DNA from: Candidatus Dojkabacteria bacterium HGW-Dojkabacteria-1
GTDB taxonomy: Bacteria; Patescibacteriota; Dojkabacteria; SC72
Direction of reading: 5' to 3'
DNA length: 64,000 nt
Assembly: GCA_002840365.1 (NCBI GenBank)
Contig: PHAO01000001.1
Coordinates: 303,514 to 367,513 of the forward strand
This document shows, piece after piece, positions 1 to 64,000 of this stretch. The notes under the pieces were generated by a model. The model had not been told where the DNA came from. It made no database searches and saw only the letters and a program-made list of their open reading frames with translations. Position 1 is the stretch's first letter. The number at the start of each line of letters is the position of its first letter. The position numbers were made by a program, and so were the translations under genes.

Positions 1-588
1 AGGTCATCTGCCTTTGGCGTTATCGTTGTAGACTCTGTTGCTGCTCTTACACCAAGAGCTGAGATTGAAGGAGAGATGGGTGATAGTCATATGGGTTTAC
101 AGGCCAGACTTATGTCTCAGGCATTAAGAAAACTTACTGCAATAACTGGTAAAACAGGAACTACCATCATATTCCTGAATCAGTTACGTATGAAGATTGG
201 TGTAATGTTTGGTAATCCTGAAACTACAACAGGAGGTAATGCATTGAAATTCTATTCCTCTATTAGGATGGATATTAGACAGAGAGATAAAATTATGAAA
301 GATGGTTCTCTAATTGGTCACTCTAGAGTAGTAAAAGTAGTTAAGAACAAAATGGCTCCTCCATTTAAGGAAGCAACCTTCGATATGATATATCCTAAGG
401 GAATAGATAAAGAGAGTAGTATCTTAGACGCTGCAATTCAAATGGATATTGTTCAAAAGAGTGGTGCTTGGTTTAAGCATGGTGATGAACAATTGGCCCA
501 AGGAAAAGATGCTACTGTAGCATTGCTTAAAGAAGATACAAAGTTAAAAGACAGTATTGAAAAAGCTGTACGTGCTAAAATGAAGTAA
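1..588 (+). CDS. recA: Recombinase RecA, C-terminal part (5' end lies outside the window)
   Basis: Frame-1 translation from base 1 reads ...[38 protein letters not shown]..., the RecA core and C-terminal region. The ORF runs off the window start; stop TAA at 586-588. Confidence 0.9.
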
Positions 589-1241
589 TGTTAATTACTA
601 AGCTTGAATATCAAAAAAGGGATCCTAATAGGGTGAATCTTTACCTTGAGGGTAAATTTTTCTGTGGTATTTCTCTTGATACATTAGCTAAAGAAGCTTT
701 GTATGAAGGGTTGAATATAGAAGAAGAGGTATTGGATAGGATTGTGAAGGAAGAGCTTAAAGCTAGATTCCTTTCAAGGGCTTTGGAATATATCTCTAAA
801 AGTCCTAAGACAGAGTTTCAAATAAAGAAATATTTAAAAGAGTTAAAGTTTAAAAAGAAGAATATTTGGTACAAAGAAGGCATAGAGATTGATTGGGAAA
901 GTATGATTGACAGTATTGTTCTGAAATTAAAAGAGCTTAAATATATAGATGATGAGAATTTTGCTCGTATGTTTGTTCAGAGTAGAATGAGAATAAAACC
1001 AAGAGGTAAGAATGTAATGATTTCAGAATTGATTTCTAAAGGGGTAAGCAAAGATACAGCTCAAATGGTTTGTGATGAGGAAGTAGAGGATGAATATGAA
1101 TTGTTAAAGAAAACTTTTAGAAAAAAATACAAAGGTAAGAAATTGGATACAAAGGATAGTAAGATGGTTGGATTTCTTTACAGAAAGGGTTTTTCATGGG
1201 ATTTAATTGAGAAGCTAAGTAACGATGACACTGAAGAGTAA
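588..1241 (+). CDS. recX: Recombination regulator RecX
   Basis: 217-aa basic protein directly after recA, with the ATG overlapping the recA stop (TAATG). Size, position and helical-repeat character fit RecX. Confidence 0.7.
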   Translation: MLITKLEYQKRDPNRVNLYLEGKFFCGISLDTLAKEALYEGLNIEEEVLDRIVKEELKARFLSRALEYISKSPKTEFQIKKYLKELKFKKKNIWYKEGIEIDWESMIDSIVLKLKELKYIDDENFARMFVQSRMRIKPRGKNVMISELISKGVSKDTAQMVCDEEVEDEYELLKKTFRKKYKGKKLDTKDSKMVGFLYRKGFSWDLIEKLSNDDTEE

Positions 1242-2928
1242 AAGTAATTGGATATTGCCTGAAAAGATAGAAATAGACGATTTAATATCCTTTTTACTTA
1301 AAACTAGGAATATTGAAGATGAGGAAAACTTCCTTAATCCTTCATTAGAAAGTATTCCTTTGTTTGAATATCTTCATGATTCTAAATTAGCAGCAAAAGA
1401 GATAGTAGAAGCAGTTAAAGATGGAAAGAAGATTCTCATACATGGTGACTTTGATGCAGATGGTATTTCCTCTGTAAGTATTCTTTGGGAATTTCTTTTT
1501 AAAGAAGTATCAAATTATATTGGTAAGCAAACAGATGTTGTTCCATATATACCAAGTAGGATAGATCAAGGATATGGACTTACTAAGTCTTCACTTGAGG
1601 ATATGGTTAATATGAAAGCTGATATGTTAATAACCGTTGATTGTGGAGTGAGAGATAAGGAATTGATAAAGGAGTACAGAGAAAAACATGGTATTAATTT
1701 TGTAATTACAGATCATCATCAACCCCCTGAAGATATTTTAGATAGTCTCGACTATACTCTTGTTCATCCAATGTATCCTCATTTTGAATATCCAGAGACA
1801 AATGTATGTGGTGCTTTTGTAACTTTTCTCCTAACTCAGGCAATTAGGAAAGAATTAGGAATGGATTCCAAAATTAGTGAAGAAAGTGAGGGTTTAGATT
1901 TAGTTGCATTGGCTACTGTTACAGATATTATGCCTCTTTTAGATTCTAATAGGGCGGTTGTATATTGGGGATTGGAACAGATAAAGAGGGGGAAAAGGTT
2001 AGGTTTAAATGAATTAATAGATATTGCTGGTATAGAGAGAAATGAGATAGATAGCTATCATTTAGGATATATTCTTGGTCCAAGAATAAATGCTGCAGGA
2101 AGAATAGGGTCTCCCTTGGATGCTGTTAAAATGCTTGTTAGTGACAAGGAGAGTGTATGTAAAAATATTGCCAATATTCTTAATGAAACCAACTATCAAA
2201 GACAATATATGACTCAAAGTAGTATAGAGGAGGCTGAGCAAATGATTGGTGATATCGCGGAAAAGAAATTACTCTTTGTTGTAGGAGATGCCTGGCATGA
2301 GGGTATAGTTGGTTTAGTAGCAGGAAAACTTAATGAAAAATATCATAGACCAGTACTCGTAGGTACAAGATCTAAAGAAGGAATACGTGGTTCAGCAAGA
2401 AGTATAGAAGGGTTTGATATAACTAAGGCGTTAACAGAGTGTAGTGAGTATTTAGATAGATATGGTGGTCATGAACAAGCAGCTGGGTTTACGATAAAGA
2501 ATGGAATGGAAAAAGATTTTGCAAAATGTATACATGAGATATCAGATAGGGAAATTACAAAGGAGATGTTAACAAAAGAATTAAAGGTAGATTTACTCCT
2601 TGGAAGTGATGATATTACAAAGGGTTTAGTAGAGAAGTTAGATATGTTTAAACCATATGGAAATGGCAACAGGAAGCCCCTAATAGGTATGACGGATCTA
2701 GTGGTATTTAAAAAACAGCCAATGGGAAAACTTGGAAATCATATGAAGTTAATATGTAAAGGGGAAGGTATAGACTTGATAACCTTTGTAATGTTTAATT
2801 GCGATGAGGATATTGAAGAGATACAGGTCGATAGTGTAATAGATGTTGTAGGAAGTGTAGGCATAAATACATGGAATGGAAATGAGCAGGTACAATTTCT
2901 TGTAAAGGAGTGGAGATTTAAAGTATAA
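1225..2928 (+). CDS. recJ: Single-stranded-DNA-specific exonuclease RecJ (DHH/DHHA1 family)
   Basis: HGDFDADGISS and ITDHHQ (DHH) motifs, a C-terminal GGH motif (DRYGGHEQAAGF), 567 aa. Start overlaps the recX end. Confidence 0.9.
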   Translation: MTLKSKSNWILPEKIEIDDLISFLLKTRNIEDEENFLNPSLESIPLFEYLHDSKLAAKEIVEAVKDGKKILIHGDFDADGISSVSILWEFLFKEVSNYIGKQTDVVPYIPSRIDQGYGLTKSSLEDMVNMKADMLITVDCGVRDKELIKEYREKHGINFVITDHHQPPEDILDSLDYTLVHPMYPHFEYPETNVCGAFVTFLLTQAIRKELGMDSKISEESEGLDLVALATVTDIMPLLDSNRAVVYWGLEQIKRGKRLGLNELIDIAGIERNEIDSYHLGYILGPRINAAGRIGSPLDAVKMLVSDKESVCKNIANILNETNYQRQYMTQSSIEEAEQMIGDIAEKKLLFVVGDAWHEGIVGLVAGKLNEKYHRPVLVGTRSKEGIRGSARSIEGFDITKALTECSEYLDRYGGHEQAAGFTIKNGMEKDFAKCIHEISDREITKEMLTKELKVDLLLGSDDITKGLVEKLDMFKPYGNGNRKPLIGMTDLVVFKKQPMGKLGNHMKLICKGEGIDLITFVMFNCDEDIEEIQVDSVIDVVGSVGINTWNGNEQVQFLVKEWRFKV

Positions 2929-2929
2929 T
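2900..2929 (+). promoter_or_regulatory. Putative sigma-70 promoter for the aspS leader (-35 TTGTAA 2900-2905, 18-bp spacer, -10 TATAAT 2924-2929)
   Basis: Hexamers read directly from the sequence. The -10 box overlaps the recJ stop codon, which would place a transcription start near 2936. Confidence 0.35.
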
Positions 2930-2935
2930 GAGGAT

Positions 2936-3072
2936 GTGACAGTGCAGAAATGATAAAGAGGTCCACAAGACAATTGGGGTGGCACCGCGGTAGGAATATC
3001 GTCCCCTTTCCAGTGAAGATATTGTATCTTTAATGGAGAGGGGATTTTTATTTAACATATATATTTACAAAA
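2936..3072 (+). promoter_or_regulatory. T-box-type leader RNA upstream of aspS, with antiterminator/terminator alternative
   Basis: AATTGGGGTGGCACCGCGG (2973-2990) matches the T-box consensus AANNNGGGTGGNACCGCG, including the UGGN bulge. A downstream hairpin TCCCCTTTCCA/TGGAGAGGGGA (3002-3044) is followed by TTTTTATTT. GAC-A triplets in the short 5' stem region are candidate Asp specifiers. Confidence 0.6.
3002..3053 (+). terminator. Intrinsic terminator of the aspS T-box leader
   Basis: 11-bp stem (one G.U pair) with a structured loop and a U-run, ending 20 nt before the aspS ATG. Confidence 0.55.
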
Positions 3073-4404
3073 ATGGAAAGAATCCATATTAAAGATTTAA
3101 AGGAATATATCGGAAAAGAAGTAAGAATAAGAGGAAGGGTAGATACTATTAGAGATCAGGGAAAAATACTCTTCTTAGTATTAAGAGACAGAACAGGCAA
3201 GGTACAAACAGTTGCATGGCATGGTGATGAGGAGGTATTTAAAAATGCTAAATCACTAACTAATGAATCTGTTGTAGATATCATTGGTGATGTAAAAGAG
3301 GCAAAGCAAGTTGCAACTGGCTACGAAGTAGCGATAAAGAGTTTAAAGGTTGATTCTCTTTCTAATACCCCATTACCAATCGTGATTGAGGAACCACATA
3401 CAAACAATATTTCTGCACTAGACAGAAGATTGGACTATAGATGGATAGATTTGAGGAGTGAAAGAAACTCTCTGATGATGGATGTTGCTACAACAATGGG
3501 ACATGCATTAAGAACATACTGTATAGAAAATGAATTTAAAGAAATACAAGCTCCAAGAATTATTAGTGCAGCAAGTGAATCTGGAGCTAGTGTCTTTGAA
3601 GTTAAATATTTCGACAAAAAGGCATATCTTGCTCAATCACCCCAGTTTCATAAACAGATGGGTATATCTTCTGATTTAGAAAGAGTCTTCAATATGGGTC
3701 CTGTATTTAGGGCAGAGAAGTCATTTACAACTCGTCACTTAACAGAATATACAAGTTTTGATGTTGAGATGGGGTATATAGATTCATACAAAGATGTTTG
3801 TCATTTTGAACAGGAGATGCTTAAGTATATGCTTAAGCAAGTAAAAGAGAAACATGGAGAAGAAATTAAAAGAGTTTTTGGTACAGAGGTAAAAGTACCC
3901 GAAGGAGATTTCCCATTCCTTTCTGTAGAAGAAGCAAAAAAGAAATTAGCGAAAGCAGGTGTCCCAAGTAAGGATACCGGTGACTTTTCACCTGAAGAGG
4001 AAAAAGCAATAGGGCAGATAATGGAGGAAGAAACAGGTAGTGAATTTATCTTTATGGTTGATTACCCTCATGCAAGAAGAGCCTTCTATCACATGAAAAA
4101 TGAGGAGAATCCCTCTATTGCATTAGGATTTGACCTTTTTTGGAAAGGATTAGAGATTACTACTGGAGCACAAAGAGAGCATAGGGTAGAGAATCTTAAA
4201 GAGAATGCTAAAGAAAGGGGTATGGGTGAAGAATCTCTTTCTGAGTATTTTGACTACTTTAAATATGGTTGTCCTCCACATGGTGGATTTGCAATAGGTA
4301 CTGAAAGACTCCTTATGAAGATGTTAGGCTTTGGAAGTATTCTAGAAACAACATATCTTCCAAATACACCTAATAGATTAGGAAAATTAATTGCAAGAAA
4401 GTAA
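3073..4404 (+). CDS. aspS: Aspartyl-tRNA synthetase, archaeal/eukaryotic type (class IIb; probably non-discriminating). AsnRS cannot be fully excluded.
   Basis: 443 aa with an N-terminal OB fold, class II motif 2 FRAEKSFTTRHLTEYTSFDVEM and motif 3 GGFAIGTERLLM. Length and architecture fit archaeal-type AspRS rather than the ~590-aa bacterial type. Confidence 0.75.
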   Translation: MERIHIKDLKEYIGKEVRIRGRVDTIRDQGKILFLVLRDRTGKVQTVAWHGDEEVFKNAKSLTNESVVDIIGDVKEAKQVATGYEVAIKSLKVDSLSNTPLPIVIEEPHTNNISALDRRLDYRWIDLRSERNSLMMDVATTMGHALRTYCIENEFKEIQAPRIISAASESGASVFEVKYFDKKAYLAQSPQFHKQMGISSDLERVFNMGPVFRAEKSFTTRHLTEYTSFDVEMGYIDSYKDVCHFEQEMLKYMLKQVKEKHGEEIKRVFGTEVKVPEGDFPFLSVEEAKKKLAKAGVPSKDTGDFSPEEEKAIGQIMEEETGSEFIFMVDYPHARRAFYHMKNEENPSIALGFDLFWKGLEITTGAQREHRVENLKENAKERGMGEESLSEYFDYFKYGCPPHGGFAIGTERLLMKMLGFGSILETTYLPNTPNRLGKLIARK

Positions 4405-4459
4405 CCAAAATATATTAGATATATGTTAATATCAGGGAGTAATATTTCCTGATATATGT

Positions 4460-5530
4460 ATGTCTAATACGTTACTTACAGTAAACAGAGAAAAGGTTCT
4501 TCCTGATGAGAGATATGATGAAAAGCTTTTTAAACAGGCTTACAAAGCTGGTTTAGAAGCTAAAGAATTAGAGAAAAAGAATTCTAAAAAGAAAAAACTT
4601 TTTAAAATATCTGTAATACTCTTTTCTTTCTTGCTTGTATTGGGAATAGTATCGAGTTTTTTTCTTTTTAAAAAGGAAAAACTTGAATATATTGAAGCCC
4701 AAGAGGAAAACAAACAGGTATCTTTTTATGAAATTCAAGATGATATTGAAATCTTACCTCTTACACTCAATATCTCAGCAAACAATATATCCGCTCAAAG
4801 TGCATTAGTATTTGATAGTAGAAATGGTTCCTTTATATTTGAAAAAAATATTGATGAGAGAAGACCTATTGCTAGTATCACTAAGCTTCTTTCTGTAATA
4901 GTTGCGCTAGAAACATTTAAACTAGATGATACCGTTGAAGTTAGTTTAGAGAATATCCCTGAAAATTTAGATTGGAAGTTAGAATTGCAAGAGGGAGATA
5001 TCATAAAGGTTGATGCTCTTTTGAAATCTATGCTTTTAAGTTCTTTTAATGATACTGCGTATATATTAGCCAATGCATATCCAAATGGAGGATACAGTGG
5101 ATTTGTAAAGGCTATGAATAACAAAGCAAAGGTATTAAGAATGGAAGACAGTATGTTTAGTAATCCCGCAGGTTTAGATAATGAGAAGAACTATTCTACA
5201 GCAAGAGATGTTGGTAAATTAGTTGCAGCTACTCTTAACTACGAGTATATCCTTGATATTACAAGCAAAGCATCAGCTAATATCTCTTGGAATTCAGGTG
5301 ATGAATTAAAGAGTAAAATCATATACACAACTAATCAATTGTATGGTGTTAATCCATATTCAAAAGGGTTGAAGACTGGTATTACCAAAGATGCAAAACA
5401 GTGTTTTGTAGGGTATTTTGTATACCCAAGTAAGGGTGAAATAATTACAGTAGTGTTAGGATCTGAAGATAGGTTTACTGATACACAAAATCTTGAAAGA
5501 TTAAGCAGGCAGGTATTAGAAAGAAAGTAA
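4460..5530 (+). CDS. D-alanyl-D-alanine carboxypeptidase (S11, PBP5/6-like) with N-terminal TM anchor
   Basis: SxxK (SITK), SxN (SFN) and KTG (KTGITK) motifs in canonical order; N-terminal hydrophobic segment. Confidence 0.75.
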   Translation: MSNTLLTVNREKVLPDERYDEKLFKQAYKAGLEAKELEKKNSKKKKLFKISVILFSFLLVLGIVSSFFLFKKEKLEYIEAQEENKQVSFYEIQDDIEILPLTLNISANNISAQSALVFDSRNGSFIFEKNIDERRPIASITKLLSVIVALETFKLDDTVEVSLENIPENLDWKLELQEGDIIKVDALLKSMLLSSFNDTAYILANAYPNGGYSGFVKAMNNKAKVLRMEDSMFSNPAGLDNEKNYSTARDVGKLVAATLNYEYILDITSKASANISWNSGDELKSKIIYTTNQLYGVNPYSKGLKTGITKDAKQCFVGYFVYPSKGEIITVVLGSEDRFTDTQNLERLSRQVLERK

Positions 5531-6823
5531 CCCTTTCTCCTTAACTGGTGCAGGAGGAAGCTCTATTTTGTCTTGTACAATTCCGTAATTGATAGCAGGA
5601 TAATATATGAAGAAATCCGCTCTTTCACCACCTTTCAATTCAGCTTGTCCTTCTACCATGTAAACAGGTTGTAAATATTGCTGCTCTGCTGTTCCTTCAA
5701 AGTAGGTAATATATATATTGTCTACTCTAAATTTGTTTACACTAACTGGAGTATAATCTCTTACTTCATCTCCAGAGCTATTAAGATATACAATACTTCC
5801 TTCTCCTTCTTGTATTTTCTGTAGTGCGAGTGATGGAGAAATTAACTCATATGTACCACAACTTTCACTCTCAATACTCCATGTATTGTATTCAATTTGA
5901 TATATATTGGGGAGAATTTTTGTAGAATCGTCTTTTGGTCCAATATATACTGATATATTTGTTTTAACTGGATACTGGTATGTAAGAAGAGTACTGAAAT
6001 TATATACTTCTACCCTTTGATCATTCACTATACTACTACCCAGTTCATATGAAAGATTCTTTCTTGTTAGACTGTCTACCATTAATTGAGCACCTTCAAG
6101 ATTTGTAGCAATTGAAATCATAGGGACTTTTCTTAAGAAATCTACCCTAATTAATTCTGCAGTTATTAAAGATTCTGCTTGAGAGAATGAACCATCTGGG
6201 TTTATATCGATAAGGTGAATAGTTGGTTGTACCTCTGTATATGCCTGATCTAATATCCCTAAACTTCTCAATGCATTAGTAGCAATTGATGGTGCCTCTC
6301 TCTCTGTTGGCAAATCTATATCTCTTCTTAATCTCCTTATCTTTTCAAAATCAGTTTTCATTGTGAAGTTTAAATCTCTTGCTCTTACTATTAAACTTCT
6401 CTGAGTACTATTATCTGCCCATACATATGCTGTAGTTCCCTGCCTTACAAATCTTTCTGGGTCAAACCCTAATTTTTTAGATAGGATTTTAGCTTCTCCT
6501 TGAGAGTTAATAATTTGCCCCAGATTGGTATATCTATATACATTAACAATATTAGGTAGACTATCTACCTTACCTGTATCGGTTTGTAATTCAAATATCA
6601 TTTCTGAATCAGGATTAATTTGTAATCCTGGTATTTCTAGTTTGTGTTTAAGGAAATCGTCTTTCTTTTCCGTACAAGCAAAGTTTGCTGTTAAGTACTC
6701 TGGTGGGAGTGTTGTTTCTCTAGAAGTAAAGAGTAACATTAATACTAAGATGAAAATGAATCCTGCTACAAGTGCTATTACTCCAAATCTTTTAGTCCAG
6801 AATGCTGCTTCAGTTAATGTCAT
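5516..6823 (-). CDS. Hypothetical membrane-anchored extracytoplasmic protein
   Basis: 435-aa ORF with an N-terminal TM helix (VIALVAGFIFILVLMLLF). No motif I recognise. Confidence 0.4.
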   Translation of the reverse strand: MTLTEAAFWTKRFGVIALVAGFIFILVLMLLFTSRETTLPPEYLTANFACTEKKDDFLKHKLEIPGLQINPDSEMIFELQTDTGKVDSLPNIVNVYRYTNLGQIINSQGEAKILSKKLGFDPERFVRQGTTAYVWADNSTQRSLIVRARDLNFTMKTDFEKIRRLRRDIDLPTEREAPSIATNALRSLGILDQAYTEVQPTIHLIDINPDGSFSQAESLITAELIRVDFLRKVPMISIATNLEGAQLMVDSLTRKNLSYELGSSIVNDQRVEVYNFSTLLTYQYPVKTNISVYIGPKDDSTKILPNIYQIEYNTWSIESESCGTYELISPSLALQKIQEGEGSIVYLNSSGDEVRDYTPVSVNKFRVDNIYITYFEGTAEQQYLQPVYMVEGQAELKGGERADFFIYYPAINYGIVQDKIELPPAPVKEKGLLSF

Positions 6824-6831
6824 GGTATAAT
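6823..6831 (+). promoter_or_regulatory. Extended -10 promoter element TGGTATAAT upstream of gltX
   Basis: TGnTATAAT read directly, 54 nt upstream of the gltX ATG, in the divergent intergenic region. Confidence 0.35.
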
Positions 6832-6884
6832 CATAACAGTGTATATATGTTATATCAACCTAATTTTATACTACTTTCTTTAGA

Positions 6885-8546
6885 ATGAGAACAGAGCAGG
6901 AGAATATTCAAATAGCACAATTACTTTTTCCAGAAGTAAAAGAATCAGTAGAAGATATTTTTAAAAGATACCCAAAAAGAAACTTAAATGAAGAGCAGTT
7001 AGTTCTAAGATTTGCACCTAGTCCAACAGGCTTTCTTCATATTGGGAATGTATATACTAGTTTAGTAGGATACCTTCTTTCAAAGAGAAGTAATGGTATG
7101 TTCTTACTTAGGATTGAGGATACAGATAAAGAAAGAGAGGTTGAGAATGGTATATCAGCAATAGTTAATGGTTTAAAAGGTTTTGGTATTCATTTTGATG
7201 AGGGAATGAAAAACGAACTGGAAAGCGAAGGTGAGTATGGACCATATATTCAAAGTCAAAGGATTGATATTTACAAGGTTTTTGCTAGAGATTTAGTTTC
7301 TAAAGGAAAAGCATACCTTTGTTTTGCAACACCTGAAGAATTAGAAGAGATACGAGAAAAACAAACTTCTATGAAGGTAAGAACTGGTTACTATGGTGAA
7401 TTTGCAAAATGGAGGAATGCTTCATTTGATGAAGTGATGAAGAATCTTAATTCTGGTAAACCTTTTGTAATACGATTGTATTCAAATGGAAATATTGAAA
7501 ACAAGATAAATAGTGTTGATTTGATTAAGGGTGGTGTTACTGTTTCTGAAAATGATATGGATGCTGTCCTTCTTAAGTCTGATGGATTACCAACATATCA
7601 TTTTGCTCATCCTATTGATGATACTTTGATGGGTATATCTTTTGTGACAAGAGGAGAGGAATGGTTTGCTTCTCAATCATTACATATGGAGATATTTAAG
7701 GTATTATATTTTAAACAGTTACAATATGCTCATATTTCACCTCTAATGAAAATGGATGAAGGAGGAAAGAGAAAGCTAAGTAAGAGAAAAGATCCTGAGG
7801 CTGCTGTTTCCTTCTATTTAGAAAATGGTTTCCCAATCGAAGGTGTAAAGGAATATCTTCTTAATATTGCAAATTCTAATTTCTCTGATTGGAGAATACA
7901 AAATCCTGAAAAAGGTATTGTAGAGTTTGATCTCAAATTAGAGAAGTTTAACAAGGCAGGTGCACTTTTTGATATTACAAAGTTAAATGATGTATGTAAG
8001 GAATATATTTCAAGATTAAGTGCTAAACAAGTGTATGAATATGCTCTTGAATGGGCAAGGGAATATGACTCTAGACTCTTTGAGAAGCTTACTAATCACA
8101 AGGATTACAGTATTGAAATTCTAAATATTGAGAGAGAAGGAGAAAAGATACGTAAGGATATTGTTAAATGGTCTGATGTACCATATCAAATGGAATTGTT
8201 TTTTGATGATATGTACAAAGATATGAAGAAAGAGTCTCTAGATATGAGCCTTGATTTACAAAAAGATATTTTAAATGAATACCTTGATACCTTCTATATG
8301 GGAGATTCTGCTCCAGAGTGGTTTGGGAAGATTAAGGAGATTGGAATTAAGAATGGTTTTTGTGCTGATTACAAAGAGTATGAGAAGAGTCCTAAAAAGT
8401 ATAAAGGTAAGATTGGAGATGTCGCCATGGTAATTAGGGTTGCAATAACCGGAAGAAAACAGACTCCTGATTTGTATCAAGTGATACAAGTGATGGGTGA
8501 GAACAGGATTCGTGAAAGGATAAAGGAGTATATTAATTCTCTTTAG
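6885..8546 (+). CDS. gltX: Glutamyl-tRNA synthetase (class I; likely non-discriminating GluRS)
   Basis: HIGH motif (FLHIGNVYT), KMSKS-type motif (KLSKRK), 553 aa with an anticodon-binding C-terminus. tRNA-Gln lies immediately downstream and no GlnRS is present in the window. Confidence 0.85.
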   Translation: MRTEQENIQIAQLLFPEVKESVEDIFKRYPKRNLNEEQLVLRFAPSPTGFLHIGNVYTSLVGYLLSKRSNGMFLLRIEDTDKEREVENGISAIVNGLKGFGIHFDEGMKNELESEGEYGPYIQSQRIDIYKVFARDLVSKGKAYLCFATPEELEEIREKQTSMKVRTGYYGEFAKWRNASFDEVMKNLNSGKPFVIRLYSNGNIENKINSVDLIKGGVTVSENDMDAVLLKSDGLPTYHFAHPIDDTLMGISFVTRGEEWFASQSLHMEIFKVLYFKQLQYAHISPLMKMDEGGKRKLSKRKDPEAAVSFYLENGFPIEGVKEYLLNIANSNFSDWRIQNPEKGIVEFDLKLEKFNKAGALFDITKLNDVCKEYISRLSAKQVYEYALEWAREYDSRLFEKLTNHKDYSIEILNIEREGEKIRKDIVKWSDVPYQMELFFDDMYKDMKKESLDMSLDLQKDILNEYLDTFYMGDSAPEWFGKIKEIGIKNGFCADYKEYEKSPKKYKGKIGDVAMVIRVAITGRKQTPDLYQVIQVMGENRIRERIKEYINSL

Positions 8547-8570
8547 GAATATAGTATAATTGCTTGTTTC

Positions 8571-8641
8571 TGCCGGATCGTCTAATGGTAGGACGACGGT
8601 CTCTGGAACCGTTAATCCTAGTTCGAATCTAGGTCCGGCAA
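8571..8641 (+). tRNA. tRNA-Gln (anticodon CTG)
   Basis: Hand-folded cloverleaf: acceptor TGCCGGA/TCCGGCA, anticodon stem ACGGT/ACCGT with loop CTCTGGA, T arm CCTAG-TTCGAAT-CTAGG. CCA is not encoded. Confidence 0.8.
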
Positions 8642-8642
8642 G

Positions 8643-8915
8643 TTACTCTCTAAATGAGGACATTAATTCCATTACCTTCTTTACTGCGTATGCTAATTGA
8701 GGATTCTCTGTTTCATCAACAAATCCTATCTCATCTAGAATAGTTTCAACTTCTTCCTCAGAGAGGAGTACTTTACAATCCTCCATATGATCAGGATTTT
8801 CTATCAAACAGGAAAGTTTGTTAAAAAGAGGAGTACCTTGATATTTATTTAAATCGACATTACCTAAAAGAGCTCTTGTTTCCTCATTTGTTAAATACAA
8901 CATACCTCTGTGCAT
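8643..8915 (-). CDS. Hypothetical acidic protein (90 aa)
   Basis: ORF only; no recognisable motif. Confidence 0.3.
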   Translation of the reverse strand: MHRGMLYLTNEETRALLGNVDLNKYQGTPLFNKLSCLIENPDHMEDCKVLLSEEEVETILDEIGFVDETENPQLAYAVKKVMELMSSFRE

Positions 8916-9099
8916 TTTCTTTATGATTCATATTTTAAAGTACCCTTCTTATAAAAGACTAGTAAAAGAAGGGAAATGGAGAGCATCTCTGAGAATTCTT
9001 CTAATGAAAGCCAAAGTATATTTTCAAAAGGAGCGAATCCTCTAGATGTATTATACAACTCAATGAAGGGAACACTAAAGAGTATTACAAATGCTATTA

Positions 9100-9594
9100 C
9101 TAGTACAGGATTTTTTTCTTAGAGAGTCTATTGTAAATAGTCTTTAAGAATATTAAGGACATAAGTCCAAAGAAAAGAATCGCGGGTGAGTAGAGTAATA
9201 CCCAATCTGCAGAATTGTATCCTAGCGATCTTGCAAAGGAATATATATCATTTATAAAGGGTAGTATTTGAGCTAATTGGGGTTTTAAATTCTCATGTAT
9301 TTGTCCAATTTCATCTAATGCAAGAAAGAAAAATGCTACAGGAAATGTGTATAGTGCTAGTTTCGTAATCTTGTTTGTTTTTTCCTTTATATTTTCTTTT
9401 GCGAATATGTAAAGGAAGAATGAAAGAGCGAGTAACTTAATAGTTTGGTATACAGTTGGAATATTGTTTTCTGTGTCTAAGTTGAAGAATTTAATAGTTC
9501 CTCTAGTAGAAATATATATTACAGTTAGCAAAATATCTATTCCAATTAAAAGTAGGGGAAGTTTATACTTCTTGAAAAACTCTTTATTAAGCAT
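9100..9594 (-). CDS. Hypothetical multipass membrane protein (164 aa)
   Basis: Several hydrophobic helices; no motif. Confidence 0.35.
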   Translation of the reverse strand: MLNKEFFKKYKLPLLLIGIDILLTVIYISTRGTIKFFNLDTENNIPTVYQTIKLLALSFFLYIFAKENIKEKTNKITKLALYTFPVAFFFLALDEIGQIHENLKPQLAQILPFINDIYSFARSLGYNSADWVLLYSPAILFFGLMSLIFLKTIYNRLSKKKILY

Positions 9595-9656
9595 TGAATT
9601 TCTTATTTATCTAAACTAGCTTCCTATTTATATTAGTTCTTTACTGTTTTTGCAAG

Positions 9657-9929
9657 TTATCTATTTAAGAGTTTTGTTACGGTTAGTATTTCTTCAATCA
9701 TTTTTTGTTTTTTGTTTTCATCTTCAGAGTCTATAGCCATAGAGAAACAATGATGTAAATGATTTTCCATTAAGGTCTGATTTGAAGATTTGAGTAATCC
9801 GATTGCTGCAAGATTTTGTTGCATAATGTCTATACAGTATTCATCCTTTTCAACCATATCAATAATTTTTTCTATTAGACTTTTTGCTTTCTTTAATCCG
9901 ATTAATGATTTTTGTTTGTTGTTTTTCAT
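9657..9929 (-). CDS. csoR: CsoR/RcnR-family metal-sensing transcriptional repressor (probable copper sensor)
   Basis: 90 aa; DEYCIDIMQQ...HLHHCF resembles the CsoR fold with Cys/His/Cys ligands. Last gene of the copA operon. Confidence 0.65.
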   Translation of the reverse strand: MKNNKQKSLIGLKKAKSLIEKIIDMVEKDEYCIDIMQQNLAAIGLLKSSNQTLMENHLHHCFSMAIDSEDENKKQKMIEEILTVTKLLNR

Positions 9930-9945
9930 TTTGCAAGGGTATTAA

Positions 9946-10971
9946 TTAAAATATCGGTGATATTACACCATTGGCAATTAATGTTCCAAGTAGGTTATAT
10001 ATCGCGAAAAAAATTACTAAGAATCCTGCTGTTTTCAAAAATAGGTCTGAATTTTTTCCTTGAGTAATTCTTTTAGAACTCAAGGTAATTATTAGTAGTA
10101 CAGGTAATGTACCAAGAGCAAATACAAACATTATCATCGCAGAGGTTAAAATATCTCCAGTTAAGACTGCATTAAGTTGCATTGCTTGGGTAAAGCCACA
10201 AGGTAAAAAGAAGGTAACAATACCAAGTAATATGGGAGCAAAGATATTTTTAATATCTGTTTTTTCTAATAGATTTTTAGATATTCCTTTAGGTAAAGTT
10301 AATTCTAATTTCCTAAACCACGGAGTAATATTAAGAAGATTTAGACCTAAAATCAGCATTACAAAGAAAAGAACAATTCCCATAACTATTTCAACAGATT
10401 TAGAAAGTAAGAATAGGGAACCAATGAGACCAAGTACTCCCCCTAATATTAGGAATGCAACTAATCTTGAAATATGAAAAAATATCATAGGTTTAAGACC
10501 TTGCTTCTCTTTTGCATAGACAGAAGACATAGAAAGAACCAAGGATCCTACTACTGCCATACATGAGGAAATGGATGCAAAGATTCCAAGTAGAAAAACG
10601 ATTGGGAATGATAACTCTTGTGCAAAGAGACTCTCTCCAAGAGCAAATTTTTGTAATCCAAGAAATAATAAGATGATTAAAAAGGCTATAAATATTGCTA
10701 TTGGAATATGTTTAGTATCAATACCTTTTTCTTGCACAAACTCGGTTTTAATTTCATAACCATTCTTTTTAATTTCCTTATTTATTTTTTCAATTATTTT
10801 TTCAATTATTTTTTCCTTATCTAAATCTGTTTCTATCTCAAAAGTAAGAATTTGAGTCTTGTTATTAGACTTTACATTTTTTATTCCTTTAATATCCTTA
10901 AATTGAGATTCTATATACATCTCACAGGAAGGGCAGTGCATTCCCTTCACAAAAAATTTCTCCTTATTCAT
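9946..10971 (-). CDS. Heavy-metal-associated (HMA) domain fused to a multipass membrane domain (CcdA/DsbD- or TauE-like permease)
   Basis: N-terminal GMHCPSCEMYIES metal-binding motif, then about 8 TM helices with Cys residues in the membrane segments (SSCMAV, LPCGFT). Confidence 0.55.
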   Translation of the reverse strand: MNKEKFFVKGMHCPSCEMYIESQFKDIKGIKNVKSNNKTQILTFEIETDLDKEKIIEKIIEKINKEIKKNGYEIKTEFVQEKGIDTKHIPIAIFIAFLIILLFLGLQKFALGESLFAQELSFPIVFLLGIFASISSCMAVVGSLVLSMSSVYAKEKQGLKPMIFFHISRLVAFLILGGVLGLIGSLFLLSKSVEIVMGIVLFFVMLILGLNLLNITPWFRKLELTLPKGISKNLLEKTDIKNIFAPILLGIVTFFLPCGFTQAMQLNAVLTGDILTSAMIMFVFALGTLPVLLIITLSSKRITQGKNSDLFLKTAGFLVIFFAIYNLLGTLIANGVISPIF

Positions 10972-13195
10972 ATTGTGTGTTTAAAAGTTTAAGTCTAAGA
11001 GAGTTTGCAACTACAGAAAAACTACTAAAAGCCATAGCTAATCCTGCAAAGATTGGATCTAAAAGTAACCCCCATACTGGATAGAATACTCCTGCTGCAA
11101 TTGGTATACATATTACGTTATAAATGAAAGCCCAGAAAAGATTTTGTTTTATTGTTTTCAATGTAGCTTTCGATACTTTAAATGCTGTAGGTATTCTGTT
11201 TAGATTACCCCCTAACAAAGTTATATCTGAAGTAGACATTGCAATTTCTGTCCCAGTAGCCATCGCTATACTTACATCAGAGGATGCAAGTGCAGGGGCA
11301 TCATTGATTCCATCTCCAACCATAGCTACAAGATTACCCTGCTTTTTATATTTGTTAACATATGATGCTTTTTGTGAGGGTAATACATCTGCATAGTATT
11401 CATCTATGCCAAGATTGTCTGCAATATTCTGTGCAGCATATTTATTATCTCCAGTTATCATAACTGTATGTATTCCTTGATTATGTAAGTTTGTTATTAC
11501 ATGTTTACTTTCAGCTTTTATTTTGTCTGAGATAATGATTATCGCTAACAGTGTCTTTTGATCACTTAACAGAACTACCGTTTTACCCTTGTTTTCATGC
11601 TTTTGAATATCTTTTTCATTAATTTCTATACCAAGACTCTGAATATATTTTGGTTTACCTATATAATATGTTTTTCTATTAATCTTTCCAGAAATTCCCT
11701 TCCCGTCGATATTTAAGAAATTATCAATTTCTATCTCCTTTATTTTCTTCGTTTTAAGGTAGGAAACTACAGAATGTGCAAGAGGATGTTGAGATTGAAG
11801 TTCTAGAGAATATATTATATTTTCCAAATTAGCCTTTTCTTTAATAAAGATTATTTTCTCTACCTTTGGTTTTCCCTCTGTTAATGTCCCTGTTTTATCA
11901 AATATTACTGTATTAATTTTATTAAGCTTTTCTAAGCTTTCTGCATTTTTAACCAATATTCCACTCTGTGCAGCTTTTCCTACTCCTACAATTATTGCTG
12001 TTGGTGTTGCAAGTCCTAGTGCACAAGGACATGCTATAACGAGTACTGCAACAAATGCTGATATACCCATAGAAATGAAGGTTGGGTTACTAAATGTAAA
12101 CCCACTATATATCCAAACAAGAATTGTAATAGTTGCAATGACTAGAATTGTTGGTACGAAGATACTAGAAATTTTATCTACAGTTTTTTGTATTTCTGTT
12201 TTTGAATTTTGGGCATCTTTAACAATTTTAATGATATTGGCTAGAGCGGTTTCTTCTCCTACTTTCTCTGCAGTTATTGTAAAAGTGCTTTGAATATTTA
12301 AAGTTCCTTCATATACTTTGTCTCCTTTAGCTACATCTTGAGGAATTGGTTCTCCAGTAAGCATAGACATGTCTATAACACCATTTCCTTTAAGAATTGT
12401 ACCATCAACAGGTATTTTAGCTCCTGGCTTTATCAATAGAGTATCTCCTTTGTTAATTTCAGAAATTAGAATTTCTATTTGCTCTTTTCCTTTTACTAGG
12501 ATAGCGGTTTTGGCTTGTAATGTAGCTAATTTTTTAATTGCTTCTCCTGTTTTGTATTTTGATTTGTATTCCAAGTATTTACCTAGATATACAAAACCGA
12601 TTACTACGATTACTGCATCAAAAAACGTATTGCTACTAAGATTTATTCCAATATTTAATACTTCATTTATATATACAAAAGTGCTGTATATGTATGCAGT
12701 AAATGTTCCAATACCAATTAAGGTATCCATATTTGCACTCGTACCTTTAAAGAATTTCTGTATACCTCTCCAAAAGGGTCTTCCTGCACTTACAATTATT
12801 ATTGTTGCTAATACAAGAAGTATTCCGTTCATAAGGTTGTATGGAATCATTACTTCTGGTAAACCCATAATGAACATTGAGGATATTTCATATATCATAA
12901 AGAAGAATACAAAAAGAGATATAGGAAGAATGTAAGAGAGTTTTCTAACTTTTTCTTTTAATTGAATTTCCTGTACATTTTCTTTTTCTGTTAATATTTC
13001 ATACCCCATGGGTTTGAGTATTTTGTTTATGCTTTCTATGTTATTTTTTGGATTTTCTGCTTCTATATACCCACTTTCTGATGCAAAATTCACAGAAAAA
13101 TTTTTTATACCTCTTTCCTTCTTAAGAATACTTTCTATGTTAAGTGCACATGTTGCACAACTCATTCCCTTTATTGCAAATTCTATTTTTTCCAT
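10964..13195 (-). CDS. copA: Copper-translocating P1B-type ATPase CopA
   Basis: N-terminal HMA (GMSCATCA), CPC motif (ACPCALG), DKTGTLT phosphorylation site and GDGINDAPAL hinge; 743 aa. Confidence 0.9.
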   Translation of the reverse strand: MEKIEFAIKGMSCATCALNIESILKKERGIKNFSVNFASESGYIEAENPKNNIESINKILKPMGYEILTEKENVQEIQLKEKVRKLSYILPISLFVFFFMIYEISSMFIMGLPEVMIPYNLMNGILLVLATIIIVSAGRPFWRGIQKFFKGTSANMDTLIGIGTFTAYIYSTFVYINEVLNIGINLSSNTFFDAVIVVIGFVYLGKYLEYKSKYKTGEAIKKLATLQAKTAILVKGKEQIEILISEINKGDTLLIKPGAKIPVDGTILKGNGVIDMSMLTGEPIPQDVAKGDKVYEGTLNIQSTFTITAEKVGEETALANIIKIVKDAQNSKTEIQKTVDKISSIFVPTILVIATITILVWIYSGFTFSNPTFISMGISAFVAVLVIACPCALGLATPTAIIVGVGKAAQSGILVKNAESLEKLNKINTVIFDKTGTLTEGKPKVEKIIFIKEKANLENIIYSLELQSQHPLAHSVVSYLKTKKIKEIEIDNFLNIDGKGISGKINRKTYYIGKPKYIQSLGIEINEKDIQKHENKGKTVVLLSDQKTLLAIIIISDKIKAESKHVITNLHNQGIHTVMITGDNKYAAQNIADNLGIDEYYADVLPSQKASYVNKYKKQGNLVAMVGDGINDAPALASSDVSIAMATGTEIAMSTSDITLLGGNLNRIPTAFKVSKATLKTIKQNLFWAFIYNVICIPIAAGVFYPVWGLLLDPIFAGLAMAFSSFSVVANSLRLKLLNTQYE

Positions 13196-13203
13196 TTCTA
13201 GTT

Positions 13204-13605
13204 CTATTCAAATTTAATTGTAAATGTGTACATACCCATACTGCATGTACCAAGTATATTTTCTCCACTGGAAGGAGTACCTAAATCAAATTCTGTGATA
13301 CCTTGTTGAGGTAATATATCAGTAATATTTAATTTCGGAATTCTAAAGGATCTTTCGCATCCATATGAATTTTTTGATTCCATTCTTAATACTGTCTTAG
13401 TATTCGCTTTTGCTACAATATTTTGAGGATAGTATCCTCCTGATGTTGAGACTACATTAATTACTTGTGTATCTCCTTCTTGGGTCACAGAAGGGGTGGT
13501 GTCTCCTTTTACTTCAGGTTGTTGAGTATTTTTTCCACTTGAAAGAGCAAACATAATTAGTAAAGCAGCAACAGTTATTGATACCATTAGAATAATATTT
13601 TTCAT
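13204..13605 (-). CDS. Secreted small protein, first gene of the cop operon (possible metal-binding protein)
   Basis: Signal-peptide-like N-terminus and Cys/Met-containing motifs (YGCERSF, GTCSMGM). Function inferred only from context. Confidence 0.35.
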   Translation of the reverse strand: MKNIILMVSITVAALLIMFALSSGKNTQQPEVKGDTTPSVTQEGDTQVINVVSTSGGYYPQNIVAKANTKTVLRMESKNSYGCERSFRIPKLNITDILPQQGITEFDLGTPSSGENILGTCSMGMYTFTIKFE

Positions 13606-13625
13606 GTTTTGGTATTAAAATTTAT

Positions 13626-13650
13626 TATATACCTAGGGGGTAGGTATATA
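13626..13650. promoter_or_regulatory. Perfect 10-bp inverted repeat TATATACCTA-GGGGG-TAGGTATATA, a candidate CsoR operator overlapping divergent -10 elements
   Basis: The palindrome is read directly. It resembles the G-tract-centred pseudo-palindromes bound by CsoR (B. subtilis copZA operator TACCCTACGGGGGTATGGTA, as recalled), and it sits 20-45 nt upstream of the cop operon start. Confidence 0.5.
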
Positions 13651-13748
13651 ATATGTGAAAGAATATACAGATGTCAACTACCTTCAAATCTGGCTTCAAC
13701 ACTAGATATCTTTACAAGTGCATTGACGAATGATACAGTGGATATCAT

Positions 13749-14654
13749 ATGGCTAATTACAGTATACATATTGAAAACTTTTCTAAAACATTTGAAAATT
13801 TAAAAGCAGTAGACAATTTATCTTTCGATGTTGAGGAAGGAGAAATATTTGCTTTTTTAGGAACGAATGGCTCTGGAAAAACTACCACTATTAGATGTTT
13901 ACTAAAGATTTATCAAGAAGATACAGGTAGGTTATTAATTAACAGTAAAGAGTACAACGATTCTTTAAACAACATTATTGGCTATCTTCCTGAGGAGAGA
14001 GGTTTATACAGAGATACGAAGGTAATAGATATTTTAGTATACACTTCAGAGCTAAGGGGAATACCTCATGATAGAGCTGTTAAGAAGAGTTTAGAATATT
14101 TGGATAGAGTTGGATTGATAGAACATAGGGAAAAAAATATTGCACAACTAAGTTCTGGTATGCAACAAAAAGTACAACTAGGAACAGCCCTTATTCATAA
14201 ACCTGAGATATTAATATTAGATGAGCCATTTAAAGGTTTAGATCCAGTTAATAGACAATTATTTATTGAACTCTTTATTGAGAGAGCAAAAACAGGTGCA
14301 ACAATTCTATACAGTACACATGTTATTGATGAGGCCCAAAAAATGGCTGATAGATTACTTATTATTCATAACGGTAAAAGACTAGAATATGGTTCTACTA
14401 CTCAAGTAAGAAAAAAATATGGAACTAATTCAATATTTTTGTCCTTTGAAGGTAAAAGACCATTAAAGGAAACCGAAATGTACAGAAGTATTATTTCAAA
14501 CAAAACAGCAGAAATAATACCAAAGGAGAACTTTACGTCAAATGATATTTTAGAATCATTGATAAAGGGAGGGACAAAAGTGTTAGATTTGAAAGTTGAT
14601 TATCCAAGTCTTAATGAGATATTTATAAAGTTAACAAAAGATGGCAAAAAGTAA
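13749..14654 (+). CDS. ABC transporter ATP-binding protein
   Basis: Walker A GTNGSGKTT, ABC signature LSSGMQQKV, Walker B ILILDEP. Confidence 0.85.
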   Translation: MANYSIHIENFSKTFENLKAVDNLSFDVEEGEIFAFLGTNGSGKTTTIRCLLKIYQEDTGRLLINSKEYNDSLNNIIGYLPEERGLYRDTKVIDILVYTSELRGIPHDRAVKKSLEYLDRVGLIEHREKNIAQLSSGMQQKVQLGTALIHKPEILILDEPFKGLDPVNRQLFIELFIERAKTGATILYSTHVIDEAQKMADRLLIIHNGKRLEYGSTTQVRKKYGTNSIFLSFEGKRPLKETEMYRSIISNKTAEIIPKENFTSNDILESLIKGGTKVLDLKVDYPSLNEIFIKLTKDGKK

Positions 14655-15882
14655 AAAGTTTTTAACAATTGCAAAATTTGAATTTAAAAATGTTGTTAGA
14701 AAGCCTACATTTTGGTTGGCTACACTGTTTTTGCCAGTACTAATGGGAGTTATTTCTTTTGTATCTGGTTATGCAAGTATAGAGGCCACAAAGAAAATGG
14801 AAAATTTGGATGGTCAATTTACTCAAATATTAGTTTTAGATGAGTATGGTATCTTTTCAAAAGAAATATTTGTAGAACCCCTAAAAGAGGTTAAAGATTA
14901 TATACAAGCCCTTGACGAAGTTAAGGATGATACAAACAAGGCATTTGTATATATTCCAAGTAGCTTTGGAGATGACCTAAAGTATGATTTCATTTATCAA
15001 AAAGATGAATCAATATTATCTGGAGTTACGATGGTTCCTGTTATTAATTCCATAATTAAGCAAAGTATATATTCCAGAATAGAGGATCCATTGGTAGTAT
15101 CATTATTAGCTAAAGAACCTTCAGGGGAAGTAAAGAGCTTCGACAAAGAAGGAGAGATAGCAGTGGAAGGGTTTGGTCAATATATCCTTCCAATAGCATC
15201 TTTAGTAGTATTCTTTTTAGCAGTCTTTATTTCTTCTACCTTTCTTTTAGAGAGTGTTTCTGCAGAAAAGGAAAACAGAATGATTGAAACAATGCTTTCT
15301 ATCGTAGACAAGAAATCATTAATGTTTGGAAAGTTAATTGGTCTTGTAGGTATAGTTTCTTTACAACTTCTTGTTTGGTTATCTTTCGGAATACTTGTGT
15401 ATGTATTAGGACAGCAATATTTTTCGTTGGATTTACCTATTGATATTAGTAATATTGATTACTCAGTATTGCCCGTCAATATATTCTTTACAATATCAGG
15501 ATTCATATTCTTTGCTTCGATAATGGTTGGAGTAGGAGCTATTGGAACAGGAGCTCAAGACAGTAGAAATCTTTCTTCAGTGTTTATTCTTTTGGCAATA
15601 TTCCCTATCTATCTTATGCAAATTCTTGTAATGGAGCCTTCCGGTACTCTTGCAAAGATATTTACATACTTCCCATTTACCTCTCATATGATTCTGTTAG
15701 TAAGAAATTCTCTTGGGGCATTAAGTATTGGTGAATTGATATTAGGTGTTTTTGTAACTACCCTTTATGGAGTTATTGCTCTTTGGTTAGCTCTTAAGAT
15801 GTTTGAATTAGGTTGTTTAATGTACAACAGAAGACCTTCCTTCAGAGAGATTCTTGGCTATTTATCACCTAAAAAGTATTAA
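14641..15882 (+). CDS. ABC-2-type transporter permease
   Basis: 413 aa with an N-terminal TM helix, a large extracytoplasmic loop and 5 C-terminal TM helices. Start overlaps the ATPase stop. Confidence 0.6.
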   Translation: MAKSKKFLTIAKFEFKNVVRKPTFWLATLFLPVLMGVISFVSGYASIEATKKMENLDGQFTQILVLDEYGIFSKEIFVEPLKEVKDYIQALDEVKDDTNKAFVYIPSSFGDDLKYDFIYQKDESILSGVTMVPVINSIIKQSIYSRIEDPLVVSLLAKEPSGEVKSFDKEGEIAVEGFGQYILPIASLVVFFLAVFISSTFLLESVSAEKENRMIETMLSIVDKKSLMFGKLIGLVGIVSLQLLVWLSFGILVYVLGQQYFSLDLPIDISNIDYSVLPVNIFFTISGFIFFASIMVGVGAIGTGAQDSRNLSSVFILLAIFPIYLMQILVMEPSGTLAKIFTYFPFTSHMILLVRNSLGALSIGELILGVFVTTLYGVIALWLALKMFELGCLMYNRRPSFREILGYLSPKKY

Positions 15883-15935
15883 CATTTGAATGTTTTTGGA
15901 ATAAAATAGTGTAGATAACTTAAATATATACAAGT

Positions 15936-16238
15936 ATGTCAAAGAAATTGTATAGATCTGAAACAGATAAGATGATTGGTGGGGTATGTGGTGGATTAGC
16001 TGAATACTTTAATATTGATTCTTCCATCGTTAGATTAATATTTGTTTTTGTTCTCCTTTATGGAGGTTCTGGCCTATTAGCATATCTAATACTTTGGGTA
16101 GTTCTTCCAAGTAGTTCTGCACTCGATCTCTCCTCTGATGAGGTTATAAGTAAAAATACTCAAGAGATTAAAGAGAAGGTTGAAAAGAGTGCAAAGGGTA
16201 TCAAAAGAGAGGTAAAATCTGATACCAGAGAAAAATAA
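15936..16238 (+). CDS. PspC-domain protein
   Basis: MIGGVCGGLAEYFNIDSSIVRLIFV... is the canonical PspC N-terminal domain followed by a TM helix. Confidence 0.7.
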   Translation: MSKKLYRSETDKMIGGVCGGLAEYFNIDSSIVRLIFVFVLLYGGSGLLAYLILWVVLPSSSALDLSSDEVISKNTQEIKEKVEKSAKGIKREVKSDTREK

Positions 16239-16255
16239 CTTTTTAAAGTATTTCT

Positions 16256-17266
16256 ATGGAAAAAGACATAGAGAGATACAGGTCCAAGGATGTTGTATGG
16301 GCTGTATTTTTAATATTTGTAGGAACAATCTTCCTACTTAATACAACAGGAGTTGTAAGTTGGTCAATATGGTCATATATACTTAGATTCTGGCCAGTAT
16401 TTTTAATACTTGGAGGGTTGAAGTTGATAATGGGTAAGTCAGCATTAGCTGAGATACTTCTTTCTGTATTAGCATTAATACTTTTTCTTTTTGTAGGTTT
16501 AGTATCTTACCTTACATATACTCAAAGCAGGATAGATTTCCTACCAGAGTCTGTAAACAGATGTATAACTGGAAGGTGTATGGGTTTTACAGGGGGTAGA
16601 GAAAGCATAGAGAAACAAATGGTTGTTGCCCAAGATGACCATCCTGAAATCCTAGCAAGTAGGGCAGTAAGGCTAAATATCGGAGCTGCTGAATTTGAAT
16701 TAATAGATTCAGATGTATCGAATCACTTAACAGTAAGAGCTTTGTATCCCTCCAGATATATTGCTCCAAAGCTTTCTAGTGAGGTTTCAGGAGACAGATT
16801 AAGAATGGATTTTAGTAGTGCTTCTTTTAGTGGCTTTACATTCTTTTCCAATGATAGATCAGAGTATGATTTAGTATTGGGACAGAAGAACTTGCTTACA
16901 GATTTAGATATTAATTTGGGAGCAGGTAGTGGTACGGTTTACTTTGATGAGGTTATTACAGGAGAAATTCTTTCAAAAGTTGGAGCAGGGAAATTAGTTC
17001 TTAGGCTTGGAGAGAGAAGTATTCCATCAGAAAGAATTGTCATTGATGTAGGTGCAGGAGAAGTAACTTTAGAATTACCAGAGGAGGTTGGATATACATT
17101 AGAATATGATTTGGGAGTAGGAACTATTACTGGTAATGGAAACGATATTGCAACCTTTATTGGCAGTGAAAAAAGATATGAATCCGAAAACTATGACTCA
17201 GCGGAATTGAAAGTAAGGATAATTGCAAAGGTTGGTGTGGGTACTTTAAATATTAATAGTAGGTAA
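16256..17266 (+). CDS. Membrane protein with a DUF4097/LiaG-like putative beta-rich C-terminal domain
   Basis: N-terminal TM helices, then repetitive beta-strand-like segments (LNIGAAEFEL, VGAGEVTLELP), as in DUF4097 proteins that accompany PspC/LiaF. Confidence 0.45.
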   Translation: MEKDIERYRSKDVVWAVFLIFVGTIFLLNTTGVVSWSIWSYILRFWPVFLILGGLKLIMGKSALAEILLSVLALILFLFVGLVSYLTYTQSRIDFLPESVNRCITGRCMGFTGGRESIEKQMVVAQDDHPEILASRAVRLNIGAAEFELIDSDVSNHLTVRALYPSRYIAPKLSSEVSGDRLRMDFSSASFSGFTFFSNDRSEYDLVLGQKNLLTDLDINLGAGSGTVYFDEVITGEILSKVGAGKLVLRLGERSIPSERIVIDVGAGEVTLELPEEVGYTLEYDLGVGTITGNGNDIATFIGSEKRYESENYDSAELKVRIIAKVGVGTLNINSR

Positions 17267-17290
17267 TAATTTAAATTAATATATTTAATT

Positions 17291-17965
17291 ATGAGAAACA
17301 GTTCTAGATTTATTTTAGGGGTAATACTAATAACCTTAGGTATACTCTTTTTAATAGAACAAACAGGTTTTTTCGGAAGATTTAGTATTTCCATTTGGAA
17401 TCTAGTTTGGACTTTCTGGCCTTTAATATTAATATTTCTTGGAACAAGATTACTCATTGAAAGAAATACTAATGGAGGATTAATACTACTTGTATTGGGT
17501 GTTGTGTTTCTTTCAACAAATCTTTTTCAATGGAATTTCTTTGCAGTTCTTTGGCCTGTTGTAATAATTACAATTGGACTTTCAATTCTACTTCGTAGAG
17601 AAGGAGGAAGTTTTAATACAAGTACTACAACAACGAGTGCAGGAAAAATGAACGAGAGTGTAGTGTTTTGGGGAGTAGATAAGATAGTTAATTCTAAGGA
17701 ATTTAAAGGTGGGGAACTTAATGTTGCATTCGGAGGTATAAAGGTAGATTTGAGAGATGCAAAGATATCAAAAGATGGTGCAAAGTTACATGTAAACTGT
17801 GCATTTGGTGGAGTAGAAATACTTGTACCTAAGGATTGTAGAGTAATTACCAATGGAACAGGGATATTAGGTGGATGGGAATCTAAGGTTGAAGAAAGAA
17901 AAATTGATGAACCAGTACTTGAGATTACAGGGGGAGTGGCATTTGGTGGAGTAGAGATTAAGTAA
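17291..17965 (+). CDS. LiaF-like membrane protein (DUF2154-type C-terminal domain)
   Basis: 4 N-terminal TM helices, then [13 protein letters not shown]...[15 protein letters not shown], the repeat pattern of the LiaF C-domain. Confidence 0.5.
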
Positions 17966-18563
17966 CTCTCCAATCTATTTCTTTTTTACCTTTACTTTTT
18001 AGGTAGGTATTTGTTGTACTAAAGGGTTTGCTTCCGAAAAAGCCTCTGTTTGCAGAGAATGGTGAGGGGTGAGGGGATGATATTACCAAGTGTTTTCTTA
18101 CGTCTATTAAATCTTTTTTACTTTGTGCATATTTTCCCCAAAGAATAAAGACGATATTTTCCTTCTTCTCAGATATTTCCCTTATTATGGAATCTGTATA
18201 TTCTTCCCATCCAATGTTTCTATGAGAAGCTGGTCTATCCTTTTCAACAGTTAATACACTGTTAAGTAGTAGTACTCCTTGACTAGCCCATGAGGTTAAG
18301 TCTCCATGGTTAGGTGTTTTTATACCAAGATCTGATTCTAATTCTTTGTAGATATTTCTTAATGATGGGGGTAATTTAATTCCTTTGTTTACAGAAAAAG
18401 CTAATCCATTTGCTTCTCCCTCTCCATGGTATGGATCTTGACCTAGAATTACGACCTTGATATTTTCAAAAGGGGTAAGCTCTAAAGCCCTAAAGATTAA
18501 TTCTTTCGATGGGTAGATTGTTTGATCAAAATCCACAGAATCAAGAATCTTCGTTCTAATCAT
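17958..18563 (-). CDS. ung: Uracil-DNA glycosylase, family 1
   Basis: GQDPYH water-activating motif, [11 protein letters not shown], and C-terminal HPSP(F)SA. Confidence 0.85.
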
Positions 18564-18783
18564 CTTTTTGACCAGGGACTGTTAAGACATATTCTCCGTC
18601 TTCGTTAAGTTCATAATGATTACCATTTTGATCAATGAAATCAGTAACTCCTCTTACGGAAGATAGGTCTGGCTTACCTGTCTCTGGATCAATATCTAAC
18701 CAGTATGTGCTGTTATCTAGCATCTCATCCTTATTAACCTCATCATTAGGACCATTTTGTATATCTTTTTCTTCAAAATCCAT
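18556..18783 (-). CDS. Hypothetical acidic small protein (75 aa)
   Basis: ORF overlapping the ung start; no motif. Confidence 0.3.
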
Positions 18784-18836
18784 GTAAATATTCTCTAAAA
18801 TTAATTTATATATTCTACAACAAAATATTATCTTTG

Positions 18837-18845
18837 TGATATAAT
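18837..18845 (+). promoter_or_regulatory. Extended -10 promoter TGATATAAT for the valS leader
   Basis: TGnTATAAT read directly, giving a leader of about 233 nt before valS. Confidence 0.4.
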
Positions 18846-18852
18846 CGCATCA

Positions 18853-19085
18853 ACACAAAGACCCAGATATCACTGGAGAGTGGTGGAAAGAAAGCCATAT
18901 GGTGAGTAGACTCCAACGGTATGCTACCGAAAGAAAGCAAGACCATATATAGTGGTCTCAGAGAAGATTGTAGTAATACAATTTTGAAAAAGGGTGGTAA
19001 CACGTATATACGTCCCTTTGTAAGAGCTGATACAATGTATCATATCTTACAAGGGGATTTTTGTTTAATATAAATACAAAGAAAA
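18853..19085 (+). promoter_or_regulatory. T-box-type leader RNA upstream of valS
   Basis: AAAAAGGGTGGTAACACG (18987-19004) matches the T-box core. Antiterminator: AAAGGG [UGGUAAC bulge] ACGU-AUAU-ACGU CCCUUU. Competing terminator: CCCTTTGTAAGA/TCTTACAAGGGG (19014-19056) followed by ATTTTTGTTT. Leader length is typical of T-boxes. Confidence 0.6.
19014..19066 (+). terminator. Intrinsic terminator of the valS T-box leader
   Basis: 12-bp stem (one mismatch) plus a U-run, about 20 nt before the valS ATG. Confidence 0.55.
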
Positions 19086-21980
19086 ATGGATAGTATAAAG
19101 ATATCAAAAGAGCATAATATGCCTACTTTTCCAAACACAGAGTTGGAGATATTAAGATATTGGGAGGAAAAAGATATCTTGCGAAAATCAATTGAGCAAA
19201 GACCCACAGACAAACCATTCACCTTCTATGATGGACCAATAACTTCTAATAATAAACCCCACTATGGCCATGCTCTAACAATGGTAATCAAAGATGTTGT
19301 TCCTAGGTACAAAACTATGAAAGGCTTTAGAGTAGATAGGAGTTTAGGATGGGATTGTCAGGGTATACCTGTAGAGTATGAGGTTGAAAAGGAATTAGGA
19401 TTCGAACAGAAAGAAGATATTGAGAAATTTGGAATAGAAAAATTCAATGAGATGTGTAGAAAATCAGTTGAGAAATATCAAGGTGAGATATCTGCATTAA
19501 CTAAAAGAATGGGTAGATGGGTTAACAAAGATGAAGAGTATGCTACGATGGACTCTTCTTACATCGAAAGTGTATGGTGGTCATTAAAAGAGCTTTACAA
19601 TAAAGGATTGTTGTATCAAGGATACAAGGTAGTACCTTACTCTACTAGAGCAGGTACAACTCTTTCTAACTCGGAGGTAGCATTAGGAGGATACCAAGCG
19701 GTAGTTGACCCTGCAGTAACAGTTAAGCTTAAACTTAAGGAGAAAGATTCATATCTTCTAATATGGACTACAACTCCTTGGACACTACCAGGTAATCTAC
19801 TCGCTGCAGTTGGTAGGTCTTTTGACTATGTAGAAGTAGAATATGAAGGTGAAAAATATATAGTGGGGAAAGAGCTCGTAGAAACAATCTTTGGTAAGCA
19901 GTTAGAAATATTAAACACATACAAAGGTGAAGAGCTTGTAGGTATGGAGTATGAACCTTTATATCCTTACTACGCTGAGAAGAGCAAGGAGGGAGCATTT
20001 AAGGTAGTACATGCAGAACATGTAACTTTTGAGGATGGTACGGGTATTGTTCATCAGGCACCATATGGAGAAGAGGACTTCATATTAATGACCGGTATGG
20101 GTATTGGTATGTTTGACTATCTTGATGATCAAGGAAATATGAAAGAAGAGATAGAGCAGTTTAAGGGAATGTTCTACAAGAAGGCCAACAAATACATTAT
20201 GCAAGATCTGCAGGAGAGAAATCTTCTTTTTAAACATGAGGAATATGAGCACCAAATGCCAATGTGTTGGAGAACAAATACACCTTTAATATACAAACCT
20301 ATCAAGAGTTGGTATGTAAAGGTAACTGCTATAAGGGAATTGTTAGTAAAAGAGAACAAAAGTATAGGGTGGGTTCCAGAGCATGTAAAAGAGGGTCGTT
20401 TTGGTAATTGGTTAGAGGATGCAAGAGATTGGGCTCTAAGTAGAAATAGGTATTGGGGAACACCACTTCCAGCATGGGTATGCGACAAGTGTGGTGAAGT
20501 AGAAGTTCTTGGATCTTTTGCTGAAGTAAAAGAGAAATCTGGAGTAGAACTTAGAGATCCACATAAACCATTTGTAGATGATATTACATACAAATGTGAG
20601 AAATGTGCAGGTGAGATGAGAAGAGTAGAAGACGTAATAGATGTATGGTATGACTCAGGTGCTATGCCATTTGCAAGATTCCACTATCCATTTGAAAATC
20701 AAGAGAAATTTAAGTCTAAATATCCTGCAGAATTCATAGGAGAGGGTGTTGATCAAACAAGGGGTTGGTTCTATACCTTGCATGTACTAGGAGGAGCATT
20801 GTTTAACAAGAAAGCTTTTAAAAATGTAATAGTTAATGGTATGGCACTAGCTCCAGATGGAACGAAAATGTCCAAGAGTAAGCGCAACTATACCGAAGTA
20901 AATCTTGTATTAGATCAACTTGGAGCAGACGCATTAAGGTTGTACTTTGTTAGCTCCCCAATTGTTAATGGTGAAGAGGTTGTATTTAGTGAAAAGTTTC
21001 TAAAAGATATTACAGCTACTGTATTACTTCCATATTGGAACTCAGTAAAATATTTCCTCAACTATCAATCTCAATTCAAGTGGAAATATGATTCCAATTG
21101 GAGTACGGACAATGTAATGGATAGGTGGATATTGGCAAGATTAAATCAAACAGTACAAGAGGTAGAAGAAGGTATGGAAAGTTACAAGCTTCACAAAGCA
21201 TCTAAACCAATATTCAATTTAATTGACGATTTGTCTAAATGGTATATAAGAAGGTCTAGAGAAAGATTTGTTAATGGTGATAAGCAGGCTTTGGATACTC
21301 TTCATTTTGTACTTTTTGAAATATCAAAATTAATGGCTCCTTTTGCACCATTCATATCTGAATCTGTATACATGACACTAGCAAATGGATTTATACCATC
21401 TGTAAAAGAGTCTGTACATTTAGAGGATTTTCCATCTGTAAACAAAGAGTTCTTAAATGAAGAACTCCTTTCTAATATGTCTAAGGTAAGAGATATATGT
21501 TCCATAGGGTTAAATATTAGAGATGAGAAAAAACTTAAAGTAAGACAGCCTCTTTCTAAGGTATACATACCTTTGGAAGAGAAAGATATGATGGAAATAG
21601 TTAAGGGTGAGTTAAATGTAAAAGATGTAATATATTCGGAAAAGAAAGTAGAGGGAGAAGGTATAGAATCTCAAGAGGCAAAGTATGTATTTGTTTCTCT
21701 TGATACAAAGATTACAGAAGAATTGAAAGAGGAAGGGTTGTTAAATGAAATTGTAAGGGGATTGCAAGTTGCTAGAAAGGATAGTGGTTGTCAAATGGGT
21801 GAAATGATATCAGTGAAATATAGGAGTGAGAGTAAGGAAATATTAGATTTAATCGAGAAAAACAAGGAGAAACTTTGTAAGATGATATTTGTAGAATCAT
21901 TTGAAAAATCCCAAGAGATAACAGGGAATACTGTGATAAAGGTTGAAAATTATACTTTAGAGATAGAGATAGTTAAGTAG
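19086..21980 (+). CDS. valS: Valyl-tRNA synthetase
   Basis: 964 aa; HYGH motif (PHYGHAL), KMSKS motif (KMSKSKRN), and the editing and coiled-coil C-terminal domains. Confidence 0.9.
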   Translation: MDSIKISKEHNMPTFPNTELEILRYWEEKDILRKSIEQRPTDKPFTFYDGPITSNNKPHYGHALTMVIKDVVPRYKTMKGFRVDRSLGWDCQGIPVEYEVEKELGFEQKEDIEKFGIEKFNEMCRKSVEKYQGEISALTKRMGRWVNKDEEYATMDSSYIESVWWSLKELYNKGLLYQGYKVVPYSTRAGTTLSNSEVALGGYQAVVDPAVTVKLKLKEKDSYLLIWTTTPWTLPGNLLAAVGRSFDYVEVEYEGEKYIVGKELVETIFGKQLEILNTYKGEELVGMEYEPLYPYYAEKSKEGAFKVVHAEHVTFEDGTGIVHQAPYGEEDFILMTGMGIGMFDYLDDQGNMKEEIEQFKGMFYKKANKYIMQDLQERNLLFKHEEYEHQMPMCWRTNTPLIYKPIKSWYVKVTAIRELLVKENKSIGWVPEHVKEGRFGNWLEDARDWALSRNRYWGTPLPAWVCDKCGEVEVLGSFAEVKEKSGVELRDPHKPFVDDITYKCEKCAGEMRRVEDVIDVWYDSGAMPFARFHYPFENQEKFKSKYPAEFIGEGVDQTRGWFYTLHVLGGALFNKKAFKNVIVNGMALAPDGTKMSKSKRNYTEVNLVLDQLGADALRLYFVSSPIVNGEEVVFSEKFLKDITATVLLPYWNSVKYFLNYQSQFKWKYDSNWSTDNVMDRWILARLNQTVQEVEEGMESYKLHKASKPIFNLIDDLSKWYIRRSRERFVNGDKQALDTLHFVLFEISKLMAPFAPFISESVYMTLANGFIPSVKESVHLEDFPSVNKEFLNEELLSNMSKVRDICSIGLNIRDEKKLKVRQPLSKVYIPLEEKDMMEIVKGELNVKDVIYSEKKVEGEGIESQEAKYVFVSLDTKITEELKEEGLLNEIVRGLQVARKDSGCQMGEMISVKYRSESKEILDLIEKNKEKLCKMIFVESFEKSQEITGNTVIKVENYTLEIEIVK

Positions 21981-21983
21981 ATA

Positions 21984-22505
21984 CTACTCTTCTATCTTTG
22001 TTTCAATACCTGTAATCTTTTCGAAGGTTTTTGCTGCAGTAAATAGCTTTACTCCAGATGATACTGCTAATTCACCAACGATATCATTTATTGCCCTATT
22101 TAATTCGTTTTCAATTGTTACAGGGATTAGTCTACCATCCTTTTCTCTACCTTTCTTAACATGATTACAGTACTGTATTGTTTCAATTGCGCTATCAATG
22201 TTTGCACCCTCCTCAAGTTTCTTAAAGAGTTCCATGAGTTTGTTAAAATCAGTAGTTTTTGGATCCTTTGTAGGTTTCTTTTTTAGTATGGATATTTTAT
22301 CCATAATTTCTTTTGTAGAAGATACTGGTCTAACACTTAGATTATCAATATTTTCAATTGGAGTTGATATTGTTATAGAACTATTTATAAACTCAAATTC
22401 AAAATACTGTTTTTTTTCTCCATTAAATTCAATTTCTTTTTCCTGTTTAACCCATCCTGCGCCATGTGAGGGATAGAATACTTTTGATCCAATCTTGAAG
22501 TTCAT
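21984..22505 (-). CDS. CarD/CdnL-family RNA-polymerase-binding transcription factor
   Basis: N-terminus MNFKIGSKVFYPSHGAGWVKQEKEIEFNGEKKQYFEFEF matches the CarD_CdnL_TRCF RID domain. Confidence 0.7.
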   Translation of the reverse strand: MNFKIGSKVFYPSHGAGWVKQEKEIEFNGEKKQYFEFEFINSSITISTPIENIDNLSVRPVSSTKEIMDKISILKKKPTKDPKTTDFNKLMELFKKLEEGANIDSAIETIQYCNHVKKGREKDGRLIPVTIENELNRAINDIVGELAVSSGVKLFTAAKTFEKITGIETKIEE

Positions 22506-22566
22506 AATAAGGTATAATTGTTAACTAAACATTTAATTATACCATTTTTTAATATACAATTCACTT

Positions 22567-23586
22567 ATGAAAATAACAGTAATTGGAGGAGGAACAGGTA
22601 CATCAACAGTATTAGAAGGCCTAAAAAAATATAGGGACTTAGATCTGTCTATTATTGTTGGAATGATGGATGATGGAGGGAGCAATGCTGTTGTAAGAGA
22701 TGAATTCGGTCTTTTACCATTTAGTGATTTAAGGAAATCTATTATCGCTTTGTCCGAAGAAAACGAAGGGGATATCTTAAGAAGATTGTTTACATACAGA
22801 TTTGCACAGGGTGAAGGTTTAAGAGGTCATACATTAGGAAACTTACTTATGATCGCAATGACAGAGATTACTGGCTCTGAAGTTTCTGCGATAGAGATGT
22901 TTAAATATTTATTCAATGTTCGTGGTGATATACACCCTGTAACTTTAGATAAGGTGAAATTGGTTGCTGAGTATAGTAATGGAAAAAAGGTAGTAGGTGA
23001 GCATTTAATTGATGAACCAGAAGAAGATTTAAGGATTAAGGATTTCTATTTAGACGGAGAAGCGAAAGCATACGAAGGTGCAGTAGAATCTATTCTAGAA
23101 TCACAATTTATTATAGTTGGGCCTGGAGATTTATATACCACTACTCTCGCTAATATTGTAGTTGATGGTATTTCTCAAGCTTTACAAAAAACTAAAGCAA
23201 AGATTATCTTTATTCCCAACCTTATGACTAAGATAGGGCAAACAAGAGGATTTACTCACAAGGGAATGGTGGAGCTTTTAGAGGGATATATTGGTAGGAA
23301 GTTTGACTATATTCTAGTTAATAGTGGGAAAATACCTAAACAAGCATATGATAGGTATATAGCAGATGGAGAGAAGCTTTTTGAAGATGATTTGGGATAT
23401 GAATCAGAGAGGACTATCATTAGAGATGATTTGGTTGCTAATTCCTTGATAAAGAAAGATAAAGGGGATGTACTTGTTAGAAGTTTAGTTAGGCACGACC
23501 CTCATAAATTAGGAAGGAATCTATACAGTATATTTAGGGGAGAATGGAAATCAATTATTTACAAGCTTCTTTCCCTTTATCGTTAA
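22567..23586 (+). CDS. YvcK/CofD-family protein (UPF0052, gluconeogenesis-factor-like)
   Basis: N-terminal ITVIGGGTG Rossmann motif with a downstream DDGGS motif; 339 aa. Confidence 0.7.
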   Translation: MKITVIGGGTGTSTVLEGLKKYRDLDLSIIVGMMDDGGSNAVVRDEFGLLPFSDLRKSIIALSEENEGDILRRLFTYRFAQGEGLRGHTLGNLLMIAMTEITGSEVSAIEMFKYLFNVRGDIHPVTLDKVKLVAEYSNGKKVVGEHLIDEPEEDLRIKDFYLDGEAKAYEGAVESILESQFIIVGPGDLYTTTLANIVVDGISQALQKTKAKIIFIPNLMTKIGQTRGFTHKGMVELLEGYIGRKFDYILVNSGKIPKQAYDRYIADGEKLFEDDLGYESERTIIRDDLVANSLIKKDKGDVLVRSLVRHDPHKLGRNLYSIFRGEWKSIIYKLLSLYR

Positions 23587-24249
23587 CAATTTCCCTCTCT
23601 CTAATCTTTTTATATATTTACCTTCATAATATATTTCTATTGAAAAATACTTTTTTAAGATATTTAATATATCTTCTGGTTTACTGTTTTGTATTGGATG
23701 ATATTCAATTGAAATATTGTTTACATTCATGAGTAAATGCTCATTAGCTTTAATTAGGGTTAATTCACATCCTTCAGTATCTATTTTGAGCATATCTACT
23801 TCATACTTTAAATATTCATCTAGAGTTGTGGTATCTACAATAATTTTCTTTGTTTGTTCTTTTCCTGTCCAACTCTTTTCTAAAAAACTTGAATTTGAAT
23901 TCCACTCATTTTGTGTACCATCAACATACAAATCTCTTTTTGTACTTTCTTTCCATACTGCCTTATTAAAAGCTTTAATATTACTTAGGTTGTTTCTATA
24001 TATGTTTTCTTCTAAGTATTTAAAAGATATAGGATTTGGTTCAAAGGCGAATATTTTACTCTTAGGGTATATTGCCTTGAAGTAAAGTACTGAGATACCA
24101 ATATGGGAACCGATATCAAGAATAACTGGAGATTCTTTCTCTGTTTCAAAGTGATATATATCTTCTCCCCAGATTTCTTTTTTTAAGGAATGAAATTCCT
24201 TACTGTTTGGAAATACAACAGAGAATTTACCAAGCTTAGTCTCTTGCAT
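23551..24249 (-). CDS. FkbM-family SAM-dependent methyltransferase
   Basis: ILDIGSHIGISVLYF...IFAFEPNPISFKYLEENI matches Methyltransf_21/FkbM. The gene converges on yvcK and overlaps it by about 36 bp. Confidence 0.6.
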   Translation of the reverse strand: MQETKLGKFSVVFPNSKEFHSLKKEIWGEDIYHFETEKESPVILDIGSHIGISVLYFKAIYPKSKIFAFEPNPISFKYLEENIYRNNLSNIKAFNKAVWKESTKRDLYVDGTQNEWNSNSSFLEKSWTGKEQTKKIIVDTTTLDEYLKYEVDMLKIDTEGCELTLIKANEHLLMNVNNISIEYHPIQNSKPEDILNILKKYFSIEIYYEGKYIKRLERGKLLTIKGKKLVNN

Positions 24250-24258
24250 ATGGATATA

Positions 24259-24852
24259 TTACTTCTCTATTTCACTCATTACAAAGGTAACTTTTCTTGC
24301 CCACTCAGAAGCACTTGGAGGACAGTAGTAAGGAGCAATCTTTTGAGGAGTATTTAATCCTCTTGAGTAGTATCTTCCTAAACCAGCAGATACTTGATCA
24401 ATACCCTCTTCCCAGCTTGAAAAGTTCTTTTTGCCCCATCCCCATGCATTGTAGGTTCTGAATGTATGCTTACCACCACTTGATTCGATAATTGAAATTG
24501 CAGCTACAAGTCTGTAGTCAATACCATATCTGTCAGCTGCTTCTACTAACTCTTTCGCATATGCAGCTAAAGGAGCGTTTCTTCTTTCTAAGTATGTTTT
24601 AACATTCTCTATCTTTCTTAACTTTTCGGTATCTTCTGATCTTGTAGATACTGCCTCTTCTAATATTCTTTCTTTAATTTCATTAGAGTCCATAAATCTA
24701 ACAACTTCTTCACCGCTTTCAATGTAAAGTGCTTGATTTGTACTCATAACCTGTTTTGGAGATATTTGTTCTACTGTATTTAATATTAGTCCTGCAAAGA
24801 GTATTCCTGCAATTACAGCTAATATATTTTTTTTGTTTAAAAGTATATTCAT
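24259..24852 (-). CDS. Secreted lysozyme-like/peptidoglycan hydrolase candidate
   Basis: Signal anchor, then LAAYAKELVEAADRYGIDYRLVAAISIIESSGG, a glucosaminidase/SLT-like active-site context. Confidence 0.35.
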   Translation of the reverse strand: MNILLNKKNILAVIAGILFAGLILNTVEQISPKQVMSTNQALYIESGEEVVRFMDSNEIKERILEEAVSTRSEDTEKLRKIENVKTYLERRNAPLAAYAKELVEAADRYGIDYRLVAAISIIESSGGKHTFRTYNAWGWGKKNFSSWEEGIDQVSAGLGRYYSRGLNTPQKIAPYYCPPSASEWARKVTFVMSEIEK

Positions 24853-24930
24853 ATGTATTTTATTTATTCTTATACCTTGTACCCCATAGTTTTCTTTTTC
24901 ACAGCAACATTTTTGTGATACTATGTATCT

Positions 24931-26610
24931 GTGAATATGCAGTACAAAGTAATGGGAATAAAAAAGAGTAAGAAAAAATACTTCTTACTCATACCTACAA
25001 TAGCTATTATACCATTTTTAAGCTTCTTTTTCTATTTCCTACTTTTTACACAAGCACCATTTGTACTCCTTAGAAGTTACTTTTTTGATTACACTCCTAA
25101 GGTTAATTATGAAACTTTCAAGATATATATTGATGATTCTGTGTCAGAGAGTGTTAGAGAGATAATTGTTAAAGAGGTGGAGGATATTGAATTTCAGGGT
25201 AAGAGAAGATTCGAATTTGTTGAGAAGAGTAAGTCTGATTTTGTATTAGGTGTATCAACTTCTAAAGAGAGTAATATTGTAACTAAGGAATTAATACCTG
25301 TTGGACACATCTATTGGATTAATGGTGAGAGTAATCTTAATGGAACGGAAATATTAATGGAGGAAGAGGAATATCTTTTCGCAAGTGAGTATATATCATC
25401 AATTCTAGATGTAAAGGTCAAAAAGGTTGATGTATTAGCAGATGAATTGAAAAAAAGTGAAAAGAACATTGGATTGGTTTTTCCTTCTAAATTAAGTAAA
25501 GAGTTGAAAGTTTTAAGATATGATGATGAATTTGCAATTAATGATGAGAAGGGGGGTATAAAAATATCGTATTCATTAGAGGGAAATGAGAAAGTTCCAT
25601 TTGTATATTCGATACTTTCGAAGAACATAGAGGGGTTTGAGGATGACATTATTGAAAGAGAAAAGGTTGTAAAGATAAATATGACAGGTGTTACAGCAAT
25701 ATCTCGTGGTTTAGCTATGAAGATGGATTCAACGAGAGATTATGCTTACGCAGCAAAAGAAATAGGGGAATTTTTGGCAGATGCAGACTTAACACATACC
25801 TCTAATGAGGTTTCCTTTATGGAGGGATGCGTGGCTTCTGTAGGTATGAGATTTTGTTCTAAACCAGAATATATTGAAACATTAAAAAAGAGTGGAATAG
25901 ATATTGTTGAATTAACAGGGAATCACAACAATGATTTCGGTTCATCATACAATACAAAGAGTATTGAAATGTATAAAGAGTTAGGATGGGATTACTTTGG
26001 TGGTGGATTAAATGCACAAGATGCTAGTAAGATACTTTACAAAGAAGTTAAAGACAGTAGAGTTGCCTTTGTTGGATACAATTATTACGACACTATGCTT
26101 AATACTGCAGCTATAGCTTCTGATACAAGGGCAGGGGCTAATTCCTATTCTGTTGAGAAGCTAGAGCGAGATATTAAAGAGGCAAAAGAAAATGCAGATG
26201 TAGTAATAGTTACATTTCAGTTCCAAGAGTGTTATAGCTATCCTCCATCTGATGTAATTTATCCTATTTGTTACAAACCTCTTTCATCTCCTGATCAGAA
26301 GGGAGTCTTTAGAAAGGCTGTAGATTTTGGTGCAGATGTAGTAGTTGGAACACAGGCCCATCAGCCACAAACATATGAAGTATACAAGGAGGGAGTAATT
26401 TTCTATGGCTTGGGTAATTTGTATTTTGATCAATACAGATGGATTGGTACAAGGCAGGGTCTAGTTTTATCCCTTTATATACTAGAGGGTAAACTTGTTC
26501 AAACAGAATTAACCCCTACATTATCTGATAGGGACTTGATTCCTAGAGTTGCTCAAAAAGAAGACGCCAACTTACTGTTAAATTTGTTGAAGAGTGCAAG
26601 AAATTTCTGA
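24931..26610 (+). CDS. CapA-family metallophosphatase-like protein (poly-gamma-glutamate/capsule biosynthesis type) with N-terminal TM
   Basis: GNHNNDFG and VVGTQAHQPQ motifs typical of CapA (MPP_CapA); N-terminal hydrophobic helix. Confidence 0.6.
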   Translation: MNMQYKVMGIKKSKKKYFLLIPTIAIIPFLSFFFYFLLFTQAPFVLLRSYFFDYTPKVNYETFKIYIDDSVSESVREIIVKEVEDIEFQGKRRFEFVEKSKSDFVLGVSTSKESNIVTKELIPVGHIYWINGESNLNGTEILMEEEEYLFASEYISSILDVKVKKVDVLADELKKSEKNIGLVFPSKLSKELKVLRYDDEFAINDEKGGIKISYSLEGNEKVPFVYSILSKNIEGFEDDIIEREKVVKINMTGVTAISRGLAMKMDSTRDYAYAAKEIGEFLADADLTHTSNEVSFMEGCVASVGMRFCSKPEYIETLKKSGIDIVELTGNHNNDFGSSYNTKSIEMYKELGWDYFGGGLNAQDASKILYKEVKDSRVAFVGYNYYDTMLNTAAIASDTRAGANSYSVEKLERDIKEAKENADVVIVTFQFQECYSYPPSDVIYPICYKPLSSPDQKGVFRKAVDFGADVVVGTQAHQPQTYEVYKEGVIFYGLGNLYFDQYRWIGTRQGLVLSLYILEGKLVQTELTPTLSDRDLIPRVAQKEDANLLLNLLKSARNF

Positions 26611-26647
26611 TATATTGAATAGTGTATAAATTTTTTATAATAGCATA

Positions 26648-27577
26648 GTGGATAATTTCAACAACAATGGTATACCAAATACCCCAAATCCTACTAATGA
26701 TGATACTACTACCCCAAGTACTGATTACAATTCAATGCAACCTCAATCAAATACATTAGGTGTATTACCTACAGATAATGTATCTGGTAGTGCTCCAATA
26801 GATGGACAAACTCCTGTAATGGATCAATCTCCAGATTTAGATGCTTCTGCAATAGATGCATTAGCAGCAAACCCTGAAGATATTAATGCTCAACTGGGAG
26901 TTCAAACCCCACCCATAGAAGAAACTGTTACACAATCTGAAACACCTGCAGAAGATACTGTCCCTGCTGTTGATGTTGCAGGGGCTCCTCAAGTAGTAGA
27001 TCTTTCTGCACCAGTTGAAGAGACTACTCTACCACAAGAAGAGACACTAGTTGAAACAACGGATTCAACATTATCAAGTACTCCAGATATGACAATGCAA
27101 TCTCCTATGGAAGAATCAATCCAACCAATGGAGACTCAAGTAGTAAGTGATACACCTGTAATGCCAGATGTACAACCTGTAACAGAAACAATGTCTATAC
27201 CCCAAGAAGAGGTAACTCCTGCCATGGAAAATACTTCAGACGTATTCGCATCTGCTCAGCCATCTCCAACTATGGAAGAGGCTCCTACGCCTCCTGTAAT
27301 GGAGAGTGCACCTGTCGCTGAAAGTATTGATTCTCAACCAGCATTCCCATCTGTACCTACACCTATGCCAGACATGTCTGCTAATTTAGCACAGCCACTT
27401 AATACAGTTGAACAAGCTCCTGTAGTTGAAGCATCCTCAGAGGAAGTTGTGAGTACACTAAACGAGAGTAGTAAGGAGGAGAAAGATAGTAGTGTGGTTA
27501 TTATTGTTTTGGTAGTAATAATAGTACTGCTTCTTGCAGGTATTGGATATTTTGGATATCAGATTTTTTTGAGTTAA
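26648..27577 (+). CDS. Acidic, Pro/Thr/Glu/Val-rich low-complexity protein with a single C-terminal TM anchor
   Basis: 309 aa, highly biased composition with no predicted globular region; the last about 30 aa (VVIIVLVVIIVLLLAGIGYFGY) are hydrophobic. Confidence 0.4.
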   Translation: MDNFNNNGIPNTPNPTNDDTTTPSTDYNSMQPQSNTLGVLPTDNVSGSAPIDGQTPVMDQSPDLDASAIDALAANPEDINAQLGVQTPPIEETVTQSETPAEDTVPAVDVAGAPQVVDLSAPVEETTLPQEETLVETTDSTLSSTPDMTMQSPMEESIQPMETQVVSDTPVMPDVQPVTETMSIPQEEVTPAMENTSDVFASAQPSPTMEEAPTPPVMESAPVAESIDSQPAFPSVPTPMPDMSANLAQPLNTVEQAPVVEASSEEVVSTLNESSKEEKDSSVVIIVLVVIIVLLLAGIGYFGYQIFLS

Positions 27578-27579
27578 TG

Positions 27580-27963
27580 CTATTCTGAAATCCAAAGCCC
27601 GTGAATATTACAGTATGCTCTTGCCCTTATTCGTGTATACTCTGATGGTATCTTAAATGATACAATTGGATCTTGATTGGGTTTGAGATACTGTGTATAT
27701 ACCTCTTCATCGATTATCAATTCAATGAACTCTATGTAGTGATTCTCTTCCATTGGATGTAGTACGTCTCCAACACTTACCATAGCCATATTATCTCTAA
27801 ACTCAATCACTGGCACATGTTTCTCCATTCCTTCATCCTCGACCTTTTCCTCAAGATGTTGCATAGGTTGGTTACAACATACAAGCGTACCAGAACCTTC
27901 ATGTTGGACTTGTATTACATGCCCACATTCTACACATTTATATATATTGCCCCTCTTAGCCAT
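27580..27963 (-). CDS. dfx: Desulfoferrodoxin-type superoxide reductase (2Fe-SOR)
   Basis: N-terminal desulforedoxin-like CxxC...CC centre (CVECGH...VCCNQ) and C-terminal neelaredoxin-type centre II (EKHVPVIE...H...CNIHGLW). Confidence 0.8.
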   Translation of the reverse strand: MAKRGNIYKCVECGHVIQVQHEGSGTLVCCNQPMQHLEEKVEDEGMEKHVPVIEFRDNMAMVSVGDVLHPMEENHYIEFIELIIDEEVYTQYLKPNQDPIVSFKIPSEYTRIRARAYCNIHGLWISE

Positions 27964-28090
27964 ATTGGTATATGTCTAAATTTATATATTACTTAAACAT
28001 TACATAAAATTTAGAAAAAAATATAGGGTTAGGTATTGTCATATATGAATAAGTCACTTACAATGGATAATAACCTTACATAGTTAGTAC

Positions 28091-28777
28091 TTGCTTAATA
28101 CAGCCAAGAGACTAGAATTAGAACATTTAGAGGTAAACCCAATAGAATTAGGGTATAGGTGGGATGCACTCAGAGGTAAGGTATTAGGTTTAATAGATTT
28201 CAGATTAGAGAATGGTAATCCTCGTCAGTGGTATATTGACCACTATTTGTATGATAAGGATTTGTTTGAAAATGCCTCATATATAGATGAAGTATATTGG
28301 GTAAATAGGGTTCCAAATGGTATTTTAGGTGAGGTATTCTTTTTGGAGGCATGTGAATATTTTGGTTTTGATTGTGTACCTACTGGAGGCGATGAGGATT
28401 CGTGGGGTGCTGATTTTAGATTAGCAAGTAGAGATGGTAGACAAACAAGATTTGTTGATGTAACTATAAATACATCGGAGAGGGGATTAAGGCAAAAGAA
28501 TAGGGTGGGAACATTCCCAACTCTCTTTATACCTTGGCATACAGATTACTACGACCAGAGACACTCACCCTCATATGCAGAAGAATATTTAACAACAGGT
28601 ACTTTTGATGCAGATATGTTTGTAGATGGTATTTTGACCTTTAACTATCGTAATTTACATGATTTAAGAAGGTCTGTATGGAGAGATTCCCCATGGGGAG
28701 AGGGATATATGGCACAAGACGGTATTACATATCTTAGAAACTTAGAAGGAGTTCTAGATATATTAAAGGAGAGATAG
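28091..28777 (+). CDS. Hypothetical protein (228 aa), Trp/Tyr/Asp-rich, higher GC than its neighbours
   Basis: ORF with a coherent codon pattern. A possible PD-(D/E)xK-like arrangement (D...VDVTIN...SERGLRQK) is speculative. Confidence 0.35.
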   Translation: MLNTAKRLELEHLEVNPIELGYRWDALRGKVLGLIDFRLENGNPRQWYIDHYLYDKDLFENASYIDEVYWVNRVPNGILGEVFFLEACEYFGFDCVPTGGDEDSWGADFRLASRDGRQTRFVDVTINTSERGLRQKNRVGTFPTLFIPWHTDYYDQRHSPSYAEEYLTTGTFDADMFVDGILTFNYRNLHDLRRSVWRDSPWGEGYMAQDGITYLRNLEGVLDILKER

Positions 28778-30313
28778 CTATATACTCTCAGTTGCTAGTA
28801 TCGTTATGGTAATATTTTTTTCTAAATAGTCAGTAGTTAAACTTGGTACTGTAATTCTAAAATCAACATTTTGAGTACTTGTTGGAGTAAGGCCAGAAAT
28901 CAGAGAGAAATATTGATCTGAGATAAAGAATTTATTCCATAGGGATCCTGAGTCTGTTGAATATTCATGAACAAAGGTATCATTACCATAAGTTGAACTT
29001 AATTCCCAAGGTACACCACCAAATGCGTTAGTGCTTTTTATTTGTAAATCAATATTTACATTTCCTGTATTTTTAATTGTTTGTGTATCACTTAAATCTA
29101 TTGTACTTCTACTTTCTGTTGCAGGTAATATACCATAGTCTATATCACCATCTGTTTCTATAGATATGGAAACTATTGGTGCTTCAGCAATTGTTGTAGT
29201 ACCGGTAATAACTACTGCCGTTGCAGGAGTAACAACGCCTGATGCTACTGTAACCTGGGTTGAAGGATTTGTAATTTGTATTTCTATAGTTTCTCCTATT
29301 TGTGCTCCAGAACCTATATCCAATTGTACATACAGGCAGGTTTGTGTAGCTCCAACACTCATACTTCCTGTAACAGTTGAACTCCCAGAGGAGAAAGAAC
29401 CAGGTGTAGAATTAAAGAGTGTTGCGTCTACAGGCTTTGATGTAGAGCAGCTACTCTCCTGCTTGTAGTAGAGTTTTAAATCTGAAAGATTTGAAGAAGA
29501 TACTGAACCTGTATGAGATATTGTTATACTCGTAACATTTCCAGACCCTTCATTCCTTACGAAGGTGAATGAACCTCCTATATTAAAATCGTTAGTATTA
29601 GGGTAAGTTTGGCTATTTTGTGTTCCAGATGTACCAACCGTTGTGGTAGGAGTATAGTGGGTAAAGTTTTCTATTCTACTGTTATATGTACTAGTTCCCC
29701 AATCAAAATCTCCTTGAGTATATCTTCCAGCCTGTCCACCAGTAGTTCTGCTTGTTCTTGTGGTATAGTAGATAACTGTCCACTCTTCCTGTCCCAAAAG
29801 AGTATTACCTAGCTGATTTGTAGTAAAAACAGGGGGGGTTCCTCCCTGTTGCCATCCACTTGTACCAACCTGTATATATACTCTTATCACAATACTGTCT
29901 GTAGTGTTGAGTATTGTTGGAGGAGGAGACCAATATCCTAATTGTGTACCTGCACCATTTCCACTTCTTTCTACTGTTGCAACTGGACTCCCACTTGTAA
30001 TTTCTGTTTCAACTCCCCCACTTGTTCTTTTCCACACCCTTATACCCCATGTCACCAGAGAACTACCACCATCTCCTGTTAATTGATAAAAAGTTGTTCT
30101 TCTTGTATTACTTTGTGCAGTTCCTAGCTGATATGCACTTAAACCATTTACTGTTTGTGTATCACCTCTAAAGTACCTTGTTTCAGAAGTAGCTTCTACA
30201 GGTTTAACTAAGGGATTTAAACTTGAAAGAAAGAAAGATAAAAAGAAAGAGATAAATACAAGTGCTGAAGTTTTTACTATCTTTAAAACAAAATCTTTAG
30301 ATACTGATAACAT
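28778..30313 (-). CDS. Thr/Ser/Gly-rich secreted or cell-surface protein
   Basis: N-terminal signal/anchor (ALVFISFFLSFFLSSL), then 511 aa dominated by T, S, G, N and Q. Confidence 0.45.
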   Translation of the reverse strand: MLSVSKDFVLKIVKTSALVFISFFLSFFLSSLNPLVKPVEATSETRYFRGDTQTVNGLSAYQLGTAQSNTRRTTFYQLTGDGGSSLVTWGIRVWKRTSGGVETEITSGSPVATVERSGNGAGTQLGYWSPPPTILNTTDSIVIRVYIQVGTSGWQQGGTPPVFTTNQLGNTLLGQEEWTVIYYTTRTSRTTGGQAGRYTQGDFDWGTSTYNSRIENFTHYTPTTTVGTSGTQNSQTYPNTNDFNIGGSFTFVRNEGSGNVTSITISHTGSVSSSNLSDLKLYYKQESSCSTSKPVDATLFNSTPGSFSSGSSTVTGSMSVGATQTCLYVQLDIGSGAQIGETIEIQITNPSTQVTVASGVVTPATAVVITGTTTIAEAPIVSISIETDGDIDYGILPATESRSTIDLSDTQTIKNTGNVNIDLQIKSTNAFGGVPWELSSTYGNDTFVHEYSTDSGSLWNKFFISDQYFSLISGLTPTSTQNVDFRITVPSLTTDYLEKNITITILATESI

Positions 30314-30370
30314 TGTAAAATTATAAACGAAAAGTATATATCTATGAAGTTTTTAATAACCCTATAGGAA

Positions 30371-31717
30371 TTAATAAATAATAGGACCAAACCAACTACT
30401 ATCAATATTTAGCAAGAAATATGGAATAGAGAATATAATAAGCAGTATTAATGTTGTTAGTATTATAAATAATCTTAAATACCTGTTATTAATACTTAAC
30501 CAAAATACAGATAACAATACATAAAAAGAAGATATTACTGGAAACATATATCTACCTTGTAATGCTAGAGTGGGATATCCTCTCTTTAAATACATATCAT
30601 AGTTCTGAAAGAAAAGTAGAATTAGTAAGTAAGATATTGTAATAAAGAAGAGATATTTGTGTTCTTTCTTTAATTTTTTCCAATTATATATACCAATTAG
30701 GAAAGAAATAACTATTAAAAAAGTAAAGACTGATATTGTTAAAATATCATGATAGAAACTACTATCCCCCATTATCCCTACAGTTCTCTTAGTCATTTCC
30801 CATACCCACACGCCTGTATACCTTAGAGGATCTAATCTCTCTCCACTTAGTATCATTTCTTTAAGATTTACTTCTACCGCAGGCATAGTAATCATATCTC
30901 TGTAATATACTCCGTTCTCCAAACATTGTTCATGGGTTAAAACTTTCTCACAACTAGGAGTAAGTTCTTGATATTTTAGTAAGTTGTTTCCATACAGTAA
31001 GATATTTAAGGTTCCAAAGAGTAATAGGGGTACAATGTAAAAAAGATCTCTCTTTTTAAAGCTTTCTTTCCATATATTGAAGTTTTTAATAAATTCAAAA
31101 AGCAAGAATATTACAAGTATTACTGCTAGTGGAACTATAGTGAACTTTGTTAAAGTTCCTAAACAAAGCATTAATATTGTTAAAAGTGGATACTTGAATT
31201 CTCCTTTGTATTTTATTGTTTTAACAAAAAACAGTATCGCAAATGTAGCAAACATGTTCCCTAAGTTGTCGTAATTAATTGAACTTGAAAGAAGTAAAAA
31301 CATTAATGTATTAGTTATTAATACCAATGGTATTAATCTTGCCCACTTGTTCTTAATTACTTCCTTAGAAAGCAAATATACTCCTACTAATGTAAGAAGT
31401 GAGTACACAATATTTATTATCCTAAGGAGAATTACATGATTGAATTCAAATATACTGTCATTTAGATTAAGTATTCTTCCATTTGTCCAAAAGTATAAAT
31501 ATGGAATATTAGTTATATCTCTCCATTGATATGTTACCTCTGCGTTCTCTGGAATTGTGAGTGTTGTCGAATATGTCTGTGATACTCTCAGGTGGTACCA
31601 AGAGTCCGGTGATATTTCCATTTTTACATTGAGTGCTAGATACAGGGTAAATGCAGCAAATATCAAAAAGATTAATCCTAGTATCAAATTGTATTTATTT
31701 ATTACTTTCTTTAACAA
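30371..31717 (-). CDS. GT-C-fold glycosyltransferase (PMT/ArnT-like; family 39/83 type)
   Basis: 448-aa polytopic membrane protein with an acidic first-loop motif (ISPDSWYHL) and topology resembling dolichyl/undecaprenyl-phosphate-sugar-dependent glycosyltransferases. Confidence 0.45.
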   Translation of the reverse strand: MLKKVINKYNLILGLIFLIFAAFTLYLALNVKMEISPDSWYHLRVSQTYSTTLTIPENAEVTYQWRDITNIPYLYFWTNGRILNLNDSIFEFNHVILLRIINIVYSLLTLVGVYLLSKEVIKNKWARLIPLVLITNTLMFLLLSSSINYDNLGNMFATFAILFFVKTIKYKGEFKYPLLTILMLCLGTLTKFTIVPLAVILVIFLLFEFIKNFNIWKESFKKRDLFYIVPLLLFGTLNILLYGNNLLKYQELTPSCEKVLTHEQCLENGVYYRDMITMPAVEVNLKEMILSGERLDPLRYTGVWVWEMTKRTVGIMGDSSFYHDILTISVFTFLIVISFLIGIYNWKKLKKEHKYLFFITISYLLILLFFQNYDMYLKRGYPTLALQGRYMFPVISSFYVLLSVFWLSINNRYLRLFIILTTLILLIIFSIPYFLLNIDSSWFGPIIY

Positions 31718-32672
31718 AGAAGATATCTTTCAATTTAAATTTCTTTACAAAGAGAGAAATCAGAATTAACAATCCAAGTAAGAGAAAAAACATTATGCCT
31801 CTATCAAGGAATGCTAATTGCATTACCTGTTCATTGGTTATCCCAATAGATTCGGATGTTACAAAAAAGACTGCTTCCCTTAATCCTAGTGAACCTGGTG
31901 TAATACTGATTAGTAGTGATACACCAGAAAGACATGTGTAAAGGAGTATATCTAAGATAGTAGCCTTTATTCCAAGACCAATGAATTCAATATAGTTTAT
32001 TATTCCATTTAATAGGATATTTCCTGTTGTGATAAATATTAAGGAAAGGAATAGTTTTTCTTTTCTTACAATCATATCCCAACTATTCATAAATTTGTTA
32101 AGTATTGTAAGTACTTTCTCAATATATTTATTACCTTTAATATTCTTTAGGTTAATGGTCTTTCTAAAGAGAATTACTCCTAGAGTTATAATGAAGAGAA
32201 ACACAAAAAAGATTGTTACTAAGGGGTATGTATTCCCTGTGTTTATGTATTTAGAGATTAAAGAGAGTAATGCAAAAAAGGCATTAATAAGAAAAAGTAA
32301 TATGTAGTATGCATAAAGAGTAGAAAGAAACTTAGAATATTCAAATTGATATTTATTTTTTAAATATGTAGCTCTAAATATTGCACCAGCTCTCATTGGA
32401 AGTAGGTAGTTACCAATTCTTGATATAGTTGAGAGATAGTATGCTTCCTTTAAGTCTATCTTCTTATCAAATACATTTAAGGTTACTTTAATGAAGATTC
32501 CTTCTAGAAGAAATACTAGTAGGAATATTCCCATTATTAAAGCAATATATATTGGATTTATTTGTAACAGTACTGAAAGAATCTGTTGATTGTTATATAG
32601 ATATATTCCGAAAAGGATTAATACGATTACTGTTAGTAGAGTAGATATACTGTTTTTAGAAAACATTTTCAT
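31695..32672 (-). CDS. UPF0104/LPG-synthase-TM ('flippase-like') family membrane protein
   Basis: 325 aa, about 8 TM helices, with Gly/Arg-containing loops (PMRAGAIFRATY) typical of the family. Confidence 0.4.
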   Translation of the reverse strand: MKMFSKNSISTLLTVIVLILFGIYLYNNQQILSVLLQINPIYIALIMGIFLLVFLLEGIFIKVTLNVFDKKIDLKEAYYLSTISRIGNYLLPMRAGAIFRATYLKNKYQFEYSKFLSTLYAYYILLFLINAFFALLSLISKYINTGNTYPLVTIFFVFLFIITLGVILFRKTINLKNIKGNKYIEKVLTILNKFMNSWDMIVRKEKLFLSLIFITTGNILLNGIINYIEFIGLGIKATILDILLYTCLSGVSLLISITPGSLGLREAVFFVTSESIGITNEQVMQLAFLDRGIMFFLLLGLLILISLFVKKFKLKDIFFVKESNK

Positions 32673-32710
32673 CTTGTATGTAGATATTTTAGACTCTGTA
32701 TTATATCAAA

Positions 32711-33736
32711 TTACTTCCTATCAACTTTTGTATATATTGAAGAGGAAATCTCCTTTAGAATTTCTTGTAAGCTTTCAAAATTAGAACCTTTTGTCATTAC
32801 ACAAAGAAGATATGGTTTGGTAGGATGATAGATTATTCCACAATCGTGTAATTGTTTTCTTTCATAGATTAGTGCATCTTTATACTCTCTTTCTCCAAAT
32901 TTATTTGAAATTTTTACATTTTCTGGTATTCCTGCAGAGAGTCCATCATCATACTCGGTTTGTGAAAGAACTTTTAATGCTTTCTCTGACATCTCCTTAT
33001 TTAAATATGAAGCATTGTAAAGAATTCTAAAGAAAGAAGCATAATCTTTTACTGTCATTGTATTTTCATTTTCTGGTTCATATGGATTTCTTAGACCTAA
33101 ATCTGTGTATATTTTTGCTAAATTTTCATAAGTAGTTAATTGTTCAATGGGGTATAGAGCATCATTATCAGAATAGATAATTAATTGTTCTACTAATCTA
33201 TCAAGGGTATATGTTTTTCCTTCTTCAAGATGATTTTCAGGAAGGAAATTTTGTGTAGCGCCAGTTTCCTCCCTTGTGAACACGATACTCTTTTCTAAAA
33301 GGTCTTTTTGTGATTCAGCTAATTTGTAAGTAGCAATCATAATTGGAAGCTTCAAAAGACTTGCTGGAGAAAAGGTTTCATCTTCATTTATTCCTATCCA
33401 TGCACCAGAGTTAAGATCTTTGTAATAGATAGAAATATGGGAGATGTTACTAATTCTATAATTTCCTATTTTTTCATCTATATAGCTTTGTAAATCTTTC
33501 TCTAACTTAACTAATTCCCCTATTTTTGCAGAATCAGTAGTTTCAAAATCAATTAAAGGATTAATAAATTCATATCCTCCCTCTCTTGTTTGTTTGTAAG
33601 CAAAATTCTCTTCTGATGGAAAAAATACTTTGTAAAGGATTCCCAAAGTAAAGCCAAGTATAAAGAAGAAAAACATTAAGATATATGAAATAGTTTTGTA
33701 AAGTTCCTTCTTTTCGTTGTCTTTCTTCTTACTCAT
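32711..33736 (-). CDS. Class-A beta-lactamase-like serine hydrolase (PBP-like) with N-terminal TM anchor
   Basis: SxxK (SLLK) and SDN (YSDNDA) motifs in the class-A order; the KTG motif is degenerate (KFG). Confidence 0.5.
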   Translation of the reverse strand: MSKKKDNEKKELYKTISYILMFFFFILGFTLGILYKVFFPSEENFAYKQTREGGYEFINPLIDFETTDSAKIGELVKLEKDLQSYIDEKIGNYRISNISHISIYYKDLNSGAWIGINEDETFSPASLLKLPIMIATYKLAESQKDLLEKSIVFTREETGATQNFLPENHLEEGKTYTLDRLVEQLIIYSDNDALYPIEQLTTYENLAKIYTDLGLRNPYEPENENTMTVKDYASFFRILYNASYLNKEMSEKALKVLSQTEYDDGLSAGIPENVKISNKFGEREYKDALIYERKQLHDCGIIYHPTKPYLLCVMTKGSNFESLQEILKEISSSIYTKVDRK

Positions 33737-33828
33737 ATCATTAATTCTATCTTTAAAGTATCAATTGTCAATGATTAATATTAAGAAGAGATATTGCACA
33801 AAAAGAGAGCTTATAGTATAATGTACGT

Positions 33829-34160
33829 GTTCATTTCAAACCCCGGCTCAACAGAGCCACCTCAGAGAGGTAAAAGGGGAACATTAAAAGGATAGGAGTT
33901 GGCAAAGAGGCTTCCCGCTCAGGGGAGATAGCCAGTCGGCACATCAACCGTCCCATAGAGGGCGCGCCGATTTCCAGTGTATCTGCAGATACATTGGAAG
34001 CTTCGAGGAAACAGTTTGTTAGGGACTGGCGTTATGTCATTCTCTTTCAAGAAAAAGGAAATCCAAGGCGTAGCTTTGGGTTCTGTTTCCCCTAGGGATA
34101 TTATTACAGGTAGAAGTCATCTACTCACATAAATCCCCAGGTCCATCCTTTATTTTTTTT
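33829..34160 (+). ncRNA. Candidate structured ncRNA of unassigned class (GC-rich, ORF-free island)
   Basis: About 330 nt at roughly 50% GC in a 33% GC genome, with no ORF of 60 aa or more on either strand. A TATAAT box at 33817-33822 and a T8 run at 34151-34160 flank it on the + strand. It contains several perfect local hairpins, e.g. CCAGUGUAUC-UGCA-GAUACAUUGG and GGCUC-AACA-GAGCC. The strand call is tentative. Confidence 0.35.
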
Positions 34161-34162
34161 CT

Positions 34163-34537
34163 TTACATTTCACAAGTCCACTCTTTTGGATAGCACTCTG
34201 AACAGAGGAATTTTAGATTTCTTCCTAAAGATGTTACACAGAATTTACTACAATATCCTATTACTTCCCCTGTATCCAATTTAAGAAAAGAGTATGGTCT
34301 AAGTGGTTTCTCACATGACCAATCGCATTCAACAATTCCAATATTCTCACATCTAAATATAATCAAACACTCTCCTTTCTTGTGTTGCTCCAATCTTTCT
34401 AAATCCATATATACCCCTAAAGGAGGATTGGTAGATTTTTCAAAAAAGTATTGAATATCATCTTTGTATTTATAGAGAAAGGAAAAAGAGAGTAGTATGA
34501 GTAGTGATCCGAATATGAAAAAATCTTTCTTATGCAT
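34163..34537 (-). CDS. Cys-rich small membrane-anchored protein (124 aa)
   Basis: N-terminal TM helix, then 10 Cys in CxxC/CxC-like spacing (CENIGIVECDWSCEKP...CSKFC...CSEC). Confidence 0.35.
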   Translation of the reverse strand: MHKKDFFIFGSLLILLSFSFLYKYKDDIQYFFEKSTNPPLGVYMDLERLEQHKKGECLIIFRCENIGIVECDWSCEKPLRPYSFLKLDTGEVIGYCSKFCVTSLGRNLKFLCSECYPKEWTCEM

Positions 34538-34565
34538 GATTAATAGTATATCAAAGAGAGAGAAA

Positions 34566-34880
34566 TTATTGTTGTCCTATTACAAGGATTGAGAAAAGAA
34601 TTAAACCTAATGTAATTATTCCAAAAATACCAACAGTTTTTAAGAAAAGTTTAACTGCTTCTTCTTTTTTACCTTCCAGAAAGAGTGTAATTGGTTTAAA
34701 ACAAAATATATATCCCATCACAGCTGCAGAGAGTGTAAAAAGGGATATGACCATAACAGGCATTATATATTGAGCTAATCCTGAATTCACTTCTGTTTCA
34801 TCTATTATGTTTATTGTAAATACAACGACTACAATATATGCCAATGCAACAAGGGAATTAACAAAAGGATTTTTACTCAT
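34566..34880 (-). CDS. Small membrane protein (104 aa, 3 TM helices)
   Basis: Hydrophobicity only. Confidence 0.3.
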   Translation of the reverse strand: MSKNPFVNSLVALAYIVVVVFTINIIDETEVNSGLAQYIMPVMVISLFTLSAAVMGYIFCFKPITLFLEGKKEEAVKLFLKTVGIFGIITLGLILFSILVIGQQ

Positions 34881-35038
34881 ATCTATATTCTAGATTTATA
34901 CAAGGATTCAGTCAAGGAACTTCCCGTATATGACATCTTCCTGAACCTTAAGTTAAACTTTGAAATAGACTTTACAAAGTTGAATTACCTCTTATATGTT
35001 TGATGTATAATGAATAAGTTAAATTGATATAAAACATT

Positions 35039-35578
35039 ATGAGAAAAGATATTACAATGCCAAATGATGAAATCATCTCAATTACAAAAAACTTTTCAAA
35101 AAATAAATATAAAGCAATATTTGAAAGCATGTTTTGGATTAAGAAGAACCTAGAAAAGATGGATTATGATAGAGGATTGTTCAGAAAGAGAGATGCTTCG
35201 GAAATTGTAAAATCTAAGAAATTTATGGGTTGCACGGATGTTGGTTTAGTTTTTATCTCCTTAATGAGGTCGTTAGGAATTAAAGCAACCTATATGGAAA
35301 CTATTTCGGAAGGAACACTTGTTGATTTTATAAAATATCCTGATAAAGAAATATCTATTTCAGGTCATATATTCGTAAGAGTAGAGATTGAAGATATTTC
35401 AATGATAGTTGATCCTATGACATTTCAGATACTTTTAATAAATAATCTTCCCGCTCATTCTATGTTCTCAGATGCCGTCATAATTGCTGAAGGAAAAGAT
35501 TTTGTTGAATTAGATATGAATAGTGAAGAGAAAATCAGAAAAAACACAATAAAATTTGTTAAGAAGACTTTTAAATAA
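35039..35578 (+). CDS. Transglutaminase-like cysteine protease-fold protein
   Basis: Cys-His-Asp arrangement: MGCTDVGLVFISLMRSLGI, SGHIFVRVEI and VDPMT, in the order typical of the transglutaminase-like superfamily. Confidence 0.5.
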   Translation: MRKDITMPNDEIISITKNFSKNKYKAIFESMFWIKKNLEKMDYDRGLFRKRDASEIVKSKKFMGCTDVGLVFISLMRSLGIKATYMETISEGTLVDFIKYPDKEISISGHIFVRVEIEDISMIVDPMTFQILLINNLPAHSMFSDAVIIAEGKDFVELDMNSEEKIRKNTIKFVKKTFK

Positions 35579-35583
35579 AGGAA

Positions 35584-35656
35584 ACTCCGCGACCAGGACT
35601 CGAACCTGGAACCAAACGGTTAACAGCCGTTCGCTCTACCATTGAGCTATCGCGGA
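35584..35656 (-). tRNA. tRNA-Asn (anticodon GTT)
   Basis: Reverse complement folds as TCCGCGA / TAGCTCAATGGTAGAGC / AACGG-CTGTTAA-CCGTT / CCAGG-TTCGAGT-CCTGG / TCGCGGA. Confidence 0.85.
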
Positions 35657-35707
35657 ATATCAATAGTACAGACCTATTATATATTCCAACTATTCATTCT
35701 GCAAGAA

Positions 35708-36151
35708 CTATTCTAAGTTGTAAGCAGCATATTTCTGATCAAGTATATCTATTAATACCGCAGAAGCTCTTTGATCAAAATATGGAAGTAATCTGAGATA
35801 GTAAGTTTGTTGCTCTGTTTCTATTACGGGTATTAAATCATGTATATCTCTAGATTCTGTCTGTGCAGAGAGCCTATTTGATTCTTCTAATAGGTGTATG
35901 CCTTCCTCTGTTTCAAAATTCATTTCCCAAATAACATCTTTATCCTCTGATGCTATGGCAACTATTCCAGAAGGGGTAATAACTAATCTATGTGCTCGAA
36001 CGGTATTATCATGTAATTTTTCAATGTAGAAAGGAAGGATATCAACATTTACAACATCAAATAGTTCTGAGTATGCCTCTAGAATTTCTTCTTTTCCAAC
36101 AACTAATACAAATTTGTTAGGATTATTTAAAATATTATCTTCTTTATCCAT
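35708..36151 (-). CDS. Hypothetical acidic protein (147 aa)
   Basis: ORF only. Confidence 0.3.
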   Translation of the reverse strand: MDKEDNILNNPNKFVLVVGKEEILEAYSELFDVVNVDILPFYIEKLHDNTVRAHRLVITPSGIVAIASEDKDVIWEMNFETEEGIHLLEESNRLSAQTESRDIHDLIPVIETEQQTYYLRLLPYFDQRASAVLIDILDQKYAAYNLE

Positions 36152-36254
36152 GCTAATCTGAGAATATATTATTATAGGATATTATATCAATCGCTTACTG
36201 TTTTATAAAGGAATAATATTAATGTAATATATTAATATATAACTTGTAACAAGT

Positions 36255-36854
36255 ATGCTCATGACTCTAGAAGAGATTAAGATAAGTTTTGTTGGAATGG
36301 AACCAACAGAACCTATTAAAAAGTATGTAGTAGATAAAATAGGTAAACATGAACATCTTTGGAAAGAAGCTACGAATATAGAGGTATTTTTGAAAGAGTA
36401 TGTAAATAGTAGGGGAGTAGAACACGACTTCAGAGTAGATATTAATGTATTCTTACCTAATTCAACTGTAAGAGTTGAAGTAACAGGTTCTGATATGTAT
36501 GCAAATATTGATGAAGCTTCTGATACTCTTGCAAGAAGATTGAGAAGATATACTGATAGAAAAACATATTGGGAAGGTGCTACACCATGGAAGGTATTAG
36601 AAGCTGATGCTCTAAACAGTACACCAGTTGAGAGTATTGATGATTATTCTGATTATGTACCAAGTATTTCTGTAAGAAAGAAGATTGAAGATATGAGTCC
36701 TTTAGAAGAAGGAGAAGCAATTGAGAGAATGGAACTTCTTGGATACGACCAATTGTTATTTAGAAGTAAGAAAACAGGAAAGATATCAATGCTTTACAAG
36801 AGAAAAGGTGGTGATTATGGATTGGTAGAACCTGCAGATAACGGGTTGAAGTAA
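36255..36854 (+). CDS. hpf: Ribosome hibernation promoting factor, long form (S30AE/RaiA family)
   Basis: N-terminal domain with ...VTGSDMYANIDEASDTLARRLRRY..., which is the HPF signature region, plus a C-terminal dimerisation extension; 199 aa. Confidence 0.7.
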   Translation: MLMTLEEIKISFVGMEPTEPIKKYVVDKIGKHEHLWKEATNIEVFLKEYVNSRGVEHDFRVDINVFLPNSTVRVEVTGSDMYANIDEASDTLARRLRRYTDRKTYWEGATPWKVLEADALNSTPVESIDDYSDYVPSISVRKKIEDMSPLEEGEAIERMELLGYDQLLFRSKKTGKISMLYKRKGGDYGLVEPADNGLK

Positions 36855-36862
36855 AAAAAGAA

Positions 36863-36887
36863 AGGGGGCTAATGCCCCCTTTTATTT
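36863..36887. terminator. Bidirectional intrinsic terminator (AGGGGGC-TAAT-GCCCCCT flanked by A-run and T-run)
   Basis: Perfect 7-bp GC stem between the convergent hpf and SurA-like genes, with oligo-A upstream and oligo-T downstream. Confidence 0.65.
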
Positions 36888-36902
36888 CCAATTTTAATAA
36901 CT

Positions 36903-37715
36903 TTATTCTTGATTTGTATTTACGCTATTAAACAAATTCTTGAATATATTTATTGTTGTAGTTAATACTCCATATTTTGGTTTTTCAGTTGCATTATTTT
37001 GTATCTTGTAATCAGTGTATAGTCCGTCAATCCAAGTATACTTCTGATTTTCAACCTCTTGTTGTAGGAAGATATCTTTGGTCTCATCTTTAAATTGCTC
37101 ATAGTCAAGCTTTTCCCCCTCTTCTAATGCTGCAGTTTCATTTGGGAATATTATTGCACTATATTGATCAAAGAATGCTTTAACATCTTCTTCGGTGTAT
37201 TGAATTGAAGGTTCTAAAATCTTTTTTGTAATAATGTCTAATTCAATTTGATCCTTTAGTTCTTGTTCTGTAAGATTGTTTGCAGTTAGTGCTGCTTCAT
37301 ATGTTTCCTGACCACCTATACTTCTGATAATTTCGTCTAATCTATCTTGTACTTCTTCTTTAGTTGCTTCCACTCCAGCGCTCTTAGCCTCTTGTCTAAT
37401 AATTTCTTCATCAATCATTTGTTTTGCTACTGATTGTCCATAAAGGCTTTCTAGTTTAGCATGGTATGTACTTCTTGAGATTCTTGATCCATTAACAACA
37501 GCTACACTGTAATCATTATTAAGATATTGGATTAAGAAATCTACTAATATGAAAGATACAAATACTACAACGACAGTCAATACTGGCTTAGCAAATCTTT
37601 TATAATTTCCTAAATCAGGCTTTGTAAATTTAAATTTAATATTGGGCTTTTTTATTCTAATCGTGGATTTTGAAACCTTTTCTGATTTCTCTGGTTTACT
37701 TTTTGCTTTTGCCAT
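36903..37715 (-). CDS. Membrane-anchored SurA-N-domain chaperone-like protein (PrsA/PpiD-like, no recognisable PPIase domain)
   Basis: Lys-rich N-terminus, one TM helix, then a SurA_N-like helical domain; lacks PPIase motifs. Confidence 0.4.
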   Translation of the reverse strand: MAKAKSKPEKSEKVSKSTIRIKKPNIKFKFTKPDLGNYKRFAKPVLTVVVVFVSFILVDFLIQYLNNDYSVAVVNGSRISRSTYHAKLESLYGQSVAKQMIDEEIIRQEAKSAGVEATKEEVQDRLDEIIRSIGGQETYEAALTANNLTEQELKDQIELDIITKKILEPSIQYTEEDVKAFFDQYSAIIFPNETAALEEGEKLDYEQFKDETKDIFLQQEVENQKYTWIDGLYTDYKIQNNATEKPKYGVLTTTINIFKNLFNSVNTNQE

Positions 37716-37798
37716 TTGGCTCTATATGAAAAATTAAAATAAACTTATAGTTTAAGCTTAAGAAAGTTTAGCAGAAACTTTTCTAATTAGCAAAGACA

Positions 37799-39100
37799 CT
37801 ATCTCTTCATATGGAAGTATGCAGTTCTAAGTCCTGTATTAGGATTATCAATCACTGCGTACTGATCTCCACAACTATCAACACCTTTTCTCAAATTACC
37901 ATCCATTGCTGCATAGACTGGGATATTAGTCCAAAGTGTACTCGTTATATCTATAGCATACCTTGGTGCTGTACATGACCCTCTTGCAGAGTGTGTAGAG
38001 CCATCTCCTGTAAGTATAACAGTACCACCAAGAGGAACTCTCATACTGCCACTAGTAATGTAGAAATACTTCCAACCAGAAGCAGACATCCACCAATAGT
38101 CAGTACTTTTTACTAGGTGTCCTGCAAATGTATTAACTTTACCGCAACCATCCCATGCCGAAGACCCAATTGTATCTATAGAGAAGTGAAGGTGTGTACC
38201 TGTACTACAAGCACTTGAACCCTCTTTTACAGTACCTATCCATGTACCTTTTGTAACCCATCCATAGTTAGCCATTTTGTCTCCATGGGCAGCTATGTAT
38301 TCCATGATTGCATTATCAAAGGAAGACTGCATAGTTCTGTATGTATCCAATTGTGCAAGAATTTCTCTTCCTCTTCTTTGAGATTCTGCAAGTAATCTCT
38401 CTCTTTCAGCTTTTTGAGCTGCAAGACTGTTTTTTTCTTCAACTAATCTTGTTTTTTCTACCTCTATATCATTTCTTTTAATTTGTAATTCAGCTCTTTC
38501 CTTTGCAAGGAGTATTTCTTCTTGTTCAAGTTCCTCAGTTCTTTTACCATAGCTTTCTAGTGAGCTTTTATCCTTCTCTCTAGTTTCAATCAAATATTTT
38601 GTTTTTCTTAATACAGTATCAATATTCTTAACATCCATTATTAATTCCAAAAAACCGACATATGAATATTTATATGATTCTGTAACTCTTTGATTTACTA
38701 CTTCCTTAAGGATATTAATCTCTTGTTTTAATATACTTAGTTGATCTTCTTTTGCTTGTATTTCTTTTGCTAAGAGATTTATCTCTACATCTTGAGCTGC
38801 AATCTCCATGTGTAATGTATTAATTACTCTTTCCGTTTCTGCTACTTGTTGAGTTATATAGTTAATCTTTTCTTGTAAAGAAAGTTGCTGATACTGTTCA
38901 TCTGCTAACTTCTTAGAGAGAGCAGACTGTTGTTTGTTTGCTTCTGCAAGCTTAGCTCTTAGGTAATCAAGACATTCTCTTGATGAAGGATCCATATTTG
39001 AAGGACAAAGGGAAGATGCGTCAGTATCCCTTGCAGGTAGATTGACTGCTGTAACAATGGTGAGGGTTACAATTGTAATTAGTAACAGAACTTTTTTCAT
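37799..39100 (-). CDS. Coiled-coil M23 peptidase-domain protein (EnvC/PcsB-like partner of FtsEX)
   Basis: Signal peptide, about 230 aa of heptad-rich coiled coil, and a C-terminal M23-like motif (TGTHLHFSI). Directly downstream of ftsX. Confidence 0.6.
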   Translation of the reverse strand: MKKVLLLITIVTLTIVTAVNLPARDTDASSLCPSNMDPSSRECLDYLRAKLAEANKQQSALSKKLADEQYQQLSLQEKINYITQQVAETERVINTLHMEIAAQDVEINLLAKEIQAKEDQLSILKQEINILKEVVNQRVTESYKYSYVGFLELIMDVKNIDTVLRKTKYLIETREKDKSSLESYGKRTEELEQEEILLAKERAELQIKRNDIEVEKTRLVEEKNSLAAQKAERERLLAESQRRGREILAQLDTYRTMQSSFDNAIMEYIAAHGDKMANYGWVTKGTWIGTVKEGSSACSTGTHLHFSIDTIGSSAWDGCGKVNTFAGHLVKSTDYWWMSASGWKYFYITSGSMRVPLGGTVILTGDGSTHSARGSCTAPRYAIDITSTLWTNIPVYAAMDGNLRKGVDSCGDQYAVIDNPNTGLRTAYFHMKR

Positions 39101-39103
39101 TGT

Positions 39104-40033
39104 TTACTCACTTAAATATTTCCTTACAGCACTATAACTACTAAAAAATCCTAGTAGAGAGCCTGCCAACATGTGTATTAAAAAGTATACCAGAATAAAG
39201 GCAAGAGTGGGTTGAGTTAAAAATGGCATTTTAAAATCGATAAAGACTTGGTTAATCCAATATGCAAAATCAGTGCCTCTCGAGTAAAAGATTACAATAT
39301 ACCAAGGTACAATGATTAGGAGTGATGAAATAAATCCTCCTATTAATCCATAGAATGTACCTTCAAGAATGAATGGGGTTCTAATAAATTTGTCCGAACT
39401 ACCAACTAAATGCATAATTTCAATTTCCTCTTGATGTAGTTTAATGTTAAAACCAATAGTAACCCTTATCAAAGATATTGTTACGATTGCCATCGCAGAA
39501 ATTAACACAATAGAGCCGATATTAATAATTCTTGACAAAGTCCGCATATTTTCTACTACATCTCTAAAGTACATTACTTCATCAACAGAGGCATTAATCT
39601 CTTTGGCTCTGTTAATATTTTCAATTACTTGTAACAGGGAATCTATATCTTTAGCTCTAATTTCTAAACTGGCAGGGAGTGAGTCTGCAGTAACAGTAGA
39701 AATTAAATCAGGATTATCAGCAAAATCCTGCCTATATATTTCTAATGCCTGTTCCTGAGAAACATATTCAATCTGTTCAATTAACTCTGCATTGTAAATA
39801 CTATCTCTAAAAGTAAGGATGTCAGACTCAGAGGTCCCTTTCTTAAAGAAGACAATGACCTGAGCTTTTTGTTCATAGTAATCTACTGCCTTCTTCGTAA
39901 GAATAGACATAGAGATGAAAACAGATGAAAGTGTAAAAACAATTGCAGAAACAAATATCGTTGATACTGTTAACCATTTATTTCTTTTTACATTTCTGCT
40001 GGTAACTTTTAATAGCTTTGTAGTACTAAGCAT
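39104..40033 (-). CDS. ftsX: Cell-division ABC transporter permease FtsX
   Basis: N-terminal TM helix, a large extracytoplasmic domain and 3 C-terminal TM helices; overlaps the ftsE stop. Confidence 0.75.
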   Translation of the reverse strand: MLSTTKLLKVTSRNVKRNKWLTVSTIFVSAIVFTLSSVFISMSILTKKAVDYYEQKAQVIVFFKKGTSESDILTFRDSIYNAELIEQIEYVSQEQALEIYRQDFADNPDLISTVTADSLPASLEIRAKDIDSLLQVIENINRAKEINASVDEVMYFRDVVENMRTLSRIINIGSIVLISAMAIVTISLIRVTIGFNIKLHQEEIEIMHLVGSSDKFIRTPFILEGTFYGLIGGFISSLLIIVPWYIVIFYSRGTDFAYWINQVFIDFKMPFLTQPTLAFILVYFLIHMLAGSLLGFFSSYSAVRKYLSE

Positions 40034-40949
40034 TTTTCGTATTCTTACTTAAATAATTTTTCACAAAAGTTTCTAATTCTTTGTGTTCCTCTTTTGATAA
40101 ATTCATGTTTTTCAAATCTCCAGCTGTGATATTTAAGAGAATTTCAGGAGAATTAATAGCAAATTTTAGGAATTTTTCTTTCAAAGTATCACTTAAACTA
40201 TTAAATTCGGGATGAACCTCTTTCTTTTCTTTCTTCTCCTCTTTTACCACTTCCTTTTCCTTAACTTCTTTTTTAGGTCCAATACTTTTGCCAGAATCTT
40301 CCTCCAGTCTTCCATTTACAATCTTAATAGTTCTAGCTTTGGAACCATTAACTAGGTGAAAGTCATGAGAAATTACCATGACTGTTGTACCTGTTGCATT
40401 AATAGTTTTAAGAATTTCTAATATTTGTTCTGCATTTTGCTGATCTAAGTTACCTGTAGGCTCATCTGCAATGAATAAATCCGGTTTGTTTGCTAATGCT
40501 CTCGCTATAGCACCCCTTTGCTGTTCTCCTCCTGAAAGTTCATCAGGAAACAGAGTTCTTCTTTCTCTTAATCCAACCAAATCCAAAAGATAATCAGTAG
40601 TATCAACTATTTCTTTTGGACTTTTATCAAGTATTTCTAATGCAAAAGCGATATTTTCTTCTAAAGTTTTACTCTGAAGAAGCTTTATATCTTGAAATAC
40701 TACTCCTAGCTTTTGTCTGTAAGCAGGAAGAAGTCTTCTAGTTAATTTCGGAACCTCAATATCTCTAAAGAAGATACTTCCAGAAGTAGGTATCTCTTCT
40801 CTAATTAATAATCTCATAATTGTTGATTTACCAGCACCAGATGGGCCAACAACAAAGCAAAATTCTCCTTCCTCTATATTGAAGTTGACGTCTTCTAATG
40901 CTGTGATATCTTCTTTATATCTTTTTGTAACTGTATCAAAGAGTACCAT
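40026..40949 (-). CDS. ftsE: Cell-division ATP-binding protein FtsE with a Lys/Glu-rich C-terminal extension
   Basis: Walker A GPSGAGKST, signature LSGGEQQR, Walker B LFIADEP; an extra low-complexity tail of about 80 aa. Confidence 0.85.
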   Translation of the reverse strand: MVLFDTVTKRYKEDITALEDVNFNIEEGEFCFVVGPSGAGKSTIMRLLIREEIPTSGSIFFRDIEVPKLTRRLLPAYRQKLGVVFQDIKLLQSKTLEENIAFALEILDKSPKEIVDTTDYLLDLVGLRERRTLFPDELSGGEQQRGAIARALANKPDLFIADEPTGNLDQQNAEQILEILKTINATGTTVMVISHDFHLVNGSKARTIKIVNGRLEEDSGKSIGPKKEVKEKEVVKEEKKEKKEVHPEFNSLSDTLKEKFLKFAINSPEILLNITAGDLKNMNLSKEEHKELETFVKNYLSKNTKNA

Positions 40950-40981
40950 GTATTCTAGGCAGTTAGGTTATACAACATATA

Positions 40982-42064
40982 TTACTGTATTCTTACTTGA
41001 GCTTCAACAAATTCATCTATTTCCCCATCTAATACACTTTCCGGATTACTAGTTTCTATTCCAGTTCTCAAATCTTTTACTAATTTGTATGGATGTAATA
41101 TGTAGTTTCGTATTTGGTTTCCCCAACCTGCAACCTTATGCTCTCCTTTTATCTCAGATATTTCTTTAAGTCTGTTTTCCTCAATTATCTTCCAAAGCTT
41201 ACCTCGCAGTATTTGCATTGCTCTCTCTCTGTTTTGTAACTGGCTTCTACCTTCAGAACAGTGTACAGATATTCCTGTTGGTATATGTGTAATTTGAACA
41301 GCAGAAGATGTTTTGTTTACATTCTGTCCTCCTGGACCACCTGATTTTACTGCTTTAAAATCAATGTCACTTTCGGGTATCTCAATATCTTGATTTAATT
41401 CCTCCATTACAGGCATAACTTCTACTCCAGCAAAGGATGTTTGTCTAAGATTTTGTGCATTAAAGGGAGAGAGCCTAATTAATCTGTGTGTACCATGCTC
41501 TTTTTTAAGTAGCCCATACACGTACTTACCATTTACATCGATAGTTACAGTGGATATACCAACTTCATTCCCCTTTGTAATATCTGTGACCTTGTAGGTC
41601 CATCCTTTTTTCTCAAAATATTTTGTATACATTCTAAAAAGCATTTCTGCCCAATCATTTGCTTCTGTACCTCCTTGTCCTGCATGAATTGAAAAGATTG
41701 CATTGCTTTTGTCGTATTTTCCTGAAAGAAATTTAAGTGTTTCAAAAGAAGCGATTTTTTCTTTCAAGGATTTGAAATCTGTTAAAAGAGAATCTGTTTC
41801 TTCCTCTGGTAATTCTTCATACAAAGAGAGTAGGGTTTCCGATTCTTCCTTCAATTGTTTTAAAGTTGATATTTCATCTGTAATCTCACTTATTTGTGCC
41901 AATATATTCTGTGCATTCTTTTGATCCTCCCAAAGGTCTTCCCTGGTACTTTCTTTTGTAAGTATTGCTAAGGCACTTTCTTTTGATGGGATATCCAAAG
42001 AAAGCTCTATATCATGTAACTTCTCTATTAATTCAGTTATATCTTTTTTACTAATTGTACTCAT
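40982..42064 (-). CDS. prfB: Peptide chain release factor 2, encoded without a programmed frameshift
   Basis: GGQ motif (GGPGGQNVNKTSSAV) and the SPF tripeptide (RLSPFNAQ) specific to RF2. A single uninterrupted 360-aa ORF. Confidence 0.85.
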   Translation of the reverse strand: MSTISKKDITELIEKLHDIELSLDIPSKESALAILTKESTREDLWEDQKNAQNILAQISEITDEISTLKQLKEESETLLSLYEELPEEETDSLLTDFKSLKEKIASFETLKFLSGKYDKSNAIFSIHAGQGGTEANDWAEMLFRMYTKYFEKKGWTYKVTDITKGNEVGISTVTIDVNGKYVYGLLKKEHGTHRLIRLSPFNAQNLRQTSFAGVEVMPVMEELNQDIEIPESDIDFKAVKSGGPGGQNVNKTSSAVQITHIPTGISVHCSEGRSQLQNRERAMQILRGKLWKIIEENRLKEISEIKGEHKVAGWGNQIRNYILHPYKLVKDLRTGIETSNPESVLDGEIDEFVEAQVRIQ

Positions 42065-42110
42065 TTGTGTATATTATACTAGTTTTTTACTTAATGACTA
42101 ATCTGCTAAT

Positions 42111-43763
42111 ATGTTTGGCCTATTCAACAAAAAAGAACAACAAAATTTAAATGGTTTCCTTGCTATTGATGGGAAGGAATTTGTTACTTTAGTAATACTT
42201 GATGGTTTTGGTATTCATCCAGATCCAGAGGGTAATTCTGTATTAGCAGCTAAGACTCCCTTTTTAGATTTAGCATGGTCTAAGAGTAGATCTACTTTGA
42301 TTCATGCTTCTGGTACATATGTGGGTTTGCCAGGAGAAGAAGATGGAAACTCAGAGGTTGGACATCTTAACCTTGGTGCAGGGCAAGTAGTATATCAAAC
42401 ATTACCAAGAATTAATGATGCAATATCAACACATGAACTAGACAAAAATGATGTTCTTAAAGAGACCTTTTCACAAGTGAGGAAAAGAAATTCCAATTTA
42501 CATTTGGTAGGGGTATTAAGTGCAGCCGGTGTGCATGGACATATTAAGCATCTTTTCTCCCTTATGGAGCTTGCTAAAGCTAATGGTGTAAATCCATATA
42601 TTCATGTAATGCTCGATGGAAGAGACACTCCACCTAAGGATGGCTTTTTGTATTTAAACAAATTAAATGAAAAGATAGCGGAATTAGGAGTAGGAAGAAT
42701 TGCGTCTATGCAAGGAAGATTCTATGGAATGGATAGGGATAACAGGTGGGAAAGGATAAAATTAGCATATGATGCTATGGTAGGTCTTTCTCAAGAGACT
42801 TTCCAAGACCCTATTGTGGCTATACAGAATGCATATGCAAAAAATGAGACTGATCAATTCTTCAAACCAAGAACTAGAGTAGATGCGGCAGGTAAACCTG
42901 TAGGTCCAATTAGACAAAACGATGTAGTGATATATTGGAATTTCAGAGAGGATAGGGCGAGAGAATTGACTAAAGCTTTTGTTTTGAGAGATTTTAATCA
43001 CTTTGTTAGAAGAGATTTTCCAGAAAATCTTTACTTTGCGACAATGACTGGTTATGAAGAAGGTATACCTGCACATGTAATCTTTCCTCCTAAAAAGATT
43101 AAAAAATCTTTGGCTTCATATCTTGCAGACAACAATATGAATCAATTACATGTTTCAGAAACTGAAAAGAATATGCATGTAACTTACTTCTTTAATGGTG
43201 GTATCGAGGCTCCACATAAAGGTGAACAAAATATTAACATTCCTTCTCCAAGAGTAGATAACTATGCAATGGTTCCTGCTATGAGTGCAGAATTAATCAG
43301 AGATGAAGTTTTAAACAATATAAAGAATATAAAGAGTAATGGATACAAATTTATCCTTATCAATTTCGCAAATCCTGATATGCTAGGTCACACAGGGGAT
43401 TTTAAAGCAGCAGTGATGGGGAATGAGATTGTAGATAATCTAACTGCACAAATTGCAAAAGCAACCTTAGAATTAGGAGGTGCCGCTATTATTACTGCTG
43501 ACCATGGTAATTGTGAGACTATGGTAAACAGGGTAACAAAAGAAATAGATATTGCACACACGAATAATCCTGTACCAATGATTATTATGACAGATAAAGA
43601 GGAAATGGTTCCTACACAGGGAATGAATATTCTTAAGGTTGGAACAGGTCCAAATGCAAAATCAACAGGACTACTAGCAGATGTTGCTCCTACATGCTTA
43701 GGTCTTCTTGGTTTAGAGGTCCCTGATAGTATGACAGGTGTTGATTTAAGAACGGTACTTTAA
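42111..43763 (+). CDS. gpmI: 2,3-bisphosphoglycerate-independent phosphoglycerate mutase
   Basis: 550 aa; N-terminal ...LVILDGFG... metal-binding region and the conserved C-terminal ...ADHGN... phosphatase domain. Confidence 0.85.
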   Translation: MFGLFNKKEQQNLNGFLAIDGKEFVTLVILDGFGIHPDPEGNSVLAAKTPFLDLAWSKSRSTLIHASGTYVGLPGEEDGNSEVGHLNLGAGQVVYQTLPRINDAISTHELDKNDVLKETFSQVRKRNSNLHLVGVLSAAGVHGHIKHLFSLMELAKANGVNPYIHVMLDGRDTPPKDGFLYLNKLNEKIAELGVGRIASMQGRFYGMDRDNRWERIKLAYDAMVGLSQETFQDPIVAIQNAYAKNETDQFFKPRTRVDAAGKPVGPIRQNDVVIYWNFREDRARELTKAFVLRDFNHFVRRDFPENLYFATMTGYEEGIPAHVIFPPKKIKKSLASYLADNNMNQLHVSETEKNMHVTYFFNGGIEAPHKGEQNINIPSPRVDNYAMVPAMSAELIRDEVLNNIKNIKSNGYKFILINFANPDMLGHTGDFKAAVMGNEIVDNLTAQIAKATLELGGAAIITADHGNCETMVNRVTKEIDIAHTNNPVPMIIMTDKEEMVPTQGMNILKVGTGPNAKSTGLLADVAPTCLGLLGLEVPDSMTGVDLRTVL

Positions 43764-44531
43764 TCAAAAGAAAAGTACTATTAACAGTACTATTCCCAAA
43801 AATATTCTATAGTATCCAAAGATACTTAACCATTTTTCTTTCTTTATATTTCTTAAGAGTATTAGTGCTAGATATGCAAAAAGAGAAGAAACAATTATTC
43901 CTACAAAATGTGTAATATTAAAACCATCTTGAGGGGAATATTTGAAAATACCGTATATAGAAGTACCTAAAAGTATCGGTATACCAAGAAGAAAAGAGTA
44001 CTGTAGTGCACTGTATTTATTTACTCCTGAAAGAATACCTGCAATCGTTGTTATACCTGATCTTGATGTCCCAGGAATAAGAGCAACAATTTGTGCCAAA
44101 CCCATTGTTAATGATTGTTTCCATGAGATTTCTCTAAGGTTAGATTCTTGTTTTTCTTTGTATTTTCTCTCAACCAATATCATTACAAGACCCCAGAATA
44201 TTAAGGAGAGAGCAATGAATATTTCTCCTCTTAATATTCCCTCTATTATAGATTGTAAGAAAAAACCAACTACTGCGGCAGGAATTGTTGATACAAGAAT
44301 TTTTAAATAGAAAGAATGAGTATCTTTTTGAAGAATTTCCTTAAAAAGAGTTGGAGCAAAATATACAACAATGGCTATGGTTGTACCTAAATGAAGTAAT
44401 GCAAGAATGTATGTATCTGCTTCTAACCCAATTAATTTACCGGTTAAGATTAAGTGTGCACTACTAGAAATGGGTAAGAGTTCCGTAATACCCTGTTCAA
44501 TTGCTAATAATATGACCTTAAACATCTCCAT
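43764..44531 (-). CDS. uppP: Undecaprenyl-diphosphatase (BacA/UppP)
   Basis: ELLPISSSAHL and the PGTSRSG motifs typical of UppP; 8 TM helices. Confidence 0.85.
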   Translation of the reverse strand: MEMFKVILLAIEQGITELLPISSSAHLILTGKLIGLEADTYILALLHLGTTIAIVVYFAPTLFKEILQKDTHSFYLKILVSTIPAAVVGFFLQSIIEGILRGEIFIALSLIFWGLVMILVERKYKEKQESNLREISWKQSLTMGLAQIVALIPGTSRSGITTIAGILSGVNKYSALQYSFLLGIPILLGTSIYGIFKYSPQDGFNITHFVGIIVSSLFAYLALILLRNIKKEKWLSIFGYYRIFLGIVLLIVLFF

Positions 44532-44578
44532 ATATTTTGATATGCTAGATTAATTACATGTGGTAATATCTTACTGTT

Positions 44579-45268
44579 ATGATATTAAAAAATCTAGTTG
44601 TATATGTTCTTACTTTAATAATACTTGGTGTATCCCCTATATTAAGTCATGCTGCTTCTCCTAGTTTTTCCTTCTATCCTCAAAATGGTAGTGTAAGAGA
44701 TGCCTCTAAAGGTTTTACAGTTGATATATTAATAGATTCTGCAGGAGAAAGAATTACAAAAGCTAGGTTTGCAGTAACATTTGATCCGACCAAAATACAA
44801 ATTGTTAAAGCGAATAGGAATAATACTCTCTTTGATCAATGGCCTGAGGATGAAAGTACAATAGATAATCAGAGAGGGATGGTAATGCTAACTGGTTTTA
44901 CTCAATCAGGTGGTACAAAAAGTCTCTACCTAACCGAGGGAGAGCCAGACGTTATGGCAAGATTAGAATTTGAAGTTATTACTGAAGAAAAAGGAGAGAT
45001 AGTATTGAATTTCGAATATTCAGGAGGTGACGATTTATTCAAATCTGTAATTATGAAAGAGGGTAGTCCTCCTCAAAATGTTCTAGCTTCTCAACCAGAA
45101 TCAGCAAATTTTGCATTAAGAGGATTTGTAAGTCCAAGTACTGCCATAGAACCAAGCCATCTTGGTATTGTTGCTGGTTTAGTTTTAATTGCAGTAGGTA
45201 TCTTTATCAGTAATTCTAAAGTATCTTCTTTTAGAAAACGTAAGGGTACTGTTGTATTGTATGAATAA
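44579..45268 (+). CDS. Secreted protein with a C-terminal TM anchor (possible cohesin-like beta-sandwich surface protein)
   Basis: Signal peptide, a beta-rich central region and a C-terminal hydrophobic helix followed by basic residues. Confidence 0.35.
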   Translation: MILKNLVVYVLTLIILGVSPILSHAASPSFSFYPQNGSVRDASKGFTVDILIDSAGERITKARFAVTFDPTKIQIVKANRNNTLFDQWPEDESTIDNQRGMVMLTGFTQSGGTKSLYLTEGEPDVMARLEFEVITEEKGEIVLNFEYSGGDDLFKSVIMKEGSPPQNVLASQPESANFALRGFVSPSTAIEPSHLGIVAGLVLIAVGIFISNSKVSSFRKRKGTVVLYE

Positions 45269-46370
45269 AGATATTTCAAATCTTAAAGTAGCTATTGTTT
45301 CTGATCACTATTTTACTTTTGCTGGGGCTAGCTTTGTTACAAAAGAGCTAGGTTCTTTGTTTAAAAATCCACATTACTATTTTTTAATGGGTGATTCAAT
45401 CAAGGCAAAGAAATATTTCAAAACGAATAGGATATTTTTCACTGGATTAAACAAATTCCCACTATTGAAAAAATACTACAGATATACATACTTTCTTTGG
45501 CCAGTATTTATAGAAACTTTTGATTTCTCTAAATATGATTTAGTAATTTCAAGTAGTTTTTCAGTTTCTCATGGTGTAATAACGGGTATTTATACAAAAC
45601 ATATTGCATATATTCATACCCCTATGAGATATGCATGGGATTTAACCAATGAATACTTTCCTTCAAAGACATTTTTTCTTAAAAGATTGATTGTTCATTT
45701 CTTTTTGAACTTTTTAAGAATATGGGATGTATATGCTTCTAGTAGGGCAGATTGTATTCTTGCAAATTCAAATTTTGTAAGAGACAGGGTAACGAAATAT
45801 TGGAAAAGGAATGTAGACAAAGTAATACATCCTCCAGTGAGTTTGTATAAAGGTAAAACTATTACAAGAAGAGAGAAGTATTTTGTTGCAGGAGCACCCT
45901 TTGAACCTAACAAGGGGGGATATTTTATCTTACATTGTGCTTCTAAGTTAGGTTTCGAATTAAAAGTAATTGGTATAGGAGATTCATACAAAAAATTAAG
46001 GAAAAAATACTCTAAAAACGAAAACATACATTTCTTAGGAAAAGTTACCGACAAGGAAAAATATGATGTACTATCAAAAGCACAAGGTTTCATATGCTCT
46101 GGTACAGAAGATTTTGGTATTTTCCCTGTAGAAGCAATGTCTTGTGGTACTCCTGTTTTGGCGATTAGAAAGGGTGGGTATTTAGATTTTGTACAGGAAG
46201 GTGTTAATGGAATGTTTTTTGACTATCAAATTGTTGAATCATTTGAAACTGTATACAAATCTTTTAAAAAGAAAAAATGGGATTATGCAAAAGTAAAAGA
46301 CTCTGTAAAAGGCTTTGCTAAAGAGAGATTTGAGAAAGAAATAAAAACTTTCGTATTGAAAAATATCTAA
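45252..46370 (+). CDS. GT4-family (GT-B) glycosyltransferase
   Basis: C-terminal EDFGIFPVEAMSCGTPVLA (E-x7-E motif) typical of retaining GT4 enzymes. Confidence 0.7.
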   Translation: MYCMNKDISNLKVAIVSDHYFTFAGASFVTKELGSLFKNPHYYFLMGDSIKAKKYFKTNRIFFTGLNKFPLLKKYYRYTYFLWPVFIETFDFSKYDLVISSSFSVSHGVITGIYTKHIAYIHTPMRYAWDLTNEYFPSKTFFLKRLIVHFFLNFLRIWDVYASSRADCILANSNFVRDRVTKYWKRNVDKVIHPPVSLYKGKTITRREKYFVAGAPFEPNKGGYFILHCASKLGFELKVIGIGDSYKKLRKKYSKNENIHFLGKVTDKEKYDVLSKAQGFICSGTEDFGIFPVEAMSCGTPVLAIRKGGYLDFVQEGVNGMFFDYQIVESFETVYKSFKKKKWDYAKVKDSVKGFAKERFEKEIKTFVLKNI

Positions 46371-46395
46371 TAGATTGTTATTATACATACTATAT

Positions 46396-46471
46396 GCCTA
46401 GATAGCTCAGTTGGTAGAGCATCTGTCTGAAGAACAGAGGGTCCTCAGTTCAAATCTGAGTCTAGGCACCA
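46396..46471 (+). tRNA. tRNA-Phe (anticodon GAA), CCA encoded
   Basis: GCCTAGA / TAGCTCAGTTGGTAGAGC / TCTGT-CTGAAGA-ACAGA / CCTCA-GTTCAAA-TCTGAG / TCTAGGC-A-CCA. Confidence 0.85.
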
Positions 46472-46546
46472 GGCGAGAGTAGTTCAGTTGGCTAGAACGA
46501 CACATTGCCAATGTGTAGGTCGCGGGTTCGAACCCCGTCTCTCGCT
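46472..46546 (+). tRNA. tRNA-Gly (anticodon GCC)
   Basis: GGCGAGA acceptor, anticodon stem ACACA/TGTGT with loop TTGCCAA, T arm with TTCGAAC loop; abuts tRNA-Phe. Confidence 0.8.
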
Positions 46547-46669
46547 CCAGTATTTTACCCTCTAAAACAATGTCTCCAGAACATTCAAGATTTGCTCCAG
46601 AAGATTTTTTTTTCAATACAAGAGTTACAGGAATGGGGGGTAAAGTCTCTACTTGAATTAGAGGAAGAA

Positions 46670-46942
46670 ATGGGTTCATATCTAAATATTGTTTTAAGAA
46701 ATTATAAATATGGAACACGCTTCATGCATGCAGAAGCATATGAACTTTGTTGTGCTGGAATAATGTGGCCTGAGTTTTTATACGATCCTAAAAGGTCAAA
46801 CTATGTTCTAGCGTTTCATTCACTCAATACATTAGAAAATCAGGACTTAAGGTTTGCTTTTGAAGATTGGTTTAACCTTAATAGGGGTGAAATTGCAGAG
46901 AGGGCTGCAGAGGCTTTAGGGAAAGAGATAGAAACTATTTAA
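46670..46942 (+). CDS. Hypothetical protein (about 90 aa). The track ORF 46505-46942 is trimmed to the first ATG that does not overlap the tRNA.
   Basis: An upstream in-frame extension would overlap tRNA-Gly. The internal start gives MGSYLNIVLRNYKYG... Confidence 0.3.
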   Translation: MGSYLNIVLRNYKYGTRFMHAEAYELCCAGIMWPEFLYDPKRSNYVLAFHSLNTLENQDLRFAFEDWFNLNRGEIAERAAEALGKEIETI

Positions 46943-47553
46943 ATAGATTGTCTTATTTTTCTCATAATCTTCTTCTTACTCTTGTAAAGCAAGTATCCAA
47001 TAGTACCTCCCACCAATATAATTATTATCCATCTATCCAATATCTTTATATAATCAGTTACTAATTCCCAATTTTCTCCTGCTTCTAGACCAATAAAAGA
47101 GATTAGGATTGTATATGTAAACATGCCAAGAAATATTGCTACTACATATTGAAAGAGATTTACCTTTACATATCCTGCTGCAATACTTGCTACAATTCTT
47201 AACCATGGTATTAATCTTGTAATATATACATATATAAAACCTCTCTTTCTCACTATTTTTTTGTTGCTCTCTATCTTCTCTGTATCTATATGTAAGAATT
47301 TACCTTTACCATTTAACCATTTATACAAAACATCTTCTGTGAATATATAACCGATAAAGTAGGTAGGTATTCCACCTACTAAGGCACCAAATGAAGCGGC
47401 TAGAGCTGTAAACCAAATATTAGAATCGGGTGTTGCAGAGAAAAGTGCAATAACTATTTCAGAGGGGAAAAGGCCAAGCGATGAGAGAAATACTCCCCAA
47501 TATCCCATATCTACTAAAATTTCTACAGTTTTTGTTAAAAGAAAATCTATCAT
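46939..47553 (-). CDS. DedA/TVP38-family membrane protein
   Basis: 204 aa, 4-5 TM helices, with a GxxxF/G-rich re-entrant motif region typical of DedA. Confidence 0.6.
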   Translation of the reverse strand: MIDFLLTKTVEILVDMGYWGVFLSSLGLFPSEIVIALFSATPDSNIWFTALAASFGALVGGIPTYFIGYIFTEDVLYKWLNGKGKFLHIDTEKIESNKKIVRKRGFIYVYITRLIPWLRIVASIAAGYVKVNLFQYVVAIFLGMFTYTILISFIGLEAGENWELVTDYIKILDRWIIIILVGGTIGYLLYKSKKKIMRKIRQSI

Positions 47554-47635
47554 GTATACAATTATGATAGTAACAGATATTTAAAAATCTTTGAATTGTC
47601 TTTCAAAATATATTGGAGTAGTATAAACTTTTCGT

Positions 47636-48412
47636 ATGCAAATATCCTCACCTAAAACACAAGCCCTTGTTAACAGAATTAGCAGATTCTCTCCTGTAGT
47701 TTTTCTTAGAAGATATATTCTTTTAATAGCTTTCTTACTATTCTTTTTAATATCAAACATCGTTGGTCTTTGGAATGTGAGAAATATTGAATTTGGAATC
47801 AAAGAGGATTCAAATGTAAATATTTCAACACTAGGTGAATATGTGGAAGAGATTAAGGGTAAGAATATTTTTTTAGTGACACCTTCTGAGGTAGAGGAAA
47901 AATTAAATGAGTACAACGGATTTGTTAAGAGTATTAATGTTGAAAAAAGGATTCCTTCAACACTGTATATTCAAATAGAGGAGTATGAGCCAAAGTTCCT
48001 AGGATATGCATCGCAAAGGTGCAAACTTTTCTCTGAAGAAGGAGTAAGGATAGTTGAGATATGTAAGGAATGTGAAGAGGAGTGTGTTCAATACACTGAT
48101 ATATATCCTTCAATATATATATCAAGCAACTCTTCTTTAGAGAATTCAAGGAAATTAATATATACAGAGGAAATTGTAAAAGGATTAGAGATATTAAAGG
48201 TGTTTGGATATGAGATAATAAGTATTGATATATTAAATGGTATTGCTAGATTCGAAGGTATAGATAATCATATTTTTATTTTTGATATTTCAGAGAATTT
48301 AGAAATACAGTTAAACAGAATGTATATTGTTGGAAAGAAAATCAATGATGAGAATATGAATTTTAGAAGTTTAGACTTGCGTTTTGAGAGACCTGTAATG
48401 AAATTAGAATAG
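47636..48412 (+). CDS. ftsQ: Cell-division protein FtsQ/DivIB (POTRA domain)
   Basis: N-terminal TM helix, then a POTRA-like segment (NIFLVTPSEVEEKL...IPSTLYIQIEEYEP); immediately upstream of ftsA-ftsZ. Confidence 0.55.
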   Translation: MQISSPKTQALVNRISRFSPVVFLRRYILLIAFLLFFLISNIVGLWNVRNIEFGIKEDSNVNISTLGEYVEEIKGKNIFLVTPSEVEEKLNEYNGFVKSINVEKRIPSTLYIQIEEYEPKFLGYASQRCKLFSEEGVRIVEICKECEEECVQYTDIYPSIYISSNSSLENSRKLIYTEEIVKGLEILKVFGYEIISIDILNGIARFEGIDNHIFIFDISENLEIQLNRMYIVGKKINDENMNFRSLDLRFERPVMKLE

Positions 48413-48534
48413 GATTTTATTGACATAAAGGGGTTACTTTGACAGAATTGGTAAATGTTCTTGCTAAGTAAATCTTTTTTGATTATATTATATAGAGATT
48501 GTAACTTATATAGATCTTTAATTTAAAGTAAAAT

Positions 48535-49845
48535 TTGACTGCCGAAAACTATATGGCACGTAAAATAATAACAGCAATAGATGTTGGTTCCTCTAAAATC
48601 ACTACAGTAATATCTGCTGTAGAAGATAACCAAGCACCTTCGGTAATAGGTGTTTGCTCCTTTCCAAGTAAGGGTATAAAAAAGGGAGTTGTAGTTAATA
48701 TAGATGATGCTACTACTGCAATTTCTGAAAGTGTAACAGCTGCAGAGAGAATGGCAGGTGTAACAGTATCTGATGTATATGTCTCAATTAATGGTGAGGC
48801 AGTAACTAGTTTAAACAACAAAGGGGTTGTTGCAGTTGCTAGCTCAGAAATTACAATTGATGATACTTACAGAGCTATTGAAAATGCCAGAACACTTTCT
48901 TTACCAGAGAACCTTAATCCAATTCACATAATTCCTAGAGAGTTTGTTGTAGATAATCAAGGTGGTATTAAATATCCAATAGGTATGTCGGGTACTAGAT
49001 TAGAAGTTGAAACTCATATTATCACTGCACCTAATTCATATTGGCAAAATCTAAAGAAATGCGTAGAACAGTTAGGTTTAAATGTATATGATGTTGTTTT
49101 TGCAGGATGGGCGTCTTCTCTTAGTGTACTAACAGATACAGAAAAAGAATTAGGAGTAACACTTTTAGATATCGGAGCAGGAACTACAACTATCTCAATT
49201 TTTCAAGAAGGTTCAATAACTTACAGCAGTACAATTTCACTCGGTGGAATAAATATTACTAGTGATATAGCTATTGGTCTTCAAGTTTCTTTGGAAGATG
49301 CAGAAAAGATTAAAATACATATGAATGATTTGTTTGAGAACAAAGGTAGAACTAAAAAGATTGGTATGGATTCTACTCCTGCTCTTCTAAGAAGAGTTGA
49401 AGAAGACAAACCTAAACAGACAAAAGAGGATGAAATAGATTTGTCAATATTAGATATTCCTGGAAAGAAAGTTTCCAAGGATATGCTTAAAAAGATTGTA
49501 GAAGCAAGATGTGAAGAAATTTTTGAATTAGCAAGAGAGAATGTACAAAGAGCTGGATTTGATATTGCTATGCCTGCAGGTATTGTTCTTTCAGGTGGTT
49601 CATCTCTTCTAAGAGATTTAACAAAATTTACACAAGGTGTATTTGGAGTAGCTGCTAGAATAGGGTATCCTTCAGGATTAAGTGGAATGACAGAGGAAAT
49701 ATCTGATCCATCCTTTGCTTGTGTACAAGGCCTTATCAAACACGCTATAGATGATGATGTAGAAATAGATACTTCTCATGGTAAAAGTAGTGGTGGAAAT
49801 TTTATTGGAAAGATTACAAATTGGTTTAAGTCATTGATGCCATAA
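48535..49845 (+). CDS. ftsA: Cell-division protein FtsA
   Basis: Actin-like ATPase; N-terminal IITAIDVGSSKITTV phosphate-1 motif; 436 aa. Confidence 0.9.
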   Translation: MTAENYMARKIITAIDVGSSKITTVISAVEDNQAPSVIGVCSFPSKGIKKGVVVNIDDATTAISESVTAAERMAGVTVSDVYVSINGEAVTSLNNKGVVAVASSEITIDDTYRAIENARTLSLPENLNPIHIIPREFVVDNQGGIKYPIGMSGTRLEVETHIITAPNSYWQNLKKCVEQLGLNVYDVVFAGWASSLSVLTDTEKELGVTLLDIGAGTTTISIFQEGSITYSSTISLGGINITSDIAIGLQVSLEDAEKIKIHMNDLFENKGRTKKIGMDSTPALLRRVEEDKPKQTKEDEIDLSILDIPGKKVSKDMLKKIVEARCEEIFELARENVQRAGFDIAMPAGIVLSGGSSLLRDLTKFTQGVFGVAARIGYPSGLSGMTEEISDPSFACVQGLIKHAIDDDVEIDTSHGKSSGGNFIGKITNWFKSLMP

Positions 49846-49869
49846 ACTGCCCAGATTTAATTTAAAGGT

Positions 49870-51120
49870 TTGATAGTTATGTTAGTAACAACAAACATAG
49901 ACCCAGTAGCCAAAATTAAGGTGGTTGGGGTAGGTGGTGGTGGCTGTAATGCTATCAATACTATGATTCATGATTATGATATCACTGGTGTTGAATTCAT
50001 GGCGTTTAATACTGATGCGCAAGCATTAAAACAGTCAGAAGCCGAAATTACATTACAATTAGGAGAAGATCTTACCAAAGGTTTGGGTGTTGGTGGGAAT
50101 CATGAAACTGGAGCACAGGCTGCAGAAGAGAGCTTGGATCAAATTCAAGAGCTTTTAGAGGGTGCAGATATGGTCTTTATAACTGCAGGAATGGGTGGAG
50201 GAACAGGAACAGGTGCAGCTCCAATAATTGCTGGTGTAGCTAAGAATATGGGAGCTTTAACTGTAGCTGTAGTTACAAAGCCATTTGATTTTGAAGGTAA
50301 TAGAAGGAAAGAGGTTGCAGAGGAAGGTATTGCTGCATTGAGAGACAAAGTTGATACATTAATAATAGTTCCAAACCAAAGATTACTTGAAATTGCGGAT
50401 GCAAATATCTCCTTTATTGAAGCTATGAAAATGGTAGATTCTGTACTAGCTGAGGGTGTAAACAGTATTTCCAACCTAATCAGTCAAACAGGATATATTA
50501 ATGCAGACTTTAATGATGCAAAATCTGTAATGTTAAACTCAGGTACAGCCCTTATGGGTATTGGAAGAGCAAGTGGTGAAAACAGAGCAGAACTCGCAGC
50601 TAGAGCTGCAACAACAAGTCCACTTCTTGATATGTCCATAGAGGGTGCAACTGGTGTTCTTTACAATATTGTAGGTTCAGATTTAACCCTACCTGAAATA
50701 AGTATGGTTTCTGAATTAATTAAAGAAGCTGTTGATCCTTCTGCAAATATTAAATTTGGTGCTCAAATAGATCCCTCTTTGGGTGATGAGATAATAATAA
50801 CGATTGTTGCTACAGGATTTGATGAGAACAAACAGGTCTTTACAAAACAATTAAGAGGAGATGAAGAAGAGGATGCATTTGGATTGGGTGGAGTATCAGT
50901 AAAATCACCGATGTACAACAAGAAGGCAGAAGAGGAAACACTTGAGGAGAAAGATTCATTCTTTGACGAACCTGAAGAAGAGGAGTTAGTTGAAGAAGAG
51001 AAAGAACCTGTACAAAAGGGTGCTACAAAAAAAGTGGAATTCGATTTAGATGATGACTTTGATGATCCTTTAGACAAACCAGCTTTCATGCGAAGAATGT
51101 TTAAAGGGAAAAAAGATTAA
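49870..51120 (+). CDS. ftsZ: Cell-division GTPase FtsZ
   Basis: Tubulin signature GGGTGTG (GMGGGTGTGAAP), T7 loop, acidic C-terminal linker and a conserved C-terminal peptide (DKPAFMRR). Confidence 0.95.
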   Translation: MIVMLVTTNIDPVAKIKVVGVGGGGCNAINTMIHDYDITGVEFMAFNTDAQALKQSEAEITLQLGEDLTKGLGVGGNHETGAQAAEESLDQIQELLEGADMVFITAGMGGGTGTGAAPIIAGVAKNMGALTVAVVTKPFDFEGNRRKEVAEEGIAALRDKVDTLIIVPNQRLLEIADANISFIEAMKMVDSVLAEGVNSISNLISQTGYINADFNDAKSVMLNSGTALMGIGRASGENRAELAARAATTSPLLDMSIEGATGVLYNIVGSDLTLPEISMVSELIKEAVDPSANIKFGAQIDPSLGDEIIITIVATGFDENKQVFTKQLRGDEEEDAFGLGGVSVKSPMYNKKAEEETLEEKDSFFDEPEEEELVEEEKEPVQKGATKKVEFDLDDDFDDPLDKPAFMRRMFKGKKD

Positions 51121-51121
51121 G

Positions 51122-51376
51122 GTGAAGATACAGGTAACTGTAAAAACTAAATCAAAAATTTCGGAAATATCTCATATTGAACATACCAATTACTTGGTTA
51201 GATTGAAATCTCTACCAATTGAAAATTTTGCAAACAAGGAATTGATAGAAATACTTTCAAAATACTTTAGAATTCCTCAATCTTCTATTAAAATACTTAA
51301 AGGATTAAAGAGTAAAAATAAGTTAGTGGAATTATCCGAAGGTGAAGATTCAAACAAAAGAGAAAAAAATATTTAA
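51122..51376 (+). CDS. DUF167/YggU-family small protein
   Basis: 84 aa; pattern VKTKSKISEI...LVRLKSLPIENFANKELIEILSKYF fits UPF0235, which is commonly encoded downstream of ftsZ. Confidence 0.45.
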   Translation: MKIQVTVKTKSKISEISHIEHTNYLVRLKSLPIENFANKELIEILSKYFRIPQSSIKILKGLKSKNKLVELSEGEDSNKREKNI

Positions 51377-52661
51377 TATAGATCCTGTTATTCTTGTACC
51401 AACGATATTACTTTGTGTAGTGGGAATAGTAGCTTTACTTTCAACAACAATAACAACAGATGGTTCTTTTGGTGATACTTCTATAATTACTAAACAGATA
51501 GCATTTATACTTTTCGGTTTAGTTGTTTACTTCCTTCTTACCTTTTTTGATATATCTTTGCTTCGAATGTGGCAAATAGGGCTCCCTATATATATATTTA
51601 CGATACTCTTACTAATACTAGTTCTTTTAATAGGCCCTGTTGTAAATAATGTACAAAGATGGTTGGTTATTGGTGGAATACAGATACAACCTTCAGAAAT
51701 TGCAAAATTTACAGTAATATTAACAACTGCTACTGTTCTTTCTTACAAAGATAAATACAACGAATGGTTGTTGTTTTTTATATCTCTATTACTGACTCTT
51801 CCTATGGTAATCCTTATATACATGCAACCAAGTGGAAGTATGTCTATACTCACTCTTTTAATTTGGTTTTTGGTCGCTTTCACAGGTCTTAATAATCAAT
51901 TGAGAAATACAATAAACTTAATCATCATTACTTCTATTGTTCTTACATTTTTCTTAATAAGTGTCACAGGGAATTGGTATTTTCTTCTGCTTGCAGTAAT
52001 AGGTCTGATTATTGCAATCTTTGGATTCTACTACCAGGAATCATGGAAACTCTTTATAGTTGCTAGTTTAGTTATTAGTGTAATTCTTGGTTTGTTTTCA
52101 ACAATAATATATTCAAATGTCTTAAGACAGTATCAAAGAGATAGAATAGAGGTATTCTTAAACCCAACCGAGAATACCCAAGATTTAGGATTCAATGTTA
52201 ATCAGGCAAGAATAGCAATAGGTTCTGGTCAAATATGGGGTAAAGGATTTGGAAATGGAACACAAAGTAAAAGAAACTTCCTTCCTGAGCATCAAACAGA
52301 TTTCATATATGCATCATTTGCAGAAGAATTTGGTTTAGTAGGTTCTCTATTTTTACTCTTTATGTTTGGGGTCCTTATAACAAAGGGATTAATTGTATCT
52401 GTTAACAATTTTGATAATCCATTTTTTTCGATGTTGCTAATTGGTATTACTATGAAAATTCTGCTTGAGGTTTTTATCAATATAGGTACGAATACTGGAG
52501 CAATACCAGCTACTGGTATACCACTGCCTCTTGTCAGTGCAGGAGGAAGTATAACAGTGATGACCCTATTTTCTTTAGGAGTAATTCAAAGTATAATGAA
52601 TGCCAGTCAAAGTAAGCAAAAAAAGAGTAATATAATTGACAATTATGAATTTATAAATTAA
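51342..52661 (+). CDS. SEDS-family peptidoglycan glycosyltransferase (FtsW/RodA)
   Basis: 10 TM helices; conserved SEDS loops (QPSEIAKF, FAEEFGLVGS, PLPLVSAGGS). Confidence 0.8.
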   Translation: MKIQTKEKKIFNIDPVILVPTILLCVVGIVALLSTTITTDGSFGDTSIITKQIAFILFGLVVYFLLTFFDISLLRMWQIGLPIYIFTILLLILVLLIGPVVNNVQRWLVIGGIQIQPSEIAKFTVILTTATVLSYKDKYNEWLLFFISLLLTLPMVILIYMQPSGSMSILTLLIWFLVAFTGLNNQLRNTINLIIITSIVLTFFLISVTGNWYFLLLAVIGLIIAIFGFYYQESWKLFIVASLVISVILGLFSTIIYSNVLRQYQRDRIEVFLNPTENTQDLGFNVNQARIAIGSGQIWGKGFGNGTQSKRNFLPEHQTDFIYASFAEEFGLVGSLFLLFMFGVLITKGLIVSVNNFDNPFFSMLLIGITMKILLEVFINIGTNTGAIPATGIPLPLVSAGGSITVMTLFSLGVIQSIMNASQSKQKKSNIIDNYEFIN

Positions 52662-52673
52662 AATCCATCCGTT

Positions 52674-53006
52674 ATGGTTAAATCCAATGAAAGTAAAAAA
52701 TTTGCAGTAATAAAGATCTCTGGAGTACAACTAAAAGTTTACGAAGGTAAAGAGTACGAAGTAAACAAATTAGAAGGAAAAAAAGGAGAGACATTAGAAA
52801 TACAAGAGGTATTACTTCTTCATGATGGTGAGAATACAAAAGTAGGTACTCCATTAGTAGAAGGTGCAAAAGTAGTATTAGAAATCACTTCCCAAAAGAA
52901 AGATGACAAAGTAAGAGTTTTCAAATACAAGGCAAAATCAAGATACAGAAAGACTCAAGGGCATAGAGCTTTGATAACAAGAGTTTCTGTTAAGTCTATT
53001 GCTTAA
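52674..53006 (+). CDS. rplU: 50S ribosomal protein L21
   Basis: FAVIKISGVQLKVYEGKEYEV... aligns with the L21 N-terminus; 110 aa. Confidence 0.8.
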   Translation: MVKSNESKKFAVIKISGVQLKVYEGKEYEVNKLEGKKGETLEIQEVLLLHDGENTKVGTPLVEGAKVVLEITSQKKDDKVRVFKYKAKSRYRKTQGHRALITRVSVKSIA

Positions 53007-54174
53007 AATGCGATATTTTTTCCAATCAGGTAGTTTTCAAGAGTTATCACAAGCAGAGTTAATCTGTGTATTAGATTCATACGGTATTCAAAAAGACAGT
53101 TTAAAGAATGTCGGTGGTGGAATTTTTGTTCTTGATACTAAAGATGTTACAGATGAAATTGTTAAAAAGATTTTTAACCGGTTAGGAGGATATATTAGAT
53201 ATGGTCATGTTGTAGAGGATTTAGATTCTTTTCTTCCTTCTTTCGAAGACATGAAGAAAGTAACTTTTGGAGTATCATATATTAGTAATATTGGTGGTGA
53301 GAGAAAGAGTATTGTTAAGTTATCAAATGATATTAAAAGATATTTTAAAAGTGTAGGAATTTCTTCAAGATTTTTAATACCGAAAAGTACTCAATTGAAT
53401 GAAGCTCAGATAAGGAATAATAATCTTTTACAAGAAGGTTTTGAGTTTTGTATATTCGATACAAATGAAATTCAAATGTATGGGAGAACACTTGGAGTTC
53501 AAGATGTAGAGAGTTTTGTACATAGGGATTTGGATAAACCAGAATCAGACTATCAAATGGGAGTATTACCACAGAAATTAGCACGTATTATGTGTAATTT
53601 AACATCTCTTAAACAGGGTATCTTGTGGGATCCATTCTGTGGTAGTGGTACCATCCTTATGGAAGCCTCTATGCTTGGTTTTGATGTATTAGGCTCAGAT
53701 ATTGATATTAAGGCCATTGAAAATTCAGATAAAAATATTCAGTGGTTGAAAGATGAAAACCTTATTACCGGTATAAAATACAATCTCTTTCAATTAGATA
53801 TCCGAAATGTTGAAAAAAGAATAGTCAAGGATTTAAAAAGAACAAATATAAGTGCTGTAGTATGTGAACCATTCATGGGACCACCTCAAAGGAAAGAAGT
53901 AACAGAGAGTAAGGCAGATATACTTCTTAAGGATGTTGAAGATTTATATATTTCTCTTTTTAAAATACTAAATGAAATTGCACACTCAGGATTTAAGTTA
54001 GTATTAGTAATTCCTTCATACAAGACAATAAAGGGTGAAAAAACTATAAATATTTCTCAATTTGCACAGAAAAAATGGGAAGTATTGAACAAGAAATATA
54101 CAAAAGGGGACTTGAAATGGAAGAGAAATAATAGTATTATCACAAGGAATATTTTCGTACTATCTAAAAGATAA
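52999..54174 (+). CDS. Class-I SAM-dependent RNA methyltransferase (UPF0020/Trm11/RlmL-like N-methylase), inserted between rplU and rpmA
   Basis: Motif I ILWDPFCGSGTILMEA and motif IV-like VVCEPFMGPP; N-terminal THUMP-like region. Confidence 0.5.
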   Translation: MLKMRYFFQSGSFQELSQAELICVLDSYGIQKDSLKNVGGGIFVLDTKDVTDEIVKKIFNRLGGYIRYGHVVEDLDSFLPSFEDMKKVTFGVSYISNIGGERKSIVKLSNDIKRYFKSVGISSRFLIPKSTQLNEAQIRNNNLLQEGFEFCIFDTNEIQMYGRTLGVQDVESFVHRDLDKPESDYQMGVLPQKLARIMCNLTSLKQGILWDPFCGSGTILMEASMLGFDVLGSDIDIKAIENSDKNIQWLKDENLITGIKYNLFQLDIRNVEKRIVKDLKRTNISAVVCEPFMGPPQRKEVTESKADILLKDVEDLYISLFKILNEIAHSGFKLVLVIPSYKTIKGEKTINISQFAQKKWEVLNKKYTKGDLKWKRNNSIITRNIFVLSKR

Positions 54175-54198
54175 TATTTAAGTTAAATACACAGAGAA

Positions 54199-54465
54199 AT
54201 GTCACATGTAGTAGGAGCAGGTAGTGTCTCAATGGGGTCAAATGTTGCAGGTAAGAGACTCGGAGTAAAGAAATTTGAAGGAGAGAAAGTAAAATCAGGA
54301 AACATTATCGTTAAGCAGAGAGGATCTGTGTATCATCCTGGTAAAAATACATATATGGCAAAAGATTACTCTATTCATGCTAAGGTTGAGGGAGTAGTCA
54401 AATTCAGAAGAATGAGTGGCTTCAAAAGAGGACAGTACTACATTGATGTGGTAGAATCTCTTTAA
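54199..54465 (+). CDS. rpmA: 50S ribosomal protein L27
   Basis: ...GSNVAGKRLGVKKFEGEKVKSGNIIVKQRGSVYHPGKN... matches the L27 core; no Firmicutes-type N-terminal propeptide. Confidence 0.8.
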   Translation: MSHVVGAGSVSMGSNVAGKRLGVKKFEGEKVKSGNIIVKQRGSVYHPGKNTYMAKDYSIHAKVEGVVKFRRMSGFKRGQYYIDVVESL

Positions 54466-54470
54466 GAGTA

Positions 54471-55214
54471 ATGACTAAACAACATTTCATCCAAATAGAA
54501 AGCAAGAATGCATTGTTAGAACTACTTAAGGAAGGTAGGGAATTTGAACGTATATATCTTGCAAGTACTGCTTTTAGAGATGAAAAAACAAAAGAGATTG
54601 TAGATATCGCAAACTCTAAGAATATCCCCCTTATACGTGTACCAAGAAAAACACTTACAAGAAGACTTAAAGCTTCTAATTCTGAGAGTGTAGTAGGTAT
54701 GATGATTTCCCAAAACTATTGGTCATTAGAAGATTTACTTGAGAGTATATACTCCGAAAACAAAATGCCTTTCTTCTTAATACTTGATGATTTGAAATAT
54801 ACTCAAAATGTTGGAGCTATAATGAGAACTGCTTTTGCGGTCGGTGTTAATGGAATTATTACTGCTCCAAGTGATGTTGCTTTGGTTAATGATGAAACAA
54901 TGAGGGTATCTATGGGGGCAGCTGAAAGAATCCCAATTGTTGAAATGAGTTTGTTTACAGCGGTAAAGGAACTACAAAAAAATGATATTAAGGTGTTTGC
55001 AGTTCATATGGATGGAGAAAACTACTTTGAGAGTAACCTTAAAGGTCCTTGTGCCTTCATAGTTGGTGCAGAAGATGTTGGTATATCTACAGGTATGTTG
55101 GAAAGAGCTGATGAAAAAATCTCTATTCCAATGAGAGAGGGTATTGGTTCCTTGAATGTAAGCGTGAGTGCTGCAGTATTAATGTATGAGAAATTAAGAC
55201 AAGAAGTATCTTAA
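54471..55214 (+). CDS. TrmH/SpoU-family RNA 2'-O-methyltransferase (RlmB-like)
   Basis: SpoU motifs NVGAIMRTAFAVGVNGII and the C-terminal GSLNVSVSAAVLMYE knot region. Confidence 0.75.
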   Translation: MTKQHFIQIESKNALLELLKEGREFERIYLASTAFRDEKTKEIVDIANSKNIPLIRVPRKTLTRRLKASNSESVVGMMISQNYWSLEDLLESIYSENKMPFFLILDDLKYTQNVGAIMRTAFAVGVNGIITAPSDVALVNDETMRVSMGAAERIPIVEMSLFTAVKELQKNDIKVFAVHMDGENYFESNLKGPCAFIVGAEDVGISTGMLERADEKISIPMREGIGSLNVSVSAAVLMYEKLRQEVS

Positions 55215-56080
55215 TCCTCAATTTCTAATCCAAGTTTGTGTAATATATCCTCTAAATCTGCTTTTGTAACAAATCTAATCTGTATCTTTCCACCTTTACT
55301 CATCTTTTTTATAGTTGTTGTATATCCTAACTTCTTTGTTAACCCTTCTGCATAAAGTAATAGGTCGGGATGGGAAGTTTGTACTCCAGTATATTTACCT
55401 TTCCTATTGTAATTTATTTTTCTTACTAAAGATTCTGTTTGTCTAACACTTAGACCTCTTTTGATTACAATATCTGTTGCAGCTACTAATGATTCTTCAT
55501 CTCTTATCCCAAGTAATGCTCTTGCATGTCCTTCACTAATAGATTCATTTAAGATAACCTCTTTTACCTCATTGGGTAATTTAAGTAATCTAATTTTGTT
55601 AGTAACTGTTACTCTGTTAAGACCAACCTTTCTTGCTATATCATCCTGGGAGAGTCCGAATTCATCTTGTAATTGAAGAAAGGAGTATGCCTCTTCAAGA
55701 GGATTGAGGTCCTTTCTTTGAATATTCTCTATTAAGGCTAATTCTAACATTTCTTGAGGAGAGGAATCCTTAATAACAACTGGTACATATTTAAAACCAG
55801 CAAGTTGAGCAGCCCTATATCTTCGTTCTCCAGCAATGATAAAATAATTCTCTGCAGAAGACTTGTCCTTAGTAATGATTAAAGGTTGTATTATTCCATG
55901 TTCTCGTATTGAATCTGCAATACTAATTAATTCCTCTGGATCAATGTTCATTCTTGGTTGGAAGGGGTTGGGTGATATTCTGTTAATATCAAACTTCTCC
56001 CTATATGCACTACTTGAGTTATCAATTTCATTTGCACTTATCAATGCTGCTAATCCTTTTCCTAATCTTTCTTCTGACAT
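55211..56080 (-). CDS. parB: Chromosome partitioning protein ParB/Spo0J
   Basis: ParB box GIIQPLIITKD...IIAGERRYRAAQLAG, plus an HTH and a C-terminal dimerisation domain. Confidence 0.85.
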   Translation of the reverse strand: MSEERLGKGLAALISANEIDNSSSAYREKFDINRISPNPFQPRMNIDPEELISIADSIREHGIIQPLIITKDKSSAENYFIIAGERRYRAAQLAGFKYVPVVIKDSSPQEMLELALIENIQRKDLNPLEEAYSFLQLQDEFGLSQDDIARKVGLNRVTVTNKIRLLKLPNEVKEVILNESISEGHARALLGIRDEESLVAATDIVIKRGLSVRQTESLVRKINYNRKGKYTGVQTSHPDLLLYAEGLTKKLGYTTTIKKMSKGGKIQIRFVTKADLEDILHKLGLEIED

Positions 56081-56097
56081 ATTTTTACATTAATAAT

Positions 56098-56889
56098 TTA
56101 AAAGAATCTTTTTATAAATTCCTCCGCTAAATCTTCATATGCCTGAGCTCCTGTAGATTTAGAATCATATTGGAATATTGTTTTTCCATGAGAGGGAGCT
56201 TCTGAAAGTCTTACATTTCTTGGGACAATAGATTTAAAAGCACTCTCTTTGAAGAATTCCTGTACATCACTTACTACACTTGAGGAAAGTTTTGTTCTAC
56301 TGTCATACATGGTTAGTATTACTCCTCCAATTGAAAGAGAAGGGTTTATACCTTTAATCAGTTTTGTAGTCTCTATGAGCTGTCCTAGGCCTTCTAGCGC
56401 GAAGTATTCACATTGGATAGGTATGAGTAGTTTGTCTGCTGCACTTAAAGCGTTAATTGTTAACAATCCAAGGGATGGAGGACAGTCAATTAACACTATA
56501 TCAATATTCTTTTCTACTTTTGTTAATGCTTTTCTTAGTAATGTCTCTCTAGCTAACATATTGACCATTTCAATTTCTGCTCCTGCTAATGAAAGATGTG
56601 ATGGTACCAAAAAAAGGTTAGGTGTAGAGGTAGTAACAAATACTGAGGGTATCTCTGTAGAGTTTACTAATACATCATAAATACTTTTGTATGGGGCTTC
56701 TTGAGTTGAATTCCAACTCTTTTTATCAAATTGCTGTGTGAATCCAACCCCAGATGAAAGATTAGCTTGAGGATCTAAATCGATGAGGAGTACCTTTTTA
56801 CCTTTGTTAGCAAGCGCTGCTCCTAGATTTATTGTAGTAGTAGTTTTACCTACACCTCCCTTTTGGTTAGCAATTACGAAAATTTTCAT
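56098..56889 (-). CDS. parA: Chromosome partitioning ATPase ParA/Soj
   Basis: Deviant Walker A KGGVGKTTT; 263 aa. Confidence 0.9.
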   Translation of the reverse strand: MKIFVIANQKGGVGKTTTTINLGAALANKGKKVLLIDLDPQANLSSGVGFTQQFDKKSWNSTQEAPYKSIYDVLVNSTEIPSVFVTTSTPNLFLVPSHLSLAGAEIEMVNMLARETLLRKALTKVEKNIDIVLIDCPPSLGLLTINALSAADKLLIPIQCEYFALEGLGQLIETTKLIKGINPSLSIGGVILTMYDSRTKLSSSVVSDVQEFFKESAFKSIVPRNVRLSEAPSHGKTIFQYDSKSTGAQAYEDLAEEFIKRFF

Positions 56890-56921
56890 TTGTATAATCT
56901 ATCATGTTTCACGAATGGAGT

Positions 56922-57527
56922 CTACAATCCATAACTCTCATGAGTAACTAGTCTAAATTCTGAAAATGGGAAGTATACTATCCATGCTTTCCCCTTAATT
57001 CTTTCTTTTGAAATTGGTCCAAACTCTCTAGAATCTGAACTGTTTGGTCTGTTATCACCTGATACAAAATATTGTCCTTCTGGAACTGTAATACTTTGTC
57101 CTTCATGTATGTATGATCCACCATTTGTAATTACAGAGTCTGCTAGATAGTTGCCTTCATTTAATTTATCACCATTGATATATATGCTTCCATCTTTTAT
57201 CATTACTTCATCCCCAGGTATACCAATTACTCTCTTTATGAAATCCTGAGTATCAGAATATTTGAAGATAACGACATCTCCTCTTTGGGGTTCTGTAAAT
57301 CTGTAGGTAATTTTGTTAGCCATTAAGTACTCTCCATTTTTGTATGTAGGATGCATAGAATTTCCAACTACCTCATGTGGTGTCATTATGAAAAGATACA
57401 ATACAACTGCTAGTACTAATGCAACAACAACTGTTTCAATAAAGGATGAGATAAAGCTTCCAACAGATGCGAAAACTTCAGTTGCTTTAACCTTACCACT
57501 TACTTCACTCTCTGATGATTCGTACAT
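56922..57527 (-). CDS. lepB: Signal peptidase I
   Basis: S26 motifs GNSMHPT (catalytic Ser), IKRVIGIPGDEV (catalytic Lys) and GDNRPNSSDSR. Confidence 0.85.
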   Translation of the reverse strand: MYESSESEVSGKVKATEVFASVGSFISSFIETVVVALVLAVVLYLFIMTPHEVVGNSMHPTYKNGEYLMANKITYRFTEPQRGDVVIFKYSDTQDFIKRVIGIPGDEVMIKDGSIYINGDKLNEGNYLADSVITNGGSYIHEGQSITVPEGQYFVSGDNRPNSSDSREFGPISKERIKGKAWIVYFPFSEFRLVTHESYGL

Positions 57528-57552
57528 TCTTTTGGGGCATAAATTTAAGAAT

Positions 57553-57628
57553 TGGTACCGCTACGGGGAATCGAACCCCGGTTTACAGGATGAAAACCTG
57601 TCGTCCTAGTCCACTAGACGATAGCGGC
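57553..57628 (-). tRNA. tRNA-Glu (anticodon TTC), CCA encoded
   Basis: Reverse complement folds as GCCGCTA / TCGTCTAGTGGACTAGGACGA / ACAGG-TTTTCAT-CCTGT / CGGGG-TTCGATT-CCCCG / TAGCGGT-A-CCA. Confidence 0.8.
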
Positions 57629-57647
57629 TTACCTGAAGTAGATTTTA

Positions 57648-57890
57648 CTACACTAAAGCCTTTTTGGAAAGTTCTTTTAGGAATTGTTGTTCCTCTTGGA
57701 AGCTAGCTCTTTGATATTCATTTAACTCTTTGTTAAAGATATATCTTCTTTTACATTTACACTCTACCATTTCTCTTCTTTCTGAGATTTTTCCTATTCT
57801 TTTAGCTTTATCCAATGGGTTTGTACATCCTACACACATTCTTTTTTCTAAAAGTACTTTCTGGAAGGGAGATACAAGTTTCTTATACAT
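57648..57890 (-). CDS. Small Cys-containing protein (about 80 aa, zinc-ribbon-like CxxC...CxC). The track ORF is trimmed so that it does not overlap tRNA-Leu.
   Basis: The track ORF 57648-57998 overlaps tRNA-Leu. The internal Met gives MYKKLVSPFQKVLLEKRMCVGCTNPL...CKCKRRY. Confidence 0.3.
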   Translation of the reverse strand: MYKKLVSPFQKVLLEKRMCVGCTNPLDKAKRIGKISERREMVECKCKRRYIFNKELNEYQRASFQEEQQFLKELSKKALV

Positions 57891-57918
57891 GATTTTGTAA
57901 AAAGTAAGTAAATATATT

Positions 57919-58004
57919 TGCCGAAGACAGGAGTTGAACCTGCACTGGGAATTATCCCAACATGCTCCTAAGGCATGTGCGTCTGCCAGTTTCGCCACTT
58001 CGGC
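57919..58004 (-). tRNA. tRNA-Leu (anticodon TAG), class II with a long variable arm
   Basis: Reverse complement folds as GCCGAAG / TGGCGAAACTGGCAGACGC / CATGC-CTTAGGA-GCATG / variable arm TTGGGATAATTCCCAGT / GCAGG-TTCAACT-CCTGT / CTTCGGC-A. Confidence 0.8.
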
Positions 58005-58048
58005 ACAACAGGCATATTTTACTAAAGAAAGGATATTTTTTCAAAAGA

Positions 58049-58345
58049 TTAACTTTCTTCTATAGCTCCAAATATTTTCCCATACACCTTAACACAACCC
58101 TTCTCAGTATACTTTGCATTTGAGAGGACATCCTTCTGTGTTAATGATTCTTCTACAATATCATCTCTTAAATCATCAAAGGGAAGATGTTTTTTCATTG
58201 GTTGAACATTAGAAGTATCTACCTCTTGTAATTGATTGGCAGATTCTAATATTGTTTGCATTTGAGGTGTAAATTTCTCTAACTCTTCATCAGAGAGTTT
58301 AATTCTAGATAGTTCTGATATATGTTTTAATGTTTTTTTATCCAT
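58049..58345 (-). CDS. gatC: Asp/Glu-tRNA amidotransferase subunit C
   Basis: 98 aa; ...ISELSRIKLSDEELEKF... is the GatC signature. Start overlaps the gatB stop. Confidence 0.8.
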   Translation of the reverse strand: MDKKTLKHISELSRIKLSDEELEKFTPQMQTILESANQLQEVDTSNVQPMKKHLPFDDLRDDIVEESLTQKDVLSNAKYTEKGCVKVYGKIFGAIEES

Positions 58346-59855
58346 TTAACTTTTCCATTAAAATTGATCTTGCACTATTTGGGTCTGCAGTTCCTTTTGA
58401 TTTCTGCATTACTTGACCAACTAGAAAGCCTAAAGATGCTTGTTTACCTGACTTAAAATCCTCCACAGCTTTGCTGTTTTCCTTTATTACTTCTTCGACA
58501 ATTGAAGAGAGATTACCTGTTGTATTTCTAGCTTCTGTTTTAGCTTTTGTAATTAAGTCTCCCAAATCTATCTTCTTTTCAATCGATTCTCTTAATAGCT
58601 CTTCTGCCTTACTTCTTGTAAGTATTTTCTCTTCAAACTCTAGTATTAATTTTGCCAAATCTTCCTTCTGGATATTCTCCTCTGTTATATCTAGATTATT
58701 GTCATTAGCGATAGAGAAGACAGCACCAGTTAACCAATTCGCACATGCTTTTGCAGCTTTTTTTGTATCTATATCTTTTGAAACAAGAGAGAGTACAGCT
58801 TCATAGTATATTGATATATCTCTGTCAGAAGTTAAAACATTAGCATCATATTCAGAAAGCTCATAATCATTTATGTATCTATCTCTTTTTTCATCGGGTA
58901 ATTCGATAATTTCTTTAGAGATTCTTTCAATATCCTTTTCTGTTACTTCAATAACAGGAATATCAGGTTCTGGCATATATCTATAGTCATCTGCTGTTTC
59001 TTTCGATCTTTGGAATACTGTAATTGATTTGTTTGCATCCCATCCTCTTGTCTGCTGCTTAATTTCTTTCCCTTCTTCAATTTCTTTTATTAATCTCTCT
59101 ACTTCGTATGTAATAGATTTCTCTACGGCAGAGATTGATCCAATATTTTTTATCTCAACTTTTGGATTAAGCATATAATTACCAATAGGTAATATCTTAC
59201 CGTCTTTGTATTCCCATTTTCCTTTCTCCTGCACTGAGATATTTGGCTCACATCTCATTTGGCCTTTTTCCATATCTGCATCTGATATGCCCAAATATCT
59301 AGCAATTTGCCTTATTTTTGTTGCTAATTCCTTTGCCTGATATGCACTTCTAATATTAGGTTTAGTTACTAATTCAATTAAAGGCATTCCTGATTTGTTG
59401 TAATCAATCAAAGAATATTCTAATCCACTATTTATTTCAGTGTGGTGAGTTGATTTTGCAACATCTTCTTCCTGGTGTATTCTCTCAATCTCTATTTTGT
59501 ATTTTTTACCATCTTCATCCCTTATCTCAATGTATCCATCAGAGCAGATTGCTCTTTTGTACTGACTAATCTGATACCCTTTGGGTAAATCTGGATAGAA
59601 GTAATGTTTTCTGTCGAAATGAATTTCATTTTCGATATCACAATTGGTTGCTAATCCAAGTAAAATACAAAGTTCAATAGCTCTTTTATTTGGTACAGGT
59701 AGTGCTCCAGGCAATCCTAAACATACTGGGCAAACTTGAGTATTTGGTTCTTTATGAAAATATTTAGTTGAACAACTACAGAACATTTTACTCTCTGTCT
59801 TTGTCTGTATGTGTATTTCTAATCCAATTATTACATCGTATTTTGATGATTCCAC
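58338..59855 (-). CDS. gatB: Asp/Glu-tRNA amidotransferase subunit B
   Basis: N-terminus YDVIIGLEIHIQTKTESKMFCSC...VCPVCLGLPGALP, and a C-terminal YqeY-like tail ...SLGFLVGQVMQKSKGTADP. Confidence 0.9.
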   Translation of the reverse strand: MESSKYDVIIGLEIHIQTKTESKMFCSCSTKYFHKEPNTQVCPVCLGLPGALPVPNKRAIELCILLGLATNCDIENEIHFDRKHYFYPDLPKGYQISQYKRAICSDGYIEIRDEDGKKYKIEIERIHQEEDVAKSTHHTEINSGLEYSLIDYNKSGMPLIELVTKPNIRSAYQAKELATKIRQIARYLGISDADMEKGQMRCEPNISVQEKGKWEYKDGKILPIGNYMLNPKVEIKNIGSISAVEKSITYEVERLIKEIEEGKEIKQQTRGWDANKSITVFQRSKETADDYRYMPEPDIPVIEVTEKDIERISKEIIELPDEKRDRYINDYELSEYDANVLTSDRDISIYYEAVLSLVSKDIDTKKAAKACANWLTGAVFSIANDNNLDITEENIQKEDLAKLILEFEEKILTRSKAEELLRESIEKKIDLGDLITKAKTEARNTTGNLSSIVEEVIKENSKAVEDFKSGKQASLGFLVGQVMQKSKGTADPNSARSILMEKLNG

Positions 59856-59871
59856 TAGTATTGTTGTTTAA

Positions 59872-60969
59872 TTAAAGAAATATTTTGATATCACTATCTT
59901 CACTAGATATATTATCACTTTCATCTGGAATGATGTAGTAGGTTCCTCTACCTCGACCTTTTGTTTCAATATATTTTTTCTCCATTAGTTCTTGTAGGTC
60001 CCTGTATGAAGTCATAAAGGAAACGCCCATCATTTTTGTATATTCATGTCTTGTTATCTTAGCGTTGTTGTAAAGATATTCGACTATTTTTCTCTGTCTT
60101 GGATTTAAATCTTTTCCAATTCTTCTATTAATTTTAACCTTCTCTTCATATGTTTGTGAAAATTCTTTTGAAAGTTCAATAGTAGTTAAAGAGAGAGTAT
60201 ACAGTACTGCTTCTATGAAGATTGTTAAATCTCTTTTACCTTTTGATATTCTGAAAGCTGATTCTATATCTTCACTAATCAAATACATTGCTTTGGAGTA
60301 AGGTATAAGGTTGTGGGGATTTAATCCATATATTTTTGCTAATGCTTTAACTGTTAAGATAGAGGTAATTTGGTTTCCTGCAAAGAATGGAGCCTTATCA
60401 ATATATTCGTACAAGAGTATTGAAAGTTGTATTAGTTTATGAATTCCTGCTTCTGAGCTTGCAATCCATGTAAAAATATCATTGAAATGATCTTTCATAT
60501 CAATATTAGGATAGTAATCTCTTAACTTGTACCAGTTGTCATACAAATCATATGGTTTTTCAGAAAATGTTTTTATCCTGGCTAAATCCCAATCTTCAAC
60601 AATATTTTTCATAAGTATTTTGTTTAAGTGAGTCGATAGCTCAATAGATGGCTTAAGTGCACTTTTAATAGTGTATGTATCAAGAAAGTCTTGAGCATTT
60701 TTAAAGTTAGTAAAAATTCTTAGTTTGTTTCTGTATGAGGGTAATACCTGTCCTCTTTCTACGGTTAGAGCTTTGTTGTAACCGATTGAATATGAAATTA
60801 ATTCTCCCAGTTTATCTATTTCATCTGTACGATATTTTTCCTTCACTTGTAAAAGGGTAGATGAAGGCATGGGAGTATTTTTTATTTTATCTATACTAAG
60901 CTCATATTTAACAATATAGCTGAGTATTAGATTTGTTATTGTATATTTTGGTATATTCATATATTTCAA
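59872..60969 (-). CDS. Fic-fold-like protein with a degenerate active-site motif and a C-terminal winged HTH
   Basis: At the position of the Fic motif HPFx(D/E)GNGR the sequence is APFFAGNQITSIL, so His and the acidic residue are lost. The C-terminus resembles a wHTH (KITRHEYTKMMGVSFMTSYRDLQEL). Confidence 0.4.
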   Translation of the reverse strand: MKYMNIPKYTITNLILSYIVKYELSIDKIKNTPMPSSTLLQVKEKYRTDEIDKLGELISYSIGYNKALTVERGQVLPSYRNKLRIFTNFKNAQDFLDTYTIKSALKPSIELSTHLNKILMKNIVEDWDLARIKTFSEKPYDLYDNWYKLRDYYPNIDMKDHFNDIFTWIASSEAGIHKLIQLSILLYEYIDKAPFFAGNQITSILTVKALAKIYGLNPHNLIPYSKAMYLISEDIESAFRISKGKRDLTIFIEAVLYTLSLTTIELSKEFSQTYEEKVKINRRIGKDLNPRQRKIVEYLYNNAKITRHEYTKMMGVSFMTSYRDLQELMEKKYIETKGRGRGTYYIIPDESDNISSEDSDIKIFL

Positions 60970-60970
60970 A

Positions 60971-61043
60971 AGCTGATGGAAGGGTTCGAACCTTCGACCT
61001 GTCCCTTACGAAGGGAATGCTCTACCAGCTGAGCTACATCAGC
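60971..61043 (-). tRNA. tRNA-Thr (anticodon CGT)
   Basis: Reverse complement folds as GCTGATG / TAGCTCAGCTGGTAGAGC / TTCCC-TTCGTAA-GGGAC (27-43 mismatch) / GAAGG-TTCGAAC-CCTTC / CATCAGC. Confidence 0.75.
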
Positions 61044-61090
61044 AATGCGTAACGCAATTGTAACAGAGAAAATATTGGGAATCAAGAAAA

Positions 61091-61164
61091 AGCGAGAGAC
61101 GGGATTCGAACCCGCGACCTTCTCCTTGGGAAGGAGACATTCTAGCCAACTGAACTACTCTCGC
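61091..61164 (-). tRNA. tRNA-Gly (anticodon CCC)
   Basis: Reverse complement folds as GCGAGAG / TAGTTCAGTTGGCTAGAA / TCTCC-TTCCCAA-GGAGA / GCGGG-TTCGAAT-CCCGT / CTCTCGC. Confidence 0.8.
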
Positions 61165-61207
61165 AACTTTCAGATTGTATATCTAAAAGCTTTTTAATTC
61201 AATATAT

Positions 61208-61567
61208 TTAAACAACAGCTTCTTTAATTTCTTTCCAATCATCATTTAGCTTAACACCTATCTCTTTGGCTACTTCGCTGGTTACTTCTCCATCTTTCTT
61301 CACTTCATTTACTACTTTTTCAACTAACTTCTTATATCCATCCCAATCAATATTTTGACCTGCCTCTTTTAAATCAGCAACCTTCTTTGCTAGTTGTCTC
61401 TTTGCCTTTCTGTAATATTTCTCAGCCTTATCACCTGTTTCCTCTGCAAATCTTTTAATATCTGCTCTTGTTTCTGCACCGGATTTAGGTGCAAGTAAAA
61501 TACCAGCAGTAACTCCAACTACTGTCCCAAAGATTAGACCTTTGAAAAAATCATCTGATGAACTCAT
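61208..61567 (-). CDS. YtxH-family (DUF948) protein
   Basis: N-terminal glycine-zipper helix GLIFGTVVGVTAGILLAPKSGAETR, then a K/E-rich coiled region. Confidence 0.55.
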   Translation of the reverse strand: MSSSDDFFKGLIFGTVVGVTAGILLAPKSGAETRADIKRFAEETGDKAEKYYRKAKRQLAKKVADLKEAGQNIDWDGYKKLVEKVVNEVKKDGEVTSEVAKEIGVKLNDDWKEIKEAVV

Positions 61568-61624
61568 GGTAAAAAAGATAACAAATTAATATATTTATAT
61601 GGTACATGAGATATACCATTAAAT

Positions 61625-61891
61625 CTAGAGATTAAATCTTTTTATTAGGTTATACCCCAAAGAAAGAAACAACCCTATACCTATTAAAGACAATATTATC
61701 AATACTGGTGAGACTGAAGGTTGTGTTACTACTGGTATATCTGCATCTACTTCTTCTGTAGTTCTTTCTTCAATTTCTACAAATTGATCAGAGTCCTCAA
61801 TCTGGGCATATGATTGGGAGAGCGGAAAAGAAAAAAGAAAAAATATTGTAATTGCTATCATAAAGATTCTCATTGTAATATCATATATCAT
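61625..61891 (-). CDS. Small exported protein with a C-terminal TM helix (88 aa)
   Basis: Hydrophobic N- and C-termini with an acidic middle. Confidence 0.3.
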   Translation of the reverse strand: MIYDITMRIFMIAITIFFLFSFPLSQSYAQIEDSDQFVEIEERTTEEVDADIPVVTQPSVSPVLIILSLIGIGLFLSLGYNLIKRFNL

Positions 61892-61910
61892 ATTTTTAGA
61901 TATATGTAGT

Positions 61911-62549
61911 ATGGTATTTCCAGATATTGAATTAGAAAAGAAACTTTGGAAGAAAGGTTTTAAATATGTAATAGGGATAGATGAAGCAGGAAGAGGACCT
62001 CTTGCAGGACCAGTTTGTGCAGGAGCTGTATTAATTAATGCAAATACTCAATTGCATCCTTTTGTAAGAGATAGTAAAAAGATGACTGAGAAAAGGAGAG
62101 AGGAAGTTTTTGAATATATTAAAGAGAATAGTTTGGCATATGGGATTGCAATGATAGATTCTGTTGTAATTGATGAGCTTGGTATACAAGAAGCCGTAAA
62201 GATGGCTATGGAAGAAGCTTTAAGGCAGATAGAGGAAAGGATTCAAAGTAGGGCAGATTACCTAATTGTTGATGGTACTAATGTAAGTACTATTTCCGGA
62301 TATCATATGGAAAAGATTAAAGCAGGAGACTTAAAACATTACTCTATTTCTGCAGCGTCAATCTTAGCTAAGGTTACAAGAGATAGGTATATGAAAGAAA
62401 TAGCGAAGGAATTTCCAGTATATTGTTTTGAAAAGCATGTAGGATATGGTACTAAACTACATATGGAAAATTTAATTAAGTATGGTCCTTGTAGTCTTCA
62501 TAGGAAGTCTTTTGCTCCTGTAAAGAAACTAATAGAAGAAAGCTTGTAA
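61911..62549 (+). CDS. rnhB: Ribonuclease HII
   Basis: IGIDEAGRGPLAGPV catalytic DEAGRG motif; 212 aa. Confidence 0.85.
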   Translation: MVFPDIELEKKLWKKGFKYVIGIDEAGRGPLAGPVCAGAVLINANTQLHPFVRDSKKMTEKRREEVFEYIKENSLAYGIAMIDSVVIDELGIQEAVKMAMEEALRQIEERIQSRADYLIVDGTNVSTISGYHMEKIKAGDLKHYSISAASILAKVTRDRYMKEIAKEFPVYCFEKHVGYGTKLHMENLIKYGPCSLHRKSFAPVKKLIEESL

Positions 62550-62585
62550 AAATGAGTGTTAAAGGGTTATAATCATATTCGTTAC

Positions 62586-62662
62586 GGGCCGCTAGCTCAT
62601 CAGGTTAGAGCAACTGCCTTTTAAGCAGTAGGTGCTGAGTTCGAGTCTCAGGCGGCTCACCA
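62586..62662 (+). tRNA. tRNA-Lys (anticodon TTT), CCA encoded
   Basis: GGGCCGC / TAGCTCATCAGGTTAGAGC / ACTGC-CTTTTAA-GCAGT / CTGAG-TTCGAGT-CTCAG / GCGGCTC-A-CCA. Confidence 0.85.
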
Positions 62663-62703
62663 TAGAATTTCCCTCAATACAAAAATTTTATCAAGAGAAT
62701 CAA

Positions 62704-63060
62704 ATGAAAGAAGCTAATCATAGGATTTTTACAATGAGCTTTTCTACGGTATATCCTCATTACATAGCCAAAGTAGAAAGAAAAGGAAGATTAAAATCTG
62801 AAGTAGATGAGATAATTCGTTGGTTAACAGGGTATACCCAACAACAACTAGAAATTGAAATAGAAAAGAATACTGACTTTGAAACATTTTTTAAAAAAGC
62901 ATCAAAATTAAATCCTAAACGAAATTTAATAAAGGGGATTATATGTGGTATTAGAATTGAAGAAATAGAAGACCCTCTTATGAGAGAAATTCGCTACCTT
63001 GATAAATTAATTGATGAGTTAGCTAAAGGGAAATCAATGGAGAAAATTTTAAGGAAGTAG
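62704..63060 (+). CDS. DUF2200-like small protein (about 118 aa). The track ORF is trimmed so that it does not overlap tRNA-Lys.
   Basis: The track ORF 62632-63060 overlaps the tRNA. The internal start gives [44 protein letters not shown]..., resembling the DUF2200 family. Confidence 0.45.
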
Positions 63061-63115
63061 TTATTGTATATTTATATTTGATATTATTTATTAATAACCT
63101 TATTACCAATGGCAT

Positions 63116-63640
63116 ATGTTACTTTGGATAATTATTGCTAATATTTTTTTAGCAAATCTCTTTGGAGTTATTTTTCACTACACACACAAACGAAAAACAC
63201 GAAGCCTACTTCTTCATGTTTTCTCTTCCGTTAATGAAAGTACTTGGGAACATCTAAAATTAGCGTTTACCCCAATGCTTTTTCTTACCTTTTTAAATTA
63301 TTTTCTTTTAAGAAATACTTATCCAAATGTTATTGAAAGCAATTTGTATGGATTGTTAATGGTAATACTGCTTATTCCTCTTCTTTACTATCCTATTCGA
63401 TTTTTTCTCAAAAGAGAGGTTGTTTTTGTAAGTATAGGTATTTTCATTTTATCTGTTATCCTTGGATATATTGGAGTATATAATATGTTACTAAAGGAAA
63501 TCTCATTAATAGGAGAAACAATATCTTTTACTTTGTTAGTATTAATATTTTTTCTTTTTGGAATATTTACCTTCTTTCCTCCTAAAATATTTCTTTTTAA
63601 AGATCCTGTTTCTGGTAAGTATGGTCATATTAGGGGGTAG
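63116..63640 (+). CDS. Hypothetical multipass membrane protein (174 aa)
   Basis: 5 predicted TM helices. Confidence 0.35.
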   Translation: MLLWIIIANIFLANLFGVIFHYTHKRKTRSLLLHVFSSVNESTWEHLKLAFTPMLFLTFLNYFLLRNTYPNVIESNLYGLLMVILLIPLLYYPIRFFLKREVVFVSIGIFILSVILGYIGVYNMLLKEISLIGETISFTLLVLIFFLFGIFTFFPPKIFLFKDPVSGKYGHIRG

Positions 63641-63694
63641 AAAATTCTTAAATATTTAGGTATACTCAACTATTAGATTTACTCTGTTAGTTTA

Positions 63695-64000
63695 ATGATA
63701 AAGAACTTAGTATTGATAATTAGTATTATACTGTTATCAGTAGTATTGATTCTTTTTTCATATCTTCTTAAAGAACCAGATTTGTGTTGTAAGTACGAAG
63801 TATGTACTAAGTTCACCAATATCTGTGAAAACTCTAAATCAGTTTTACAATTAAAAACGCAAGAAGGAGTTAGAATATATCTTGAGAATGTTAAACATGG
63901 AGATGAAATTGAATTAGGGTATGTAATTAGGGGTAGTGTAACAGGTAGCTGGTATTTTGAGGGAGAGTTTCCTGTAAGGGTTTTAAATGAAGAGATGGAA
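63695..64000 (+). CDS. Hypothetical exported protein, 3'-truncated by the window end
   Basis: ATG at 63695 followed by a signal-anchor-like sequence (MIKNLVLIISIILLSVVLILF...); the open frame continues to position 64000. Confidence 0.3.
   Translation, partial: MIKNLVLIISIILLSVVLILFSYLLKEPDLCCKYEVCTKFTNICENSKSVLQLKTQEGVRIYLENVKHGDEIELGYVIRGSVTGSWYFEGEFPVRVLNEEME

Follow-up and report, generated by a model that had tools for sequence, protein, structure and literature searches.

The 144-nt spacer between recJ and aspS, in the 64,000-nt stretch of Candidatus Dojkabacteria DNA analysed here (the window), carries a leader that we read, with a probability of about 0.55, as a T-box-derived transcription attenuator. 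This attenuator would have a full 3′ discriminator and a terminator, would be without Stem I and Stem II, and would use a block at its 5′ end to read tRNA-Asp. That the leader contains a working discriminator/terminator switch of the T-box type is highly probable from its sequence, and the chances that the 5′ block acts as a specifier, i.e., that it pairs with the tRNA-Asp anticodon, appear even. A natural minimal T-box with two contacts, in which a 5′-terminal single-stranded specifier (involving up to the whole 7-nt loop) and a standard discriminator act co-transcriptionally, falls just short of even odds. As to its structure, we treat the aspS leader as a new form of T-box. The preliminary description of this locus had proposed a compact T-box-type attenuator in front of aspS, and the core, the antiterminator and the mutually exclusive terminator are indeed all present.

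The gene under the control of the leader had been described as encoding an archaeal-type, probably non-discriminating AspRS. This assignment is borne out, as the aspS product matches NF003483 at 470 bits (cutoff 353) and TIGR00458 at 393 bits (cutoff 368). GatC and GatB are also encoded in the window, and a GatA-like amidase is encoded just past the window end; hence, the indirect Asn pathway is present. The relatives of this AspRS all came from Candidatus Dojkabacteria (WS6) or Patescibacteria MAGs. The coordinates of the leader elements and of the genes are collected in Table 1.

Table 1. Elements of the aspS leader, neighbouring genes and the second T-box leader in the window.
Feature	Position	Strand	Description
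recA (partial), recX			both within the window
recJ	1225-2928		stop codon TAA at 2926-2928
Promoter	2900..2929	+	-35 TTGTAA 2900-2905, 18-nt spacer, -10 TATAAT 2924-2929; sigma-70-like, from consensus scan, 10/12 matches
5′-terminal block GUGACAGUGCA	2936..2946	+	candidate specifier GAC 2938-2940, then purine A2941
A-rich single-stranded linker	2947..2955	+	8-15 nt in orthologs; length and sequence variable
Stem III and flanks	2956..2973	+	AAGAG (RRRxG) 2956-2960; G2961-C2963/G2969-C2971; loop CACAA; AA 2972-2973; from cmscan alignment
Antiterminator	2976..3006	+	A1 2976-2979/3003-3006; bulge UGGCACC 2980-2986; A2 2987-2992/2997-3002; loop GGAA; from RF00230 alignment
Intrinsic terminator	3003..3053	+	17-bp hairpin 3003-3043, then A-UUUUU-A-UUU
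aspS	3073-4404	+	443 aa, non-discriminating archaeal-type aspartate--tRNA(Asn) ligase; gene under leader control
ileS T-box leader	18849-19066		upstream of ileS
ileS	19086-21980		TIGR00392, 879 bits
Further window genes			D-Ala-D-Ala carboxypeptidase gene; unknown gene on the minus strand; gltX; tRNA-Gln

Between positions 2936 and 3049 the window holds a canonical T-box discriminator (AAGAG-Stem III-AA, A1, bulge and A2) together with an overlapping terminator. The T-box core, AAUUGGGGUGGCACCGCGG, lies at 2972-2990. GGGTGGNACCRCG has a single exact match within the window, and GGGTGGCACCGCG, located in the recJ-aspS spacer, is the sole exact match of the T-box core pattern in the window. The helices of the antiterminator are GGGG/CCCC (A1) and GCGGUA/UAUCGU (A2), and the 7-nt bulge fits UGGNACC, so that its UGGC is complementary to a 3′-GCCA end. 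The discriminator domain, with its RRRxG-Stem III-AA element, is defined as necessary and sufficient for the sensing of aminoacylation (Li et al. 2019, reviewed in PMC7583486), and a G.U pair at the base of A2 serves as a steric gate against 3′-aminoacyl groups (PMC7583486). Every feature listed for aminoacylation sensing (RRRxG-Stem III-AA, bulge and G.U gate) is present in the leader.

The conservation of these elements was analyzed in 14 orthologous leaders. Five of them belong to reference genomes (L001, L002, L003, L012 and L019), three (L021-L023) came from a metagenome pattern scan that returned three recJ-aspS junctions, and the remaining ones (L033-L037 and L051) were found via AspRS homologues. 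The 3-bp core of Stem III does not vary among the orthologs. As fourth pair, most leaders have C.A; L036 has C-G, and L051, whose Stem III is longer and is flanked by AAGUG, has A-U. The pairs of the antiterminator are retained in all 14 leaders, and the wobble that closes A2, G2987.U3002, is found in 12 of them and is replaced by A-U in L036 and L051. Since both the antiterminator and the 5′ block are nearly invariant, they offer no covariation evidence either way.

Such evidence comes from the terminator. In the alignment 99.5% of the cells of its stem are paired and six pairs have changed on both sides, a result that was equalled by none of 500 shuffles. The comparison of recJ-aspS junctions, which the preliminary description had suggested, thus showed that the core and the terminator, the latter with compensatory changes, are conserved in the 14 orthologs. 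The stem had been described as 11 bp long, but it actually has 17 bp, arranged as 10+7 (3003-3012/3034-3043 and 3014-3020/3026-3032), and is followed by AUUUUUAUUU. The 5′ strand of the terminator holds the 3′ strand of A1, and therefore terminator and antiterminator are mutually exclusive. The predicted stability of the terminator is -24.7 kcal/mol versus -12.0 kcal/mol for Stem III plus antiterminator, and the fold z-score of -3.2 is further evidence for the terminator. In two independent assemblies, L019 and L037, the block and the discriminator are retained and the 3′ half of the terminator is missing. A start-codon sequestrator, in which CUUUCC would pair with GGAAAG, was considered for these two leaders, and was rejected as not convincing (z-scores of -1.3 and -0.9, with an overlap of one base with A1).

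A search with the Rfam T-box model, RF00230, had been put forward as a check on the leader, and it returned a covariance-model match. The match covers positions 2863-3009 and scores 40.1 bits, below the gathering score of 93, with an E-value of 2e-5 (whole window, all families); five orthologs gave 39-44 bits, also under 93. With Rfam gathering thresholds the whole window yields tRNAs only, and the T-box matches appear with E-value reporting. The 40-bit match exceeds what is expected by chance, and a standard pipeline would leave it unannotated. In the window, the posterior probability of the alignment is high only from AAAGAG-Stem III onward, and in the five orthologs it is likewise high for Stem III and the antiterminator. 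Because Stem I and Stem II are absent, the score comes wholly from the discriminator. As the gathering score was not reached and no Stem I was found, we do not file the leader as a canonical member of the family.

The alignments set apart an invariant and a variable portion of the leader. Invariant are GTGAYAGTGCR, AAG(A/U)G-GTC...GAC-AA and GGGGTGGCACC(G/A)CGGTA...TATCGTCCCCTT; the gap that separates the block from the -10, the A-rich linker and the loops of Stem III and of A2 are variable. When the window was compared with its relatives, identity amounted to 91-100% in the 5′ block and to 87-100% in Stem III plus antiterminator, as against 39-58% at the four-fold sites of aspS; the near-identity of the leader therefore points to strong purifying selection on it. 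This bears on whether the leader is a decaying relic, i.e., a canonical T-box that lost its 5′ half by rearrangement beside recJ and that now works as a constitutive partial terminator or is inert. Such a relic would fit the absence of Stem I and Stem II, the Rfam score of 40 against a threshold of 93, the lack of the leader in L009, L038 and L039, and the lack of the terminator 3′ half in L019 and L037. However, neither a relic nor a plain terminator would preserve UGGCACC or the purines of RRRxG and AA. Moreover, in 14 leaders whose aspS four-fold sites are near saturation, little or no change is seen in the bulge, A1, A2, the block or the flanks of Stem III, and loops and linkers vary while the terminator changes by compensation. 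We consider the decay of a former T-box improbable.

At its upstream end the leader is bounded by a promoter that, as proposed in the preliminary description, overlaps the stop codon of recJ (TTGTAA-18-TATAAT, 2900-2929, over 2926-2928). Both hexamers are unchanged in the 11 orthologs that have the same recJ end. In L036 and L051 recJ is shorter and a different promoter, TTCCAA-N18-TGTATAAT, is found in intergenic DNA; here too the -10 precedes GTGACAGTGC by 5 nt, and the downstream part of the leader is unchanged. Transcription most probably starts at about G2936, seven nt past the -10, so that the predicted RNA would open with 5′-GUGACAGUGCA. Throughout the 14 loci the -10 sits 5-7 nt before the block, and this gap is variable in both length and sequence; hence, there is no room for a Stem I. 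The aspS leader lacks Stem I and, likewise, Stem II and the IIA/B pseudoknot. No consensus helix was predicted in the first ~25 nt of the leader, there is no sequence that could form the distal Stem I platform of interdigitated T-loops that receives the tRNA elbow, and, unlike in the ultrashort-Stem-I class, there is no short hairpin with the codon in its apical loop.

It had been suggested previously that Stem I is either drastically minimised or extends back into recJ. The shortage of room on which this proposal rested is real, but the extension into recJ did not hold. A normal Stem I encoded in the 3′ end of recJ would require transcription from further upstream or read-through from recJ; there is no terminator between recJ and the leader, and the cmscan alignment extends Stem I positions back to 2863. 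In that part, however, the alignment has low posterior probability, 54 of the 82 Stem I positions are deleted, and the model columns fall at differing sites, with many non-pairs, from ortholog to ortholog. Furthermore, upstream of the -35 recJ varies freely at third-codon positions, up to the final ~10 codons, where the promoter lies, and L036 and L051, with an earlier recJ end and unrelated sequence upstream of the -10, have the same block and discriminator. A Stem I within recJ is accordingly the least probable of the alternatives, with hardly any likelihood left to it.

In the place of Stem I, the predicted transcript begins with the conserved block, whose consensus in the orthologs is GUGAYAGUGCR. 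Among the 14 leaders only two changes were found in it, GAC to GAU in L012 and A to G at the last base in L036. If transcription starts at G2936, GAC-A would occupy positions 3-6 of the transcript. GAC and GAU are both Asp codons, and the base that follows is a purine, as usual for T-box specifiers. Two GAC-A motifs had been noted before as fitting an Asp specifier. The position of the first one, 2938-2941, is the one retained here; the second one lies at 2969-2972 rather than at 2967-2970, and it was rejected because it corresponds to the 3′ strand of Stem III and the conserved AA. The first seven nt of the block, GUGACAG (2936-2942), match, as an exact reverse complement, the E. coli tRNA-Asp anticodon loop, CUGUCAC, a complementarity that was judged on the E. 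coli sequence and that may not be the host's. This loop is widely conserved among bacteria. GTGACAG is present once in the window when both strands (128 kb) are considered, versus 3.9 copies expected, and the chance of its falling in the 40-nt stretch concerned is ~1e-3. In T-box specifiers a 3′-C is preferred and Watson-Crick pairing with the anticodon is strongly preferred (PMC7778990); the preference for a 3′-C is obeyed in 13 of the 14 leaders.

The same block could instead be conserved for reasons other than tRNA reading, such as the initially transcribed sequence, the stability of the transcript, or a site for a protein or an RNA. The discriminator would then be functional on its own, and the leader would sense the free 3′ ends of G73 tRNAs (Asp, Asn and others). 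Several observations are in line with this: the discriminator domain alone suffices for aminoacylation sensing (PMC7583486), the tRNA-Asn of the window has G73 too, the block is right at the promoter, and its GUGCR half is conserved and yet is given no role by the specifier model. On the other hand, the only internal change of the block is a synonymous Asp wobble, its first 7 nt exactly complement the tRNA-Asp anticodon loop with a 7-mer that is unique in the window, and the codon-anticodon contact is the strongest and most specific one in T-boxes (PMC7583486). A second copy of the block was found neither in the window nor in the ~450 kb of related DNA searched, and the block is not palindromic, which argues against a shared operator. 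Altogether, a block without specifier function seems rather unlikely to us, and a specifier remains our preferred reading of it.

Other structures that might involve the 5′ region were considered and rejected. A lock helix that would join the block (GUG...GUGC) to the T-box bulge and A2 (GCAC-CGC), with a predicted -7.4 kcal/mol, is not significant, since shuffled blocks pair at least as well in 49% of the cases anywhere in the leader and in 25% of the cases on the T-box region. A hairpin formed by the block and the bases between it and the -10 relies on the pairing of a U-run with an A-run in L003 and L012, and is absent in the window and in L019, L023, L035 and L036. The MFE helix GGUCCAC/GUGG-ACC is lost in L012 and L051, and no consensus pairing was predicted for the linker. 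In the window, GUG-ACA-GUG-CAG-AAA-UGA is an ORF that could be taken for a leader peptide; it has no Asp codon, and neither its length nor its stop is conserved.

With respect to the tRNA partner, the UGGC of the bulge calls for a G73, which is found in E. coli tRNA-Asp and also in the tRNA-Asn(GUU) of the window. No tRNA-Asp of the host was detected by ARAGORN in the window or in the related loci scanned, and the flanks of the source contig gave only tRNAs for Val, Gln and Gly; a scan for anticodon-arm-like hairpins with CTGTCAC gave nothing usable. The duplex predicted for the block has -9.6 kcal/mol with the Asp loop versus -5.5 kcal/mol with the Asn loop, CUGUUAA. These values are relevant to whether tRNA-Asn could be the effector instead of, or besides, tRNA-Asp, so that the expression of aspS would be tied to the indirect Asn pathway. 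The enzyme also charges tRNA-Asn, GatCAB is present, the G73 of tRNA-Asn(GUU) fits UGGC, and Clostridium acetobutylicum provides a precedent (Saad et al. 2012). Reading of GAC or GAU by the anticodon GUU, however, requires a G.U pair at the first codon position, and T-boxes favour Watson-Crick specifiers (PMC7778990), in addition to the weaker duplex. We regard tRNA-Asn as a very improbable effector, and take tRNA-Asp as the candidate ligand in what follows.

In the mechanism that we propose, the default state would be the one in which the 17-bp terminator forms and aspS is off. The anticodon loop of an uncharged tRNA-Asp would pair with the single-stranded specifier at the 5′ end of the RNA, over 5 to 7 positions versus the usual 3, and its free 3′-GCCA end would pair with the UGGC of the T-box bulge. 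The tRNA 3′ end would stabilise Stem III and the antiterminator over the more stable terminator, so that the RNA polymerase could continue into aspS. The distance from the anticodon to the acceptor end would be bridged by the 16-23 nt that lie between Stem III and the purine following the codon, and the extended pairing with the anticodon loop would compensate for the loss of the Stem I scaffold and of the elbow contact. Among the T-box contacts, that between codon and anticodon is the strongest and most specific, followed by that of the 3′ end with the discriminator and then by that with the elbow (PMC7583486); therefore, the leader would keep the two strongest contacts. However, T-boxes that act on transcription as a rule depend on a long Stem I to capture the tRNA quickly, and a truncated Stem I scarcely binds tRNA without Stem II (PMC7583486). 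That both stems are absent here speaks most strongly against a leader that reads tRNA, and it is also what makes the proposal interesting.

The aspS genes that carry the leader form one clade on a crude NJ tree, with L012 set apart; the nearest relatives of the L012 AspRS in the homologue list are leader-bearing, and its tree position is probably a rooting artefact. Three close relatives with the same recJ-aspS synteny (L009, L038 and L039) are without the T-box leader, and in one of them, L038, a promoter of the L036/L051 type is followed by a plain leader of ~40 nt without T-box. In more distant Dojkabacteria other genes are found upstream of aspS, and a TATAAT is located 10-40 nt before the ATG. 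The clade with the leader is narrow, and a single GAC to GAU change is thin support.

A regex search that allowed up to 2 mismatches, on ~450 kb of Dojkabacteria DNA, found further T-box cores only in aspS and ileS leaders, and a pattern scan of viral contigs gave only chance matches in GC-rich coding sequence. The second T-box of the window precedes ileS. It was matched by RF00230 at 18849-19020 with 49.2 bits, also below threshold. This leader has an ultrashort Stem I, CCAG-AUAUCA-CUGG, whose apical loop contains AUC-A, in agreement with the Ile target, and it also has a Stem II, a IIA/B region, Stem III, a UGGU bulge and a terminator. The element is also found before ileS in L039, whose aspS is leaderless. 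The presence of a second, reduced T-box in the same genome indicates that T-box regulation exists in this lineage.

To our knowledge, Stem I is regarded as the tRNA-recognition module in every known T-box. A literature search of incomplete coverage returned no report of a T-box for CPR/Patescibacteria, nor of a T-box without Stem I. If the proposed reading of the aspS leader is true, Stem I is dispensable in nature, a new structural class has been missed by Rfam-based annotation, and T-boxes extend to CPR/Patescibacteria. A conserved leader without Stem I or Stem II would be the smallest natural T-box; it would offer a ~70-nt system in which to ask how much scaffold is needed for the reading of tRNA identity and for co-transcriptional kinetics, and it might provide a compact part for engineered tRNA-responsive switches. 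For CPR bacteria, which rely on scavenging for their amino acids, very few regulators are known. Judging from these leaders, RNA switches that sense tRNA would control at least aspS and ileS in them. As both elements score far below the Rfam threshold, reduced T-boxes are probably missed systematically in the annotation of metagenomes.

Among the known systems, the glyQS-type T-box (RF00230) shares most elements with the aspS leader: RRRxG-Stem III-AA, A1, a 7-nt UGGN bulge, A2 with its G.U pair, a competing intrinsic terminator, a single-stranded linker before Stem III, the lack of Stem II, and an aaRS gene downstream. The glyQS type has a Stem I, whereas the aspS leader is without it, and hence has no K-turn, no specifier loop and no elbow platform; its candidate specifier is single stranded at the start of the transcript, with only 19 nt separating it from the Stem III flank. 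An ultrashort Stem I is found in ileS T-boxes of actinobacteria (Sherwood et al. 2015; PMC7583486). These T-boxes present the codon in the apical loop of a hairpin, are mostly translational, and need Stem II together with the IIA/B pseudoknot to bind tRNA (PMC7583486). The aspS leader resembles them in that the elbow platform is given up and the presentation of the codon is minimal, and the ileS leader of the window is of this type. In contrast, the aspS leader has neither the hairpin, nor Stem II, nor the pseudoknot, and it ends in a transcription terminator. Both leaders of the window combine an absent or reduced Stem I with a transcription terminator, whereas short Stem I's mostly go together with translational control (PMC7583486).

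With regard to the gene controlled, AspRS had been called an unusual T-box target, and it is unusual, but it is not without precedent, since a T-box is reported upstream of genes of the indirect Asn-tRNA pathway, with a non-discriminating AspRS, in Clostridium acetobutylicum (Saad et al. 2012), and in this respect the two leaders are alike. The aspS leader differs from that element in its Asp codon, in the absence of Stem I and in belonging to a CPR bacterium. The Clostridium acetobutylicum element, the subject of two papers by Saad et al. (JBC in 2012, PNAS in 2013), controls tRNA-dependent amidation and is reported to be a Firmicute T-box of full length, in which Stem I is present and the specifier is AAC (Asn).

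The arrangement of recJ and aspS is the same in three loci from close relatives of the window, L009, L038 and L039, and a T-box leader is absent from the recJ-aspS junctions of L009 and L039 and from L038:1-102. The L038 promoter, TTCCAA...TGTATAAT, is that of the related loci L036 and L051, and it is followed by a plain leader of ~40 nt that resembles an 'empty site'. In this clade, therefore, a clean gain or loss of the T-box leader has taken place in the stretch from promoter to start codon. A further state was observed in L019 and L037, two independent assemblies of one sublineage. Both retain the complete discriminator (Stem III and the antiterminator with the T-box bulge), and the terminator 3′ half is absent from both aspS leaders. 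The conserved block that opens the inferred transcript is retained in L019; the L037 contig begins within the leader. In both, CUUUCC could form a helix with the GGAAAG located at the start codon of aspS, although the fold falls short of significance. This state represents either regulation that was recently lost or a translational variant of weak effect.

In leader-lacking Dojkabacteria (L007, L014, L015, L016, L018 and others) the ATG of aspS is preceded at a distance of just ~10-40 nt by a TATAAT box, without a visible Shine-Dalgarno sequence upstream of the gene; an obvious one is also absent for the aspS of the window. The closeness of the box to the ATG and the lack of a visible Shine-Dalgarno sequence suggest that this group uses very short or leaderless mRNAs and Shine-Dalgarno-independent initiation.

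Features of the window and of the leaders that lack the terminator 3′ half
Feature	Location	Strand	Remark
aspS leader, L019	L019:2906-3003		no terminator 3′ half
aspS leader, L037	L037:1-83		no terminator 3′ half
ORF, 435 aa	window 5516-6823	-	
gltX (GluRS)	window 6885-8546		
tRNA-Gln (CUG)	window 8571-8641		
T-box leader of ileS	window 18849-19066	+	RF00230 match, sub-threshold
ileS	window 19086-21980	+	downstream of second T-box
GatC and GatB	window ~58049-59855	-	adjacent

No T-box precedes gltX in the window. The tRNA-Gln gene lies ~25 nt or less downstream of gltX, a pairing kept in those related loci that extend beyond gltX (L024-L027, L033-L039 and L051). A GatA-like amidase is encoded apart from GatCB, ~1 kb past the window end (L030:11464-12888). 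Together with GatCAB, the pairing suggests that the GluRS is non-discriminating and has its substrate, tRNA-Gln, encoded next to it. The 435-aa ORF, which lies between gltX and the carboxypeptidase gene and has no NCBIfam match and no Pfam match on record, is conserved at this place in the related loci covering the region.

The T-box ahead of ileS scored 49.2 bits against the RF00230 threshold of 93, is preceded by an extended -10 promoter (TGATATAAT, 18837-18845), and is kept upstream of ileS in L039 (18443-18738). Its Stem I is ultrashort (CCAG, 18863-18866, with CUGG, 18873-18876), and the apical loop AUAUCA carries AUC-A (18869-18872). Stem II, a IIA/B region and Stem III are also present, the bulge is UGGUAAC (core 18992-19004), and the 3′ part holds a terminator and U-run. 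This leader shares the architecture of actinobacterial ileS-type T-boxes, but its end is a transcription terminator.

Follow-up and report, generated by a model that had tools for sequence, protein, structure and literature searches.

It is probable that two overlapping genes of Candidatus Dojkabacteria bacterium HGW-Dojkabacteria-1, a CPR bacterium with a small genome, make up the conserved and translationally coupled core of a transmembrane glycosylation system of the multi-component ('three-component') type, and that the gene for a Ser/Thr-rich surface protein beside them is separate from this system rather than a partner in it. Coordinates below refer to the 64,000-nucleotide stretch of DNA that we analyzed (the window). 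The stand-alone MprF-flippase-like membrane protein C325 is encoded at 31695–32672 (− strand, ATG start, 325 aa), the GT-C-fold membrane glycosyltransferase B448 at 30371–31717 (− strand, TTG start, 448 aa), and the secreted surface protein A511 at 28778–30313 (− strand, ATG start, 511 aa), in agreement with the span and the three − strand genes that a sequence-only reading of this DNA had given. That reading took the genes for a possible O-glycosylation module; its machinery part is supported (by a GT-C enzyme, a flippase-like protein, coupling of their genes, and a GT2 gene in relatives), but its dedicated Thr-rich substrate is not.

Profile-HMM searches, which the sequence-only reading had recommended together with structure prediction of the putative GT-C protein, matched B448 to Pfam PMT_2 (E 2.3e-11, exceeding the curated cutoff) and C325 to LPG_synthase_TM. 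The AlphaFold2 model of B448 (pLDDT 89.5, pTM 0.91) is nearly all helical and has a GT-C fold, and a Foldseek search of the PDB with this model returned GT-C proteins at every rank from 1 to 37 (AglB, STT3, ArnT, ALG9/12, Pmt4, EmbB, PglB, and DPY19), with probabilities of 0.98–1.00 and query TM-scores of about 0.34–0.54. The match to ArnT (5ezm), for example, had TM-scores of 0.52 (query) and 0.45 (target) and an rmsd of 6.4 Å. Among 232 homologs of B448, those named by their source are GT39 or ArnT-like, and the NCBI annotation of its relatives is already 'glycosyltransferase family 39 protein'. B448 is thus confirmed as a GT-C glycosyltransferase, and we predict that it glycosylates an extracytoplasmic acceptor with sugar carried on polyprenyl phosphate.

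The acidic first-loop motif noted from the sequence, DSWYH, is present at residues 38–42 of B448, directly after TM1 (helix 8–30) in the AlphaFold2 model; the codons for S36-P-D38-S-W-Y-H42 lie at 31592–31612 (− strand). All of 41 homologs share S36, D38, S39, Y41, and H42, a further 26 far more divergent members (down to 25–32% identity) likewise keep D38 without exception, and the family-wide loop-1 motif is P-D-[E/S]-x-x-[H/W]. We regard D38 as the putative catalytic base. The motifs P-D-[E/S]-x-x-H, S-Y-D-N, L-T-K, and L-Q-G-R-Y-x-F-P are invariant across members from Dojkabacteria, Desulfobacterota, Myxococcota, and Bdellovibrionota, and K191 and R389 are invariant as well.

These results do not establish PMT-type protein O-mannosylation, the chemistry favored by the sequence-only reading. 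The fold search is neutral, with PMT not favored over AglB/STT3, ArnT, or ALG9; B448 has no match to Pfam PMT (PF02366) at E ≤ 0.1; and the Asp-Glu of the PMT loop-1 motif is Asp-Ser in B448 and its Dojkabacteria orthologs, Asp-Glu occurring only in paralogs or distant homologs. PF02366 is matched at E ≤ 0.01 by 35 of 41 B448 homologs (best 4.6e-9), the matches being weak, and 24 of these proteins also match PMT_2 and 11 match DUF2142. The O-mannosylation reading is weakened further because PMT_2-type GT-C enzymes also glycosylate teichoic acids (PMC8035078). B448 resembles the GT39 Pmt enzymes (Mycobacterium and Streptomyces Pmt; Caldicellulosiruptor bescii Cbes_1864, PMC6151902) in its GT-C fold, predicted lipid-phosphate donor, and acidic loop-1 motif, but differs from them in falling below Pfam PMT, in having D-S for D-E, and in having best fold matches other than PMTs. 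Moreover, no flippase-like partner has been described for GT39 Pmt systems, whereas B448 is paired with C325.

Assignment of B448 as an ArnT (GT83) was also considered and rejected, as no NCBIfam model, ArnT-type models included, matched at E ≤ 0.1 and the C-terminal periplasmic domain of ArnT is absent. The likeness to ArnT consists only of a generic PMT_2 match and fold similarity, with 5ezm and 5f15 among the top structural matches and a membrane domain of similar size. The flippase of known ArnT systems is ArnE/ArnF, in contrast to the UPF0104 protein C325. A CPR bacterium of the monoderm type would not be expected to contain lipid A.

C325 proved to be a UPF0104 flippase-like protein, as had been proposed. 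It matches Pfam PF03706 (E 5.6e-32; 111.8 bits, curated cutoff 33.4) over residues 12–299 of 325 and model positions 5–299 of 302, and TIGR00374, 'flippase-like domain' (E 6.4e-23; 81.7 bits, curated cutoff 43.2). Its similarity to the membrane (flippase) domain of MprF extends over its full length, but it lacks the C-terminal aminoacyl-PG synthase domain; we rejected its assignment as a bifunctional MprF, given that all 325 aa form membrane domain and that its NF033480 score, 15 bits, is far below the cutoff of 600. From its sequence, C325 is predicted to be the flippase of a lipid-linked sugar. Lipid translocation has been shown experimentally only for MprF and is predicted for AglD-C (PMC5898192) and GpgF (PMC12713373); flipping of polyprenyl-phosphate sugars is not known from experiments on any UPF0104 protein, and even GpgF is unverified (PMC12713373).

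The C325 and B448 genes overlap by 23 nt, from the TTG start of B448 to the end of the C325 gene (31695–31717, − strand), and on this evidence we consider them translationally coupled. About 35 Dojkabacteria loci retain the pair, with the flippase-like gene directly upstream of the GT-C gene, across GT-C identities from 93% down to about 35%, and in nearly all related loci that have the pair the two genes overlap, by about 13–32 nt. No flippase-like gene adjoins the GT-C gene in the orthologous loci L022 and L023 or in paralogous or distant GT-C clades. A co-directional Beta-lactamase2 gene (32711–33736, − strand) lies 38 nt upstream of C325 and encodes a membrane-anchored class-A beta-lactamase-like serine enzyme (Pfam PF13354, E 3.4e-39). 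Just 5' of it is the best sigma-70-like promoter match of the region (33744–33771, − strand; TTGACA-16-TAGAAT, 11 of 12), a match to consensus only, in a region where promoter-like matches are fewer than in its shuffles. The beta-lactamase-like gene precedes the pair in the window, L007–L013, and L035 and is absent from L001, L003, L005, and L006; it is possibly the first gene of the transcription unit, in one sub-clade only.

The third component of such a system would be a GT2 enzyme that makes the sugar donor. The sequence-only reading had reported no GT2 gene in the immediate cluster, and we found none anywhere in the 64-kb window; the GT4 gene it noted near 45252 is present (45252–46370). 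This genome's own GT2 copy was not located among the best 120 of 4208 matches. In relatives, six distinct loci (L003/L004, L017, L024, L026, and L032) have a GT2 gene immediately upstream of the flippase-like one, and L047 has a GT2 gene close by; GT2 genes also adjoin more distant members of the B448 family. The relatives' GT2 proteins have a C-terminal TM hairpin, and their best models are AglJ, PpgS, dolichyl-P-hexose transferase, ArnC, and PgfS. A methyltransferase gene is inserted in some relatives' loci. We found no GtrA- or Wzx-type flippase in the loci examined, and the UPF0104 gene holds that position. Judged from gene content and order, a flippase-like protein, a GT-C enzyme, and a GT2 enzyme make up the standard three-component layout for extracytoplasmic glycosylation, with UPF0104 in the flippase slot.

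Known bacterial systems of this kind include GtrA/GtrB/GtrC, CsbB/GtcA/YfhO, and GtlA/GtcA/GtlB (PMC8035078, PMC11127046). The Dojkabacteria loci share with them a membrane GT2 predicted to make a polyprenyl-phosphate sugar, adjacent in the relatives' loci listed above, and a polytopic GT-C enzyme with an acidic outer-loop motif, GtlB and GttB being of PMT_2 type like B448. They differ in that the flippase is a UPF0104/MprF-like protein of roughly 325 aa and 8 TM helices rather than a small GtrA-type or a Wzx-type protein, in that the GT2 gene lies outside this window and some relatives carry the inserted methyltransferase, and in the CPR host. C325 may nevertheless fill the role of the GtrA/Wzx-type flippase, though its family differs. 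A parallel exists in archaea, where arCOG00899 (UPF0104), arCOG00563 (PMT/STT3-like, MJ_1079), and arCOG00897 (AglD-like GT2, MJ_1080) are neighbors (PMC5898192), and Makarova, Galperin & Koonin 2015 read these neighborhoods and the AglD GT2–UPF0104 fusion as glycosylation systems (PMC5898192). Both cases link the same three families with UPF0104 as the inferred flippase, and both are known by prediction only; the likeness is at the Pfam-family level, and the present locus differs in being bacterial (Dojkabacteria) and in having overlapping genes rather than a fusion.

The same gene linkage bears on the alternative that C325 translocates phospholipids or glycolipids in general (a 'PplT' role) and is unrelated to the donor of B448, the overlap reflecting only shared regulation of membrane biogenesis. 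Flipping of aminoacyl-phosphatidylglycerol in MprF is the sole demonstrated activity of the domain, a preprint on PplT argues for a general phospholipid role (10.1101/2022.03.11.483950), and the UPF0104 protein GpgF is linked to a glycosylated phospholipid rather than a polyprenyl sugar (PMC12713373). We nonetheless consider this alternative unlikely: the overlap with the GT-C gene is kept over deep divergence, a GT2 of the polyprenyl-P-sugar type is encoded immediately upstream in the six loci, no GtrA- or Wzx-type flippase was found in the loci examined, and the three families are neighbors or fused in archaea (AglD C-terminal domain, MJ_1079/MJ_1080; PMC5898192).

For the glycosylation system that we favor, the fold, the motifs, the gene coupling, and the GT2 linkage are observed; we infer the donor, the flipping step, and above all the acceptor. 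A GtrB/DPM1/AglJ-type GT2, presumably encoded elsewhere in the genome, would charge polyprenyl phosphate with a monosaccharide on the cytoplasmic side of the membrane, C325 would flip the lipid-linked sugar to the outer leaflet, and B448 would transfer the sugar to an extracytoplasmic acceptor, with Asp38 of the first outer loop as base and K191 and R389 probably holding the lipid phosphate. Candidate acceptors are a glycopolymer or lipid of the cell envelope and, more broadly, envelope proteins in general.

A specific version of this explanation names the acceptor class: the pair would modify an envelope glycopolymer or membrane lipid (a teichoic-acid-like polymer, a peptidoglycan-linked polysaccharide, or a glycolipid), as GtlB, GttB, and YfhO do for teichoic acids and ArnT for lipid A. 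We hold it to be plausible, though somewhat short of probable. The PMT_2-domain proteins GtlB and GttB glycosylate LTA and WTA (PMC8035078), ArnT (5ezm) is among the best fold matches, and B448 is small, its 448-aa model including neither a soluble acceptor-binding domain nor a C-terminal soluble domain. In this sub-clade the pair follows the membrane-anchored beta-lactamase/PBP-like gene, many envelope genes lie in the window (uppP, ftsW, DD-carboxypeptidase, PGA_cap, and LiaF-like), and the near-universal occurrence of the pair in Dojkabacteria is as expected for a core envelope function. However, the genes adjoining the pair in the window include none for a teichoic-acid or polysaccharide backbone, the beta-lactamase-like neighbor is limited to one sub-clade, the protein glycosyltransferases AglB/STT3 are equally good fold matches, and nothing in the sequence identifies the acceptor.

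The more specific proposal, that B448 O-glycosylates Ser and Thr residues of the adjacent A511 in a dedicated module, we judge to be quite unlikely. A511 is indeed enriched: its Ser+Thr content of 28.7% is the extreme value among the window's long ORFs (14.0 ± 4.4%), about 3.4 SD over their mean. Its N-terminus is signal-peptide-like, consistent with secretion. The earlier description of the protein as overwhelmingly Thr, Ser, Gly, Asn, and Gln was too strong, however, as these five residues sum to 48%, and the sequence is not low-complexity. The A511 gene is co-directional with B448, begins 57 nt downstream of it, and is separated from it by no terminator-like site in a sequence scan, and for these reasons A511 may be co-transcribed with B448 and glycosylated. 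The weak Pfam PMT matches of 35 of 41 B448 relatives also favor this proposal, as does the position of the Caldicellulosiruptor bescii GT39 gene Cbes_1864 near its own acceptor gene (PMC6151902). A promoter-like site lies directly 5' of the A511 start codon, which counts against it.

The predicted structure of A511 argues in the same direction as this promoter-like site. BLAST comparison with 62 homologs set the borders of a signal/anchor helix (aa 1–41; 30191–30313, − strand) and of modules D1 (aa 42–220; 29654–30190, − strand), D2 (aa 221–385; 29159–29653, − strand), and D3 (aa 386–511; 28781–29158, − strand). In the AlphaFold2 model, residues 6–31 form a helix and D1 and D2 are all-beta with pLDDT above 90, D3 being at about 50; fold matches are weak and generic (beta-sandwich/CBM-like). 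The model predicts a folded protein of multiple β-sandwiches, not a mucin-like one, whereas known GT39 substrates have long disordered Thr/Pro-rich linkers that A511 lacks.

Comparative genomics also bears on the supposed partnership. Among the roughly 35 loci with the pair, just 4 (the window, L009, L010, and L013) carry an A511-like gene downstream of it, so the Thr-rich protein is not a conserved neighbor of the GT-C gene, a result that the sequence-only reading itself had named as refuting its proposal. It is absent from L006, L007/8/11, L012, and L001/14 despite syntenic flanks, in relatives whose GT-C identities are 82%, 70%, 68%, and 64%. In the closest relative, L010, the A511 copy is frameshifted and 64% identical, compared with 83–96% for the flanking genes, and the N-terminal cassette of A511 has been swapped between two near-identical strains whose flanks are 97.6–99.5% identical. 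Elsewhere, A511 homologs occur in unrelated contexts, beside tsaD, hisS, or a subtilase gene plus a LysM gene, and not near GT-C genes. On these comparisons, A511 appears to be a separate, hypervariable, dispensable gene that occupies a variable position 3' of the pair and not a dedicated partner. It is quite improbable that C325 is a dedicated polyprenyl-phosphate-sugar flippase in a system whose targets for O-glycosylation are A511 and other hypervariable Ser/Thr-rich surface proteins. If that were true, no earlier pathway of protein O-glycosylation would have been described in the CPR/Patescibacteria, and a stand-alone MprF-like flippase would for the first time be given a function in glycosylation.

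Because the locus holds a conserved two-gene core of a known type of system, with A511 fast-changing and dispensable rather than a dedicated substrate, we regard it as a predicted and fairly ordinary case of a known class that leaves current categories unchanged. The rapid divergence, loss, and cassette replacement of A511 are what one would expect if hosts or phages encounter the protein. MprF-like flippase domains have long been predicted to move lipid-linked sugars; the overlap of a stand-alone UPF0104 gene with a GT-C gene, preceded in some genomes by GT2, lends this prediction good comparative support, and the locus offers a compact two- or three-gene system for testing it. That most of the Dojkabacteria loci sampled retain the pair points to a core step of envelope glycosylation.

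The sequence-only reading had placed three consecutive minus-strand genes within 28778–32672, and all three ORFs were confirmed there, at 28778–30313, 30371–31717, and 31695–32672. They encode, respectively, the Ser/Thr-rich secreted protein A511 (511 aa), the GT-C enzyme B448 (448 aa, TTG start), and the flippase-like protein C325 (325 aa). The reading frames of C325 and B448 have 23 nt in common, and 57 nt separate the B448 stop from the A511 start. A511 shows 100% identity to a protein of 'Candidatus Dojkabacteria bacterium HGW-Dojkabacteria-1', which places the window in a CPR/Patescibacteria genome. The G+C content of the window (30–38%) and its genes, which include ftsA/Z/W, uppP, and aminoacyl-tRNA synthetases, agree with this origin. 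Promoter and terminator scans found a promoter-like site preceding A511 and no terminator-like site, but promoter matches in the region were fewer than in its shuffles and the scans do not settle co-transcription of A511. The region's best promoter-like site belongs to a beta-lactamase/PBP-like gene ahead of the C325/B448 pair. This gene (32711–33736, minus strand), 38 nt upstream of C325, encodes a membrane-anchored Beta-lactamase2-family protein in which an S-x-x-K motif (SLLK), an S-D-N motif, and K-F-G replacing K-T-G were recognized by eye. A gene of this type stands upstream of the pair in this sub-clade only.

B448 matched Pfam PMT_2 above the curated cutoff (E 2.3e-11) and had no NCBIfam match; searches of PDB sequences, using B448 either singly or as a 41-sequence profile, gave no meaningful match. 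The AlphaFold2 model, for which 41 homologs served as input, was confident (pLDDT 89.5, pTM 0.91), and its best 37 Foldseek matches in the PDB were all GT-C glycosyltransferases (AglB, STT3, ArnT, ALG9/12, Pmt4, EmbB, PglB, and DPY19), with query TM-scores of ~0.34–0.54. Because these matches were about even in quality, they settle the fold but not the sub-family. The DSWYH motif ascribed to B448 is present directly past TM1, and S36, D38, S39, Y41, and H42 are invariant among 41 homologs. In 26 more divergent family members, including proteins from Geobacteraceae, Myxococcota, Thermodesulfobacteriota, and Bdellovibrionota at 25–32% identity, the motif becomes P-D-[E/S]-x-x-[H/W] with the Asp invariant, and three more motifs (S-Y-D-N, L-T-K, and L-Q-G-R-Y-x-F-P) are kept in nearly all. 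The canonical PMT motif is Asp-Glu at this position, whereas the B448 ortholog group has Asp-Ser; with this substitution and an unsettled sub-family, assignment of the 448-aa protein to the PMTs is not established.

C325 matched LPG_synthase_TM/UPF0104 across its full length (E 5.6e-32) as well as the TIGR00374 'flippase-like domain', and the Pfam and NCBIfam matches included no synthase domain. In other bacteria, flipping of glycosylated lipids by the UPF0104 domain is predicted and unproven (10.1101/2022.03.11.483950; PMC12713373). We compared 9 loci that surround homologs of B448 and another 57 taken from species-representative genomes, scanning all ORFs of the fetched loci with HMMs built from our own alignments. 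In ~35 Dojkabacteria loci, whose GT-C proteins range from 93% down to ~35% identity to B448, a flippase-like gene lies directly upstream of the GT-C gene and overlaps it; exceptions lacking an adjoining flippase-like gene are ortholog loci L022 and L023 and paralogous or distant clades. The conserved unit is this flippase-like/GT-C pair. A GT2 gene, the component expected to make the donor, stands directly upstream of the flippase-like gene in L003/L004, L017, L024, L026, and L032 and near it in L047, with a methyltransferase between the two in L003/L004 and L017; distant GT-C family members in L050, L056, and L057 also have GT2 neighbors. The L003 GT2 best matched AglJ, PpgS, dolichyl-P-hexose transferase, ArnC, and PgfS models and has at its C-terminus the TM hairpin that characterizes polyprenyl-phosphate-sugar synthases. 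When it was used as the query, no entry attributable to HGW-Dojkabacteria-1 was among the best 120 of 4208 matches.

Together, the recurrent upstream GT2 and the pair would complete the standard three-step scheme of multi-component transmembrane glycosylation, from GT2 to flippase to GT-C enzyme (PMC8035078). The GT2 would make a polyprenyl-phosphate sugar in the cytoplasm, C325 would carry the lipid-linked sugar across the membrane, and B448 would transfer the sugar to an acceptor outside; direct observations are the fold of B448, a conserved Asp in its outer loop, the overlapping genes, and the linkage to GT2, and the flipping step and the nature of sugar and acceptor are predictions. The flippases of characterized bacterial systems are of GtrA or Wzx type (PMC8035078), whereas a UPF0104 protein occupies that slot here. 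Its position matches that in archaeal neighborhoods, described and interpreted by Makarova et al. 2015, where UPF0104 occurs with PMT/STT3-like and AglD-like GT2 genes and in an AglD fusion (PMC5898192). The locus belongs to a known kind of system, already predicted for archaea.

The order GT2, SAM methyltransferase, flippase-like gene where present, and GT-C gene recurs in Dojkabacteria and one Geobacteraceae genome (L003 5456–9356, L017 2535–6456, and L057 2231–5691); this arrangement suggests an old module with a possible role in adding or using a methylated sugar. Some Dojkabacteria carry two GT-C-family paralogs (L050 1375–5410, L037/L038, L018/L040, and L042/L047), in L050 as tandem copies followed by a GT2 gene; the paralog clade mostly has no adjoining flippase-like gene, and L047 has one. 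L003, from a Dojkabacteria relative, also has a heliorhodopsin gene (PF18761; 11175–11936, minus strand) 1.8 kb downstream of its GT-C gene. Another small envelope-related cluster in the window contains a GT4 glycosyltransferase gene (45252–46370, plus strand), the start of which is overlapped by a gene that encodes 229 aa and weakly matches a cohesin domain (44579–45268, plus strand), and uppP (43764–44531) adjoins.

A511 had been described as overwhelmingly Thr, Ser, Gly, Asn, and Gln. Ser+Thr is enriched (28.7%, compared to 14.0 ± 4.4% in the window's long ORFs), but the five residues sum to only 48%, and the sequence is not low-complexity. A511 had no family match in Pfam, NCBIfam, or PHROGs, and comparison with PDB sequences gave nothing meaningful. 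BLAST against 62 homologs divided it into three independently shuffled modules, D1 (~aa 43–220), D2 (~aa 222–385), and D3 (~aa 386–511), which in other Patescibacteria proteins are joined to Laminin_G_3, dockerin, cohesin, or subtilase domains. In the AlphaFold2 model, a signal-peptide-like N-terminal helix (aa 6–31) is followed by V-E-A, two domains are all-beta with pLDDT >90, and a third is of low confidence. Foldseek searches of PDB and BFVD with this model returned weak, generic beta-sandwich/CBM-like matches (query TM-score ≤0.24), among them a sialidase CBM, Vip3, cohesin, and phage tail proteins, which assign no function. Because of its modules and confidently modeled all-beta domains, the secreted or surface protein A511 is predicted to be folded and modular and not a mucin-like or linker-rich substrate. 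The sequence 'LPATE' (aa 395–399) was rejected as a sortase signal, as >110 residues separate it from the C-terminus and it is not followed by a hydrophobic tail. A 309-aa protein encoded at 26648–27577 (plus strand), rich in Pro/Thr/Ser/Glu/Gln, apparently disordered, and bearing one C-terminal transmembrane helix, has a more mucin-like composition than A511; its position is kept and its sequence changes fast (83% identity in L010, 62% in L006, and 33% in L013).

The Thr-rich gene, read as a possible partner of the GT-C gene, is absent from syntenic relatives, the comparison by which the sequence-only reading had itself proposed to judge the partnership. Only the window, L009, L010, and L013 have an A511-like gene after the GT-C gene; it is missing from L006 (GT-C 82% identical), L007/8/11 (70%), L012 (68%), and L001/14 (64%). 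In loci without it, the next genes keep the order 228-aa ORF, desulfoferrodoxin, PGA_cap, CofD; the 228-aa ORF (28091–28777, plus strand, in the window) has no family match and in close relatives is always convergent with the GT-C or A511-like gene. Three D2-module homologs elsewhere adjoin tsaD, hisS, or a subtilase plus LysM gene and have no GT-C neighbor. That A511 is a dedicated substrate of B448 is improbable, given its absence from close relatives that keep the pair in synteny. A role as an acceptor-recognition accessory, an idea put forward for small GT-C enzymes (PMC8035078), was rejected as the main reading because most genomes with the pair lack the gene.

Where the gene is present, it varies. 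In L010, the closest relative, flanking genes are 83–96% identical to those of the window, and the A511 ortholog (11243–12786) is 64% identical and split by a frameshift near 11443–11485, which points to a pseudogene or else to an error in the assembly. L009 and L013 DNA is 99.5% identical up to the A511-like start codon and 97.6% identical from mid-gene on, with no similarity across the first 730–825 nt of the gene (L009 9407–10138 vs L013 3805–4629; orthologous to window ~29580–30313). Such a segment amid near-identical flanks indicates cassette replacement; thus, these near-identical strains differ by a swap of signal peptide plus N-terminal domain as one cassette.

A PMT_2 or GT39-like match carries no implication of a protein acceptor because GtlB and GttB act on teichoic acids and ArnT targets lipid A. 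These precedents, and the beta-lactamase/PBP-like gene ahead of the pair as a weak hint of cell-wall context, make an envelope polymer or lipid a plausible, if tentative, acceptor; GtlB and GttB are themselves PMT_2-type (PMC8035078). General O-glycosylation of proteins is somewhat less likely and has its own precedents in GT39 enzymes of Actinobacteria and Caldicellulosiruptor, the gene in the latter lying near celA (PMC6151902); one report counts >3,800 bacterial genomes with GT39 genes (PMC11727336). Of the proposed O-glycosylation module, the machinery for glycosylation is borne out, but the pairing of a Thr-rich substrate with a neighboring enzyme fails on conservation. The locus provides two useful leads: comparative evidence that cleanly supports UPF0104 as a flippase for lipid-linked sugars, and a hypervariable surface-protein slot beside the pair.
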